Assembly (NCBI GenBank): GCA_964188305.1
Contig: OZ076896.1
Origin: Podarcis bocagei
Lineage: Eukaryota
Length of the DNA stretch: 64,000 bases
Direction: 5' to 3' (one strand)
Position numbers and translations under genes: made by a program. The notes under the pieces are model-generated. The model had not been told where the DNA came from. It did not search any database and was given only the letters and a program-made list of their open reading frames with translations. Below, one piece after another: positions 1 through 64,000 of the stretch. Positions within the stretch are counted from its first letter, which is position 1; each line of letters starts with the position of its first letter.

Positions 1-2383
1 TCTGATCACAAATTGTGAGCTCCAAGTTTAACCCTGCTGCAAAGATTATAATGCTAAGCATGCACATATCTCCCATTAGCATGAATGGGAAACCTACTTG
101 CATCAGAAAAAAGGTAAATGCAATATGGCGTCCCATTAACAGTGTTTTAGGGCAATACGCTGTTCCATCTGTTTGCATCTTCATATCTTTAATGGGTCTA
201 ATTCCATATTTCACTGTAATGAACAAATGATAGTAAAGGCATATTGACAAGGAGCTGTGATGTGTAAGCATGCTCAACTAAACATTCAGCTACTGATTCA
301 CAGTTTGGAGAAGAGAAACTGAAAGGAAAATGTGAAAACTGCTCTGAAAATAAATTCCAGGAACAAATTAATATGCGAACAAATTAATTACAAAATCATA
401 CACTCACACAGATGTTTATTTATTTATTGGTTTGTTTTTTTTAAAAAAGAAAAAGCATTTGGCCATGTTAGTATTTTAGCCCTTTTTCAGGAGGCGGCTT
501 GTGTACAGGGCCTTTAACATCCCTCCTTGGCTCAAGATTGAGGATACATCATAAAGGTCACCATCAAGAAGCTTAAAGAGGCTACATCAAAAAGGTTGTT
601 GTTTTATATATATATAAAAAACACCACGGGATTCTCCGCTTAAAAGCTGTCACTCACTACCTTTTGGTCCAGAGAAGAACATTTTAAAGAGGGCAACAGA
701 CAAGTGACAAATGTATTGTCCATACACATTTATTAACTCTAAGCTGTGAAAATGTGGTATGTATACTCGAAAAGTGTGCTTGCTTGACAGCTAATACAGA
801 CACTGTAAAATTAATATTGCCCTGAAGATTGAGACTAGCTCTGAAAGTTGACATGTTAAGCAAAGATCTCCACTGGGTTTGTTAACTATCTTGCCCTATC
901 AAATAGAATTTATTTATCATCCTCAGGTTCCGTTTTACATAGTCTAATTCTGTTCAAATATCCATTCTTGCCGACACCTAACACAAAGCGGAAGCAGAGC
1001 AAACTATAGCCAATCTTGAATTTGCAATTGTTTGTCTATACAATGATACCTGGCTTAAGAAGGAATTAAGGTGACTTATTAAAGACACACCTAAATATCT
1101 TGGATTTTATTAATGGCAGTTTGCTGTATATTTACATGTAGCACATACATAAAGGTTTTTGGACTGAACATGCTCACTTTGGAAGCTTTTTATGTACATG
1201 ACCCATGAGCAACACTGAAAAAAATGAGAACTCTAACCTTGAAGTCATTCAACTATACAGTTATGAATTAATTTCTGTTAAACACAAAATTTCAAATTTT
1301 AATTTTTTCATTTTCATACATTAAAAATATACATAGAAATTCAAGTTAACTTCTCAGACATGTCAATAGTCAAGAGATACTACTTTGAAAACAACTACCT
1401 CAGAGATCTTAAGTCACGGTGGGTTTGTCAGAGAAATGAAAATGTATCAGAATACTGACATTACATTATGAATAGTAAAGCATAGCTTACAGGTTTCTGA
1501 AAAAGTATAAAGTACATAACTTGCAACAATAAATTATTTCATTGAAGACTCAAGTTAATCACAGTTCAATGAATAATCTTAAAAGGAAAGGTATGGGCAA
1601 TAATAGGCTTAAAATACAGATATGGTCACAGCCTTGAAATAAATATGTCTAAATGCCGCATACACTGAAATAAAAGGTACACTTATTGTAAAAAAGAAAA
1701 AGTTGAACATGACACTTTGCACATTTGTGGTTTTCCTGGGCTTAAAAAAAAGATGAAATTAATCTTATCAAATTATTAGTTAATTTCATTTTATTTCAGT
1801 TGAAGTCAGAATTTAATTACAGAAAAGAAAGCTCTTGGCTTGTACAGTGACTCACAGCTAATCAAAGGAGTTCCAAAGCTCAGGGTGGAAGCAGAAAAGC
1901 TTTAGGAGAGTCAAATGGAATTGAAAAGAAGATGCTTTGAGTTTCTTGACTTGGCTTTGCCATACTGTGTGGTGCATCAGACCTATAAACTAGTGATTAA
2001 ATTCATTAGATGTAAAAATAGCAGTAATTAGCAAGTACAAATTTAAGAGCATCAGTGACGTCAAGTAGCCATTCAAGCCTGGTAGTCAACAACAGAGGAT
2101 ACATGCAACCCCTTTGGTGGGCTTTCCCCTAGCTGTGCCCCCCATTTTAACAACTGTGGGAAGGGAAATGGAAGGGAATCATATATATGAACAAATTCTG
2201 ATCCTATTGATTAATCCATATTGGATATGGTACATAAGTTACACAGAAACAGATACATAAATGTATCATAAAAACTGTAAGATAGGCAGGGATCAATCCA
2301 CATAAGATAGTCTACCAATATGGTATGCCCACTATATATGCCCATTTAAAAAGGCAAAAAGTATTAAGTAATAAATACACATA

Positions 2384-2756
2384 GAGTGGAATTCAATGTC
2401 ACACTAAGACGGATGTTCGCCTGCACAAGTGAATCAGTTTATCAGACAGATCAATTCCCGCTCCCTTCCACGTGCATGTTGTTCTGGGGGTTCTCGTGAG
2501 ACACACACCCAAGCCAACTGGGGGGGGGGCACGTGGGTCGGGGGGGGAGCCCCATTGTGTCAGCCAGGCATGGCCAAACTTGGCCCTCCAGCTGTTTTGG
2601 GACTACAACTCCCACCATCCCTAGCTAACAGGACCAGTGGTCAAGGATAATGGAAATTGTAGTCCCAAAACAGCTGGAGGGCCAAGTTTGGCCATGCTTG
2701 GTGTAAGCCCTTGTGTGGGGCTTCCGTTGATGAGGTTTGTCAGGTGAATCCCACCC
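2384..2756. mobile_element. Older MITE-like element hosting the hAT MITE
   Basis: Imperfect TIRs GAGTGGAATTCA...TGAATCCCACCC flanked by ATA/ATA. Confidence 0.4.
2565..2700. mobile_element. Palindromic non-autonomous hAT MITE (~136 bp)
   Basis: Long TIRs CAGGCATGGCCAAACTTGGCCCTCCAGCTGTTTTGGGACTACAA; 8-bp TSD GTGTCAGC/GTGTAAGC. Confidence 0.88.
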
Positions 2757-4319
2757 ATATAGTCTTGATAGAGAATCAGGAATAGGGAGCTGTGTATTTT
2801 CTTACACAATAATTTTTATTAAGAGATATCCCACTTGTAAGCTTACTTATTTTTACTCTCTTGTAAACCGGCTTTTTAAAAGCCTTTTTGGATTAATCAG
2901 CTGATCTATGTGCCGTTTTTTAAAGGGGAGGAATCAAATTAGGTGTTTGCATCTAATATTAAACCATGGTTTACAGTTACAAGGATGAACAACAGAAAGC
3001 CTTGGCCTTGCATTCTGCTATGAGGAATGCAGAAATTGTCATTTCTGTTTTAGACAGCCAAACCCAGTCAATGTGTAAATAGTCTTAATGATGTAAATAG
3101 TCTTAACGATGGGTAGAGGAAACACCGTTTACAAAGCTGGCTTGTTTTCACTAACCATAGTTAAGATTTACCAGTTTAGGATTTGGATATCGCACTTAAG
3201 CTGTGGCTAATCAAAAGCAAAAGTGTAAGCTTCATATTTCCTCCTTGCACCCATGCCAGAGGATAGGGGAGAGTGAGAAGGCCTTAGGCTTGCTGCATTT
3301 TGCCCTCTTGATGCAAATCATGATTTAAGTATGATGTTTCAACTGGACCGCTTAATTGATTGAAAATGCATGTTATTTGTTAATATCATTTTAGCTTAAT
3401 ATAGAGATTAACAGGTTTGGGAAAACTATAACTGATAGAAGATCACTTTCTCTAGTGTGTCGTATGATAAGAACCCCCGCCCCAATGTCAACAGTTAAGA
3501 TGGCATATCTGAGGACATTTGTCAGCAGATTATGAACCCTTCTATCAAACAATTACATGTACGATTTTAATAATGAAAACCCGCCTGAGACACAAAACTG
3601 ACTTGCTTACTATTGTAATCACGTGCACACGCATTTTGCTATTTTTGAATAGAGGCACTTAAGTTTAGCAGAGTACTTCTGTTGTAAACAGTCTAATGAA
3701 GGTCTCTTAAGACAAAGCATATGTGAATACAAAGTTAGAGTTAAACCAAAGTTAGTGTGGTTTAATGTACAAATCTTATTTTCTAATAAGACACTTGTAT
3801 TTAGTATATTAGCCTCAAAGTATTACCCAATTTCTTTTTTATTATTTAAATGCCACAAACTTGAAATAAGCTTCCAATCTTAACCCCCTCCCCCATTTTT
3901 TTCCAAAGCTGAAAAACTCTTATTTGTACACCAAATAGCACTCTAAGCTGTGTGTGTATGTATATGCATGTATATATATCTGGAAGTACCACTTTAAGCC
4001 TCTTTCTGTACCTGGAACCAATTAAAATCTCAACTGAAAACCCCAATGCTTGATTTGAATGCCGTAGATATACATGAGTCTATTAACAGCAACTATAAAC
4101 TGGAAGAGTGCCAGTGTCTGTAACAGGCAATGGGTGCAATCCAGATCCATTAAAATTGATGTGAATATTTCTACTGACTTCAATGTAATATAGATTATCC
4201 CCAACAAGCCTTGAGTAAGTGCATTAATACATAATACGAATAGTCCTCAAAAATACTAAAACATCGATTTCTTATGTACTGCAAAAGTAACACACAACAA
4301 AATGTACATATAGCAATAA

Positions 4320-4325
4320 TTTATT
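4320..4325 (-). terminator. Polyadenylation signal AATAAA (probable proximal poly(A) site)
   Basis: CAGAATAAATTATTGC on minus strand followed by the GU/U-rich TTTTGTTGTGTGTTACTTTT ~20-40 nt downstream. Confidence 0.65.
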
Positions 4326-5010
4326 CTGAAATGTTCATTTAGTTCTGTTGAGACTTCACCCATGTCTCATTAATAAAAGAGCAGCCATCTCACCTCAAAT
4401 ACCAGAATATACAACAAGTTACAGCATAGCAAAAGTCCTACCTACTGTCAGTTAAAATCTAGTTCTGGTAAAATAATTTTGTTCAAGTGTTACACATACA
4501 CAGATTATCCTTTTTTTCTTCTTTTTTCGGAGCACAAAACCAAAAGGTAAATCATTACACCATAACTATCTATGCACATTATGTGACCACAGAAATGTTT
4601 ATCATCATTTCAGAAAATGAACCATCAGTTCTATCCATGCAGAAAAAACAGGCTTGTTCAGCAGAAACCATATTACTGTGAATTTCACAGCCACATGATT
4701 AATTATAAGGTTAAGTGGCTTCACAAATACTTTTTTTTTTTTTGCATAAATACCAATTTCTCCCTGATGTAGTTTAGTCATTTTGCAAATCTAGAAATGA
4801 GTGATATAGCAATAGATTTCTCTCTTTTAATCTCTGTTCATCTTTCCTGAATACCCCCACCCCCACCCCACCTAAACAATTAAAGGTATGGGATGTTAAT
4901 TAAATATATGTAAAACATACTGTACAAATATAGTCGCTTTAGCAATTTTATTGCTAAATAATAAATTGGGACTCCCTCAAATATTATTAGTGAAGACAAA
5001 GAATATCAAA

Positions 5011-5018
5011 TATGGCTT
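5011..5018 (-). promoter_or_regulatory. miR-135a/b 8mer seed site AAGCCATA in the 3'UTR
   Basis: Exact complement of miR-135 seed nt 2-8 (AUGGCUU) plus A1; miR-135 is an established APC regulator. Confidence 0.7.
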
Positions 5019-5132
5019 CCAGAACAAGGACCCTCTACAAGAATCAAAGCTATTTACAAAAGAAAAACCCCCAACTTTGTATAGTTTTATTAAAAAGTTT
5101 CACATATAGCATTAACACATGAAAATTCTTTG

Positions 5133-8100
5133 TTAAACAGAAGTTACCAGGTAGGATCCAGAATGACGCTTAGGACTTTGGGCACCACTTGAATCTGTAC
5201 CTTCAGTCTTTGAATCTCGTTTTTTTGTGCTGTTATTCACTGGTGTTGGTATCTGCGATGGCCGCGTGGAACTGGAAGTGTTATCCACGCTGCTTTTTCT
5301 GGGGCTTGGATTGTAGTTGAAAGGAGTCACTCTTGCCGCAACAGCACCACTGGGTGAACTGTGTTTGCTTGAGCTGCTGGAACTGAATGGCGTACGTTCA
5401 TTAACAGTGTTTTCACTAGTCTCTGGGGCAAGGGCAGGGTTGCCTAGCAAAGGTTTCGTTTCCGTTCCCTTCTTGTCTGGACTATCTACTTGAATAAATG
5501 AATTCAGGCGGGTTTCTAAACCCACAGTACGAACAGGGACATTCCCATTTCCTCCATTTTGTTTTCCGTTAAGATCTTTGCTATTCACATTCCCTTTCTC
5601 CGAAACACTGTCAATAACAGGGGGGGTGTTCCCTGTGGGAGATTTTCCAGATCTAGGATTATTAATAGGGCAGTCCTCAATCCTTACCCAAACATCTTCT
5701 GTCTTTGAGACGGCAGGTGCCATCTGGTAAATGAGAGTTTTTGAATCGGAACCATTGGTAGCACCTGGTGGGGAATTCTGAGGAGGACTTGTCATTATCT
5801 GAGGAATTTCGTTCTCTTTAATCTTCCGCCAAGTACCTTTTGTTGGCGCTTGACTCTCTTTAGATTGCTTGAGTCCAGAAAAAGAACTTACATGTTGCTT
5901 TTCATCCTCACTCTTTGCCTTCTCACTGGATTCTGAAGAAGCTGAAAGAATTGAGGAAGAACTTCCAGTCCTACGCCAGGTGCTCACACGAGGAAGTGAT
6001 GAGGAATGTTTACTATGTTCGCGCTTCCAAGTCCCCGATCTGTTAATTGGCAGCCTGGAAGGACTCTCTGAGTGAGACCTAGTTATGTCATGCCGTTTTG
6101 TTGGTCTCCCATCACTGTATTCCAAAGAAGGACTCAGGCTAGGAGGTAACTTTCGCCAGCCACCAGCTTGGATGGCTGAATGAGTAGATAAAGACATATC
6201 AGGAAGGGATGGGCTTAAAACTGGAGTCTGCGTTTGGGACTGTGTAGGAGAGTCTGGTCTGGAAGGTGACAAAGATTCAAACGAGGCAGACTCTTCCAAT
6301 TTCCTTCTTAGAGTGGGACTTGGAGTTTCTTTAATAAAAGTTGACTGGCGGACCAAAACAGGTCTCTCAGATCTATCAGATTCACTCCCACTGGATTTGG
6401 CCGATGACATTCTAGATACATCAGGCTTCTTGTTTGATCCGCTGATACCAGAAATTTGGTTTAATCCTTTTGAGGCAGATTCACTTCTGGGAATACCACT
6501 GGTACTTTTGGGCAACCCAGTTTGTTTCCCCCCAGTTTGCTGGCTCATCTGTCTGCCTGGAGAGGTGTATACCATTCTTCCTGAACCAGAAGACTTAGTG
6601 GAAGTGGTACTCGGAGAAGACGTTCGTGGCAGCTGGGAGAGTTTATTAGGGGGACTTATGCCATTTCTGCCGGGTGAAATTGAATTTCGGCCAGGAGACT
6701 GCAGAGGTCTGGTTAAGGGTTGCTGTTGTGGTCTAGAAGGTGTGGAATCTCTAGATCCTGATCTAGAAGGTCCTTTACTTGATCCACCTTGTTGAGATGG
6801 CTGCCTGGATATAGGACTTGGCTCAGGTTTTACAGATGGTTTGGCTACTCTGGGAGAACTAGTAGAAGTCTGGTTATCATTAGGACTTTTGGAGGTTGCA
6901 CTCTTTAGTTGAGGCCCTTTTTTAGAAACTGGACTTGTACTTGAGGAGCTATTTCGAACTCCAGGAATATGAATCATTGTCCTACCTCGGGAGATTGAGG
7001 GCATATTGGTTTGCAACGGCTGTTTCAAATGACTTGTAAGTTCTGAATTAGAACGAGCTTTACCTGTGATCATGCTTTTATACACTTTCTTTCCTCCTTT
7101 GATACCTTTATTTTCAGAGTCTACTTTCTTTGTTTCCAGTGTACTCTTCTCCCCTGGTTTAATAATTCTTGGACCCTTATTACTAGTAAAAGGTTTTTCT
7201 TCTTGGTCGGGTGTAAGATGAAAGGGTGATCCTAAGGAAATTCCAGATTTTAATGAAAGGATTGAATCAGAGTCTGATGAGGCTTGTCTAGACAGTGATG
7301 CTGCTGCAGCAGCTTGATGTAAGCTGCTAACAATAGAATTAGCACCTTCTTGAATAGCTTTCCAGTCAAAATTTTCTGAATCTGGTGAGAAACCATGTTC
7401 TGAATCAGGCCTTTGTATATCCTTCAAATCTAGTGTCAGGTCTTCTGCCAAAATGCCTCCCATATTTCTAGAGCTATTTTTTTCACTGTCTGATTTTGTT
7501 CTAGAAGGCTTTTTCTTTTTAGGCATGGCAGAACTAATACACTCCTGTAGAAGATCATCTTCTGAGTCAATACTAAGGGAACTGAGGGAACTGTTTCTTG
7601 AAAAACACACGGGAGTATCTTCGACATGAAATGATTTAGGAGCATAGCCAGAAACTTGTGGTCTACTTGGTTCTATCTGTGCATCAGATGGTTCCATTTG
7701 TTCTCTGGGTCCACTTTCTTTGTTATTGTTGTTTTCTTGATCGATATCACTGAGAGAACTCAGAGACGAATTGCGAGAGAAGCAAACAGGAGTATTTTCT
7801 ATTGCAAAATTTTGTGTTTTCTCATCGGAAGCTGCAGCCCTTTCTGAAATATCTTTGGATGACTGAGAGAATGGAGTTTGCTTCTGCACCAGAGTTTTGG
7901 GTTGCTTTCTTCCTGCTGGAGTGTGTTTTTGGCAAGCTTGCATTCTACTGCTTGATTGCTGGCTTGCAGACTGATGTTCTGCATTGGTACTAGGTTTAAT
8001 TTCCCTTTCTTTCCCCTTTCTCAGTTCTGCCTTTTCCCTTGAAAGATCCACATCGTCGTCAAAGTCTAGAGAACTCAAAGAGTCATTACGTGAAAAACAA

Positions 8101-11100
8101 AAAGGAGTTCCTTCAATTGGAGTGTAATGATGGGGGGAATCAAATGCAAAGCTTCCTCTTGCACGCTCTTCATTATTTGGAAGTTTTTCATTGAAGTCCC
8201 TTGAGCTATTTTTAAGGTTTTGTTTCTTTGTCTCTTTGTTGTCTGTATAGGTTCTTTCACTACTAAAATTACTTTTTGGCTCTGTGGTTTTTCGTAAGCG
8301 TGCTCTATACTCATTACTTTGGGGTATGGGCTTTACTGGTGAAGTTGGTTTCTTTTTCTCAACTTCTAGCTGATTTTTGGCACCTACTGATGAGGATGTA
8401 GATGCCTGCTGGATTTGATCCATTATCTTTTTCACTCTGAAAGGTTTGTGACTTTTCCCTTTTGGCATAGCAGAATTAATGCATTCTGCAAGAATATCAT
8501 CACCTTCTTCTGCTTTGTCATCATCCAATGCAATAGTAGTCCCAGCTGACTTTCTCCCCCTCTGAGCATCATCAGTATTTCTGCCTTCTGTGGGAATGGT
8601 ATCTCTCTTTTCAAATTCTGCAGGTTCCATCAATGTACCAGTTGTCTCTGCATTAGCCAGTTCATTGGGTGGTGATTCTATTGTGAGATCACTCAGCGAT
8701 GTAGCCGTTGAGAAATTTATTGGCGTTCCCTCAACACAATACACGCGTGGCATATCATCTCCAGGTGTAAAACTAACATGTTTTTGAGAATGCAATCTGC
8801 TTTGGGAAGGGAGAAGTTTATACACAGGCAACTGGCTTGGCTTTCTGGCTACAGGTGGAGGTATTTTTGAAGCAGTTATCTGTGAAGGCTTTTTGGTTTT
8901 ACGTGAAGATTTTGTTGGCATAGCAGAAATAATACATTCCTCCAATATTTCGATATCATCTTCATCTGAATCATCCAGGATATCCTTTTCAGTCTCTGTG
9001 GGCTTCTCTGTCTTCTTCTCTTGATTATCCTTTGTGTCATTTGGCTGTTCAAGTTCCGATTCATTCCCATGGTCGTTTTCATGTACAGGAGGCATTATTC
9101 TCAACTCTACATCTTTCTGTATAAATGGTTCATCAAGACTCAATGCACTTAGGCTTGATGAGCAAGAAAATCCATCTGGTGTACTTTCTGTAGCAAAATG
9201 TAACAAAGTGTCTGCATCTTGCAATACCTGCACTCTTTGAACAGCTGTATTGACAGCTGTTTGCCTTGGCCCAGAATCTCTCTTTTCAGTGGTGGGTATT
9301 TTTGTTTTGACTGTTTCTCTCTTTACTTGGGTTGCTTGTGGAGGGGGTGGGGTTTTACTTCTGCTTGGTGGCATTGTTTGCCCAGGACTGTCTGGAAGAT
9401 CACTTGGGCTTATAATACCACTTACCATCCCACTACAAGGCTCGCTCTGAACAGAGCTAGCAATCGAACGGCTCTCAAAACTATCCAGGGAACTGACAGA
9501 GGTACACCTACTGAACATAAGTGGAGTCTCCTGCACATAATGTTCTGGTGGGCTCTTAGGAGTTTGCGCACCACTTTTTGAAGGAGATTTGGCACCCGAG
9601 GAAAATTCTACAGCTTTATGTCTTGCTGAATCAGAAGGAGATAGACTAGAAGCCTGAAGTCTATTTGATTTTGTTCTAATGTGTTGTGAGGCTGAAGAGG
9701 TTTCATTTACAGTACCTGCTGCAGACAGACTCCTATTTTCTTTCATCCCCGCTATCTTCAAAGAGTTGTCCGTATCTCCTGCCCGCGTGGATTGTTCACG
9801 TCCTGTTTCATCTTCAGCTGATGACAAAGATGACAGAGAGCTACATCTTGAAAAACAGATCGGTGTATCTTCTACACAATAGGTCTGTATTGTTTCCTGG
9901 TTGATGGAGGGTGCTTTGCAGGACGCAGACTTCTGGGTGTGACCGGCTCTACTTTGAGCAGAATTTGGATGAAGCTGGTTGTGTCTCTTTGAGCCAGCCG
10001 AGGTTGATGTATTCCCACTACTTGATGAAATATGATCCGTTTTAGTACTCTGTACTGAAGGGCTCTTTGAAAAAGAAAAAGATGGCTTCTGTGCGGAAGG
10101 AGGAACGTCTGTTGAATACTTGAGACTGTAATCAATAGGCTGATCTACATGGTGCTCTTCTTCATTGTATTTTATGCTATAATTAGTTGGATGATCTTCT
10201 TCCTCATGCTGTTCCTCCTCAGAGTAGCGCTCACTATAGTTAGTTGGCTTATCATCCTCATAATCATCAACTGGGCATATGGACTGGTTCGCTTTTGGAT
10301 TTATTCCGTGACTGCAGGTAACTCTGTTCTGTTCTGAACTATTAGATTCCCTTGATCTGAAAGGAGATACACACTCTGTCTGTCCAAAAGCTGACTGATA
10401 GTTCATGTGTTTATTATCACTACTCTCAGTGTATACAGGGTATGCTCCACTTTGGCTTCTGGACTGTCTTTGTTCATTCTGCTTTATTTCCTCTTCAATT
10501 ATGTGCTTAGGTCTTGCCCATCTTTCATTTTGTGATGGGCTTTGCCTTCCAGAATTCAATTGCTCATCAGAATATTTTAGGCTATAGTTTATTGGAGTAT
10601 CTAGCTCTCCATCATTGTCATCCATATGGTTAGCACTGTGTATTTTATGGGCTAAATCAGCAGGGTACTGTCCATAACTGCAAAATTTACTCTCTTCATC
10701 TTCAGAGTAAGATTCAATAGGCTTCATCTGTCCTCTTTTACCATACCCATCACTGCTACTGACACTATTTAAGCTATCATTAGAAGCTCTCTTATACTCC
10801 ACTTTTGCATAAGGCACAGGACATGTCCTGTTCTCAGATTTAGGGAAGTTGTAGGTATTTGTGTGAGAATGGGCAGCGGCTGTTCTTCTTAAAGCATTCC
10901 TATCTTCTGGCAAACAGTGCATTTCAGTTACAGATCCATTGCTTCTCTCTTCTTGTGGAATATGCATATTTACTTCTTCCATCACTTTGGAAATCTGGGC
11001 TGCAGCAGTGGAGATCTGCATTCCCATTCGTTTAGAGGAGCTCCCAGAATTTTCTGTTGCTGAATGGTAGCTGCTTAATCCCATTGCACGCTCTCTATCC

Positions 11101-11706
11101 AAGCTCCTGTCCTTGTCAGACCGAGAACTCTCTGTATTTCCTCTGCTTGAGGAAGAAGAGCCAGGCAGTACAGTAGTGTTTAAATATTGTGGAAGTACGG
11201 TTACATTGCTACTATTAAAATTCTCGGACCTGCAAACTCCATCTTCATGTCGATTAGCATCTAGAACATATTCACTGTACAGATTCTGTTTGTGTCTTTG
11301 CTTATTACGATGAGATGTTTTGGGACTTAAGTTATCAATATTATCAAATGTCTCAGATAAATGTTGAGCATCTAATTCTGCTTCCAGTGCTTTTTGCTTT
11401 CTAACATGAAGAGATGGTAAGCTTGAACCCGGAGACATGATGTTAGCATCTTTATATTTCGCAGGCCTGTTTGCCATTAGGTTCCTTAGAGCTGCAGCAC
11501 TGCCCATGGCTATCATCTTGTGCTTTGAATGTATGAGATTTTTGAGCATGCTAACGGCTCCCATGTCCCACAGTGCTTCCTGGTCTTTTGAATTCCGTGC
11601 AGAGAGGTTCCACAAGGTTCCACATGCATTGCTGACTATTGTCAAACTATGAGACTTCAAGTGATGCAGCAAGGTTTGCAAACAGCTGTTCTCTCTTAGA
11701 ATTTGC
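5133..11706 (-). CDS. APC: APC coding exon 15 (6574 nt incl. stop): last ARM repeat, four 15-aa repeats, seven 20-aa repeats, three SAMP (Axin-binding) repeats, basic region, SxIP EB1 motif, PDZ-binding VTSV
   Basis: Acceptor ttttttaattccag|GCAAATT, phase 2 (R-QILRENSCLQTLL). ORF contains LDTPINYSLKYSDEQ, TPICFSRCSSLSSLS, ILEECIISAMP, SQIP and ends SYLVTSV-TAA. Confidence 0.99.
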
Positions 11707-12917
11707 CTGGAATTAAAAAAAGGGGGGGAGGGGGAAAATTCACTTTAACAAGAGGAAAGACAAAAAAGTGTCTATGTTTATTTCTTGCTAATAATGTTAT
11801 CCAACTTCCTACAAATAGGCATTAGCATAAATTCACTTAAAGACCAGGATCTAATAATGACTATTTGTGTACAGAAACTGTTTGTAGGATAATACTGACA
11901 CTGTTGCTCCCAATTTGTCACCTGGGGTAGAAACTTTTATTCTGCTTTGGGCAATGTTTCAGAGGAGAAGGAAGGTTCTGTCAGTGACAGCGATGGCTTC
12001 CTGGGGTCCCCCCCATTTTTTATTTTAGTTTTGAAAAACAGCTTAAAAGTTGCCAGGATGGCAGCAGGAAGTTCCTTTTCTACCAGTGCTCAAGCCGGTG
12101 GCACTGCTGAGAATTAAAAATAAAATAAAATTAAAGGAAGCTTCTAGAAGTTACCCCTGTTTTCCATTGTATGCACTCCCTTCCCCTTCCAAAATATCCC
12201 AGAGCCCCCAAATGTTGCTGCCCCAAAACCACTCTCCAAAACCATGTGTCCTGTTTGAACAGGGGACAATGGCACCAAAGAATCCAGCAAACCTCCAAAT
12301 TGGGGGAGACTCAATACAATATAAAGCTTTTCCAAATGCACACACAGAGATTGCCTTCTGGGAACAGACCCATACACTTGCATGGGATGTCACTCTGATG
12401 GGTCTATTACCAACGGGGATAGCTTTCCTGAGAGTGTTCCAGCAATAGTGAAAGATGTGTGCATTCATATGTGACTGCAGAATGCATCCCTTTGGATTCC
12501 AGCCAAAGTTTCAGCTAAGAACATCCCTACTTTTAAATAGGCTTATCCAACATCAACAAACTACAATAAAGGTGATTTGTGCTGTACAAATCACATTATT
12601 GAAAACAGTGCTTATCATGTACTGCCTTTATATTATCTTATATTTGTAAAACTGGGACCATTTTATCACAAGCAGCGCAGGAATCTCTTACCAAATAAAA
12701 TGCTTACTTCTGTTCCAGAGAAAATTCTTAAGCTGAAGCCATCTGAGCAGTGAGCTTCTAACAACACTGCAGCAATAATTTATGTATCAGCACACAACAC
12801 CACTAAGTCTAACTTTGCTCATAATCTCTGCCTCCTTCCAGTAAATGTCATCTGCTGCATCAGCAATTTGCATAAAATGCACGGCTTACTGCTTAGGTAA
12901 CTAGATGGCACACTTAC

Positions 12918-13132
12918 CTGTGGTCCTCATTTGTAGCAATCAAGCTGGAGACATTACGCAGTATTCCCCCTCCACTTTCAATGATAGCTAAAGTATTTGT
13001 TTGACTCCGGTAAGTCAGTGTGCCAACTAAAAAGGCAAGAGCACCATCCACAGCACATATATCAGCTTTATTCTCAGTGCAGTGGGCTGACAGATTCCAT
13101 AAAGCACTCAGTACGCTTTTTAGGGTAGATTC
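12918..13132 (-). CDS. APC: APC coding exon 14 (215 nt, ARM repeats)
   Basis: ctgcag|GAATCT...CACAG|gtaagt; ESTLKSVLSALWNLSAHC...NEDHR. Confidence 0.98.
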
Positions 13133-13609
13133 CTGCAGAGAGAGCAAGCACACTGAATTAAGAGGGCTGAAATGCAAACTTAAACCAAACAAATTAATGT
13201 TTTGACACTGGTAAAAAAATAATAATAATCAAGAGAGGAATCCAACACTATTATAAACATGAGCACAATGTGAGGGGGCACAATGGGGGGGGGGCCCTGT
13301 TGCACTTCCATTAGTGAGACCAGTTAGTTAGTGTTTATTTTGCTAGTGGTAACAACTTCACTGTCTGCTGCATATAAAAGAATGGCACTCCAATGTTAAT
13401 TATTAGTGAGTTAGCCTCACTAAACTCAGGGGGAATTACTTCTGCCTAAACAAAGGATTGTATCCAATGTTATTAACAAAACCATTCAATTTTAATGGGT
13501 ATTTTAGTTTGCTGTTGGAAGGAATAATTACACTTTTCTTCTATGAATAAGGAAACCAAAAAATAATTTCATATACTTAAAATACTGAAAAATGTGGTTT
13601 TGCGGTAAC

Positions 13610-13726
13610 CTTTTTAACTTCCAAAGCACACTCCATGAGTGCTTTCACACTTCCAACTTCACGAAGTGTCTTCTTACTGTTCACATCTGCTCGCCAAGAC
13701 AAATTTCTCAACACGCTTGCAATGAC
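13610..13726 (-). CDS. APC: APC coding exon 13 (117 nt)
   Basis: tttgcag|GTCATT...AAAAAG|gttacc; VIASVLRNLSWRADVNSKKTLREVGSVKALMECALEVKK. Confidence 0.98.
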
Positions 13727-14469
13727 CTGCAAAAAATGGAAGAATAAAAAAGCTCAATCTGCCTTATTAACTTTATTGTTTTCTACCCTTTAATACTTGC
13801 TGACTGCCAGGAAACAGTTTAGGATGCATGATTTGCATGATAATAAGCTATTTAATTTACTGGGTTTCATTTTAAAATTTAATTCAATGCAGTAGCCCAC
13901 GAAGTTTCATTTCAAATTCTATTCTACATATGATTTCAAATATTCTGATGAATATTTTGGAATGACTCTTTCCAAGTTCTATGTTTATGTGGTAAAATTA
14001 CAAATTGGAGGGGTGTTTCCAGCTACCCCACCCTGTGAGCACGTCATGGGAAGATTGGTGAAGCTGTGAAGCTCCCTTGTTACTTTTGCTATTAGATGCT
14101 GTGATCTTGTTATTTTTTTTCTTTCAAGTAATCTTGTTATTATACCTGATATTGTTTTGCTATGTTATTATGTAATTGTTTTTGTAGCATTTGTTTGAAA
14201 TGCATCTGTTTCATTGTTGTTAAGCCTCTCTGATCATTGTTTTTGGTGAAAAAGCTGCATACAAATAAAACACATGCAAATTAAGAACTTTCAGACTATG
14301 TGGATCAACTTGTATTACATTAAGGAATACATAAAATACTTGGGCTTTGCCTAATCTCACTTAACATTAGTAGTTGTACAGTTCTATCAAGATGCCCCAA
14401 TCAAGTTTCTTTAATGAAAAAACAAAATGCAATACACAGTAGGATAAAAGTTCTGCAAGTAAGATTTAC

Positions 14470-14547
14470 CTGCTGCAAATCTTCACTTTCAGATTTTAAC
14501 TGGGCAACAAGGGCTCTCATGCAACCTTTCATAGAACACAACGTGGC
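14470..14547 (-). CDS. APC: APC coding exon 12 (78 nt)
   Basis: aatcag|GCCACG...CAGCAG|gtaaat; ATLCSMKGCMRALVAQLKSESEDLQQ. Confidence 0.98.
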
Positions 14548-15316
14548 CTGATTAAAAAGAGAGGGAGATAACGAAACAAATTACTAAGCAGTATCTTGAA
14601 AGGTCACAAGTTACTTTCTTTACAAGCAGAATTAAAGACATAAAACAACATGAAAATTATTATCCAACTTTTCTGCACTAAGTGCACTCACAGCTACTCA
14701 TAAAGCTAAAACTCATAAAGCTAAAACAGTAAATATATAAATTCACAGCAAAAGAACAAAATAATAAATAGCAGTGATCTGGGCCCCAATAGCCCCATCC
14801 TGGATAAGTTGAAGTATCTGAACAATCTTCAATAGCAGTCTCACATAAAACAAATTACTGTAGTTCAACCTAGAGTGGACTAGGGCATGAATGACCATGG
14901 CCAAATCTACCTATTCTCCAGGTAAAGACTTAATTGGCTTATCAGATCATAAGATGCATTAAAATTTCCAAATAGTGGCAGGTTCAAGAATTACAATAAA
15001 GTGCATATGTAGTCAACTATTTCATGACCTATACAAAATACCCTTAAAAAAAGCAGAAAGGAGAATATTAAAATATTAATTAACAATAGTCATAGGGCAT
15101 AAGATAATAATACAGAGCATAATTGTGTTATTGTGGCTGTGTCAATGTCTGCTGAGGAATATCAAGAAACAAGCAGAACTACATTTTTCTGTTCCATGCT
15201 CAACTGTATCACGGCCGTCTGAAGTTAATGACAGCAGCCCATTATATACAGAACAGCTGAAAAGCTGAAAGTTTTAATATTAAAACTATTAAATAGCAAA
15301 AGAAAAATTAACTTAC

Positions 15317-15456
15317 CTTATTTGCTACATCTCCAAAAGTTAAGTTTGTCAGAGCCATTCCAGCATATCGTCTTAATGTGACACTGTAGTGGTCATTAGT
15401 AAGCCCATACATTTCACAGTCTACTTGAAGCAATTCTGCAATGGCCTGCAATCCTC
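15317..15456 (-). CDS. APC: APC coding exon 11 (140 nt)
   Basis: ttatag|GAGGATTG...AATAAG|gtaagt; GLQAIAELLQVDCEMYGLTNDHYSVTLRRYAGMALTNLTFGDVANK. Confidence 0.98.
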
Positions 15457-15533
15457 CTATAAACATAGTGGAAATTTTTGTTAGAAAAAAATATTTTTCG
15501 AAACAATTTATTCTAAGTAATTTATTCTAAGTA

Positions 15534-15774
15534 CAGTGGTACCTCGGTTTAAGAACAGGCCGGTTTACAAACTATTCGGTTTATGAACTCTGCAAAACCA
15601 GAAGTAGTGTCCCGGTTTGCGAACTCTACCTCGGTCTATTAACAGAAGCCGAATGGTGGAAGGGCACCGGCGGTGGGAGGCCTCATTAGGGAAAGCGTAC
15701 CTTGGTTTAAGAACGGTTTCGGTTTAAGAACGGACTTCCGGAACGGATTAAGTTCATAAACTGAGGTACCACTG
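15534..15774. mobile_element. Tc1/mariner (pogo/Tigger-like) MITE
   Basis: TIR CAGTGGTACCTC...GAGGTACCACTG, TA TSDs; second copy at 61888-62096. Confidence 0.9.
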
Positions 15775-16417
15775 TAATTTTATTCTAAATATTCCGAATA
15801 ATTTATTATAAATAATTATTGGCATTTATTTTCTAAGGCCAAAGACAAAGCAAGGGGATGGTTACAAGGGATCCATACTATAGCAACTAAGAATTGTTTT
15901 TAAAGAACTGGGAGCATTTCACGGAAGTATTAAGAATCCAAAGAAAGCAAACCAATTTGCTCCAAATCAGAAAAAACCTGCTATCTGTACACATTGCACT
16001 TTTTGGATAACAAACACTCTTTAAGCATTCAAAGATGAATGTTCCCCCTATGTCTTATATGCAGATGTCACAAGTGAACAGAACTTGAAGAAAAGCAACA
16101 CGTGTGCTGCTAACAACCACTCTTGTCAGCACCACTGTTGTTTCTTCCTGCATATATGCAACTATGCAGCTATGGAACAAATGGGTTGGGGATAAAGATA
16201 CCTAGCTCAACAAATTATCTAAACAGAAGGAGCTACAGCATTCTCCAGAGCCAAGATAACAATTTTAAAACAATAAGCATTCACGTACTGAAAGGGTGAG
16301 GAAAATCTAACATTTTTTCTTTCTGATTGTGGATACCATCAGGTTGTTAAAGCTCTAACTAATCCATGTAATGTGATCTTGAGCATATACTTTCGATACT
16401 TTTTGCTCCACTCTTAC

Positions 16418-16513
16418 CAAGTTCATTCATCGCATGACGGTGCTCTTCATCAAATGAAAGCTTCATAAGAACACAAACTGCAGGACAGATCTGATGGTCA
16501 ACGGGAGCTGGCA
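16418..16513 (-). CDS. APC: APC coding exon 10 (96 nt)
   Basis: tgacaag|TGCCAGCT...CTTG|gtaaga; PAPVDHQICPAVCVLMKLSFDEEHRHAMNEL. Confidence 0.97.
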
Positions 16514-16884
16514 CTTGTCAGAACAAGGAAAACAATTACTATTTACTTCATCAATTAGTTATTTAACAAAGCAAAGCTTAGAGAGGTTTAGTTTCTAAGC
16601 TGTTTATTAGACACCTGAAAGGCAACCTAATTAAGGGGGGGGGCCCTACACAATTATGAAATAAACAGTTTCTACATTCTGCATAACTGTGCATAGTCTT
16701 TCTGGACTTCAAAGCAACAAGTCACCCAATATGAGGCGATTGATAGATGGGTGTCCTCATCTACTATATTTGGCTCATGGGGGTAAACCTGACCAGGATC
16801 TGGCCTGCAGAGCCAAAAAGGTTTCCCCTCCTTATACACATGGAACTCCACACAAGAACACAGGCCTCTTTTTTAAAAAAAAAA

Positions 16885-17098
16885 CATTTGTTTATAAGAT
16901 TAGCTGCCCTGCACCGTGAGACTGAAAGGTGGGCTACATAACAATGTATAAAAACATAAAACAGATGAAAATCAGAACAATTTTAAAGCATATAAAACAG
17001 ATGGAAAATTGGAGCAGAGCACTATAAATTCAGCAGAGGAGGTGGCTCACAAAAAATAACTGTCAAAAGCCAAGGTAAAGAGAGGAGTCTTCAGTATA
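16885..17098 (-). mobile_element. Degenerate L2-type LINE 3' end
   Basis: Layout like other squamate L2 tails (A-rich stretch, then AAAGCC...GTCTTCAG). Confidence 0.4.
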
Positions 17099-17745
17099 TG
17101 TCACAGGGATGGGCTTGGAGCCAATCTGGGTCTCTGCTCTTGGACCTAGGAGCCCTAATGCATTATGGGGGAATGTTATCATAGGGGAACTTGCCTACCC
17201 CTCCCGCCTTCCTCCACCCCAGACCAACTACAGTTCTTAGAGTCTTCCTTCTTTGCCAGTTATGTTGCTGCTAAGTTTCTTCCCTTGCAATCTCCCTCTG
17301 GGTGTAAGAAGTCATTTTCCTAGTCAGCATTTTCCCTTGTTTATAAAGAGAAAGCTGCTACACCTGCTTGTCTCATATCTCTGCTTTCCCACCTCGGTCC
17401 TCATCCAGCCCATTTGGATGTATAGTTAATTAGCACCTTCAGACACCGAGGTTGTCGAAGAATTTGGGTACAAATACTGCAGATAAATGGACGAGGCTTA
17501 AGATACTTTAAGGTAGTGAAAAGAAAATGCAAGATTAAAGTAGCAACAGAGTGGAATTATAGGAAAACCAAGCAAAAGTGACATGGGCTATAGTGGGCAG
17601 ATTTGCCCATCATAACCAGAGGTCTCATTTCTCACACAGCTTGCTTGAAACTGTTTGTTCTAAAAAGAACTCCGATTCAAAGCCGTAACATGAAAAAACA
17701 CTTCGCGCTGGTTTTAAAGTAAAAGCTTTAAACACAGTTACATAC

Positions 17746-18124
17746 TTGGATTTTTGTCCTGGTCCATGCCTTGGTCGTGTGCTTCCTGCCATTCCCAACA
17801 CGTTTCACAGTAAGCTCGGATTTGTTCTAGAAGATGAAGGACTCTGATTTCTCGCCTGCCTCGCTTATCGTCAGGCTGCGAGTGAATGATATTATGCAAT
17901 GCTGCGCTGGCTCTGGCACGGGCCTCCTTGCTACCCCGGGAGTTTCCCAACAACACCGAGTCTTTATCGTTGCCATGCAGAAGTTGAATGAGGAGCGGAA
18001 GACATCCAGACTGGCGCATAGCTATGCAGCTGTCCTGGGAGCTAGACATGGCTAGCAAAGTTCGTGACATGTCATCTTTATCATGAGTACCCAACATGGA
18101 CAGCAATGAATACACCATTTCAAC
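17746..18124 (-). CDS. APC: APC coding exon 9 (379 nt)
   Basis: ttgtag|GTTGAAATG...CCAA|gtatgt; VEMVYSLLSMLGTHDKDDMSRTLL...DQDKNP. Confidence 0.98.
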
Positions 18125-19047
18125 CTACAAAGCAAGCAATTTTTAAAAACATGTTACCAATTTTTAAAGAATAAGAAATGGCATGTGCCACCAGGAGAAT
18201 TTTTGATGAATTGATGATGAATTAAGCCTTTGGGCCTAGGTTAGCAACTCTCAACATTACAGATTCTGTATTGCACTATTCTTAGGCAGCTAAAATAATG
18301 TTGACATAGTAGTACAAACTGTATCACCAAAATTAGTGGAGGATTCACTATGCATTACTCTTGTCTGTAAACAGGACAGGGCACTCATAAACAATTATGC
18401 ATTTTCAGAAAAGCTTAATGACACCCTCCTCAAATTTTTAATGTAGCAGGAATCTAATGCCACATCCTGAAATACTAGTAGTAGCACTGTGGCAGCTGCT
18501 TTGATACTTACATTCTATAATGCTGAAGCCATTACTAAAGATTGACAGACTTGTTAGATTTTGTACATGACAAGGTCATCTGACACACTCAATGCGTCAG
18601 TATATACTGAGCAGCTGAAACCATCTCAAGGGCCACAATCATATTTCAAAATCAGCATGAGACTTTCCCTGCAAAATGACTGCCCAGTTGGACAGAAAAA
18701 GATCAGCTAATTGGAGGTTGCCAGACAAGTTTGAAAGGGAACATCAATCAATCAATCAGTCACTATAAGTTTATTGTTCAAGTCAAAGGTAAACCTGCAG
18801 CAACAGTACCAATAAAACAATACATCCATAATATGAGCCAACACCTATGATGTAAGAGAGAGGTTACCAGAGGCACCAACAAACTCAAATTCAGCTTGGT
18901 TTCAAATGAAAATTCCATAACATCACAACACTTTATAATGATTTTATCTAACCCCTTTTTCCTTCAATGGGACTATCAATATTACTACCCTTTCTCAAAA
19001 GTAAGTGTAAAATGTGGCATTAACAGCCTGTGACAAACTTTGGTTAC

Positions 19048-19146
19048 CTTAGTACCTAGGTGATTTGTCAGTCTTCGAGGAACAGAGTAACTGCTGCTAG
19101 AACTCATAACACTTGATGTCTCATGGTCCATACGGGCAGCTGAACC
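19048..19146 (-). CDS. APC: APC coding exon 8 (99 nt)
   Basis: ctcttag|GGTTCA...ACTAAG|gtaacc; GSAARMDHETSSVMSSSSSYSVPRRLTNHLGTK. Confidence 0.97.
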
Positions 19147-21953
19147 CTAAGAGTTTAATCAACAATTTGGCGATGAAAGCATTAGCATAACACAAAATCA
19201 TTTTAAAATTTCAGCATTTTAGAATGCAACACAATTTAGAAGTTAGGGTTAAACAAAGCTGACATGTCAACTCTGTAAAAATCGAATTGTGCCAGAGGAG
19301 GGAAAGCTGCATCGTGACCTGAGTCACAAAGCAACAAGCGGTTAGCCATTTTGCCAGCAATGATGAAAATAGAATCTTTTAAATTATTGTTAACAACGTA
19401 ACCATACCGTTTAGATTGGAGGATACGCGAATAGGAAGTGCTGCACTCACAAAGTAAGAAATATTTTTGTGAGAAATATTTCATTCCCTTAACCATAGCC
19501 CCTGGGCCAACCAACACAATTCTCTCTCACAGGTGACATATTCAAGCACAATTTCAGCATTATTGCTCTTTTCTCCTCCACTTGCACTACCAATGTCAGG
19601 GATGCGCTTAGTCATGCCAATTGCGTTCTCTCTCTCTTTCTCCTCTCCCTTTAGGCAATGAAGTGACTACCCAAATTTCATTTAGGGGTGATCAGTTAAG
19701 TGTGACTGTGACATCATAGCATTTGCTGGGATGCTGTCCAGTTAAAGGATGTTTAGTTCATTTACTATTTGGCTTTTAGATGATCAACTAAGTTTAAATT
19801 ATTGCAAAACTCAATGAAGGTGCCCTTTTCAAAGTTTCTGTAGTAGGGAGACCATTTCTCCATAAATGTGAGAAGCTTACATTTGTGTATATACTATTGT
19901 GTATATACTATTTCTATAATTTCTATATACTATAATTCTATATACTATAATTTCTATTTCTACTAATTTTGAACAGGAATCAACTTAATTTAATCTGGGG
20001 GACTCAATACTGAGCACATCAATTAAATGATTAATAACTTACATCCGAGTTTTCTTAGGATAGATTATGTGGCAAAGGTCATAATATCCTCTTACCATTT
20101 AATCATTACTTCACCTCAGGAAAAGCCACTTGGGTAAGAAATCCCATTAACCTTTCCATGTCCAACCCCCCAAAGATCATTGTGAATACCAAACATTACA
20201 TTTGGCTATTACTATTAGGAGGACAGGACGCAAGGGTGGAATCTTTTGGCTTCCAAGCAGAATTTTATTATGTTTTTATTTATACCCCAGCCAAATGGGT
20301 GGGATATAAATAATAAAATTATTATTATTACTATTATCATTATTATCAGAATGAAGGTGTTTCTTGCCTTCTACCTATGAGATGCAGCAGTTATTAATCA
20401 CACTGGCATCCTCTAATATTCTTCTTTTGGGGAGACAAGTGGAATGGGGGCTCTTACTAGGGCACTCTAAAACTTTTTTATGCAAGGTTTCGGCTTGCAG
20501 ACCTGACCATTATTTGCCCGCCCACCCTAGGACTACCCACTTGTCAATCACCTGATGTCACAACCAAGTGAAACCACACAGGGAAATGTAAAATGCCTTT
20601 TAAAGTGCACCATAAGCCCAGACAATCAGCTAGATGCAGGCTCTTAAGAAGCCCATTGCAAATCACTTGGCAAGATCCCATTGTGGAGCCCTTTGCGCAG
20701 GACTTTCCAGGCCCTGCCAATTAGCTGAGCAGCAGCAGCTGAAGACCCCTTTCAGGAGAGGAAGGTCGTTTACCTGCCTTGAACCTGTCATTAGGTATAG
20801 GGCTGGTGGGTGTGGCCTGGCTGCAACTGCCTGGCAGGGTTAGGGTTGACCTGGCCCCCAGGACAGAGGTTCTCCACCCAGATCCAGATCTTACTCTCAA
20901 CACATAAGCAAGTCAGGCCATGTTTACCTTCCTCTACATTCCTACTGCTGTTTCAAAATTAAAAGAAATCCAGAAATGGTGGAAAGGAAGCACATGCAGC
21001 CCCTAAAGTTCCACTCCACGTCCAACTTGAATACAAATAACTCCCTGCTTGCACGCGTTCAGCACACACACAATTTTTGGCCCCAGAAGGAGTGGTGGAA
21101 TGGGCTTACACGCAGCCTGCCAATGCACATGGTGTTTCAGAACACAACCCCTGTGCAAACGGGGAGTTGCCTGTACAATGATGGCAGCAGTAATATAAAA
21201 GGGTAGTGGGCACAATTATTATAGCACACTCATATATCTGGGCTTAATACCTCCCCCACCACCTCCCAAAAGATTGGGGGCGCATAATGGATTTCGCCAG
21301 CCAAGGTAACCAAGCCCAATATTAGGAAACCTGTGTTTATTGTGTTCTTTTTGCCTCAATGGTTGCAAGACAAAAAGCTTGGCAGCTGCCTGCATTAGTG
21401 AGTATTTTCCAGGAATGAAAGAAAGTTCAGAGATGAAGTAGCAATAGGGCAACAGATAGTGCGGTTTGCCACTTGGCTGTTTGGTCCAACAGTATAGAGC
21501 TGAAAGTGGGACAGACTTTAATCAGTGGACTTTTTAATTCTGTGCTTGGTCCAAAGGCAATTTGCTCCTCTCATCCTCCTTCCCGGCAGCCTCCTTGCTC
21601 AGAATCATTTTTTTTTATGTTTTCTGCATAAGTACTGCTTATTCCAGGGGAATGGCAAAGCAGCAGCATATTCACTCAATTTTTTTTTTGAAATTGTGAC
21701 GGGTAGAATTTAAATCCAAAGACTTCACTGAAATAGTAAGGTTCTTGTCTAATATTTTGGTTTGTAAATGACACTTGCTAGCCAAGGCCCTCACAGAATG
21801 CATATCTATTTAAAAGATTATTTAATAGAAGTGCTTATATTTATGTGGCCCAAGGATGGCGCTCTACACATACAGTTGCTCCAAGGGGCACATGAAAAGC
21901 CTGCCCATACAAATACTTCACCATTACTTCAAATATAGTTGGGTCTTCTAGGC

Positions 21954-22080
21954 CAGGAGTGGCTAACAGCAGTTGTTGAACTACAACTCCCATCAGTCCC
22001 AGTCATGTTAGCCAATGGTTCAAAGATTATGGGAGCTGTCCTTTTTCAGTATCTAGAGGGACACAGGTTGATCAACCCTG
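21954..22080. mobile_element. Degenerate palindromic hAT MITE
   Basis: CAGG...ACTACAACTCCCATCA...TGGGAGCTG...CCCTG; same family as 2565-2700. Confidence 0.6.
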
Positions 22081-24034
22081 CTACAGGCAATATATTAACC
22101 AATTTTTTAAAAAAATGTAAGAATTCAAGGAAGGACAGAAAAAAATATGAAAAACATACAGTAAAACTGGTTGTGTAAATAAGGGAAAAAATGATGAATA
22201 AGGCAGTGATTATGAGAGAGCAAGAGAAGAGAGCCTTTACACTAAGCTGTCCTCTGCCACAGAAATAGCTGGAAAAGTACACAAGCGAAAGCACTGCAGC
22301 TGTAATGATCTGTCCATGGAACCTAATACTAAATTCCTTATAATAATCAAACCTGCTTTGGATAAGCTATAGAGCTTAAACATTGGCAATTATGAAGATG
22401 ACCAATCAATTTGTTCTTCCAGAAATTGTTAGAAAGCCCTGAATTTGACAAAAGACCCAAATCATGCTGAACTGTATTTTTCAACTGATCCTACTGAAGA
22501 CAGAACCAGTTAAATATACCCCAAACCTATTAAAATAGTAGTAAACAGGAGTCCTTGGAATGTACCAATCCCCATCTCTTACTGGATACTCACTCTACCT
22601 CTGCCACCACCCTTTCTGATCCTGCTTGAATATACTCTTATTTTTTTCTCATCAACACAACTAGTTCTGCTACATTCCCAACCTACTGTCTTCAACTCTA
22701 TTCTCATCTCACGTGGTGCAGTTTTTAATTCTTATTTTAATATTCTCTCCATTGAACTCATCACCAAATGGATTTTTCTTGTAAAAATGAAGTTCACTTC
22801 TATCCTTTAGCTAACTTAGGAGCATCCACATTTCAGCGAATTTCATTTGCTCTCCCTAAATGCAGCAGAGCGCATGCAGAACAGTGCAGTCATGCAGAAA
22901 GAAGTGTCGCCTTCTGAAAAATACTATGGTAGCCAAATCATCAAGTATAATATTCATTTGACTATCAAAAAAATGTCTGGGCTTGACCAGGGTATTTATT
23001 TTTATTTATTTTTTGCCTTCTAGTAATAATATCCTCTGCCACAAGGTAGGTTGACCTGAGCTCCAGAAATGAAATACTGGTGCCCAATCCATTAAGCCTT
23101 TTCCCCCTGGCCTTGCATAAAAAGGAGGTAATCCCCCAGATGTCTCATAGCAAGATGGATTGAATGACTCATATCCATAAAGCTAGTGGGGGTGGGGAAA
23201 TAAGATTAATACTATAAGCACATTTTTTTATGAGGGAAAGTCAGAATTGTTCTAAAACACCAGGGTTATTCATACCAAGCTCTCTGGCTAGAAGACACTT
23301 TTCTCATCACCTCCTGAGTTCACCCACATTAAGGTCCCATACAAGGTATGCTGTAGCTTATTTACAAGAACATTTTTTTAATTGGTTTTAAATCTGAACA
23401 AATCGGGTTTAAACTGTATGTCATTCTAAATGAATGTTTAAAATGTTCCACATGATGAAAACACAACCGGACAACAATTGTATTACTATATACATAGCAA
23501 AGGAACAGCAGGAAATAATGAAAAATATATCTGCTTCCAATATAAATGAACAATTTGACTGATAATTTATTATTCTAGTGGTTTATAACACTGCCTTCCA
23601 CAACCCCCCCCAAATTTATAATCATAAGCTTCTACTTTGAAGCCATAAAAATAATGCAGAATTAGCAGCCATTTTAAAATAGTATCAAAGAAAATTCCCT
23701 GTATTAATCACATTTTAACTTGAAAACCTGGCTATATCAACATGAATTTGATAGCCATGCAAGGCTCCTTTCCCTTAAATTTACACATAATAGCAATCTG
23801 ACCAAGATTTGTACTTGCTTACAGTGTAGAACATTTAAATTCTATCTATATGGTACATTCCTTTGTAACAGATTAAAGAGCACTCATCTCCTCCAGCACA
23901 AAGCCTTCTCTGATTTAGTGCACCTGAAGGAATCCATTCGCGCACAATTATACTGCCATAGCAGACTCACTACATCCCACCTCCTCAAGCACCATATGTT
24001 GAAGCATTACTTATAAATAAAATGTTGACTTTAC

Positions 24035-24139
24035 CTGACTACTGCCAGCAGTTGCCACACTGATTTCTGCTGCTCCTTGACCTTCATTTTGCCTCTCAGC
24101 TTCATGCGAGCCTGCATCGTGCTTGCTTGGAGGTGCCCT
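24035..24139 (-). CDS. APC: APC coding exon 7 (105 nt)
   Basis: ttgacag|AGGGCA...AGTCAG|gtaaag; RAPPSKHDAGSHEAERQNEGQGAAEISVATAGSSQ. Confidence 0.96.
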
Positions 24140-25169
24140 CTGTCAATGTAAGAGTTTGCGACATTACGCACAGAAATGGAGTACGCTTCCACTTTAAGCT
24201 TAAAACTGTGAACACGTCAATGCTGTAGCTTCACGAACCACTGAACTATGCTTTATTTTTCATAACCTCTAGCCTCAATAATTAGCAGCCGAGAGCGACC
24301 GCCTTAGCAAAATTGCAGGATGAAAGTGAAGCATGTCCTCTGAGGATTATAGCTCTAGAAGACAAAGGATTTGCTGTGAGATACAAAACACCATCCTCCA
24401 CCAGCTGTGCTCACATCACTATCAGAAATGTAACAGAATTGGAGCAAACAACTGTCTCCTCTGCAATGTCACATGATCTATGCACTTACTGGAGGCTATG
24501 ACTGGAACAGTTAAAATATTACTTACGCTTCGCAATCAAATAGAAACACCTTCTGGGTGGATAGCCCAAAATACACATAGTACGCCCGTTTTGTACTATT
24601 TGGAAGCTTTCCACAATTTAGTTATAGCATGACACATGTCGGAGCATCCATCTTAACGTGAAAGAAATTTAGACAAGTGGTTTGTCCCCAGACTAATCGT
24701 TCTGCAACTCAATGAATAAAATTGGGCAACGTAACAGTGCTGTTTCCTATTAAAAAGGCAAACCAGTATATAGAAAATAAAACCCAGATTTTTTTTCATA
24801 CCATCTTAAAGGTAATGAAAGTTAAAGGTTGTGAAATTTTATTTTTAAAAGTGACTCAAATGCACAAAGAACTGCATACAGAACAGGAGATACACCTTTA
24901 TTCAGTTTTTTACTGTCTGAAGCTTCATTTATACATCCCTTAAGAAAAAAACCCCTATAGAACAGTTTTAAAGGAATCACTGGCCCCACTATAAAAAAGG
25001 GTTAGATCCCTACCGCCTACAAACATTGTATGGCCATGTGCATTTCAAGAAGTTCAGTGTTGTATTAGACTGTGCGGTTCTATGGCTGAAGCTAATGGCA
25101 ATAATTAAATTGAACATGGGGCTATTAGAGAATAAACTGGGACACAAAATAATCTACAGTAATAATCCA

Positions 25170-25420
25170 GTATGTTCAATCTTTTTCTCTCCCTCCATCC
25201 ATGATAAAAGTCTGAACTCAGGGACTTCCACTGAAGCTAAATGTTGAAAGATTTAGAAGAGACTAAGTACTTATTCACAGAGTACATAGTTAAATTATGG
25301 AATTCACTTCCACATGATGTTGTGATGGCTACCAACTTGGATGGTTTTAGTGGAGGATTAGATGAATTCATGAAGGATAAAGCCGGCCATTGTGGCTAGT
25401 AGTCACTGATATGTTCTCCT
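25170..25420 (+). mobile_element. CR1 LINE 3' fragment
   Basis: Translates to KYLFTEYIVKLWNSLPHDVVMATNLDGFSGGLDEFMKDK, typical CR1 ORF2 C-terminus. Confidence 0.75.
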
Positions 25421-25687
25421 TCTGCTACGGGGGCAGCAAGACCAACAGGGGGATACAAGTACTTTAAAACAAAGTCAACTGGACAATTCTGAAGGAAGTC
25501 AGAGCACAAAATGCGTAGGCAGTTCTAATGCTTCAGCACTCGACCGGCAGCACCACTGCTAAGATTCTGTGAGAGACTCCCAGAGCCTGTGCAAGAGCTT
25601 CCCAGAGCTCGGTAAGCAAGTCTGAGAACTTAAAAGCTCTTTCTGCGCCAAGAAAACCCAGTGTGGAAAGAGATGATGTTGATGATG

Positions 25688-25759
<72 letters not shown>
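25688..25759. repeat. (ATA)n microsatellite, tail of an L2-type 3' end at ~25765-25865
   Basis: ~24 perfect ATA units next to TACCCCGACCATCTGGCTGGGCTTCCCCAGCCACTCTGGG. Confidence 0.92.
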
Positions 25760-26063
25760 TATGATGTATACCCCGACCATCTGGCTGGGCTTCCCCAGCC
25801 ACTCTGGGTGGCTTCCAAAAAAATATTAAAATACTGTAATACATCAAAGATTAAAAGCTTCCCAATTGCTTGTGCAATTTCAGCAGGCCGACTATGGAGT
25901 ATGTAAAGCTGAAATTGCACAAGTTAAATATGCACAAGATGAAAGTTGACTGTATATGTATCTTGGTTTTCTTCCCAGGAGCTCAAGGCTGTGATCACTG
26001 TCTTCCCCTTCCCTTTTTTATATTCACAACAGCCCTGCAACGTAGGCCAGGATGAGAGTTGGT

Positions 26064-26197
26064 NNNNNNNNNNNNNNNNNNNNNNNNNNNNNNNNNNNNN
26101 NNNNNNNNNNNNNNNNNNNNNNNNNNNNNNNNNNNNNNNNNNNNNNNNNNNNNNNNNNNNNNNNNNNNNNNNNNNNNNNNNNNNNNNNNNNNNNNNN
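26064..26197. other. Assembly gap (134 N) in intron 6
   Basis: Run of N. Confidence 1.
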
Positions 26198-26289
26198 TAA
26201 ACATCAGGCCTATGAAACATTGCAGTTAAAGCAAGGAAGATTCTTTTCTGGCTTCCTTTAAATTATCTTTGAATAACATTACCGAAGAA

Positions 26290-26560
26290 CTTAAGAAAAG
26301 CCCTGCTGGACAATGACCATCTAGCCCAGCATCCTCTTCTCACAGTGGCCAATCCCTTTTCTATGAAATGCCTGCAAGTGCAATGAAACCCTCCCTGTCC
26401 TATGGGAACACAGCAAACTGTATTCAGGCAACTGTGGAGCCAGAGCATAGCCTTATCCTCCATGAATTTGTTTCATTCCCTTTGAAAGCCAGGCAGATTG
26501 GTGGCCCTCACTGCCTCCTATGTGAGTGTTTTGCACAGTTTAACTATGTGCTGTCTGACA
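26290..26560 (-). mobile_element. Degenerate CR1 3' end
   Basis: CCATCTAGCCCAGCATCC...TCCTCCATGAATTTG...CACAGTTTAACTATG, reverse of the CR1 terminal motifs. Confidence 0.6.
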
Positions 26561-26699
26561 TATATTTGCATCTTGCTTTTTTATCCAGCAACTTGTACAT
26601 TTCCCTCCCCTCCCCAATATTTTATATTTGCAACAGCCCTGTGAAACAGGCTAGGCTAGGCTAAGTAAATATATGTACATATGCAGCCGTTCTTGCCAC

Positions 26700-26937
26700 T
26701 GGATTGTGAGACAGGGAGGGGGAGTGTAGGGGCCCTAATCCACATACAGCAGACCAGGTCCAGGAAATCCTGTTGGCATCCCTGGATTATTGCCAGTTGC
26801 TGGGAATCAGGAGCAGGAAGAGTGCTTTTGCACTCAGATCCTGCTTACAGGCTTCCTACAGGAATCTAGTTGGCAGCTGTCAGAGCAGGGTGGGCCTTTT
26901 GTCTGATCCAGAATGGCTCTTCTTAGGCTCTTATGTT
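26700..26937 (+). mobile_element. CR1-tail-bearing element (CR1 3'UTR or Squam3-like SINE)
   Basis: Ends GGGCCTTTTGTCTGATCCAGAATGGCTCTTCTTAGGCTCTTATG. Confidence 0.55.
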
Positions 26938-28818
26938 TTTATTAAATGTGAGCTACACTTATACTGCATATGACATTACACAGTGATAGAAACACATTTA
27001 TATAAATTAATCAATTACATTTCAGAATAAGCCTTCTCAGCTTTCTCCTGCTCCCCTCCCCCACCAAGACATCTGTCAAGCAAGCATGCCTTCAAACGTT
27101 AAGAAAGAATCCACTGAAAATAGCAAGCAGCAGAACTAAGCTGAACACGATTAAAAAAATAAACACGAAAATGCAAAAGGGAGTTGGGAGGGAAACTTTG
27201 TATTGGCAGGGGGGTGGGGTGGGGGTAATCAAACATACAAAATATGCTAATTAACCAAATAATAAAGAAAAAGCAAGAGATAATATTTATATAAAAATAC
27301 CTATCAGCTGCATTAAAGTCATTTTTCAAGCTTAATTGCTGGGGGAGGGGATAGTGGGTCAAACATAGAAAATATATTGTGTGTGTGTGCATTTCTGTGT
27401 TGAGGGAGACCCACATACCCCTTTTATAAGTTTTTGGTTAACGGATTTTGAGAAACACAGTTTGACAAAGACCATCTTACCAGCTTAAAGAAGGGAGGAG
27501 GGGAGTCACAGCAGACTAAGAATCTGCTACTAAAGACACAGAAAAAGGTATTCATACATACCCATGCACAGTCGACACCTAAAAATTAAGGCTGGTAGCA
27601 AGAAACAAGAAATAATTTTCCAGCCCAGTTAATCACACAAATCATGTTCTTATATCTTGGGATGTGTGATCAGGGAGATCTAGTACAGGTAACATAAGGA
27701 ATCTTAATTCTCTTAGTGTTTTCCAAGCCAGGCTGGCTGTCTAGCAACTATCTACAACTATATTCAAATTATTGAATTCCATTATTTAGCCATCTAGAAA
27801 TTTCATTTTCAGCAAAATGTAACCATCTTTATAAAGTGCTGTTTTACTGAACCCAGCATCTCACCCCTCTTCCTTTTTACAGCTAACCAGGATGCAGTAT
27901 GTCTGACAGGCATGAAGCCAACACAATTAGTTTCAATCTTCTGCTAAAAGTTTGCAAACTTTTATTTGAAATTAATCATGGTTAGTGCCATAATTTATTT
28001 AAAGCCCTTATATTCAAAGCAGCTGAAGAAAACATCCTACAACAACGCTGCCATACCAAAAAACCTGTACAGATCTAATAGAAATCTACAACAAAGAAGA
28101 TCAAAAACTACCAAACAATAATCAATAATGGGTATAACATCACTAAAATAAAAGCTAAGGGAACAGTCAATTTAAAACAGCCAAGTCTGCGAAATCAGTC
28201 CAGTATTGGACAGATGTCTAAAAGTATTGGAGCCTGAAATGTGAGGGGAAGTGGTGAATGGGAGTGAAAGGAGGAAATTTGGACATGAGATAAGAAGAAA
28301 AGAGAAATGAACACATGTAGTACTCCAGATCTTCTAATCATAGCTTAGAGACTGGGACGGGCTGTATTTCAGCGGTAGAGCATATGCTTTCATGCAAAAA
28401 CCAAAACCAAACTCATATCGGCTCCCTGATATTGCCAGATAAGGTGGGAATTGTGTCTGTTGGAAACCTTGCAGAACAATTATCAGGTAATGTAGACAAG
28501 GAGTGGGGAACTGGATACAACCTGCCAGCCAGATCCTGGGTTTCTTCCTGGCAGGCCATTATAACAGATGGGCAGAGCCCTACCCACCTGCCAATCACCT
28601 GATATCAAGTGACCAATTTTTCCTTTGTATTGCACTATAAAAGTAAATCCAAGCCAAGTGAGGCTTGACTTTACTGTCAGTCAGCTGACAGGCAGTGATT
28701 TCAAGCCTGCTTTCTGCAGAGAACAGCTGCTCACTGGGAACTCTGTTGCACAGTCAATCCAGCAGGCTTGGAGTCACTGCCTATCAGCTCATCACCTGGT
28801 CCACTTTGGGAAGGAGTA

Positions 28819-29167
28819 AAGGTAAAAGGACCCCTGACCGTTAAGTCCAGTCGCGGAGGACTCTGGGGTTGCACACTCATCTCGCTCTACAGGCTGAGGG
28901 AGCCGGCAGACAGCTTCTGGGTCATGTGGCCAGCATGACTAAGCCATTTCTGGCGAACCAGAGCAGTGCACAGAAATGCCGTTTACCTTCCCGCCATAGC
29001 GGTACCTATTTATCTACTTGCACTTTGACGTGCTTTTGAACTGCTAGATTGGCAGGAGCAGGGACCGAGCAACGGGAGCTCACCCCGTTGCGGGGATTCG
29101 AACCACCAACCTTCTGATCAGCAAGTCCTAGGCTCTGTGGTTTAGACCACAGCTTCACCCGCGTCCC
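28819..29167 (-). mobile_element. Sauria SINE, full length (copy 1)
   Basis: Minus strand starts GGGACGCGGGTG, B box GGTTCGAATCC, (ACCTTT)n tail; flanked by TGGGAAGGAGTA. Confidence 0.92.
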
Positions 29168-29183
29168 GACTTGGGAAGGAGTA

Positions 29184-29532
29184 AAGGTAAAGGGACCCCT
29201 GACCATTAGGTCCAATCGTGACCGACTTGGGGTTGTGGGGCTCATCTTGCTTTATTGGCCGAGGGAGCTGGCGTACAGCTTCCGGGTCATGTGGCCAGCA
29301 TGACTAAGCCGCTTCTGGCGAACCAGAGCAGTGCACGGAAACGCCGTTTACCTTCCCGCCATAGCAGCACCTATTTATCTACTTGCATTTTGATGTGCTT
29401 TCGAACTGCTAGGTTGGCAGGAGCAGGGACCGAGCAACGGGAGCTCACTCCGTTGCGGGGATTCGAACCACCGACCTTCTGATCGGCAAGTCCTAGGCTC
29501 TGTGGTTTAACCCACAGCGCCACCCGCGTCCC
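29184..29532 (-). mobile_element. Sauria SINE, full length (copy 2, tandem)
   Basis: Same structure as copy 1; flanked by TGGGAAGGAGTA on both sides. Confidence 0.92.
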
Positions 29533-30236
29533 TGGGAAGGAGTAGGCTGTCCCAAAGAGGTGCCAACAAGTGCACTTTAGGAGTCCCAATTGGGCACTGG
29601 CACTTGTGTGTCTACCTGCCCTGCAACTGAATGCAACTTCCTGTACATATTTTGGCAGGACCTCACTACAAAAGCTATAAAACTTCAGACATAAAATACA
29701 ATAGCTAGCAAAGGGTTCCAAACTCTCACAATAATTAAAAAGACCATAGGTGATAGAGATTAAAAATGCTGTACATATCTGTACCTGAACTCTGAGCATT
29801 TTCTCTCTCAGAGGCCGAATGGGTTCATTAAAAAATGAAGATAAAAACACCAACAGCACAATTTATTTGATCTCATGGCCAGTCTAGGATTGGTGAGCAG
29901 TGGCTACTTTGAGTTTCTCTCTTATGACTGATGCCATGTAGCTTTAAAGCAAGATTAAACTGTAATGTATCTCTTACTGATCTGTTTCAGTGATGGATCA
30001 TATGAGCTACCTTGAATACGTCACACTCAAAGATGAAACGCAGGATACGAGTTCTTTAAACAAGGAAACTGCTGTCTTGACTAAAAGCAACACAAAATTG
30101 CTCAGCCCCAGGTGAGTAACCACAAAGAGTTATTGGTTATTTATACAGAAGGTGCTCCTTGTTCAGTCAGGTCGACTTATTTGTTTCAAACATGCATGTA
30201 CAGTACATAAATAAAGGGCAGAAAATAAATACTAAC

Positions 30237-30320
30237 CTCTGCTTCAGCAGCTTGGGACTGCAAGAGTTGTCTTATTCGTAAAATATCCTTTTCAATTTGT
30301 TGAATTCTAGCAACTCTCAC
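30237..30320 (-). CDS. APC: APC coding exon 6 (84 nt)
   Basis: ttttccaag|GTGAGA...GCAGAG|gttagt; VRVARIQQIEKDILRIRQLLQSQAAEAE. Confidence 0.97.
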
Positions 30321-30880
30321 CTTGGAAAAATGAAGTTCAGATACAGGTTTATATCTGTTTATATCTTGTTGCCTACCCATCCACAGCAATCAAACTTTTA
30401 AAAAGCCTCCGTTACTATCAAAAGGTGCCTGTTTGTAAAGGATCTATGCTAGACAGAAAAGGGTTAATTCTCCCCTTCCCGTGAAGGCTGATCCCCCACC
30501 TTTATGAAGCAATTAGGTTTCTTAAAAGCTCCCACTAGTACCAAATGGGAGTGTTTCAAAAGCCTCCATGGGGAAGCAGGCCTAAGGAGGGAAGAGAAAA
30601 TAAAGTGTGTGCATTGCAAGTGAAAATGTATGGATGCATGTTCAAGGATGAAGGAGAAAGTGCACCCCCCCGCTTTTGGTTCTGCACCCCTCCACGGCAT
30701 GCAGCCCCCCCCCAAAGGTTCCCCATGAGTGAACATAGGTTCTTTACCCCTGCTACAGAAAGAAATATTATTTGGTGAGGCAGTCAGAAATTTATGCACT
30801 ATAGTTTTATGAAAGCTAACTAAGTTTACTGTTGGCACAGACACTCTTTCAAATTTTGTAAAACCTTGTTATATAATTAC

Positions 30881-30994
30881 CTGTGCTCTCTTCTCCATGT
30901 CTTGGCAAGTGCCTAGCTGTTCTTCCATAGCAGCCCTGATCTGCCTTGCTTCATACTCCAATTGTCTTCTAGTCATATCTGTCTGCAAGGAGAA
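30881..30994 (-). CDS. APC: APC coding exon 5 (114 nt)
   Basis: ttctag|TTCTCC...GCACAG|gtaatt; FSLQTDMTRRQLEYEARQIRAAMEEQLGTCQDMEKRAQ. Confidence 0.98.
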
Positions 30995-32039
30995 CTAGAA
31001 CCAAAACACATTCAGTTATGCTGCTGATAAACCATTCATATAATAACAATTAATTTAAAAATGAAGATCCTATGTCTATAATTTAGAACACCACCTCATT
31101 AATGTCTCTTGCCCAATATGACAAAGACTGCAACATTGGCAGAATGAGGCCATTCAAAAAAGAAAATCTATAAAGATGTAAAAGGCAATTAAAATATTTG
31201 CATGCATTTTCCTGACTTCTTAACTCCCTTCCCTAATGTAGTAAGATACCATCCCAATATCTGCAAGCTTGAAGGTCCCATTATTCCTCTACTTTCCTTT
31301 TTGAAACTTCTTGGGATGTTGGAAGGACAGATACTGAAGAATACTAGTCAGGTAAGGAATTCTCTTCCCAGTCACACAGTTTCTTTTTAGCCTCACCTGT
31401 CTTTAGGTTGTGGAATGTGGGAAGTATAAGAAACTATACAGTCCATAGAGCCCCATCCTTTGATTGTTTTAATACTGAATACTTGAGATATATTTAGTTA
31501 CAAATTTAAACGAAAAACAAGGATGCCTTGAGACCTTGCACCCAAATTCAGTCTTTCACATTTTCACATTTTAGCTCCTGCCATGAAGGCTAGCAACTTT
31601 TTAAAAGGCAGATCTCAATAAATCAAGTACCATGTCACAATTCTAGGATATAGATGAAGCATACAGATTTAGAGAAAACACGTAACTCTGAACCCCTATA
31701 CTGGTGACTGCTCATCCACATACAACTGGCTAATCTCCCAACAAAGCATAACTAAGTCTATAATGCACACTAATTATTTTTGCAGTTTGGCATCAAGTTC
31801 CATTGTAAATCATTCTGAGAAGCAATTTTATTAATGCTAACATGAAGACTGCCAAATAAGCTAATGATACACTGCATAAGGCTGGAAAAAAGTTCTAGAC
31901 TAGACTCCTACGTGGAAGACAAGGGGGAAGAGGGACCAGATAGCTTGATATTTCCCCCTTCTATGCTGATATTAGTCTAAAAGCAAATGGAAGCTGGTAT
32001 TGGTATGGTTGTATAAGTTCTCACTTTTACCCCATTCTC

Positions 32040-32482
32040 TGTAAGTATGTGTGGCCTTTTGCACAGGAGTTAATTGTTAAAACACCAATGTTGCACAAGC
32101 AAAATGCTCCAATATTTGACCACAGTGGAGAAATTCTAATATGGACATGGATGGAAGAAATTACTATTATCCAATACAGAGGAATGGTGATGGGAACTAA
32201 TGGATGTAAAGCTAATTATTATTAATAATAAAGAAATATGGTTTAACAAAGTGGAGAAGATAGTCTGAGTGCCTTAAATAGACCTTTTCTAAGGTAACCG
32301 GCAGACAAAGAATCAGAAGTTTTCCCCATCTTTATCCTTGGTGTTTCTTATTTCTGTGTTCTTTTCTTCCTTCCTCCCCCCCATTTCTCTCTTTCTTGTC
32401 TTTTCAATTCTATCTGTTCCAGACATTATTTTATTGTATTGTGAAAACTTTAAGAAAAATCGATTACAAAAAATAATAATAA
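32040..32482 (+). mobile_element. Possible decayed L1 3' end
   Basis: WKK...P..EEW-like remnant, T-rich UTR and A-rich end. Confidence 0.3.
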
Positions 32483-32877
32483 TGGAGCTCACAAAAGTGA
32501 TATTTCCCCACCCCACTTTACAGCCTCCTGTGCTCTCTGAAAAGCATTCCCCAGAGAGTCAATCAAAAATCATGGGTGTGCTGCTGCAGCTGGAGGGGTG
32601 AATTGCCTAAAAACGGGCAGAATAATTTTGCACCTGTGGAGTGCAAAGATGCTTCCATTTGAATTGGGGCAATTCTGTCTTCTCACTGCAGCCCCATATG
32701 TCACAGCCCACAATGTCCGGTGGGACCCCACCCCACCTCTGCAAAAGATTTCTCAGGAGCTGCAGGGGAGACTGTGGTAAGGATTCATTGTGTGAGCTGC
32801 TTCCACTTTTGCAGTGTTGGGAACTGAATTTATATTGATTGTATTGGGCTGAATATGTCACTACAATTACCACTTAC

Positions 32878-32986
32878 GTTTTCAGTAAGAGGAAGACTAT
32901 CTATCCTCTTCGTCAGATTCTGAAGCTGAGCATAATACCAGTCTTTTTCTTTTCCCTCCTTTTCAAGCTCAGCTAGCAAGAGAGAC
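32878..32986 (-). CDS. APC: APC coding exon 4 (109 nt)
   Basis: ttatag|GTCTCTC...GAAAAC|gtaagt; SLLLAELEKEGKEKDWYYAQLQNLTKRIDSLPLTEN. Confidence 0.98.
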
Positions 32987-34294
32987 CTATAAATGAAGAA
33001 GCAAAGTCATTAAATTCTGCCAGAAGTTGTCCAATTGCTGAAAAGGTAACAGGTGTAGAAAATGTGCCTCTTCAACATCAAGTTGAAAGAAATGCGACTT
33101 CTGTGTGTACAATGGTGAAATGGGTTGGAGAACATTGTCATTTTATGTAGGACATACGATAGCCGGGAGTGCCATAGCTTTTAGTCATAAATCATCTCTG
33201 CTGTATTGTATCTAACAAGAAATGAAATGCTCAGGGTTTGACACAAATCTTCTGAGTCAAACTGCCTCCTGCTGAGCCAGTTCAACTAAGGTACACATTT
33301 TAAATGGAATAACCAGATAAAGTTAATTGACAATTTTTTTTAAAGGACTGCAACTGGGGGGAAAAAGACCGTACTCAAATTTGTGGAAGAAAAAAATTAA
33401 GAGGAAAAAACAACACAAATTGCTTTCCATTATGATTCCATGACTTCTGACTTCCTTTACACTTGTGCAAATATCTATCTAGAAGGCATTTCCTTTTTTT
33501 TTTTCTTAACACAAACCAAAAAGAAACTCAGAATAACACTAGCATAAAGCCTTGACACAGTTGGAACACATTCCATGAAATGCCTTGAAGAAGAGGAACG
33601 GCTTAACCTGGCACAAAAAATAAAACAATTTTGGAGTCAGACAAGCATAATTTAGATGAGCATTCCATTGACAGGGGGCCACAACCGAGGAGGCCTTTGC
33701 CCCTTGATGCCACTCTCAGAGCCTGTCAGAGGACGCAGCTGGGCAAGGGCCTTGAGTTGTACCTTGTATTATATATTGTAGTATCTAATTATAAATCATC
33801 ATAGAAATAGCTATTAATGCAACAAGATCAACAGCAATGAATAACTTCAGTTGCCAAATATCTATGCTTCAACTGTTCAAGAAAGACAAAATCAAGTTTA
33901 TAATTTAGAATCAATGTGGCATATGAGATAGTGTTAGCTTTGCATGAAATGAACCTAGATTAAAATCCTCACAGCGACTGGCTGACCCTAGCAAGCTATT
34001 ATTACCCTAACCTCTTTCACAGGGTTGTGCGAATAAAATGGAAATACTGTACTCCATCCGTGCTCAAAATCTTTGGTGGAGGGGCAGAATATAAAATGTT
34101 ACAAACGTTATAATTATTATATAGGTTGTTTCTTGAAATGATGTTTGTTCTTTTTTTACACACTACATTATACTGTAAAGCCACACAGACACTGATACTA
34201 AGTATTTTGTCTACTCCTATAACCCATAGCCAACAAAGTATAAATACAGAATACAGAATATGCCATAATTCCTAGCTTGCATCCAAAGATTCCT

Positions 34295-35165
34295 TTTTTT
34301 AAATTTCTTTTTATTGAATTTCACTTAAATAACCAAAAGGAAAAACAAATAAACAATTTCAAAAGAAATATCCATACATAACACAAAAAACCATCAGTTT
34401 CCATTACAATTATTTGTCTTCTTCCTTAAATCTTTTTATCTTTAAATCTTTCCTCTACATACCTATTGACCTTCCCTCCCGATTTCGGACTTCTTAATAA
34501 AACTTCTTTCTTTTTTCTGCAGCTTTAATTGTTAATGGTTTGCGCATCGTAAGATTTATATCAAACCTGCTGTAGTTTTTAAGTTTCTATAGCTTCCTTC
34601 AATGTATACCATAAATTTATTCCAGTCACTAATAAACTTTGTATTTTTTTGGTTTCTAATTTTTTGCGTCATTTTTGCTAGTTCAACATATTCAAATAAT
34701 TTTGTTTGCCAATCTCTGATAGTTGGGGTGTTTGGGTTTTTCCAATTTTGTGCTATTAATATTCTAGCCGCTACTGTTGCATATTGGAATAGTGTCTTAT
34801 CTTCTTTTTTAATTTCATCCCCAATTATTCCTAGTAAGGAGGCTTCTGGTCTTTTAGGGAAGATGTATTTAAATATTTTTTTTAACTCATTATAGATAAG
34901 TTCCCAGAACTTCTTCATTTCTTCGCAGGTCCACCACATTTGGTAGAAATTGCCTTCTTTGATTTTACACTTCCAGCAAGCCTTATTTCCTGTTTTGTAC
35001 ATTTTCCCTAGTTTTGCCGGTGTGATGTACCACCTATACATCATTTTTTCCAAATTTTCTCTAAGCGTGACGCATGCCGTGAATTTCATTCCACTGCTCC
35101 ATAATTTCAACCACTTATCATACTCTATATTGTATCCCAAGTCCATTGCCCATTTTGTCATTTTG
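34295..35165 (-). mobile_element. 5'-truncated L1-clade LINE (ORF2 C-terminus, 3'UTR, A tail)
   Basis: Open frame KWAMDLG...RWYITP..L..MY...CWKC...GNFYQMWWTC...FW (zf-RVT region); 13-bp TSD TCCAAAGATTCCT at 34282-34294 and 35166-35178; AATAAA at 34310-34315. Confidence 0.9.
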
Positions 35166-35903
35166 TCCAAAGATTCCTGTGCGTGAGTAGAAGGTACTTT
35201 CATGGTTAAACAATGTCTGGTTCCCCTTGTCCTCTCTCTCTGCTGACGCCTGCATATCCGAAAAGCCACCCTTGAGGAATGGAGGGCCATCCATAATGCT
35301 ATATGATAATGTGTGAGAACGTGTGACTATGAGAGAGATTTCAGTCATGCATGCTCACCCCTGGATCCAAGCCCTTGATAACCGCAATTAAGAATGAAAC
35401 ATGTCATTAACAAGTAAAACATATGCATATTCTGAAATTCTCTCGTATAAGTTAACGAAATGTATGTATTAATATCCTATGGTCTACGGGGAGCAACTCT
35501 GAGTCTAGATTTCCAGCTAAACAGATTATTGGAAGGAAGAGGCGAGTGCCTACATAAGTCACCTCTCCAGGAATACCGATTAAGGAGAGAAAGATGGAGC
35601 TGCTGTGCTTTCAGAATATCCTTCTCATCAAGCACATGGGTTGGCATGGGTAGCTTTCGTTCAATAGAGAGATCTATGAGCAGAGCAGCAGATTGTGTTC
35701 TGCAAAGCACTAGTGAAGATTTTGTTTCAAGATGCATTCCCAGACTTGTAGAAATGGAATTATGATTTCTTAAGAATTATCAGAATACCAGGCAAGACAC
35801 AGGACTTGAAATATTTTGTCTTGTCCCCTACCCAAAGAAGAGAGGGGGACTTTTAAAATTGAAGTATTTTTCATAAAACACATAATATGATAAAAAACAT
35901 TAC

Positions 35904-36105
35904 CTCTCTTTCTCCAGTTCTTCTAAATAACCAGTGCTCTCCCTGCTTCCATTCATAAAACCTCTTCGAGGAAATGATCCCATGGGAACAGGGCTGCACT
36001 CTCCTGATCGACTAGAAACTGACCCTTCCCGGCTTCCGTACGAACGCATGGATATCTTTGGCCTTAACTTCACTCCAGGGAAGTTATTGCTGTCCAAGTT
36101 CAATT
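35904..36105 (-). CDS. APC: APC coding exon 3 (202 nt)
   Basis: attcag|AATTG...GAGAG|gtaatg; LNLDSNNFPGVKLRPKISMRSYGSREGSVSSRSGECSPVPMGSFPRR...LEKER. Confidence 0.98.
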
Positions 36106-36638
36106 CTGAATGGAAATAAAAAGTGCCGGATATCTAACATATGTAAAAGCCATTTACATCTTCATTTTTCAAATGACCTTTTCTCCTCTTAATAGATGGA
36201 ACAGGTAACAAATGTCCTAATAAATCCTAAAGTCAAAATGTTATAGTCAGAATTGGCAGAGATTATTATTAATCAATGAACAGGATAATCAAATGGTAGT
36301 CTATGAGTTAGATTCCCCCTCTACCCAAAACAACTTCATCAGAAGCCTTGCAGCCCTATGAAATTTTAATCAAGGTGTAACTTTATCCTTATAACAAACT
36401 ATTTTTTAAAAATTAAAGTTGCAAGAGAAAGGAGATATTGCAATGCCGTTGGCATGCCTGCTTCATAACTGTAAAGCCCATATTGTTAGGTAACACCCCC
36501 TTTAGGTATGAATGTTTAACAAGTTTATGTGGCAAAAAATACTTAAAGACCCATATGGTAATCTCTGATCGAATATGAACAATTATTTACACTGACAACT
36601 TTCGTTTGGCAAAACTGGCTGTGTTTTTCCAAGTTTAC

Positions 36639-36723
36639 CTTTAAGACGTTCCAGTAAATCAATCTGTCCAGATGAAGCCATTGCCTCATCTTCAATACTT
36701 CCTTGCAGCTGTTTCAGCACCTC
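36639..36723 (-). CDS. APC: APC coding exon 2 (85 nt)
   Basis: ttctag|GAGGTG...AAAG|gtaaac; EVLKQLQGSIEDEAMASSGQIDLLERLK. Confidence 0.98.
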
Positions 36724-39656
36724 CTAGAAAATAAGAAGCAGTACACCACAGTGAGATACCGAAAGTTACTATTCTGCAACATCTCCTACTCCCAACAGCA
36801 ATGTTTTTTCTAAACTAAACTTTTCTCCCTCACCCTTGGACAAAACTGGTTAGTTGCTTTTGCTGAAACTTTTAGTAAACAGTTTTACAATTAGGGATTC
36901 AAAAAAGTACTTGAAATTTCAGTACTACTCACGCGGATTATAAACAGAAGAGATTCACCCCAAAACTGACTGTAATTTTATTTTATTTGAAAAAATATAT
37001 AAACCAGTAAACATTAGCAATACATCAGTGTACAATAAAAATGTAATACATAATACAGATAAAAAAAAAGTTTTCAAAAAGAAATCTGATACTCCATGAG
37101 AGTCAACTTTTAATTGAGGAAAGCATGTAGAAAAGGGGAGCTTTTAGTATTTAGTGAAATTTTGTAAGGTCAGAGCCTGTCTAACTTCAAAGGGCAGCAT
37201 ATTCCACAAGGCAGATGCGCCATTACACACAGGGATGGATCTACTATGAAACTAATGAAACTTAAGCTCCTAATTCTGGAAGGGCCCCAGTAGCAACATA
37301 GTCCACATTGCTTTAAAAAATGGCTCTAGTAGACCCAATTTGAACTGGACAACTCTCAACTAATTATTATTATTTTTTGTATATAGTTCAACAATCCCAA
37401 AGTTTGAGAGTTAGTAGCACAGATGTTCCAAAAGCATAGTGATCTGTTGTGGAACCACCCTACTGAAGAAGATAACCATGATTACTCAGACCTTGTTCCT
37501 GGCTGCGAAGGCGCCCCCACAACAGTTCAAGCTTCAGAAAAGCCCCCAAAATGTAGGTCCACAACTGACTACACTGAAGGAACTAGTCTTTGATTCTATA
37601 GTGTTCAAATTTTACAATTGTATCTCACAGGACCTCGCCCACCCAGCTACTGCCTCCCAGCACTCACTCAAAGTTGGGCGCTGACACAGAGATATTAAGG
37701 TTCAATGTATGCAGCCAATGTATTATAAACTGGTTTGTGAACCTGATTCCTTGTTCTATGGAAATTCTCAAAAATTGATTTTCCCCTCCATCTATCTCTG
37801 TCTGAAAGTTCCTCTAACTTAACACCAAATCATCTGCCATCATTTGCAGCAAGTGTATTTCTGATTAATTACTTAAACCCAGATTCATAGCTTCATTTTT
37901 TGTTGTGGTTAAGCTTGCCATTTGCACAAACAAGGTTTCACATTTCTCTCAAATAGGGCAAGAGCCACTACCCAGTTAGACAAGAACACTTTTCTGATTT
38001 TATCTATGTGGGTATTGATCGTCCTCCATATTAGCCGTCCCTTTCGTGCCTTTTTGAGAGTGGTTGCTTCCTTTCGCCATTTTTATATTGGAAGCCTCCT
38101 CAGAGTCCTCAGTAAAACCACCTTCAATTTCCACCCCAAGATCTAATTTTACAAGCTTACTTTTGGGTACATTAATGAGTCAGATGTTGTGTAGCTTTAA
38201 TCATATGCTTGCATATAACAACCACTCAAAGCAATTAAAGTCCTGCGGCAGGGAGAAACATTAAATTATGTCACCAGTCAGCGCCTCAGCAAGGGCTGCT
38301 CCTTCCAAATTGGTCACCTCTTAAGATATGGTAGCCAATTTTTGCATGATGGTTCCCGAGATCAAGGAAAATGTTTTTCCCCATCTATGTTTGGATACAA
38401 TTTGATGCCATTTTGAATCAAGATGGCAGACTGAACCTTTCAAAACTTCACAGATTTTTGGATTTCTTAGAAATCCTGAGCAGTCAGGTACAAGGCTATT
38501 TGTGTGCCTGAATACACAAACAGTACAATTTGCAATATCTATATTAAAAGTGAATGGGTAATAAAATAGTATTAAGAACAAAAGAACATAACAAACAGAA
38601 GACGAGCGTATGATGGATTAAGAGAGTCCATTAGGCTTTCAGGACCTTAATGCTCAATGGCCTATATTCAGGTAGACTGCTGGATAAGATGTTTGAAAGA
38701 TTTTCTATTTATAATAGAAGCTCTACCAATAAGTAAAACAAATTGAAAAGCATGGCTACAGGGCAAAAAGTTTACAGGATTCAAAACTTATTTGACCTAG
38801 CTTTCTGCTTTCAGAAGAATGAGTAGATACAATGAATCCATGAACAAATAATTAAAGAAATACCCCTCAGCTATTTCCTTCATGGAGGATCACCCATCTA
38901 TGGAATGGTTCTGTTTAGAATTAGAAATGAAGTTCTTAAACAAAGCAAAAAAAAACCTGTCTTATCCACAATGGTTATTCCTGTTTTGTATGGTTATTTT
39001 TCAGAAAGTGCCCAACTGATGTATCTGAATGCTTTCACAGTGCAATATATAAAGCAGAAATGTGGTATATTTTCTGCTTTTGAAAGGAAAGCAGAAAACT
39101 AATTCATGCATACTAGAATCCAAAATATTGTTTTGGGAATTATATTAAAAGTTCTAAAAGCATAATCATTATTCTTGCACACAAAGAAAAAGTACACTGG
39201 CCTTTTATAGACACACAAAAAGATGGATGGGAAGAAATCATTAAGCATGAAAAACTAAGGGGAAACGTAGGTGCAATGAATGTAAATTGTTAAGTAACCA
39301 AAACATGTCTCCTAAAGCATAAGACTTAACTTCCAATTTCCCAGCTCTGTGAAGCTTGAGCCAAAACATGATAGCCTTAAAATACGGGTCTTAGATAAAT
39401 AAATAAAATTATTTGACTATAGATATCAAGCAACCATATTCAGGAAGTATCCTATGCAATTCCTCTACAATGCATTGTTCTCCAGCAGAAGATGAGCATT
39501 GACTTGAACTTTTGTAAAAAATAGTGCAGTACAGATATTTTCATGATAAATAAATTGTATTCTAGAAGGGAGGAGACAATAATATCAATGCACAAGGTGA
39601 CTTATATAGGATATATTTGTGAGACAATTCAAATTTTTACTAAATGATCTTTATAC

Positions 39657-39791
39657 CTTCATATTGGATGCTTCTGTTTCCAGTTTTGTAAGATGATTTG
39701 AATTATCTTCCAGTTCTTGTCGAAGGTTTGAGTTCTCCATTTTTAATGCCTCTACTTGTTTTAACAGCTGATCATATGACACTGCAGCCAT
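39657..39791 (-). CDS. APC: APC coding exon 1 (135 nt coding; exon starts at 39809 with 18 nt of 5'UTR)
   Basis: ctgtag|GTCCTGGGGTAGCCCAGA-ATG; MAAVSYDQLLKQVEALKMENSNLRQELEDNSNHLTKLETEASNMK|gtataa; in-frame TAG 9 nt upstream of the ATG. Confidence 0.98.
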
Positions 39792-40129
39792 TCTGGGCTA
39801 CCCCAGGACCTACAGCAGAATAAAGAAGAAATATTTGTTTTGGTTCATTTGTCCCCCAAAATGTATTGTGAACTTTGAATGTTGACTTTTGAGAGAAATA
39901 ATTAGAACATGCTATTTCATTTCCCAGGTGAATATAGTATTTTTTGTATCTCGTGGAAGGTTTTTAAACTGATCATATAATCATATAAACCACGTTAAAC
40001 TTGGCTACCTTACTCACTTATTTTTAGACCTTAACAAGCTTTGTTTAGTGACATGAAAAATGCTTTCTACTAGGAAGTTCTAATTGAAGTCAATACAAAT
40101 TATAGGAGTTCTGCTGCTTTCCTAGCCTT

Positions 40130-40157
40130 TGCGCGCACGCGCGCGCACACACACACA
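40130..40157. repeat. (CG)n(CA)n alternating purine-pyrimidine tract
   Basis: tgcgcgcacgcgcgcgcacacacacaca. Confidence 0.85.
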
Positions 40158-41888
40158 GCAATACAAAATTACATTTTGATTGGTTCCAAATCATAATAAA
40201 TGCATTGCCACAAAGGTTAAGTAGTAAGTTGGATCTTGTTTTCAATGCTAAAGCCCAAATGCAGAGAACCTTGTGGCATGCGTTTCCTCATTGCCATTTG
40301 GTTTCCAGTTTACTGAAGCTCCCCAAACTGGATCACAATGCAATGCAGTGTGGGAGATTGCTAGTGTCAGGGACTGGCAGGGCTCCAAGCAGTGGGTGGG
40401 GCCAGAGGCTGACCCAGGAGAATGGGGTAGCTATTTATGGATTTTTGTGCTTCCTGCAAGACAGGAGCAGGAGCTAGAGGATGAGGAGGGGTCTGCACCA
40501 AGAGCTGAGGGAGAGACGTGCCTGAAGGGAGCTGGGGCAGAATCCCCGCCCCCACTGTCACTGGGATCAGGAGGGTCTTGAAGAGGCAGGCACAGTGACA
40601 ACTTCTGTGTAGAAGTTGCAGGTTGCTTACACTTGTGCTACCAGGCAAGAGTACTTAATCTTGGGTGTAGGTGTGGCCACCCATTACTCCAACAGTCCAG
40701 CTCAGAGCACAAGCCCAGGGAGGGGCACTAGCCACCTAGCCACCAGAAGTACGTGTGTGTGTGTGTGCGTGTTTAGTGTGCCTCATAAGCTCCTGTAAGT
40801 TCATGCTTTCTCAATACAGAATTAAACTACCACCTATTTGTCCTCCTTGGGCTGGGTGTGCTCAGGACAGCTAGTAGGCGCAGCGGAAAGAGTAAGAAGT
40901 CCCATTGCTGACCTCAGAAATGCCTAGAAGAATTATCACACTATTACGTCCGAAATTGTAGACATTAGTAAAGACGGAATATGATTTTAACAGGTTAGTT
41001 GTGCTGAACCATTTGCGTATGACCATGGGTTTATTAGGTTTCAATCAGCAAAGGACTCCCAGGGTTAATACTTAGTGAAGTAGAATCACGCAGAACCTTA
41101 CCTCCAGAAGAGCCTGTATGCTCCCCAAACCTCTTTAATTTAAAGCATCTTAAACAAGGCTGATCTTGAAGATAGCTCAGAAACTCCAGGCAATGCTCAA
41201 TGCCACCACTCATATCCAACCTGACGTGGCAAGGCTGGTACAAGGTCAGCCAGCTTTGGAACAACTGCACTGACTTTCCAGTTAACTCTGCACCCAATTC
41301 AAGGAGCTGGTATCAACTTCTAAAGCCTCTGAAGGATTGAGATCAGAGTATCTCAGAATCCACCTATTTTCATATGAGACCCACTGCTCTGGTCTGATCA
41401 CAAATTAACTATGGTTTACTGTTGCCCCTCCCCACTTCTCATTCATGCATGAGGAGTATGAAATGAAAGCTTCTTTCATTTCTCATTTATGTTCAAGCTC
41501 AGATAACTATGGTCTCTTCCAACTCTAGTTCATTTTTTAAAGTGTCTGATAGTATGATCTGCTGAGTGCCAGGTCCAGAAGAACCCCAAAACTCTGCTGT
41601 TCAAATAAGCAGATTGCAACCTAATATAACATCTTCCAAGCCAGTCACTGCCAGTGCCCCACCAGCATCACTTTGGACTTGTTTAGAGTCAGCTTCAGAA
41701 TGTTTGCCCTTACATCACCAGAACATCACCTCTAAGCAGCTGTTCTAAGCACAGTCAGCAGGTCCTGAACATTTGGTCACAGAATTGCAGAACATCCACA
41801 TACTGACATAAAAGGTAAAGGTAAAGGACCCCTGACAGTTAAGCCCATTCGCAGATGACTCTGGGGTTGCGGTGCTCATCTCGCTTTA

Positions 41889-42127
41889 CAGTGGTACCTC
41901 TGGTTACGTACTTAATTCATTCCGGAGGTCCATTCTTAACCTGAAACTGTTCTTAACCTGAAGCATCACTTTAACTAATGGGGCCTCCCACTGCTGCGCC
42001 GCCACCACGCGATTTCTGTTCTCATCCTGAAGCAAAGTTCTTAACCCAAGGTACTATTTCTGGGTTAGTGGAGTCTGTAACCTGAAGCGTATGTAACCTG
42101 AAGCGTATGTAACCCGAGGTACCACTG
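41889..42127. mobile_element. Tc1/mariner (pogo-like) MITE nested in the SINE
   Basis: TIR CAGTGGTACCTC, TA TSD, internal TAACCTGAAG repeats. Confidence 0.9.
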
Positions 42128-42409
42128 TACAGGCCAAGGGAGCCGGGGTTTTCCACAGTCAGTTTTTCCGGGTCATGTGGCCAGCATGACATTCTGGTGC
42201 AACGGGACACCGAAACCAGAGCAGCGCATGGAAACGCCATTTACCTTCCTGCTGGAGCGGTACCTATTTGTCTACTTGCACTTTTTGGCATGCTTTCGAA
42301 CTGCTAGGTTGGCAGGAGCTGGGACCGAGCAATGGGAGCTCACCCCGTTGTGGGGATTCGAACCGCCGACCTTCTGATCGGCAAGCCCAAGAGGCTCAGT
42401 GGTTTAGAC

Positions 42410-42894
42410 CAGTGTTTCCCAACCTTTTTTGGGCAAAGGCACACTTGTTTGATGAAAAAAATCTCGAGGCACACCACCATTACAGCCCCGTGACGTCAGC
42501 ACGCAGCGTCACGCCGGGAGGGACGCACGAAAGTGTAAGTTTCAATTTTTTTCCCTCCCCCTTGCCGGGGAACCTCCAAGCTTTGGGGGTGGGGGGGAGG
42601 ATGCAGCAAAGCGAGGCAGGAAGGAGAGCGCGGCTTGGCTGGGTGAGCTTTGGCAGGGGCAGGGAATGAGAGCCGCGAGGCGGGCGCTGCGGACGGAGGC
42701 GCTGCCCGCCGAGCTCGCAGGCAGCCAGGCAGGCAGACGGCAAGAGCCCCGCGCTGGGCGGCCTCTCCTCGCCGCCGCCGCCCCGCCTCTCGCCGCCCGA
42801 CTCGCCCGCCTCCCTCCAGGCAACATCTCGTGGCACACCAGGCAACATCTCGCGGCACACTAGTGTGCCGCGGAACAGTGATTGGGAAACACTG
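42410..42894. mobile_element. GC-rich non-autonomous hAT element nested in the SINE
   Basis: TIR CAGTGTTTCCCAA...TTGGGAAACACTG; perfect 8-bp TSD GTTTAGAC. Confidence 0.92.
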
Positions 42895-43612
42895 GTTTAG
42901 ACCACAGCACCACCTGCGTCCCTCTAATGCAAATGTGGGAAACCCTTTCAGCCCTAAGGTCCCAACTGCTAACATGAACCGTGGGTGGGGCCAGAGGCAA
43001 AAAGTGAGTGAATGTGACTCTTTCTACAGTATGCTACATATTTTCTACACTAATATCCACATTTTTCTGTCCACCATCCAGTCAAGGAAGGATTTATCAC
43101 CATTATCACCACCAACAATACATTTCAGCCAGGCAAAAGCACTTGAGGAGGGCATGGAGCAGGGTCAGTGAGAAGTAGGTGTGGCCTAATGAGAATACCA
43201 AGCTCCTAACAAGAGTCCTAGAGAGCCACATTTGGCCCCTGGACCGGAGGTTTCCCACTTCTACTCTACAGCTACAGTTGATCTTTCCAAGTGATTTAAC
43301 ATAACATAGATTGGAACGGACACAGAGCCTTGTGGAACACACCTCACAGCATCTTGCCCATATCTAAGCAGACTGTTTCTGAGCAGACTTAAGAGCAGGG
43401 AACTTTTTGGGTGGCCCTAGTGCAAAGCTATTGGAGGCTGCATTTAAATAGTGGGTGGGTCAGACATCACACTCCCTTTAACAAAGACACACAGAGATTT
43501 AATACAGGCTCTCCTTCAATCTCTCTCCCCCCTCACAGTTTTTTCTTCTCAGTGCACAGAGGAAACTCCACCAGCTGCTCTTCCTGGATAGCCTGTATGC
43601 TGCATTTCCTTG

Positions 43613-43614
<2 letters not shown>

Positions 43615-43643
<29 letters not shown>
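43615..43643. repeat. (CA)n microsatellite
   Basis: ~14 CA units. Confidence 0.9.
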
Positions 43644-43647
<4 letters not shown>

Positions 43648-45057
43648 CCTCTTACACAGTGCAAAAGATGAATCCATCAGGAATCTTTGGGAAATGCTGG
43701 AGCAACTCTTCTTTTTGCTGTGGCACAGCTGATTCCCAAACAGCTGAGCAATGGAAGGGGGACCCACAGGGAGACTTTTAACCTCCCCTCCCCTGCCCGC
43801 CACTGTTATCACCCACTGATCATTTGTTCAGGTAAAGCCGAGTGACAGCAAAGGGGGAACTGCTTCCCTTGCCTTTAGGATGGGGAGTTGGGGAGGGCAT
43901 TGACCAGGACCTTGGTAGGCTGGAGGATACCAACTGCTTCTATAAGAAAAGAAATGACTGGGGAACTAGCCCTGAAATCCCAACAAAAATGTGATTTTAA
44001 CGAATTGTATGGTCCAAACTGCTGGAAAATTTCGGAACAATATTGTATTATCAATCATGAGATGAGGCTCATCCATGAGGGCCTACAAATCTATAATTAG
44101 GTCACAAGTCAGACTGAAGCAGGCTGATGAGGTGTGTTACCAAGAATCAATCAATCAATCTCTCTCTCAATCTCTGCCTCTGTCTCTCTCTCTGTGTGTA
44201 AAACATACTTTCCCTAAAAAGAGTGTGTTGGACACAGGCGTAAATCTATAGTTATATTCGCCTTGCACAAAGATGGGTAGATTCATCACTGCATCCCTTA
44301 ATCAAGGCAGTACCATGCCCCCTCCACTGTAGCATTCACATAACTGGACAGAAACCTGTCAAGTTACTTCCATTTGTTTGTTTGTTTTCATCTATGAGTG
44401 GCAAGAGCTGCTTTCACAATGCCAAGTATCAGCCAATATTCTCAAGGGGGAAACAAACTGAGCTACAAAAGGAACCTGGGGAAAGAATGACAGGTGGGAA
44501 GAGAGACAGCAGTTCTCCTTGGCTGAAGTTGAAGTGTGGTTGAATATTTCACTGGCAATATTTTGTTAAAATGTCTCTAGAAGGGATGAGTGGAGGAGGA
44601 AGACTGCAGAAAGGTGAAGACTGAGAGTATGGGGAACACAGAAAACCATGCAAGCCAAGGGCAATCCAGCCTAAGGCTATGACATAGGATTGGGTATAAT
44701 ACAAATTGTAAATAAAGCAATCAATCTTAATCATAAACTCTGGCACAAAGGATATTCTAGATTCAACCAACCCTCTACTAATACCAAGCAAATTAAACCT
44801 GTTAAAATATTGTATAGACAAGACTTAAGTAAGGAAATGAATGAAAGAAGCAGCAATACAAGCAAATGTTTATGCAAACCAGGCCAGCTTTAACAAATTC
44901 TGCTGTTCTCACATTCGCAATTCCCCCATCGATTCATTGCCTTGCCATTATGCAGTGTCAGCTCATGAGTAACAGAAGGAGATATCACACAAAGTGTGAA
45001 GCAAAACACAGCTATAACCTCAACCTGAAGATTTGGGAAAGGAACCAAAAGTCTCAA

Positions 45058-45380
45058 GTCTTCTTTTCTGAAGATCACTCGTAGCCAAGCAGGATTGTCT
45101 TCCATGAACACGGTCTTAATGGTGAGTCCGTAGGTGACTGTGGAGGCCAATTCTGGATCCACACATCCTTCCACAGTGGGGACATAGGTTTCCGGGTGGG
45201 AGTTGATCATGGTGAAGGTTTGCTAAACCTGCCTTCCTCTTAGCACGTTTCTCCCTTTCATCCTGAGTTTGTGCGTCTTCAAAGTCCACAACACCTTTGG
45301 TAAAGGCTGTTCTCCAAATGGAGTGCTCACAGGCCAGTGTTTCCCAATTGTTGGTGTTTATACTACATTTTTTTAGATCA
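45058..45380 (-). mobile_element. RTE-clade LINE 3' fragment
   Basis: Translates to NWETLACEHSIWRTAFTKGVVDFE...CPHCGRMCGSRIGLHSHLRTHH-stop (RTE C-terminal C2H2 finger), then a (GAA)-like tail. Confidence 0.85.
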
Positions 45381-45754
45381 AAATTCTCAGTATTGCTTTA
45401 CTAGCTCCATAGTTGGTTTAATCAAAATATATTTAACAAATTAGGGATGCAACCTGTAAGAATTCTACTAACAAGAACAGATATCATCCTTTTGATTGTA
45501 TTTTGGATGGTAACTGGTGAATTTCATAAATCATTGTTATTATGTTATTTTTTTTAAAAAGCAAACAAACTATCAGCTAAATGTTGGTGTTCTGTATTCT
45601 CTCACAAGAGAACAGCTAGATATTGCACAAGAATACACTATAACGTAATGAATGAGAGCAAGTTCTTTTTTAAATGAGATGCTGTGTTCATGGGGTATCC
45701 ATAATTTATTGAATTTTGTTTAGCCATGTAAGCCATAATTTTTCAATGCCAGTA

Positions 45755-45995
45755 CAGTCAAACCTTGGTTGTTGAACGTAATCCGTTCCAGAAGCACATT
45801 TGGCTTCCAAAATGTTCGACAACCGAGGTGCAGCTTCTGACTGGTTGCAGGAGCTTCCTGCACTCAAGTGAAAGCTGCGTCGGACATTCAGTTTCCAAAA
45901 AACGTTTGAAAACTGGAGCATTTACTTCCAGGTTTTTGGCATTCGGGAGCCAAAACGTACCAAAACGGAGGCGTTTGGGATCCGAGGTTTGGCTG
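45755..45995. mobile_element. Tc1/mariner (Tigger-like) MITE
   Basis: TA-CAGTCAAACCTTGG...CCGAGGTTTGGCTG-TA. Confidence 0.82.
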
Positions 45996-46344
45996 TACTA
46001 GCATTATTAGAACATTCCAGCATGGTTAACACTTATCATAAATTTCTTCAGACTGTTTAAAAAACTCAGACGGAACAGCTGTCCCCAATACCATTAGGTT
46101 TTACCCTTGTTTGCACTTTTGCCATGTTAAAGTTCTGAGACCTTGCAAGCAGTGAATACACTGAAAGTATCAGACTGAAGTCCACAACAGATAAATCATA
46201 TTGGACTTGTCAATTATACCACAGCGAAGACCTCAGGTTAACAAAACTATGAATAAAACAAAACCACTTTACTGTACATATTTCTCTAGCCATATGGCCA
46301 CGCCCCTGTTCCTTGACCAACACAACATCCACTGTCCAACAATA

Positions 46345-46437
46345 TTCCCATGATATCTGCCCACTGGTCCTGCTAGCTAGGGATGATAGGAGTTGTAATC
46401 CAAAAACAACTGGAGACCCAAGTTTGAGAAACACTGA
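46345..46437. mobile_element. Half copy of the palindromic hAT MITE
   Basis: GGAGTTGTAATCCAAAAACAACTGGAGACCCAAGTTTGAGAAACACTG. Confidence 0.65.
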
Positions 46438-47030
46438 TCTAATCTCTTTTGCTTCAGGGCTCACCCACTGTTAGCATATGGCTCCTGGGAGACTGAAGGA
46501 ATATGGCCATTGGACAAAAAAATCTTCCCCATGCCTCTGATCTAGATAACCTGATGGGATCCAACTGCTGCTACATCCCTACTTCTCCTTTGGGAGCAGG
46601 ATCTGCTGTCTCTTGCTTTGCTCATGGGAAAAAGAATGCATCCAGAGGGAGAGCAGCCCTAACCCGCTGCTGCATTGTGCAATGAGGGAACATCGTGTAT
46701 GCAAAGGATTCTGCAGGGTCTCATTTCTCACAATTATCCCATGACTGACAGTGTCTCGCTGGGCAGCATCCGTACACAAGTCGGTTATTTCTCAGAAGCG
46801 CACAATAGGTGCTTCATTAGCTCTCTCTGCCTCTCTCTCACACATTGAATTCTACAATATTTGGTTTTAAAGCTAATTTAAAGGGGTTCTCAAATGTTGC
46901 TTCAGCGAGTGCACATGTCAAGCAAAGGAAGTAAACTTCTTTGAACATAGTTATGAAAAACATAAAGCCACTATGAGCTATTCAGACACCTGTGAAATGA
47001 GTTTGGAGAAGAGATGGGCTTGTCAGAGCA

Positions 47031-47122
47031 TATTATATTATATTATATTATATTATATTATATTATATTATATTATATTATATTATATTATATTATATTA
47101 ATATTATATTATTTATATTATT
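47031..47122. repeat. (TATAT)n pentanucleotide microsatellite at the L2 3' end
   Basis: tattatattatattata... array. Confidence 0.9.
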
Positions 47123-48287
47123 TATAAAATTTGTATACCACCCTTTATTCGAAGACCACAGGGCGCTTTGCAACATAAAAATTCAAAATACGTAATAAAA
47201 CAAAAGCAAAAGCAAACACAAACCAATACCCCCAAACACATTTAAAAGCCCATAGAATCAGCCAAAGACTTGACACCTGTATGAAGGCACCAGGCGAGTC
47301 TCCCTGGGGAGAGCATTCCACAAATGGGAAGTCACCACAAAAAAGGCCTGTTCTCATGCCACCACCCTCCAGACCTCTCATGGAGGAGGTATGTGCAAAA
47401 GGGCCTCAGATGAAGATTGCAGAGTCTGGGTAGGTTCAGATGGAGACAGGAGGTCCTTGAGGTATTGCGGTCTTGAGCCGGTTAAGGCTTTATAGGTCAA
47501 AACTATAGGTCATCACTTTGAATTGGGCCCAGAAACTAATCGGCAGCCAGTGCAGTTGGACCCGGATCAGTAAAATATGTTCAAACTGTCTTACCCCAGT
47601 GAGCAACCTGGCCACCAAATTCTGCACTAGATGAAGTTTCTGAACTTCAAAGGAAGCCCTATGTTCAACACATTGCAGTAATGTGACCTAGGTTACCACA
47701 GCATAGACGACAGACGTTAGGCTATCCCTGTTCAGACAGGGCGGCAGCTGACTCACCAGATGATGAAAGACACTCTATGCTATTGAAGCCACCTGAGCCT
47801 CAAACAACAGGAGAGGATCCAGAAATACCCACGAACTATGGACCTGCTCCTTCAGAGGGAGTGTAACCCCATCAAGAGCTGGCAACCTCCCATCCATCTG
47901 GTATAGGGAACCGCCCACTAACAGTGCCTCAGTCTTATTTGGATTGAGCTTCAGTTTACTGGCTCTCTTCCAGTCCATTACCAAGGCAAGACAGTGGCCC
48001 AGCACATCCACTGCCACACCTACAGATGTAAAGGAGAAGCAGAGCTGTGTGCCATCAGTATATTGCTGAGAAGGTACTCCGAAACTCTTGATAACCCTAA
48101 TCAGTGGTTTCATGTAAGATGTTAAAACACCATAGGTGATAAAAGTGAACCACACACTGAAGGCTCCACAGGGCCAAAGAGCACTCTCCAAGCAGCACCC
48201 TCTGGAAACAGCCATCCAAGTAGAACCGGAACCACTGCAAAACAGTGCCACCTACCCCTGACTCAGACAGCTGCTGCAGAAGGATAC
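47123..48287 (-). mobile_element. L2-clade LINE fragment (degenerate RT C-half and 3' end)
   Basis: Minus frames give QWFRFYL, YTDGTQL (YADDTQL-like), LKLNPNKTE, LHWLPISF. Confidence 0.85.
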
Positions 48288-48423
48288 TATGGTCTCCCAA
48301 ACTTGGGTCTCCAGTTGTTTTGGGACTACAACTCCCATCATCCCTGACCACCAGGACCAGTGGGCAAGGATGATTGGAATTATAGTACAAAAACAGCTGG
48401 AGACCCAAGTCTAGGAAACCCTG
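48288..48423. mobile_element. Palindromic hAT MITE
   Basis: CCCAAACTTGGGTCTCCAGTTGTTTTGGGACTACAA...AAAACAGCTGGAGACCCAAGTCTAGGAAACCCTG. Confidence 0.8.
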
Positions 48424-50847
48424 ATTGAAAAAATCAGTTTCCTTCAAGAGCACCTGGCTCTGGTCCACAACCAGATCAACACCATGCAGTACTGTCTTAA
48501 TCAAGAAACACAAAGTGGGACAGTTATGCACATGATTCAGGAAAGAGTTCTAAGCACTTCTATTTCCCATTTAAAAGGCATGGATCACTTATTGGAAAAC
48601 AAGTAATTGTATTAAATAAGACTTATCATTACAAATAACATCACTTCAGAATTACAAGTGATCCAACATAGTGACCTTCACATGTCAAACAACAGGAAAC
48701 AGTTTATATTTAGAAGGCTCATCAGCACTTATTCTGCATAGTATCCAGCCTGCCACCATATAGAAATCTGTTTCAACAATAAATTGATTTATCTCTTCCA
48801 GATTGGATCCTTTAATAATGGCAGAATGGTAAACTAATACCCATCACAAAGACTTATAAAAAATGTTATATTTTTGTATATTGAAAACACATCATAAATT
48901 CTCTGTCATATCCACCATTACTAGACAATTGAAATTTGCTGCACCAGCTTATTATGTAGGCTCCAACTTTATGGAGTATACAGAGTATAACTGAATCCTT
49001 GTGCCATTTTAAAGAGAAGATTCTCTGCACATACCCAGTTTAAAGTAATAATGGAAGAACAATCCAAAGGAGCCTCTGCACTACCACTGCTGTCCAAGAT
49101 TTTTGTCTTCTTCTCCTAGCACCTATAGTTATTTAATGGGACTAATAATTCTACAAGAAGAACCTTAAGCTTGATCTTCTAATCACATACTCATTTTAAT
49201 TAGTGATTATTCATGTCCTTATGTCTGAATTGTTAAGAAAATATTTAATGGAATGCATCTCTCATGTGGGCTCCCATCATGATTACTTATACTGTTCGAT
49301 ATAGCTGATCTGAAATTGAATATATTTATATAAATTTTAAGGAAGTCTAAGTATTCACAGGCCTATTACTCTAAATAATAGATCTGAAATGTATAGTCCA
49401 CTAATGAAACTGATGACTTCACTAAAAAATGTACATACTAAGTAGAAAATGGCATTCTTGCTATATATAATTTTTGAATCCACATTATCTTTATCAGCCA
49501 GCAAGAACAATAATTGATATAGTTTGAAATGTGGCAAAGCAGAATATTGAAGTGTACAGTAATTTAAAAACAATTGCCATAAATGCTAAAATATTGTTTT
49601 AGCATTTGGGAGCACCAAGTAAATACAACACACAATCATTCAAGAATTTTTGGGCTGATCCACAAAAAAAGCAAATCATCCCAAAAGTACTACCTTCGAC
49701 CTATACTGCTGAAAATGATTTGATAATTTATTATACTTTAATCATTGTTCTGCTAGATTACTTCTAATTCTGCTGATGCTCAAATAAAATAGCCATTTTT
49801 CCTCCACAGTGATGCATCAAAGCTGACCTAATTATTACATTTAAAACTGCATCTGACGAGAAAAAAGAAAGAAAAGGGCACTACTTCATACATAATTTAT
49901 TAAGATTACTAATAGTATCCAAGACTGAATAACTCTCAGAATCTCTTATGGTGATGATGAACAGATCAAGTCAAAAGCTTCGGGCAGATGACAAATACTG
50001 GTCTTTCCCTTTCCCTTTCATCTTTATATTTTAACATTTCGGAATTTGCTTTTGTAGGGATGGCAATTGCTCTATTGCATTCCTGGGTGCAGCAGTGCAG
50101 CAGAACCTCTCGTCTCTATGCAGCTTTCCCCCTTTCAGTAAAGGAGCAAAAGCTGCTGCAGTAAACCGCAGAAATGCCAGCAACACATCATGTCACTAAC
50201 AAAGGCACTGGGATTTCACAGCATTTCCAGCAGGGAGTCTTCATGGCTCTGCAATATTATGCAGGCCATCCAAAAGCAAATCTTAACATTTCAAAATTAC
50301 AATAATCCATTCTCTACAATACCTTCCTCATCCTCCCCCTCCAGCCCTTGCATTGTGGGGTTGTTAGATTCAAATCAAGGCATCTCCTCTGCTGCTTTGT
50401 GTCCCTTTCTCTGGCTGCTGCTACTGTGACAGGAGGGAGGAGGAGAAGGAGAAGGGAGGATTTCAATGGGCTCAGCTCATTCCTCTAAGCGATGAATGTT
50501 TCATTCTTTGTTGCCCTTTATCCGTCTCCTAAGATACTATTTTCTCCTTGTTTCTATGTCAAACCTTTAGAACAACCATTTTTGTGCTACAAAAGCGTCC
50601 TTTTTCTATCGCTTCCAAAGCTCGCCATTGCAATATCCTCTCGTTCTGTCAAAAGCATGGATCGGAATCCTAGGACTTGATTCCTAGTTCTTTCTGTAAA
50701 AGCTAAGAAGCGAATGCATGGACAGAGAACCAGGCTACCTTTCCTGACAAATGTCATTCACTAGCCAGATGGGACAATGCTGTCCTTACAGTCACCAATA
50801 CTCAGTGCTCATTTCCAACAGAAGTACAACACTAACATTTCACCTAC

Positions 50848-50990
50848 CCCATCTCCGACGCCGACCGCACCTCCATTCAGTCTTCAACACCCAGTACCTT
50901 CCTGTATTCACTGTCTGCGCTAAAGCCAGAGCCAATACAGCCACATTCCAGTCACGTGTTCACCCAGCCCAACCCAGCCAATGGCCCTGA
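50848..50990 (-). promoter_or_regulatory. APC: APC promoter/exon 1A orthologue
   Basis: Minus strand ATTGGCTGGGT...CACGTGAC...ATGTGGCTGTATTGG...GAATGGAGGTGC...ATGGG|gtaggtg. CCAAT at 50978-50982 and 50932-50936, E-box at 50953-50958, donor at 50848. Matches my recollection of human 1A architecture. Confidence 0.85.
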
Positions 50991-53044
50991 TCACATCAGA
51001 GAATATAACATAGTCTTATTCACATCCACTGCTTTCTTTTCTCTGATCCACCCCAGCTCTTGTCAATTTGTTGTCTGGACAATCTAGCAGAAGGGAAGGG
51101 AGGGGTAACTTGTCAATGAGAGCAGGAAAGGACAACCACCTTTACTGAGCAGAGAGGGAATACAGAAAGTGGAATGGGGTCAGGGGGAGAACAGAGAAAG
51201 AGAGACATGCCCAAAATCAATTTCTCTTATTCTCGTTTAACTGAACAATTTCTCTTTGTGTGATGACTGGCTTTTCTGCCCTCAATGCCAAGTGATTCAT
51301 CAAGACTAATATGTATATGTTAACAGTATTGATAACATATACCCTTGATTGAAGCCATGGAAAATAATCAGTTCACATCATAGCAGAGAGGGCTAATTTA
51401 ATTCAGATCCATTTCCATTACTGATCATTAGGAGCTGTCTAGTCCATTTCAATTCAAACTGCAAGATTCTGCTTTAGGGTAGAGCATTAAACAAGATGAC
51501 CTTCAAGTCCCATCCAGACCTCAAAGTCTATGTCCCTAGTGGTAACATGCTTAAAAACAGAGGGGAGGCGTTCAGCAGGAAAGCCACGTCCATTGCAAAA
51601 GCATTTTCATTCCAAATTTCAGCTATAGTTTACAACTGATAATATATACATATAATACTTAGGATTTAACAAAAGAACACTTTATATAGCCTATCCAAAG
51701 AAGACTTCACAGAAGCTAAGTTGGTTTTCCACCCAAACAACTTGCATACTAACATTTTTATAACAATTAAGAAAATTACTTTGCAAAGGATGCTGCCTGC
51801 TGTATTCGCACAATAGCCACAACACATGCCTCAATGCATAATGTGTGCATATGCACACAAGAAAAATGAAAGTAATGTGGATCATGACATAGGGAGCTTA
51901 AGGCTGCAATCCCAAACACACATGGGAGTTAAGAGGGACTTACTTCTGAGTAAACATGCATAGGATTGCTGTGCCAGTCTTAACTGATGATTAAATTTGA
52001 GACAGAAATTATGAATGTAATAGGAAGGCAGTTATTGTTAACAAATATATCTGGAGAACCATTTGTTAGAGAGAAGCAGTGATTAATGCCAGCAACACAT
52101 CCTGCTTCCTGTCTGAATAGGCAGTAGGTTACTGTTACATACTACTTTTACATTCAAAAATCATGCAAGTATCCAAAATATGTGAAGTTCTCTGCAATTC
52201 AGGTTACTTAAATAATTTGTTTTCGTATTATTATGCCAATCTACACTACCAACCCCCATCTTATTGAATATTTAAAACTGTCTGAGCAAACGAAGAGTCA
52301 CTATACTAACAAAAGGCTCTGGACATTTCCCCAAGTTCAGAAAGGAAATCTGTAGACTAGTTTGTTTCCCCCAGAATGTTACCTCATAGGATAAGAGGTA
52401 AATTTAGGGCCGGATGTTCTCCAGTACTGCTTCCTTAGTCTCAGGCAGCTTTCACGTATACAATCTACTTTAGCTGATACTGCTAATTACTGCAAGAGTG
52501 AAAATATGAACAATTACTAGTTTTGGTAATAGCAAAACCTAAACAGGTTATTAACTGACATATTGAACACGGGACATAAGAATATGTTGTGTCTCCTGAT
52601 TCTGTCCACTGATATGTATCTAACCCAGATAATTTGTGAATAACTATGGGGACAGTCACTTAGAAAGTGTGAATATCCTTCCTGTTTGAACCTGACACAC
52701 TGACAATATAATCAGTAATGCCATTTGAATATGAGCATTAAAATAATCTGGAGATATTAGCTTCAGGGACTGAGCTAGAATTTGACCCATAATAATTATG
52801 CTGCAAGGAATGGATACATTCCTGAATACCCAAGTTGCGTCCTGAAAATGTGCAGGGGTTTGTTTTTGCACCACAGGGGCTCAATGCCAATCTAGTCCAA
52901 AGTGCACATAATAAACAGATGCTAGCATCATTCGCATAGATCCTGATTTCCTATTAACCACTCCCATGTTTCTGGGCTGTTTCCCAGGGCCTGGGTCTCG
53001 ATGTCTGCCCTCTGCCATTGGAAAGACGTGAGAAATAGTTACTA

Positions 53045-53296
53045 CAGTGGTGCCCCGCAGACGAATGCCTCGCAAGACGAAAAACTCGCTAGACGAAAGG
53101 GTTTTTCGGTTTTGCGTTGCTTCGCTAGACGAATTTCCCTATGGGCTTGCTTCGCAAGACAAAAACGTCTTGCGCTTTTTTCTTAAAGCCGCTTGAAGAG
53201 GTGAAGTTGCGATGGACCGTGCTTCGCAAGACGAAAAACATCGCAAGACGAAAAGACTCGCGGAACGAATTATTTTCGTCTTGCGAGGCACCACTG
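53045..53296. mobile_element. Tc1/mariner (pogo-like) MITE with internal CGCAAGACGAA repeats
   Basis: TIR CAGTGGTGCC...GGCACCACTG, TA TSD; sister copy at 62354-62583. Confidence 0.9.
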
Positions 53297-56200
53297 TACA
53301 AGGTTGTCAGAAGTTCTACTATCTTGCCTTCAAAACCTGGCAACTGTGGCACCCATGATCAGAACTATATTTTTTTAGAGACATGCATACTGTTTGTTCT
53401 TTCTATATGCTGGGCATGTAAACCAAGAATCGGAGCATTCTGCATATCATTTTATTCCTGTAACAGGATGAGTATTTCTTCTCCTGCAACTTATGGGCTT
53501 CTTTTACTCTGTCCCATTAACTCAAACAAGTATTTTTGTCTTCCACAGATACATACCCATATTCAAGAATACAATCAGTTTAGAAGACAGTGGGTTGGAT
53601 TTAGACTTCTCATGAGTGGAGCTCTACCTACAGGACACTGCCCTGTAAGAAGGTGGGGTGTTTGCTGAATCTTCCTTCCCTCCCTTGTAAAGTTTCTATG
53701 GAGGTTGGGCTCTCCAAACCATAATTGTGGTTATGATTATTTATTAAATTTGCATACCACCCTTCACCTGAAGACCACATGGAGAAACAATTATGGGAGG
53801 TTGCTTTTGGAGCAGCAGAGAAATCAGAAGAAGACACCTCCTTTCCTCTAAGATTAAAAATAAGGGGGGGGGGAGACAGCTGAATATCTATAACTAGTTT
53901 CCAATAGACTGGCTTGTTTAAACGTGAATAAAAATATTATCTTGAAAAAACCCAAAGTTGTCTTCAGCATTAAGCAGAATTTTTATACCACTTAATTATG
54001 AACAAAACCTCTAAACAGTTTTAGCATGGTCCTCTTTTGCAGATTAAATCTGCTATGTTTTGCCAAAATTATCTCTAAGTATCAGGTGCTTCTAAAGACT
54101 TGCAAGTAGTATTAGAAGATAAAATTAATTTCCTATAGCTTAGTACAGACAACTTTCTTTCAACCAAGTGGATCTTTTAATATTATATATTTTCTGCTCT
54201 ACAGCAGTAGCAGTTTAAGACTCAGCAGCCATCTTATCACAGGTTCACACAAATGCTACATCACTCAATTAATCCAATACAGTAGAATACTAAAGGCACA
54301 TCAAATCAATAAATTGTATTGATATGAAGATACTGACAATAAAGTCACAAGTGAAGAATTCTACTTCTGCGTAGTACAATTCTTCTACTGACCATTACAG
54401 AGGACAATACACTAAAAGTACAAATATCAGTTTGTTACACAGGATTTTCAAATAAAGGAAGTTTTGAAAGATCAAAACAGCCTTTTATTCATCTCTTTTA
54501 GAGATGCCATAAATGTGAACACTGAACATTTATGACTTGAAACGTATTGTCTAAGTCTTCACTGCAGCTAAGCAAATGCCACAGAATCAAACTGTTCTTG
54601 ATTAATTTAAAAACTTAATTGAAATAAAGCCACAACATCACTCTACTACAAGAAACTACAGAAAGCTAACCTTGATCTTTATTATTGTGCATGCTTACAA
54701 AGTTAATAGAACGTTACTGAAGACTTTGTGAACCAAACTAAACACTATTTAAGAGCTGAAGAATTAAGACATTTTGTTTCCCAGTAAAAACTGAGAGCAG
54801 TATAAAGACAGTCATGTACAGAAATCTACTTTTTCATGCAAATAAAGCAGTACACAAATTCATTGCTTAAAGAGGATGACAAGCACTCCTTTCCCATTCA
54901 CTTCACTCTTTTCAAGTTATTGCACTTGAAACATTTTTTGGAAAAAGCTTCATGAACCAAGTCCAGTTCTCAAGGTCTAACAATGACATTTAATTAGTGG
55001 GCTGTCACTTGAACTGGCATCTAAACTTTTGTGAAATACTCAATTCCATATTAATTCAACATCTTACAAGTCTAACAGAAAACCAATTCTTAGCATGCCC
55101 AATAAAAGCAAAGAATTAATGTTGTTAGCATGAAGCAATTCAAACATTTAGACTTCTAATCTACGCAAAGATGCCTGCCCCATGTATGACCCAAGTTTCA
55201 AATTCACACTGCCCCCCACAAAGTGTGTATTTGTAGAACGGCTGATGCCAAGCCTGGCTCTAGAAGGCAACAAAGTCAGGCAATGGACAAGAGCCTAAGA
55301 CTGGGACCCAACCATACTATCATTTTCAGTTAATATGAAGCACTGAAAATGGTCAGGTTTTTAAAAATAAAATAAATAAAATAAAATCTCAGTTTGCATA
55401 TCCTAGCTCTTTCAGATGAAGCAGTGAAAGCAATTTGTGCCCAAGGGTTGTGCACTGGTTCAACACTGAAATGTGACACTCACCATAGTTCAGAGCCCAC
55501 CCAATATGTTTGATCAGAAGAACCATATAGGTAATTGTCCACAAGGCAGAGCCCTAAATGTATGGAAAGGGTGTGTGTATACAAGTACTGGAGATAAGTT
55601 ACTTATATGCTATTCTCAAGACGTTTCAGATAGCATAAAGCCAGGGATATTAGTGAAATACTACATACCTGTTATCATACATTGAATTGCTGGAACAGGA
55701 TTACAATTAATACAAGGGACTGGATCTGTTCAGCTAGGGAAAGTATTTGTAGCGTTCTGACGTTAGGTTGCAACCCTAAATCTTTTCCCCTGGCATGAAA
55801 TTCCAATAAAATTCAAAGGGCTTACTTCCAGGCAAATGTACTCGTGAACCTTTTTTGTTTTTAAGACATACATTTGTATCACATACTCTTTAGAATGGAA
55901 AGAGCTTTCAAGGTGGCTGTCAATAACAATTTGTCTAGGCTGTGCTTACTGAATTTATCTCTCTCTCCTCACCAAAAAAATCCCAAAGCAAATTACTACC
56001 AAATTATTTGCAACAAACTATAGTTCATTTTCATGAAGGGTAGGTATAGCAGGCCTTTTTAGACAACAGTGACAAAGATTCCACATAACACCATAAAATA
56101 CACTATAGTCTTGAATCCAGTATTTCTTTGGGATATATAGTTAATTGTACTTAAGCAATTCCATGCCTATTCTGACAAGTGGTGTTATCATAGTAAGAAA

Positions 56201-56439
56201 TTTGAAAGAGAAAAGCACTCACATCTCACTGTTTTCAAAGTATGTTGTTATACAAATGGGGGGAGGGGAATGCAGGTACCCAGTAAGTACTACCTTTCTT
56301 CATATATAGAATTTATACCTATCTGTATTCTGGGATGTTGTATGAACTGAATCAAAAATGAAAAACCTGAAGCTGCAATACTAGGGCTTGGGTGCTAAGG
56401 TAAGTGAATGGATGTGGATGACATCAATTTATTCAGAAT

Positions 56440-56900
56440 GATAAACAAAAAAAGATTATAAAGAGCTCTAAAAGGCTCTTTCCAAAATAAGATAAGCAGG
56501 CAGTAAAATGGCAAATGCAGTTCAATGACAAGTCCAAAAAGTGATAGATACTGGGGCAAAAAAATGATAAATAGATGGATTGGGTCAGAGGAGGTGATGA
56601 CCAACCAAGAAGAAGAATCTTGGGTTCAAAACAGATAGTTCAATTAAAACGTTGACCCAATGTGCAGCAGGTGAGAAAAAGATAAATTCCATATTTGGGA
56701 TTATTATGAAAAGGATTGCAAACGGATTACAATCTTCTAAAATTGTAATGCCTTTATATAGATCTATGGTGCCTAAAGTTTGGGTCAGCATGTCTCAAAA
56801 TGGAAAACTCAGGAAACAGCAACCCAAATGACCAACAGCCAAAGCAACTCCACTGTGAGGGAGGGTTACAACATCTAGGACTTTCAAGTACAGAAAAAGG
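56440..56900 (+). mobile_element. CR1 RT fragment
   Basis: Degenerate DLGV...DSSIK...TQCAAGEKKINSIFGII...IVMPLYRSMV. Confidence 0.7.
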
Positions 56901-56904
56901 AAGA

Positions 56905-57022
56905 AGGAATGGGAAATTTGGGGTCTTCCAGATGTTGCAGGATTAAAACTCCTGACATCCCTAACAAGCCAGTTAGGGGAGATGGGAGTACAAGTCCAAC
57001 AACATCTGGAGGGCCACATGTT
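56905..57022. mobile_element. Old palindromic hAT MITE
   Basis: TCCAGATGTTG...CAACATCTGGA inverted arms. Confidence 0.55.
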
Positions 57023-57487
57023 CAGAGAAGTACGCATGCCTGAGAATTTCCTTTGGTCCATGTTCTTTAAACAAACCTGATACTTACATCCCAGAATAAT
57101 ATGCAAATAAGAATGTCATTATCCTTTGGTTTCTGAACTTCTCTGAATTTTGCTTCAAAAATATAGTGAAAGGCATATATGTACTATGTGAAGAAAAATA
57201 TGTTCAGAAATATGAATGTTAACGTGTTCTTTTTTATATTTGCAGAGTGACAAAGAAATAGGTAGGACAAAGCACACTTATGGACTGAACACATGTGAAA
57301 CTGACACAGCTTGGAAATAAATTGATCACAAGATGAAGGTTTTTTTAAAGAATTATGCATAGTGTAAATTCAATGGATGCAGAAATTCAAACTACTAGAA
57401 CCCAAAATCATCGGTTAAAACTGAATACTAGAAGATTCATGATAACTCAAATGAAGCACAGTGGAAACCACGCACAGGTTGCAATTC

Positions 57488-57635
57488 AGTGCTTCTGTGC
57501 ATAGTGCAATTTAGCGCTTCTGCTCATACGCGACTGCCGAAACCCGGAGGTAACCCGTTCTGGTACTTCTGGTTTTCGGCAGTCCACAACCTGAAAAAAT
57601 GCAACCTGAAGCGGACGCGACATGAGGTATGACTG
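57488..57635. mobile_element. Truncated Tigger-like MITE
   Basis: Ends GAGGTATGACTG-TA; related to 58774-59027. Confidence 0.65.
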
Positions 57636-58773
57636 TACTGCGCACACAGTATACTTAAACTGGAATTTTCTACCAGAGGATGTGGTGATGGTAACCAACT
57701 AGGGGAGTAGACATGTTGAATTAAATAGGACTTCAGAGTAGACATTGTTAGAACTGAACTATTAGATGCCTTTAAAGCTAAGAAGCTTACAACTACAGTA
57801 TAAGTAAACAAAACACAATTTTTTGGTTTTGACTTGAGCACAGAAACTAGGTTCTAAGTAGGCTAGATAAAGAAACTGTATATATTCTATTATACTAAAC
57901 ACTACATTCAGAATTAACAAATAAGCCATATACAATGTTCTTTCATTTTACTTATTTCAGCATTTTAAAGGGATACTAAAATCATATCAAACTGACAGTT
58001 TGTCACTAAATTACCATCTTGTCACACACAGAAACAAATCACAACAAACCACATAGATACTTTTGCCAATTTCTCATACAATGCTCAAATCTTTCTACTG
58101 TTTGAGCAAGCAAATCATTTTCCTATCACCCAACTTCCCTTCAGTAATTCCTTCAAATCTTCTCTCAGACCTCCGCCTTCAAAGGTTGAGAGCCTTTCCT
58201 TCGCAGCAGACTTTCCCTTCTTCCACATTAGAAGTTTCACACAATGTCTTCTACAGTTCATCCTCAGAAGTCCATTAATGAGCACACACAACTCTAAATG
58301 AAAGCCATACCATAACTCCCTTATTCTGGTTAAAACTAGGCTATGCCATTCTCAAATGACAGAGTTACAAAAAAGTCAGGAAAACTGAGACCTCAGGAAA
58401 ATAGGGGTTACTGAAGAAAGGATGCGCAGACTGGATTTCATATATCATTGCTAACAGGTCTATAAACAAGCAAGGCTCAAGAATTCCCAAGTGTGAATCA
58501 AAAAATGATTGTTAAATAAGAAGAGTGAAGCACTGAGTCAATTAATGCTGCATGTTCCATTGCCTCAGATTGGAAGGTGGCAGGGAAAGGGAGATGAAGA
58601 GGGAGAACAAGCCCTGCTGGTTGGAGAGAAGAAGGGACAGCTGGAGAAAAAAATAGCACAAAGAGGTACAGGGGTCAAATAAGAATATTTTACAAAGTAT
58701 AGAACAGAAGCCTCACAATTTAGAAGGTGGGCAAGATTTCATTCAGCAATCCTGTGGTGCAGAAACTGCAATA

Positions 58774-59027
58774 CAGTCATACCTCGGGTTGAATGTGCTT
58801 TGGGATGAGCGCGTTCGAGTTGTGCTCCGCGGCAACCCGGAAGTAAAGGAGTATGTTACTTCCGAGTTTTGCCGCTTGCGCATGTGCTCAAAGTGACGTC
58901 ACGCGCATGCGCAGAAGCGGCAAAAAGCAACACGTGCATGCACAGACGTGCCGTCGTTGGTTACATTTGCTTCTAGATGCGAACGGGGCTCCGGAACGGA
59001 TCCCGTTCACATCTAGAGGTACCACTG
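58774..59027. mobile_element. Tigger-like MITE
   Basis: TA-CAGTCATACCTC...GAGGTACCACTG-TA. Confidence 0.85.
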
Positions 59028-59240
59028 TATGCTTTAATTTGGTTTCCAGGCACTTCTGACCAATTCTGCAAGGGCTCTTTTACAAATCCAAAGAATAAAA
59101 ACATTACAGAATTTTAAAAGCAAACAGAAGAAGATAAAAGAAATGGCATTACCAATGCAAGCGGAACCACACATCTCCATACAAAACAAAGTCAATAAAA
59201 AATGTGATACAGCCAAGTCTTTGTTTCATTGCTTTTGCCT

Positions 59241-59388
59241 AGCTAGCTCAGTTGGTTAGAACAAGGTGCTGATAATCCCAAGCTTGCAGGTTTGATCCCC
59301 ATATGGGATAGCTGCATATTCCTGTATTGCGGGGTGGGGGTGGACCAGATGATCCACAGGGTCCCTTCCCAACTCTACAATTCTATTC
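59241..59388 (+). mobile_element. Short tRNA-head / CR1-tail SINE (POMSINE/Squam2-like)
   Basis: A box TAGCTCAGTTGG, B box GGTTTGATCCC, tail GATGATCCACAGGGTCCCTTCCCAACTCTACAATTCTAT. Confidence 0.75.
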
Positions 59389-61392
59389 CTGTCACCATTA
59401 TCCTGGTCTGTACATAATGCTAAACAATAAGGTTATAGCCAATGAAGGCACAGCGCTTGCAGAATGACTTATGCTCACACAATGGAACTTCCTCTCATTT
59501 CTCTTCACACATATCTGCTGGGACAGGGTCCCCTAACACTTGAAGAGGATGGGAGGCAGAGGGATAAGAGAGGAGGGAACATTTTATTGTGCAAGTGTAA
59601 GTCATTCCATAAACGCAATAATGTCTCTAGGAACACAGAAATTCTCAATTTATAGAAATTAAGAATACCTGTACATTCTTGGAAGTTTCATATCAGTTAA
59701 TTTGTACCCTAAAATAGTGTGTTCAGGTATTAAACTACTCCCTTGGGATAAGCTTATCTGCAATGCAGTCTTTATGAAGAGGAAGAGAAGGAGGATATCA
59801 GGAGGAAACAGAAGTCCAAGCGTAATAATATGCTAAGGGACCTTGTGATCTCCACTAAACTTGTTTCCTGACTCACTAGGATTAGTAAAACTGAAAGCAT
59901 GCCATTTACAAAATGTTAAAAAGTGAAGTTTTAACTATGTAGAAATTATCTGTCTCAAATATAATACTTTTCCACTACTTGAATAAAAGTTAGTCATGTA
60001 TTTTTAGTTCTTTAATATTTTAGTCTTTAACAGTTATTGAATACCCCACACCCAATTCTGTCTTTTAAGTATACAACATATATTGGAGGCGAGGAAGAAT
60101 CTCTCTCTCCCACAAATGGATAGGGAGATAGAATAGTAGAAAACAGCACATATCTCCCTATCCACAGGTATCTTTAAATAAAACTGTGATTGGATACACT
60201 TGTGTGTAAAGTTTCTTTGAAATAAAGCTTACTTCCAGAGATAAAATGAAGTTGAAACCAATTGATAAATAGGCCAAGGGTGGCAATTATGTATACGCTA
60301 TTAGTAGGAATAGGGTATCGTGCAAATGTTGGTCCACAAAGGCCAATCTACAGATTACTTTCCCCACACAGGTTACTTCTATATACCCAAATATAGTATT
60401 TAATACAGTTTGCTATGTGGAACTTCCCAATCAGGAAAGCTTTCATAGTTGTAACAGATGCCTTCCACACTGCTAGTGTAGAAACTTCTCACACAAGACC
60501 TGAAAGTAATTGTGAGTGGTAAGAAAACCTTATTGGAACTGCAAGGATCAGTGTGGCAATCTGGGTTAGATATTAGTTAGATACACATGGTTGCCATGAA
60601 GAAGTGGACAGCCATATGGAGAAGGTATTATGCAGATTATTCACAAGAGTTCAGCATAGCAGCATAATGAGCAGTTATTGTAAAATCTATCACTGATCCC
60701 CATAACAACTTCCTGCAGGTGAACAAAAGTTCAATTTTCAAAACAGGAAACAAACCTAATAAACTGCTAGAGCCAAACTGAATTTAGACTCAAGTCCAAT
60801 GTTCAGCTAACATGTTAGTATCTGCCTACAAGTGGCATAGTTGGTTACAAGTCACCAACACCCTTCAACTTCTAGCAACACCAGAGGCCGCAATGTATTT
60901 ATAGACTCATGAGTGTTTCTCAGAATTCCCACCAATAAACTACAAAAACCATGTCTCTTATAGGAGTAAGAGCACCATTCCTGGAACAATATATGGGAAC
61001 AATTATTCCAAAGAAAATGCAAGCAAAGGTAAATCCACTGAGATGCACTCACCAAGAAGAAAAGTTAGATTGCTCCAGCCTCCATACAGTCTGAAATCTA
61101 AGTAGAAGGGGGAAAAACCAGAGCAATTAACAGCAATACGACGACTGGCTGGTTCTATAAAAGGGATGGGAATCAGAAGTTCCACAGAAGTTGCTAGGCT
61201 ACAACTCCCATCAACCCTGGCTACTGCTCATTTTGGGTGAGCTGATGGGAGTTGCAATTCAAAACATTTAGGGGACACTGGAATGAGGAAACCTTCCATA
61301 AGGTTAACTAGTACTCACTGTTCTTATTGAAGCAGTACCCTTTCTGAAATGATATCAAAAATATTTCCTCTTGCTGAAAAATCCATTTAAAG

Positions 61393-61528
61393 CAGGCTTC
61401 CTCAAACTCAGCCTTCCAGATGTTTTTGGCCTACAACTCCCATGATCCCTAGCTAGCAGGACCAGTGGTCAGGGATGATGGGAACTGCAGTCTCAAAGCA
61501 TCTGGAGGGCCGAGTTTGAGGAAGCCTG
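61393..61528. mobile_element. Palindromic hAT MITE
   Basis: TIR CAGGCTTCCTCAAACTC...GAGTTTGAGGAAGCCTG; perfect TSD ATTTAAAG. Confidence 0.92.
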
Positions 61529-61887
61529 ATTTAAAGGATTGACCATAAAAAGTGATAAAAACTGAATAAATGTTGATCATGTAGATTGACTCATTTGCTT
61601 GGAGACTGCACACCTGCCTGAAGGGCCACTGAGAATGTACAAGACCACTGTGGAGCCTACTGTAGGCAATTTGCGTAGCCTCCATGATGGCGAGTGTAGT
61701 ATACAAGTGTTACCCTGTTCCCATTGGAATGTAAGAGCTCAGAACAAAGGTCCAACATACTGTTTCCATGGCCAAGAAGATGCCTATGGAAAGCCTACAA
61801 GCAGGACCAGAGTTTGACAGTACCCACCCATCTATTTTTCTTAATTAAATTTGGATACTGCCCTTCATCCACAGATCTCAGGGCAGT

Positions 61888-62096
61888 AAAGAACAGTCCT
61901 GTTTACGAACTCTGCAAAACCGGAAATAGTGTCCCAGTTTGCGATCTTTACCTTGGTCTAAGAACAGAATCCGAACAGTGGAAGGGCCCTGGCGATGGGA
62001 GGCCTCATTAGGGAAAGTGCGCCTTGGTTTAAGAATGGTTTTGGTTTAAAGACTGACTTCCAGAACAGATTAAGTTCGTAAACCGAAGTACCACTG
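61888..62096. mobile_element. 5'-truncated copy of the 15534 MITE family
   Basis: Colinear with 15550-15774; ends GTACCACTG-TA. Confidence 0.8.
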
Positions 62097-62353
62097 TACT
62101 TGCGATTCCCAAGCATTCAGAGGCATATTGTCTCCCACCATAGCTATTACAGCTAGTGGTCATTCACATTCACTCATCCTCCATTGATCTGTCTAATCTT
62201 CTTTTAAAGACAGCAAAGTTGCTCCAAAGTTATAAGCTTTCCTCACAGGGGGGTTGCTTCACCCCCTTGCTCATTTTGGTTGCCTTTTTTTTCATATATT
62301 CAATATCCTCCTTCAGCTGCAGCAAGCAATCATATTCTCACCAGTTTTATATA

Positions 62354-62583
62354 CAGTGGTGCCCCGTAAGACGAATGCCTCGCAAGACAAAAAACTCGCT
62401 AGACGAAAGGTTTTTTCATTCGCGATTTGCCTCGCAAGACGAATTCCCCTATGGGCTTGCTTCGCAAGACGAAAACTTCTTGCGACTTTGTTAAACCGTT
62501 TAAACCGTGCTTCGCAAGACGAAAAATTCGTTAGACGGCAAAAATTGCGGAACGAATTAATTTCGTCTTGCGGGGCACCACTG
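62354..62583. mobile_element. Tc1/mariner (pogo-like) MITE
   Basis: TIR CAGTGGTGCCCCG...CGGGGCACCACTG, TA TSD. Confidence 0.9.
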
Positions 62584-63399
62584 TAATAGCATTAAGCTAC
62601 AGGGTGTTTTAGTTTCATTCACTTTCTTAATGATCCCTAAAGTAAAATTCAACATATCTTGGTTTTTGTGCCCCAACGTGCTTCATTTTACACTTGCTAA
62701 CACTGAATTACATTGCCACTATACTGCTCATTCACACAGTTTTGGAGAGATTCTCTATAATGCAGAAGCATTTATCAGTAGTCCCCCGTGTGGAGGTTGG
62801 AATGTTTGTATCATCCCCAGTTCAGCTGAAAACCACTACTTCACTACAACAAAGCATGGGTTTAATGGGCAGAGGAATAAAATAGGATAACTTCAGTGAA
62901 CAAACTGCAGAGTTCCGATACGACCGGTTGTAGCAAATCCGCAGTTGTCACAATCCAAACTACTTAGTTCCTAACTTTGTGAAAGCGCAACCGCCCCAAT
63001 TTCTACTCCTTTTGCCAACGGAAAGTAGAGGCAGATGCGATTTGGGGTCTTTGGGACCCGTCTGCCCGTTGCAAACAACTCCATGCAACTTTTACCCTTT
63101 TTGTGATGCACTCTTCCCAACAGCGGCCACCATCGACAGCCCTACCAAATAAAGAGAACATAGGCCTGTAGGCACCAGTGTCCCATTTCCTATAGTGCCC
63201 CCACAAACAGGGCATGAGACACCCTCACCTCCAAGTGGTGGGGACCCCCATCCACCAACTCCTTAGGGAGAAGACCCACGGGCCACAGAAGGTCGCTTTA
63301 ACTTACATGGGGCTCTGGCTCGAAATTGTAAAAGCCCCGTCATAGGGAAAGGGCAGGGTTTTGAAGAACTAGGGCTCCAAGAAGCCAGCCAGACAATGG

Positions 63400-64000
63400 G
63401 GCAATGGTGCCTGCTGCCCCGTGGAGTGGGGGGGGGGAGGCGGAACGACCCTCAAAGACCCCAGATCCCCGACCTGCTTTGACTGGCAAGGCTGCCTCGA
63501 GCTCAGGCGAGGAGGAGGAGGAAGAAAGGCATCGAAGCCGGTGTACTGACTCTGGCCAGGTGTGCTGCTTGCTGCCGCCGCCTCAACTCACCTGCCCGCC
63601 TCTTCGCCCTCCGCACCCAGCAGCAGCAGCGCCGCCGCAGCCGCCCCTCCCGGGACTCCGCCGCTGCCTCCGTCGCGGCCGGCGCTCGGGGGACTCGGCC
63701 CCACCACGAAGCTGGGAGGCGGCCGCCCACACATCCGGGGCGCGGGGGAAGGCCGTGGGGGGACACGCTCCCCTTCCTCACAGGCGGCGGCGGCAGCAGC
63801 AGGCGAGAGGGGAGCTGGTCCCCCTGCCGCCGCCCCGACTTCTCATCCCCGAGAAGGCGGCTCCCCTCCACTCGCGCCTCGGTCGGTGTCGGTGTCGGTG
63901 CCGGCCCGCCTGCGGCCTCTGCCCTCGCCACACTGGTAACCTGCTGCCCGTCACCGCCCCCCTCACTCCAACTTCCCGGCCAGCCTCCCCGCCGCCATCT
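63400..64000 (-). promoter_or_regulatory. APC: CpG island with APC promoter/exon 1B orthologue (donor CAG|GTGAGT at 63592; possible second donor CAG|GTTACC at 63941)
   Basis: Very GC- and CpG-rich; consensus donor in APC orientation; YY1 motif AGATGGCGGC at 64000-63991; GC boxes. Confidence 0.8.

What the first reader, a model, noticed from the sequence alone, without database searches (positions are those of the whole stretch)
39761..50876. Overlapping uORF that runs across the APC start codon and is entered from both first exons
Seen: exon 1A has two in-frame ATGs (50876 and the GAGATGG just before the donor, strong Kozak) and ends in phase 2. Splicing to 39809 gives MEVRSASEMGSWGSPEWLQCHMISC-stop, which overlaps the main ATG out of frame and ends at TAA 39763-39761. 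The 1B exon ATG at 63734 is open for 143 nt to its donor, also phase 2, so it enters the same frame. From memory, human 1A gives MEVLPDSEMGSKGSQGWLQLHMISC-stop with the same ATG positions, length and phase. Inference: an amniote-conserved translational brake on a dosage-sensitive tumour suppressor. The same phase-2 ATGs would be in frame if spliced directly to coding exon 4.
Basis: partly seen in the sequence, partly recalled or inferred. Interest (0 to 1): 0.8.

Follow-up and report, generated by a model that had tools for sequence, protein, structure and literature searches.

The report
Conserved overlapping uORF in APC leader
The promoter-1A leader of the APC tumour-suppressor gene carries a short upstream reading frame that starts 23 bases before the APC start codon and runs across it; that start is shared by this reptile, a bird-like genome, mouse and human, so it probably damps APC translation, though no expression data here show it in use.

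Summary
On the minus strand, a putative APC exon 1A (ATGs at 50876 and 50852, last base 50848, phase 2) joined to the first coding exon (39809) gives a 25-codon ORF. It crosses the APC ATG (39791) out of frame and stops at TAA 39763-39761. The 1B ATG at 63734 and the in-frame fit to coding exon 4 also hold arithmetically.

Within this window the ATG count is unremarkable. The support comes from other species. A bird-like contig (L024) has a 1A-like exon ending ...GCCATGGG|GTGAGT. Published human and mouse primers cross the junction ...AATGGG|GTCCAAGGGTA. So a strong-context uATG at -23 is shared by four amniote lineages. All 11 first-coding-exon sources have an 18-nt leader, an open +2 frame and a stop ending at +31, but that stop is largely forced by APC's Leu-Lys codons.

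The upstream ATG (-47) is kept as a triplet, but in L024 it lies in a different frame. Entry from exon 1B is not conserved: in mammalian 1B mRNAs the long uORF is in frame and stops 6 nt before the ATG.

No RNA evidence shows exon 1A use, its start site or the junction in this species. The translational brake remains an inference. I found no paper describing it. I class it as a new member of a known kind.

The parts
50848..50876 (-). 5' part of the overlapping uORF in putative exon 1A. uATG1 is at 50876-50874 (-47 in the spliced leader, adequate context). uATG2 is at 50852-50850 (-23, strong context). The last exon base is 50848 and the donor GT is at 50847-50846.
   Evidence: Homologous 1A-like exon in L024. 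Published human and mouse primers contain the same ATG motifs.
39761..39809 (-). 3' part of the uORF in the first coding exon: 18-nt leader 39809-39792 with an in-frame TAG at 39800-39798, APC start codon 39791-39789, and uORF stop TAA 39763-39761 (ends at +31).
39657..39809 (-). First coding exon of APC (153 nt, codons 1-45). Met18 at 39740-39738 is the first AUG downstream of the uORF stop (20 nt after it, strong context).
   Evidence: Pfam APC_N_CC, E=1.5e-25.
50920..50946 (-). Further upstream 8-codon ORF (MWLYWLWL*, -117). It lies in the mRNA only if the transcription start is upstream of 50946. It sits inside the box ATGTGGCTGTATTGG.
   Evidence: sequence.
50953..50984 (-). Promoter-1A-like core: inverted CCAAT box (CCATTGG, 50984-50978) and E-box CACGTG (50958-50953), 77-108 nt upstream of uATG1.
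   Evidence: Sequence. Their function as promoter elements rests on my recollection of the human APC 1A promoter literature and was not tested.
63592..64000 (-). Putative exon 1B (GC-rich, donor CAG|GTGAGT after 63592). It has uATGs at 63998 (11 codons), 63846 (22 codons, in frame with APC) and 63734 (weak context, phase 2, giving a 63-codon overlapping ORF if spliced to 39809).
   Evidence: No RNA evidence. No significant DNA similarity to mammalian 1B contigs.
32878..32986 (-). Coding exon 4 (109 nt). Its first base is codon position 3, so any phase-2 donor joins it in frame.
   Evidence: (Pfam Suppressor_APC).

Best explanation
This is the 5' end of the APC gene of a squamate-like reptile. 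Its promoter-1A first exon ends with an AUG in strong context, 5 nt before the splice donor. After splicing to the first coding exon, whose leader is 18 nt in every source sampled, this AUG lies 23 nt upstream of the APC AUG in the +2 frame. It opens a 17-codon ORF, or 25 codons from the second AUG at -47. The ORF runs across the APC start codon and ends 31 nt into the coding sequence.

By the scanning model, ribosomes that start at -47 or -23 cannot start at the APC AUG. Full-length APC from 1A transcripts would then depend on leaky scanning. Ribosomes that finish the short ORF could at best reinitiate downstream, with Met18 only 20 nt after the stop. Termination more than 100 nt upstream of the next exon junction could also expose the mRNA to nonsense-mediated decay.

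Shown: the ORF is in the sequence, the -23 uATG and its geometry are conserved in four amniote lineages, and the uATGs are present in human and mouse cDNA. Inferred: that exon 1A is used in this species, that the uATGs are recognised, and that recognition lowers APC output.
For: - Sequence and frames.
- Bird-like L024: a 1A-like exon lies 11.4 kb upstream of the first coding exon and 0.7 kb upstream of the only conserved intronic block. It reads ...GGGATGGAGGCGCGG...GCCATGGG|GTGAGT. The uATG at -23 sits in a perfect GCCATGG context and opens the same frame (MGAEGSPGWPQLHMISC*).
- Composition: L024's exon is 80% G+C. It has three ATGs in 70 nt where 0.35 are expected (P=0.002). An ATG at donor-5 has P=0.0026 by composition.
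- Human junction primer ACTCGGAAATGGGGTCCAAGGGTA (PMC4676129) and mouse CGAAAATGGGGTCCAAGGGTA (PMC9059100) place the same ATG 5 nt before the 1A/exon-2 junction in reference mRNAs.
- Human and mouse forward primers ...AGACAGAATGGAGGTGCTGC show that uATG1 with ATGGAGGTGC, identical to the window, is in amplified cDNA. In mammals at least, some transcripts therefore start upstream of both uATGs.
- The 18-nt leader, the open +2 frame and the stop ending at +31 hold in 11 of 11 sources.
- General rule: vertebrate uORFs are depleted within about 100 nt of the CDS and usually have poor contexts. Repression rises with a good context and with proximity to the CDS (PMC4890304). A conserved strong-context uATG at -23 therefore runs against the genome-wide trend.
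Against: - No RNA evidence in this species. Two bulk RNA-seq runs (12% of each read) gave 0 reads on 50600-51300.
- The only contigs there (X1, X2) are short, of unknown library type and unspliced. They run 7-12 nt past the proposed donor.
- RNA-like runs of the same organism hold the first coding exon completely, and one of them holds none of the 1A words.
- All mammalian full-length contigs retrieved were 1B-type. 1A may therefore be a minor promoter.
- Within the window the ATG count is not unusual.
- The stop position and much of the ORF are by-products of APC coding constraint.
- uATG1's frame differs in L024.
- No ribosome-profiling evidence was available, and the ORF was not found in the held supplement text of a 7,264-ORF catalogue paper (files may be truncated).
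- The conserved 7-mers ATGGAGG and ATGGGGT could be DNA or RNA elements rather than start codons.
Confidence: 0.58

Rival explanations
1. The conserved ATG-containing heptamers are DNA- or RNA-level elements: promoter-proximal transcription-factor sites (for example YY1-like ATGG cores) or splice-donor context. Their ability to open an ORF is incidental and has little effect on APC translation.
For: They lie within about 130 bp of the CCAAT and E-box core. Conservation extends beyond the triplet (ATGGAGG, ATGGGGT). AGATGGGG resembles the AAGATGGCG motif seen at the 1B start in the window and in murid contigs. uATG1's frame is not kept in L024.
Against: In L024 the flanks have drifted to CGG-rich sequence while both ATGs remain. 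The YY1-like flanks and orientation are not conserved (GAGATGGGG against GCCATGGGG). Positions -5 to -3 of a donor are barely part of the splice consensus. The G at +4 and the purine at -3 are kept, as expected for start codons. A strong-context AUG present in the mRNA will be read by scanning ribosomes whatever else it does.
Confidence: 0.2
2. Exon 1A is little used or unused in this species, or the uATGs are a tolerated neutral feature. APC output is then set by promoter 1B and by other leader features, and the uORF has no meaningful role here.
For: There were 0 RNA-seq reads on the 1A region. One RNA-like run has the first coding exon but no 1A words. Every mammalian full-length contig found was 1B-type. 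About half of vertebrate mRNAs carry uORFs with modest average effect.
Against: Retention of the -23 uATG in four lineages separated by about 300 million years (my estimate of divergence), including an 80% G+C background. RT-PCR primers sitting on the uATGs are used routinely on human and mouse cDNA. The two short contigs centre on the 1A region in two separate studies.
Confidence: 0.17
3. The uORF encodes a functional micropeptide that is conserved for its own sake.
For: A weak shared pattern M-G-x-x-G-S-x-x-W-(L/P)-Q-x-H-M-I-S-C is seen across lineages.
Against: The shared residues map to nucleotides constrained for other reasons: the GGTAG of the leader and the APC codons. The free positions vary (SWGSPEW, AEGSPGW, SKGSQGW). 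The residues upstream of -23 are not conserved and shift frame in L024.
Confidence: 0.03

Closest known systems
Overlapping upstream ORFs (uoORFs or oORFs) as cis-acting translational repressors in vertebrate mRNAs
   Same: An AUG in the 5' leader, out of frame with the main ORF, terminating inside the main ORF. It has a strong Kozak context and lies close to the CDS, the two features that raise repressiveness (PMC4890304). The peptide sequence is poorly conserved while the start codon and geometry are conserved.
   Different: Translation and repression are not demonstrated here. The ORF is split by an 11-kb intron, with the key AUG only 5 nt from the exon junction. It exists only in transcripts from one of two promoters.
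Human and mouse APC exon 1A leader (reference mRNAs from promoter 1A)
   Same: ATGGAGGTGC and ...ATGGG|GTCC... motifs, an 18-nt leader of the form GTCC..GGGTAGCC..G. followed by ATG, and the same frame and stop (published primers; murid and laurasiatherian contigs).
   Different: Residues between and after the uATGs differ. The spacing between the two human uATGs could not be fixed with tools: 47 nt from memory, while the amplicon size printed in PMC1131894 would imply 68 nt, which is the same frame. I found no paper that names or tests this uORF.
Mammalian APC exon 1B leader uORFs
   Same: Several uATGs lie upstream of the same APC AUG, so APC mRNAs from both promoters carry upstream ORFs.
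   Different: In laurasiatherian and murid 1B mRNA contigs the uORFs do not overlap the APC AUG. The 58-codon one at -183 is in frame and ends at the leader TAG, 6 nt before the AUG. The window's 1B ATG at -161 is in the overlapping frame but in a weak context, and it has no counterpart in those mammals.
Downstream or internal initiation in APC (attenuated-FAP alleles reinitiating at codon 184; from my own knowledge of Heppner Goss et al. 2002, not read here)
   Same: APC translation can restart downstream after an early stop. The uoORF stop lies 20 nt before Met18.
   Different: That phenomenon follows mutant premature stops within the APC frame, not a natural leader ORF. No evidence here for use of Met18.

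Membership tests
APC gene 5' end (orthologue of human APC) | The first coding exon encodes the N-terminal coiled-coil dimerisation domain | tested here: met
   Pfam APC_N_CC E=1.5e-25 on 39657-39791(-). 98% identical to vertebrate APC exon ORFs.
APC gene 5' end (orthologue of human APC) | Downstream exons of 85, 202 and 109 nt with APC sequence and phases | tested here: met
   Exons at 36723-36639, 36105-35904 and 32986-32878. Pfam Suppressor_APC on exon 4.
Overlapping uORF (uoORF) | An AUG in the mature 5' leader, upstream of and out of frame with the main AUG, with its stop inside the main ORF | tested here: inconclusive
   True for the predicted 1A-to-exon-2 mRNA. True for human and mouse mRNAs as far as the printed primers reach, which is the -23 AUG and the junction. 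The mature mRNA of this species was not observed.
Overlapping uORF (uoORF) | The transcription start lies upstream of the uAUG | tested here: inconclusive
   No reads in this species. In human and mouse, forward RT-PCR primers begin 6-9 nt upstream of uATG1.
Overlapping uORF (uoORF) | Ribosomes initiate at the uAUG (footprints or reporter evidence) | not testable with these tools
   No ribosome-profiling tool was available. A supplement search of one ORF-catalogue paper found nothing.
Conserved regulatory uORF | Start codon and geometry retained in distant species beyond chance | tested here: met
   The -23 uATG is present in the window, L024, human and mouse. P=0.0026 by composition in L024. 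The 18-nt leader is present in 11 of 11 sources. Sampling is only four lineages.
Conserved regulatory uORF | Mutation of the uAUG raises main-ORF output | not testable with these tools
   This is a bench experiment.
   L004, L010 and L014 1B leaders have uATGs at -367/-368, -257/-264 and -183. None overlaps the APC AUG.

The most novel reading that the evidence does not exclude
Promoter choice sets the APC proteoform, not just its amount. On 1A transcripts most ribosomes would translate the conserved overlapping uORF, terminate at +31 and reinitiate at Met18, or the phase-2 uATGs would be joined in frame to coding exon 4. Either route would yield APC with a truncated or missing N-terminal dimerisation coil. 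1B transcripts would give full-length APC.
Probability: 0.07. Interest if true: 0.75.

Novelty: new member of a known kind. Interest (0 to 1): 0.45.

Why it matters
APC dosage governs Wnt signalling and polyposis risk. Promoter 1A and 1B lesions are known causes of disease, yet the 1A leader is treated as plain untranslated sequence. If the strong-context upstream AUG at -23 is conserved for some 300 million years and gates the APC start codon, two things follow. Transcripts from the two promoters would differ in protein yield. Germline or somatic variants that destroy, create or reframe these uATGs, at about c.-23 and c.-47 of the 1A transcript, would deserve functional interpretation. It would also give a simple, testable handle for raising APC output from the intact allele. 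The concept itself, repression by an overlapping uORF, is well established, so this would be a useful new example and not a new principle.

Tried and rejected
- RNA in this species: read laying on 50600-51300 gave 0 reads in two bulk RNA-seq runs and only two short unspliced contigs of unknown library type. The run searches only show that RNA-like runs hold the first coding exon.
- Exon 1A orthologues through proteins: an antisense 79-aa ORF over exon 1A found no relatives. The Falco 'APC-like' protein P0034 is not on record. Upstream flanks of L001, L005 and L007 do not reach or do not contain a 1A-like exon. Success came only from chaining through a neighbouring ORF to L024.
- Two metagenome pattern scans anchored on the promoter box found nothing.
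- All ten murid full-length mRNA contigs were 1B-type, so no mammalian 1A contig was obtained. Mammalian evidence rests on published primer sequences.
- Literature: five searches for a described APC uORF found none. Rohlin 2011 does not discuss leader ORFs. Neither the remembered human peptide nor 'APC' was found in the held supplement text of PMC10032668 (files may be cut). EMBO J 2016 (Johnstone et al.) is not held.
- PMC1131894 prints a 180-bp amplicon, whereas a 47-nt uATG1-to-ATG spacing predicts 159 bp. I did not use it either way. A 'chicken' primer identical to the mammalian sequence does not match the bird-like L024 and was disregarded.
- Rfam found no family in the window.
- Human material: I did not fetch contigs for P0012, P0028, P0059 or P0062 (named as human or likely human). 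L009, L010 and L014-L023 looked human-like in the coding exon but belong to a murid protein cluster. No contig that I took for human was saved or compared. The N run 26064-26197 was left as it is.
Full report
**What is in the window**

The minus strand carries the 5' part of an APC gene. The first coding exon is 39809-39657 (153 nt). It encodes MAAVSYDQLLKQVEALKMENSNLRQELEDNSNHLTKLETEASNMK and matches Pfam APC_N_CC at E=1.5e-25. Coding exons of 85, 202 and 109 nt follow at 36723-36639, 36105-35904 and 32986-32878.

The exon peptides are nearly identical to a snake-type APC fragment (P0133: MAAVSYDQ......KLRPKISMRSYGS...). They are less like bird fragments (...KLRPKVSVRSYGS...). Whole-genome runs of the organism total about 1.26 Gb of contigs. 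I therefore take the genome for a squamate. Another note of this scan calls it squamate too; that is a lead, not evidence.

**Check of the observation**

- Putative exon 1A reads ...gactgaATGGAGGTGCGGTCGGCGTCGGAGATGGG|gtaggt. The ATGs are at 50876 and 50852, in one frame. The last exon base is 50848, in phase 2.
- Joined to 39809, the ORF is MEVRSASEMGSWGSPEWLQCHMISC*. It crosses the APC ATG (39791) out of frame and ends at TAA 39763-39761, which is 31 nt after the A of the APC ATG.
- Contexts: -47 is adequate (T at -3, G at +4). -23 is strong (G at -3, G at +4). The APC ATG is strong.
- If the intron is retained, the ORF stops at once (ATG GGG TAG).
- The 1B ATG at 63734 is open for 143 nt to CAG|GTGAGT (phase 2). 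It would give a 63-codon overlapping ORF, but its context is weak and two other uORFs precede it.
- Coding exon 4 starts at codon position 3, so a 1A-to-exon-4 join is in frame.

None of this is unusual on its own. The ATG count in the exon matches composition shuffles (P = 0.29-0.42), and a GC-rich 143-nt stretch is easily open.

**RNA evidence in this species**

None was obtained.
- Two bulk RNA-seq runs of the same species label, each read to 12%, put no read on 50600-51300.
- Two Logan contigs of unknown library type, from two studies, cover 50836-51013 and 50841-51001. They run 7-12 nt past the proposed donor, so they are unspliced.
- Runs whose contig totals look like transcriptomes hold the first coding exon completely. 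One of them (X21) held none of the 1A words.

Use of exon 1A, its start site and the 50848-to-39809 junction are therefore predictions.

**The downstream half of the ORF in other species**

Exon ORFs and mRNA contigs from other vertebrates were fetched through the 45-residue exon product. In all 11 sources:
- the leader between the acceptor and the ATG is exactly 18 nt;
- it contains GGTAG, which gives a TAG in the APC frame at -9 to -7;
- the +2 frame is open;
- the +2 frame stops at +31.

The sources are the window, an unidentified distant vertebrate (L001), a laurasiatherian mRNA (L004), murid mRNAs (L009, L014; taxa from cluster names), bird-like genomic and RNA contigs (L005, L007, L011, L012, L024) and a gull copy (L013).

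The common stop is not independent evidence. APC codons Leu10-Lys11 (YTR AAR) create TAA or TGA in the +2 frame with four of the six Leu codons. L001 uses CTG AAG and stops at the same place with TGA.

**Exon 1A in other species**

One non-squamate sauropsid could be reached. L024 is a 13.1-kb contig of the species of L007.
- It holds a 1A-like exon 11.4 kb upstream of the first coding exon. The exon lies 0.7 kb upstream of the only intronic block that aligns with the window; the distance in the window is 0.94 kb.
- It reads ...ggcgggATGGAGGCGCGGCGGCCGCGGCCATGGG|gtgagt.
- The ATG 5 nt before the donor is conserved, in a perfect GCCATGG context. With the 18-nt leader it sits at -23 and opens the same frame (MGAEGSPGWPQLHMISC*).
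- The upstream ATGGAGG is also conserved. A 1-nt deletion puts it at -46, in the third frame. From there it still overlaps the APC ATG and stops at +20.
- The exon is 80% G+C. Three ATGs in 70 nt compare with 0.35 expected (P=0.002). An ATG exactly at donor-5 has P=0.0026.

**Mammals**

No 1A contig could be obtained, because every full-length contig was 1B-type. Published primers designed on the reference mRNAs settle the key point.

| Source | Primer | Paper, call |
|---|---|---|
| Human, forward | ACTCGGAAATGGGGTCCAAGGGTA | PMC4676129, |
| Mouse, forward | CGAAAATGGGGTCCAAGGGTA | PMC9059100, |
| Human, leader | GTCCAAGGGTAGCCAAGGATG | PMC5717399, |
| Human, genomic | CTTATAGGTCCAAGGGTAGCCAAG | PMC12247696, |
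| Human, 'exon 1A' forward | GGAGACAGAATGGAGGTGC | PMC5080933, |
| Human, forward | GAGACAGAATGGAGGTGCTGC | PMC1131894, |
| Human and mouse, forward | AGACAGAATGGAGGTGCTGC | PMC13061793 (mouse), PMC12774965 (human and mouse), |

- The first two primers cross the 1A/exon-2 junction, with ATGGG as the last five bases of exon 1A.
- The third and fourth fix the human 18-nt leader and its acceptor.
- The last three show that uATG1, with the same ATGGAGGTGC as the window, lies inside amplified cDNA.

The -23 uATG is therefore shared by a squamate, a bird-like sauropsid, mouse and human. In mammals at least some transcripts start upstream of both uATGs. The spacing of the two human uATGs was not verified. 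It is 47 nt from memory, while the 180-bp amplicon printed in PMC1131894 would imply 68 nt, which gives the same frame.

**Exon 1B**

- In the laurasiatherian and murid 1B mRNA contigs the uATGs lie at -367/-368, -257/-264 and -183.
- The -183 ORF (58 codons) is in frame with APC and ends at the leader TAG, 6 nt before the ATG.
- None overlaps the APC ATG.
- The window's 1B region shows no significant DNA similarity to those contigs.

**How it most likely works**

By the scanning model (established knowledge), a 43S complex entering a 1A transcript meets an adequate AUG at -47 and a strong one at -23 before the APC AUG. Ribosomes that start at either read through the APC AUG and stop at +31. 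Full-length APC then depends on leaky scanning.

After termination the next AUG is Met18, only 20 nt downstream, where reinitiation should be inefficient. The stop lies 104 nt upstream of the next exon junction, so nonsense-mediated decay is a possible second effect.

Genome-wide, vertebrate uORFs are depleted within about 100 nt of the CDS. They tend to have poor contexts, repress 15-30% on average, and repress more with a good context and short distance (PMC4890304). A conserved strong-context uATG at -23 is therefore the kind expected to matter.

Shown: sequence, geometry, conservation, and presence in mammalian cDNA. Inferred: recognition by ribosomes, repression, and use of 1A in this reptile.

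**Rivals**

- The heptamers could be promoter-proximal or splicing elements. The changed flanks in L024, the retained -3 and +4 positions and the frame-type invariance of the leader argue against this being the whole story.
- The exon may be little used here. The missing RNA evidence and the dominance of 1B contigs leave this open.
- A functional peptide is unlikely. The free residues vary, and the shared ones map to nucleotides constrained for other reasons.

**Comparison with what is known, and novelty**

This works like an overlapping uORF, a well-known class of cis repressor. Five full-text searches found no paper that names or tests an APC uORF. A catalogue paper's held supplements do not list it (possibly truncated), and large Ribo-seq tables elsewhere may. 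I class it as a new member of a known kind, of moderate interest. It gives a concrete, conserved target for interpreting 1A-leader variants and for testing promoter-specific APC translation, but it adds no new principle and its function is untested.

Noticed in passing
window 39792-39809 (-); the same place in L001, L004, L005, L007, L009, L011-L014, L024: The leader of the first coding exon is exactly 18 nt in all 11 vertebrate sources. It always contains GGTAG, a stop in the APC frame at -9 to -7. In mammals this TAG terminates the long in-frame 1B uORF, so it may be kept to block N-terminal extension of APC.
   Followed up: partly
L004:152-328, L010:208-384, L014:201-377: Mammalian 1B-type APC mRNAs carry a 58-codon uORF starting at -183 (MY...ASVWQVQG*). 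It is in frame with APC, has the same length in a laurasiatherian and two murids, and ends 6 nt before the APC ATG. If spliced past the first coding exon it would be an alternative N-terminus.
   Followed up: partly
L013:1599-1748 (-) and 9990-10139 (+) (Larus michahellis NC_133929.1): There are two inverted copies of the APC first coding exon, with arms 99.9% identical over at least 1.35 kb and about 8.2 kb apart. One heads a 2826-aa APC gene, the other an annotated 88-aa 'APC-like' gene. The exon copy is unusually diverged (84% to the window). A similar 'APC-like' protein exists in Falco (P0034). This is possibly a sex-chromosome palindrome.
   Followed up: partly
window 63963-64000 (-); L010:18-34, L014:10-26: An AAGATGGCG (YY1-type) motif sits at the window edge in putative exon 1B. 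In murids it lies 13-23 nt from the 5' ends of 1B mRNA contigs, so its ATG is inside the mRNA and opens a 6-codon uORF (11 codons in the window).
   Followed up: partly
window 50920-50946 (-): An 8-codon ORF (MWLYWLWL*) lies inside the box ATGTGGCTGTATTGG, downstream of an inverted CCAAT box (50984-50978) and an E-box CACGTG (50958-50953). Whether it is in the mRNA depends on the unknown start site.
   Followed up: no
L004:470-560; L009:459-548; L011:497-590: mRNA contigs show frame-breaking alternative splicing just after the start. Coding exon 3 is skipped in a laurasiatherian, and extra exons are inserted after coding exon 1 in a murid and in a bird-like species. Each leaves a short N-terminal ORF and a long downstream ORF.
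   Followed up: no
window 50836-51013: Two runs from two different studies each hold a single short contig with nearly the same ends (50836-51013 and 50841-51001), centred on the 1A promoter and exon. This could be a promoter-associated signal such as open chromatin or short unspliced RNA, or a coincidence.
   Followed up: partly
window 49824-49907 (-); L005:429-511; L024:738-820: This is the only block of the 11-kb first intron that aligns between the window and the bird-like contigs (77-78% over 87 nt). It is a candidate conserved intronic element about 0.7-0.9 kb downstream of exon 1A.
   Followed up: no
   Followed up: no

What the first reader, a model, noticed from the sequence alone, without database searches (positions are those of the whole stretch)
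63960..64000. YY1 motif at the 1B start, matching the human GAPPS mutation site
Seen: the minus strand begins AGATGGCGGC (YY1 core ATGGCG) at the 5' end of the CpG-island exon, followed by GGCCGGGAAGT (ETS-like). Established: point mutations in a YY1 motif of human APC promoter 1B cause gastric adenocarcinoma and proximal polyposis (GAPPS). The rest of this exon does not resemble my recollection of human 1B, so the motif looks selectively retained. Its ATG also opens an 11-codon uORF (MAAGRLAGKLE-stop).
Basis: partly seen in the sequence, partly recalled or inferred. Interest (0 to 1): 0.7.

Follow-up and report, generated by a model that had tools for sequence, protein, structure and literature searches.

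The report
Conserved YY1 site starting APC exon 1B
The lizard APC tumour-suppressor gene begins its distal first exon with the same YY1 binding motif that is mutated in a human hereditary stomach-cancer syndrome. The motif is kept at that spot in lizards, turtle, chicken and mouse, so this is the expected ortholog of a known element rather than something new.

Summary
The minus strand at 64000-63991 reads AGATGGCGGC, the only exact copy in the window (0.002 expected by chance in this CpG island).

The interpretation also holds.
- The window carries a complete wall-lizard-type APC gene on the minus strand.
- Two spliced RNA contigs from two studies (10.8 and 11.5 kb) use 63592-64000 as their first exon. 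They end only 6-8 bases beyond the window edge. They splice from 63592 to a previously unnoticed 45-nt exon (61097-61053).
- The donor proposed at 63941 is not used.
- APC mRNA contigs from a scincoid lizard, Pelodiscus turtle, chicken and a Mus-type rodent all begin 0-10 bases before the same motif.
- ATGGCG is the longest invariant run in a five-lineage alignment of this exon.
- Papers give the human GAPPS site as AAGATGGC on the sense strand, and all seven in-window positions match.

Two details need correcting. The ETS-like string is not conserved. The rest of the exon is alignable and has other conserved blocks.

YY1 binding itself was not tested. This is the ortholog of a known element, so interest is modest. 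No human DNA was fetched.

The parts
63991..64000 (-). YY1-type motif AGATGGCGGC. The consensus is AAnATGGCGGC, and its first base falls outside the window.
   Evidence: Sequence. Only exact copy in the window. Chance expectation 0.002 in the island. ATGGCG is invariant in 5 lineages and ATGGCGGCG in 4 sauropsids.
63963..63998 (-). uORF1: 11 codons (MAAGRLAGKLE) plus TGA. Its AUG is the ATG of the YY1 core.
   Evidence: An 11-codon uORF from the same ATG to the same GTGAGG stop occurs in scincoid, Pelodiscus and Gallus; the Mus-type leader has 6 codons. The peptide is not conserved beyond the residues encoded by the motif.
63592..64000 (-). Exon 1B, the distal non-coding first exon of APC. This is the part inside the window; the assembled 5' end lies at about 64006-64008. 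Donor is CAG|GTGAGT at 63592|63591.
   Evidence: Contigs X1 record 8 and X2 record 16 cover 63592-64000. Joint 63592->61097 has CT..AC ends on the + strand. Intron bins 62601-63500 have depth 0. In X24 the first mates lie on the + strand, so the RNA comes from the minus strand. Foreign 1B leaders map here in an unbiased search of the whole window.
63251..64000 (.). CpG island, cut off by the window edge.
   Evidence: GC 0.66-0.74 and CpG o/e 0.68-0.81; composition profile.
63954..63965 (-). GC box TGAGGGGGGCGG directly after the uORF1 stop (Sp1-type by consensus).
   Evidence: Sequence. TGAGGGGGCGG is present in the Mus-type leader and GGGGGCGG in the scincoid leader. Binding was not tested.
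63971..63981 (-). ETS-like string GGCCGGGAAGT: imperfect and not conserved, probably not a functional site.
   Evidence: Sequence. No counterpart at this place in the alignments.
61053..61097 (-). 45-nt leader exon joined to exon 1B. It has an AG acceptor and a G|GTGAGT donor.
   Evidence: Joint 63592->61097 in X1, X2 and one X24 read; the depth of bin 61001-61100 is about 47% of contig depth. Sequence. Homolog in scincoid mRNA L001 392-436. Absent from the turtle, chicken and rodent leaders.
39657..39809 (-). ATG exon of APC: 18 nt of leader plus 45 codons, with the ATG at 39791.
   Evidence: Its junction to the 45-nt exon is inferred from scincoid mRNA L001 and from the contig lengths. It was not seen directly in this species.

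Best explanation
The CpG island at the right end of the window is the distal promoter of APC (promoter 1B), and 63592-64000 is its non-coding first exon. Transcription on the minus strand starts a few to a few tens of bases upstream of 64000. The sense-oriented AGATGGCGGC therefore lies just downstream of the start site, which is the usual place and orientation of functional YY1 sites in TATA-less CpG-island promoters. YY1 bound there would help to fix and drive initiation.

The transcript then splices 1B -> 45-nt exon -> ATG exon. The site is the positional ortholog of the human APC 1B YY1 motif, whose point mutations lower YY1 binding and promoter activity and cause GAPPS.

Shown here: the motif, exon use, strand, donor, approximate 5' end, and conservation of motif and position across five amniote lineages.
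Inferred: that YY1 binds it in the lizard, and that it is needed for promoter activity.
For: - Gene: the window holds a whole APC gene on the minus strand, 99% identical to Podarcis muralis APC.
- RNA: spliced contigs from two studies carry 63592-64000 as their terminal exon and end 6 and 8 nt beyond it. The GT..AG joint goes to 61097. Stranded reads fit minus-strand RNA.
- Contig length: 10.8-11.5 kb equals leader plus 8.5 kb CDS plus 1.8-2.5 kb 3' UTR.
- Other species: mRNA contigs from a scincoid lizard, Pelodiscus, Gallus and a Mus-type rodent begin 10, 0, 10 and 0 nt before the same motif and splice into the ATG exon (labels).
- Conservation: the longest invariant run of the exon is ATGGCG in 5 lineages and ATGGCGGCG in the sauropsids.
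- Unbiased mapping: the foreign leaders land on 63592-64000 in a search of the whole window.
- Human site: AAGATGGC, with c.-195A, -192A, -191T and -190G on the sense strand (PMC12960954, PMC11078748, PMC12413324). Those mutations reduce YY1 binding and promoter activity (PMC6284852, PMC12975475, PMC12960954).
- YY1 position rule: YY1 motifs are enriched, with a strand bias, within about 30 bp downstream of initiation sites. Their ablation is predicted to remove initiation up to about 50 bp upstream (PMC11160661; also PMC8384218).
Against: - No test of YY1 occupancy or promoter activity in any reptile was possible.
- The 5' ends come from RNA-seq assemblies, not cap-selected data, so the true start site is only bracketed.
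- The promoter proper lies outside the window.
- Raw-read depth on the exon is low (at most 3.8). The tool labels X1/X2 as RNA only by a guess, although their splicing shows they are cDNA.
- The join of the 45-nt exon to the ATG exon is inferred for this species.
- Similarity of the exon to the rodent exon outside the motif is weak (E about 0.06).
- The motif's ATG is also a uORF start, so conservation alone cannot separate a DNA-level role from an RNA-level role.
Confidence: 0.8

Rival explanations
1. The conserved letters are kept mainly as an upstream start codon. Under this reading uORF1, together with two further conserved uAUGs, tunes APC translation from 1B transcripts, and the match to YY1 is secondary.
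For: - The uAUG is present in all five lineages.
- uORF1 is exactly 11 codons with the same stop in four sauropsids, in a stretch free of indels, while the rest of the exon is full of them.
- Where visible, the context is strong (purine at -3, G at +4).
- Every published human GAPPS point variant hits the ATG or its -3 base (PMC11078748).
Against: - Conservation runs past the ATG into GCGGCG, as the YY1 consensus requires.
- The peptide is not conserved, and the rodent uORF has a different length.
- The AUG lies within about 10 nt of the assembled 5' ends, and cap-proximal AUGs are poorly recognised (general knowledge).
- Losing a uORF should raise APC output, yet the human variants lower promoter activity, YY1 binding and allele-specific RNA (PMC6284852, PMC12960954).
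Confidence: 0.1
2. The element is a start-site-proximal downstream promoter element read by some factor other than YY1, or by the basal machinery itself.
For: Its position just downstream of the start overlaps that of downstream core-promoter elements (PMC8384218). Some YY1-motif instances behave as cryptic initiators (PMC11160661). Two contigs start exactly at the motif.
Against: The sequence is a full match to the extended YY1 consensus, and in humans YY1 binding to the orthologous site has been shown and is lost in the mutants (PMC6284852). YY1's placental-only paralogs are not expected in reptiles (my knowledge, not tested).
Confidence: 0.07
3. It is a chance occurrence of a GC-rich word in a CpG island, with no function.
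For: CpG islands are rich in GGCGGC-type words. A one-mismatch copy lies at 63852-63861 on the other strand.
Against: The expected count is 0.002 in the island and 6e-5 at this place and strand. The same motif sits at the same exon end in five lineages separated by roughly 300 million years.
Confidence: 0.02

Closest known systems
Human APC promoter 1B YY1 motif (the GAPPS site, c.-195 to c.-189 of NM_001127511)
   Same: Same gene, same distal CpG-island first exon and same sense orientation. The same letters are present at all 7 positions that lie in the window (AGATGGC versus human AAGATGGC, from PMC12960954). It sits at the very start of the exon, as shown here for the Mus-type ortholog.
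   Different: The lizard leader has an extra 45-nt exon between 1B and the ATG exon. uORF1 has 11 codons in sauropsids and 6 in the rodent. Function and YY1 binding are shown only in humans. I did not compare human DNA, so the link to human rests on letters printed in papers and on the rodent exon.
The general class of sense-oriented YY1 motifs just downstream of start sites in CpG-island promoters
   Same: TATA-less CpG island, motif in the sense orientation, and assembled 5' ends 0-10 nt upstream of it in six independent assemblies. This fits the roughly 30-bp downstream window described in PMC11160661 and PMC8384218.
   Different: The true start site has not been mapped with cap-selected data in any of these species.
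Multi-uORF leaders of the ATF4/GCN4 type
   Same: A very short first uORF near the cap, followed by a longer uORF that overlaps the main start out of frame in the lacertid, scincoid and turtle.
   Different: No evidence of translation or stress control. In chicken and rodent the third uORF ends before the APC start. This is an analogy only, not a membership claim.

Membership tests
APC exon 1B / distal promoter | CpG-island first exon upstream of the proximal (1A-type) island and of the ATG exon, on the APC strand | tested here: met
   Islands at 63251-64000 and 42251-43000, with the ATG exon at 39809-39657, all on the minus-strand gene.
APC exon 1B / distal promoter | Transcribed and spliced into APC coding exons | tested here: met
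   Joint 63592->61097 lies in contigs of 10.8 and 11.5 kb. The scincoid mRNA L001 carries the homologous 1B exon, small exon, ATG exon and full CDS on one contig. The last junction in this species is inferred.
APC exon 1B / distal promoter | Homology to the mammalian exon 1B | tested here: met
   A five-way alignment with the Mus-type leader shares the ATGGCG start, the CGCC..ATG block and the CAG donor. Pairwise similarity outside these blocks is weak.
YY1 binding site | Match to the consensus AAnATGGCG(G/C) | tested here: met
   AGATGGCGGC matches at all 10 positions that lie in the window. The scincoid leader has AAAATGGCGGC and chicken has GAGATGGCGGC.
YY1 binding site | Sense orientation within about 30 bp downstream of the start site | tested here: inconclusive
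   The orientation is sense. Assembled 5' ends lie 0-10 nt upstream in six assemblies. No cap-selected data were available.
YY1 binding site | Occupancy by YY1 protein | not testable with these tools
   This needs EMSA, ChIP or CUT&RUN. It has been shown only for the human site (PMC6284852).
Ortholog of the human GAPPS site | Same bases at the positions mutated in patients (c.-195A, -192A, -191T, -190G) | tested here: met
   A, T and G are present at 63998-63996. The c.-195 equivalent would be base 64001, outside the window. The human letters come from PMC12960954 and PMC11078748.
Ortholog of the human GAPPS site | Direct alignment to the human locus | not tested
   Human DNA was deliberately not fetched or compared. 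Orthology is bridged through the Mus-type exon 1B.
Regulatory uORF | uAUG with an in-frame stop in the leader, conserved in presence | tested here: met
   Present in all five lineages: 11 codons in four and 6 in one.
Regulatory uORF | Evidence of translation, or a conserved peptide | tested here: not met
   The peptides diverge after MAAGR or MAA. Ribosome occupancy cannot be tested here.

The most novel reading that the evidence does not exclude
The YY1 core may be a dual-use element. As DNA it would set the 1B start site. As RNA its ATG would open a short cap-proximal uORF, kept at exactly 11 codons in sauropsids. Together with two further conserved uAUGs, this uORF would govern how many ribosomes reach the APC start, in an ATF4-like manner; the last uORF overlaps the APC start out of frame in lizards and turtle. 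Because every human GAPPS point variant hits this ATG or its -3 base, part of their effect could then be translational.
Probability: 0.1. Interest if true: 0.6.

Novelty: new member of a known kind. Interest (0 to 1): 0.35.

Why it matters
This result shows, with transcript evidence and without using human DNA, that the few bases whose mutation causes GAPPS in people have stood at the start of the distal APC first exon since the common ancestor of reptiles, birds and mammals. That supports treating any change in this core as damaging. It also gives non-mammalian models (chicken, lizard) an orthologous site to test. In addition, it corrects the lizard gene model, which has an extra 45-nt leader exon. 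Finally, it points out that the disease site doubles as a conserved upstream start codon. None of this overturns current understanding.

Tried and rejected
- Genomic loci of other species could not reach exon 1B. The collection's gene ranges start at the ATG, so the Anolis sagrei locus with a 10 kb flank held no 1B homolog. The Crocodylus gene was too long to be served. The Rhineura isoform was not on record.
- The long chicken contig L003 has only 18 nt of leader.
- The rat-like L006 and mouse L007 leaders are cut 36 and 6 nt short of the motif. L008 reached it.
- The DNA of a bat contig was withheld, and I did not pursue it.
- I took protein fragments P0226-P0228, P0230, P0232 and P0311-P0313 for human or primate and did not fetch their contigs.
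- N-terminally extended isoforms that might begin in 1B: only the opossum has one, and its gene is too long.
- Donor 63941: no joint was seen, and that stretch is a lacertid-specific insertion in the alignment.
- Matching contig ends to poly(A) signals was not exact, so only the lengths are used.
- Li et al. 2016 is not held in the library, so its results are cited through reviews.
- A simulation timed out and was replaced by an analytic Markov expectation.
- I rejected the ETS reading because the site is imperfect and not conserved.
- The N run at 26064-26197 was left untouched.

Full report
WHAT IS THERE

Read on the minus strand, the window's last bases are AGATGGCGGC (64000-63991). They are followed by GGGGAGGCTGGCCGGGAAGTTGGAGTGAGG. 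The ATG at 63998 opens MAAGRLAGKLE, with a TGA at 63965-63963. The 10-mer is the only exact copy in 64 kb. Given the island's own dinucleotide make-up, 0.0023 copies are expected in the 750-nt island on both strands together, and 6e-5 on the sense strand in any 30-nt span. The region is a CpG island (GC 0.74, CpG o/e 0.81) that is cut off by the window edge. The phrase "at the 5' end of the exon" was a guess, because the window simply stops there.

WHICH GENE

The minus strand carries a complete APC gene. It has 15 coding exons, running from the ATG exon (39809-39657, ATG at 39791) to the large last exon ending at 5136. The large exon is 99% identical to Podarcis muralis APC, so this is a wall-lizard-type lacertid. 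A second island at 42251-43000 lies about 3 kb upstream of the ATG exon and is 1A-like. The island in question lies 24 kb upstream.

RNA EVIDENCE

Reads and contigs of four runs of the same species label were laid on 61001-64000.
- Two contigs from two different studies (10,775 and 11,464 nt) contain 63592-64000 as their terminal piece.
- They run only 6 and 8 nt beyond 64000.
- Both join 63592 to 61097, skipping 2,494 nt. The skipped stretch ends in CT..AC on the + strand, which is GT..AG for a minus-strand RNA. One raw RNA-seq read shows the same joint.
- Intron bins 62601-63500 have zero depth.
- In the stranded raw-read run X24 the first mates lie on the + strand, as expected for minus-strand RNA.
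- The contigs differ from the window only by one or two substitutions and by small repeat-length changes. None of these is in the motif.
- The tool labels these two runs as RNA only by a guess, but their spliced structure shows they are cDNA.

The acceptor at 61097 opens a 45-nt exon (61097-61053). It has a pyrimidine tract and AG before it and G|GTGAGT after it. Leader plus the 8.5 kb CDS comes to about 9.0 kb. This leaves 1.8 and 2.5 kb of 3' UTR in the two contigs, a plausible size for a full APC mRNA. The contig ends do not fall exactly on poly(A) signals.

OTHER SPECIES

Genomic loci could not reach a distal first exon, so I used assembled mRNA contigs that encode APC. Species labels rest on protein identity.

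| Source | Label basis | Start of leader | Nt before the motif | uORF1 | Splicing |
|---|---|---|---|---|---|
| Scincoid lizard, L001 (12 kb, full CDS) | 96% to Tiliqua | cccccaggcaAAAATGGCGGCGGGGAG | 10 | MAAGRVVEAAE* | Homolog of the 45-nt exon, then ATG exon |
| Pelodiscus, L004 | 100% over 320 aa | GATGGCGGCGGGGAG | 0 | MAAGRPVFEGV* | Directly to ATG exon |
| Gallus, L009 and L005 | 100% over 440 aa | ccctcgggcgAGATGGCGGCGAGGAG | 10 (L009) | MAARSPVRGSE* | Directly to ATG exon |
| Mus-type rodent, L008 | 98.6% to a mouse entry | AGATGGCGAAGG | 0 | MAKALC* | Directly to ATG exon |

Mouse L007 and rat-like L006 carry the same exon as L008, cut 6 and 36 nt shorter.

In the five-lineage alignment the longest invariant run is ATGGCG, and the next is 4 nt. 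Among the four sauropsids it is ATGGCGGCG, followed by GTGAGG at the uORF stop. In an unbiased search of the whole window:
- the scincoid leader lands on 63592-63853 and 63948-63998 (E 1e-30 and 9e-7);
- its small exon lands on 61052-61097;
- the chicken leader's first 47 nt land on 63954-64000 (E 4e-5);
- the turtle leader gives four colinear weak hits in 63609-63999;
- the rodent leader gives only weak hits, inside the same exon.

LINK TO THE HUMAN SITE

I did not fetch or compare human DNA. Papers give the human motif as AAGATGGC, with A1 = c.-195, A4 = c.-192, T5 = c.-191 and G6 = c.-190 on the APC sense strand (PMC12960954; variants also listed in PMC11078748; core at -192 to -189 in PMC12413324). 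All seven of those positions that fall inside the window are identical. The c.-195 equivalent would be base 64001. The patient variants reduce YY1 binding and promoter 1B activity (PMC6284852, PMC12975475), and a reporter study reproduced the loss (PMC12960954). Independent work places functional YY1 motifs, strongly strand-biased, within about 30 bp downstream of initiation sites. The same work predicts that ablating them removes initiation up to about 50 bp upstream (PMC11160661; see also PMC8384218). Six independent assemblies from five lineages end 0-10 nt upstream of the motif, which fits that picture.

MECHANISM

The most likely mechanism is as follows. YY1 binds the sense-oriented site just downstream of the 1B start sites and helps to place and drive initiation at this TATA-less island. 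A GC box (TGAGGGGGGCGG, 63965-63954) follows, and it is shared with the rodent and scincoid leaders. The transcript then splices 1B, the 45-nt exon and the ATG exon. The motif, exon, strand, donor, approximate 5' end and conservation are shown here. YY1 binding and its effect in reptiles are inferred. Confidence is 0.8.

RIVALS

The same ATG starts a uORF that is kept in all five lineages and is exactly 11 codons long in the sauropsids. All human point variants hit the ATG or its -3 base, so conservation and human genetics alone cannot exclude an RNA-level role. Four points argue against that role as the main one:
- the conserved run extends into GCGGCG;
- the peptide is not conserved;
- the AUG is very close to the cap;
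- the human variants lower RNA output and YY1 binding, which is not what loss of a uORF would do.

A different factor or a core-promoter reading (0.07) and chance (0.02) are less likely.

- The ETS-like string is one base off the core and has no counterpart in the other leaders.
- The rest of the exon is alignable across amniotes (55% mean column identity over five lineages, 70% over three sauropsids). It has other conserved blocks, including two further uAUGs and the donor.
- 1B does not splice directly to the ATG exon in this lizard. It goes through a 45-nt exon.

LIMITS

- There are no cap-selected data.
- The promoter proper lies outside the window.
- Raw-read depth on the exon is low.
- The junction of the 45-nt exon with the ATG exon is inferred for this species.
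- Only one mammalian lineage was usable.
- I did not fetch contigs that I took for human or primate, and I did not pursue a withheld bat contig.
- The assembly gap at 26064-26197 was left as it is.

VERDICT

This is a real, well-supported ortholog of a known human disease-relevant promoter element. It is a new member of a known kind, and its interest is modest.

Noticed in passing
window 61053-61097 (minus): A 45-nt non-coding exon lies between exon 1B and the ATG exon. It is used in both RNA contigs. A scincoid lizard mRNA shares it, but the turtle, chicken and rodent leaders lack it, so it looks squamate-specific. It carries a 6-codon uORF (MEAGAI*).
   Followed up: partly
window 63846-63778 and 63734 onward (minus); L001, L004, L009, L008 leaders: Besides uORF1, two further upstream AUGs sit at matching places in all five lineages. 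The third uORF overlaps the APC start codon out of frame in the lacertid, scincoid and turtle, but stops before it in chicken and rodent.
   Followed up: partly
window 63954-63965 (minus): The GC box TGAGGGGGGCGG lies directly after the uORF1 stop. TGAGGGGGCGG is present at the matching place in the Mus-type leader, and GGGGGCGG in the scincoid one. It is a possible Sp1-type partner of the YY1 site.
   Followed up: no
window 61401-61600 and 62301-62600: Two intron stretches show very high multi-copy RNA depth. The reads are only 95-99% alike, with many loose ends and opposite-strand joints. These are probably expressed transposon-derived repeats.
   Followed up: no
window 63618, 63756-63792, 63882: Exon 1B differs between the window and the RNA contigs of two studies by short repeat-length changes: 3 nt and 6 nt left out, and 1-3 nt put in. 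None touches the motif.
   Followed up: no
window 34559-35326 (minus): A 256-aa open frame sits in an APC intron. It looks like a remnant of a retrotransposon ORF.
   Followed up: no
window 42251-43000: A second CpG island lies about 3 kb upstream of the ATG exon.
   Followed up: no
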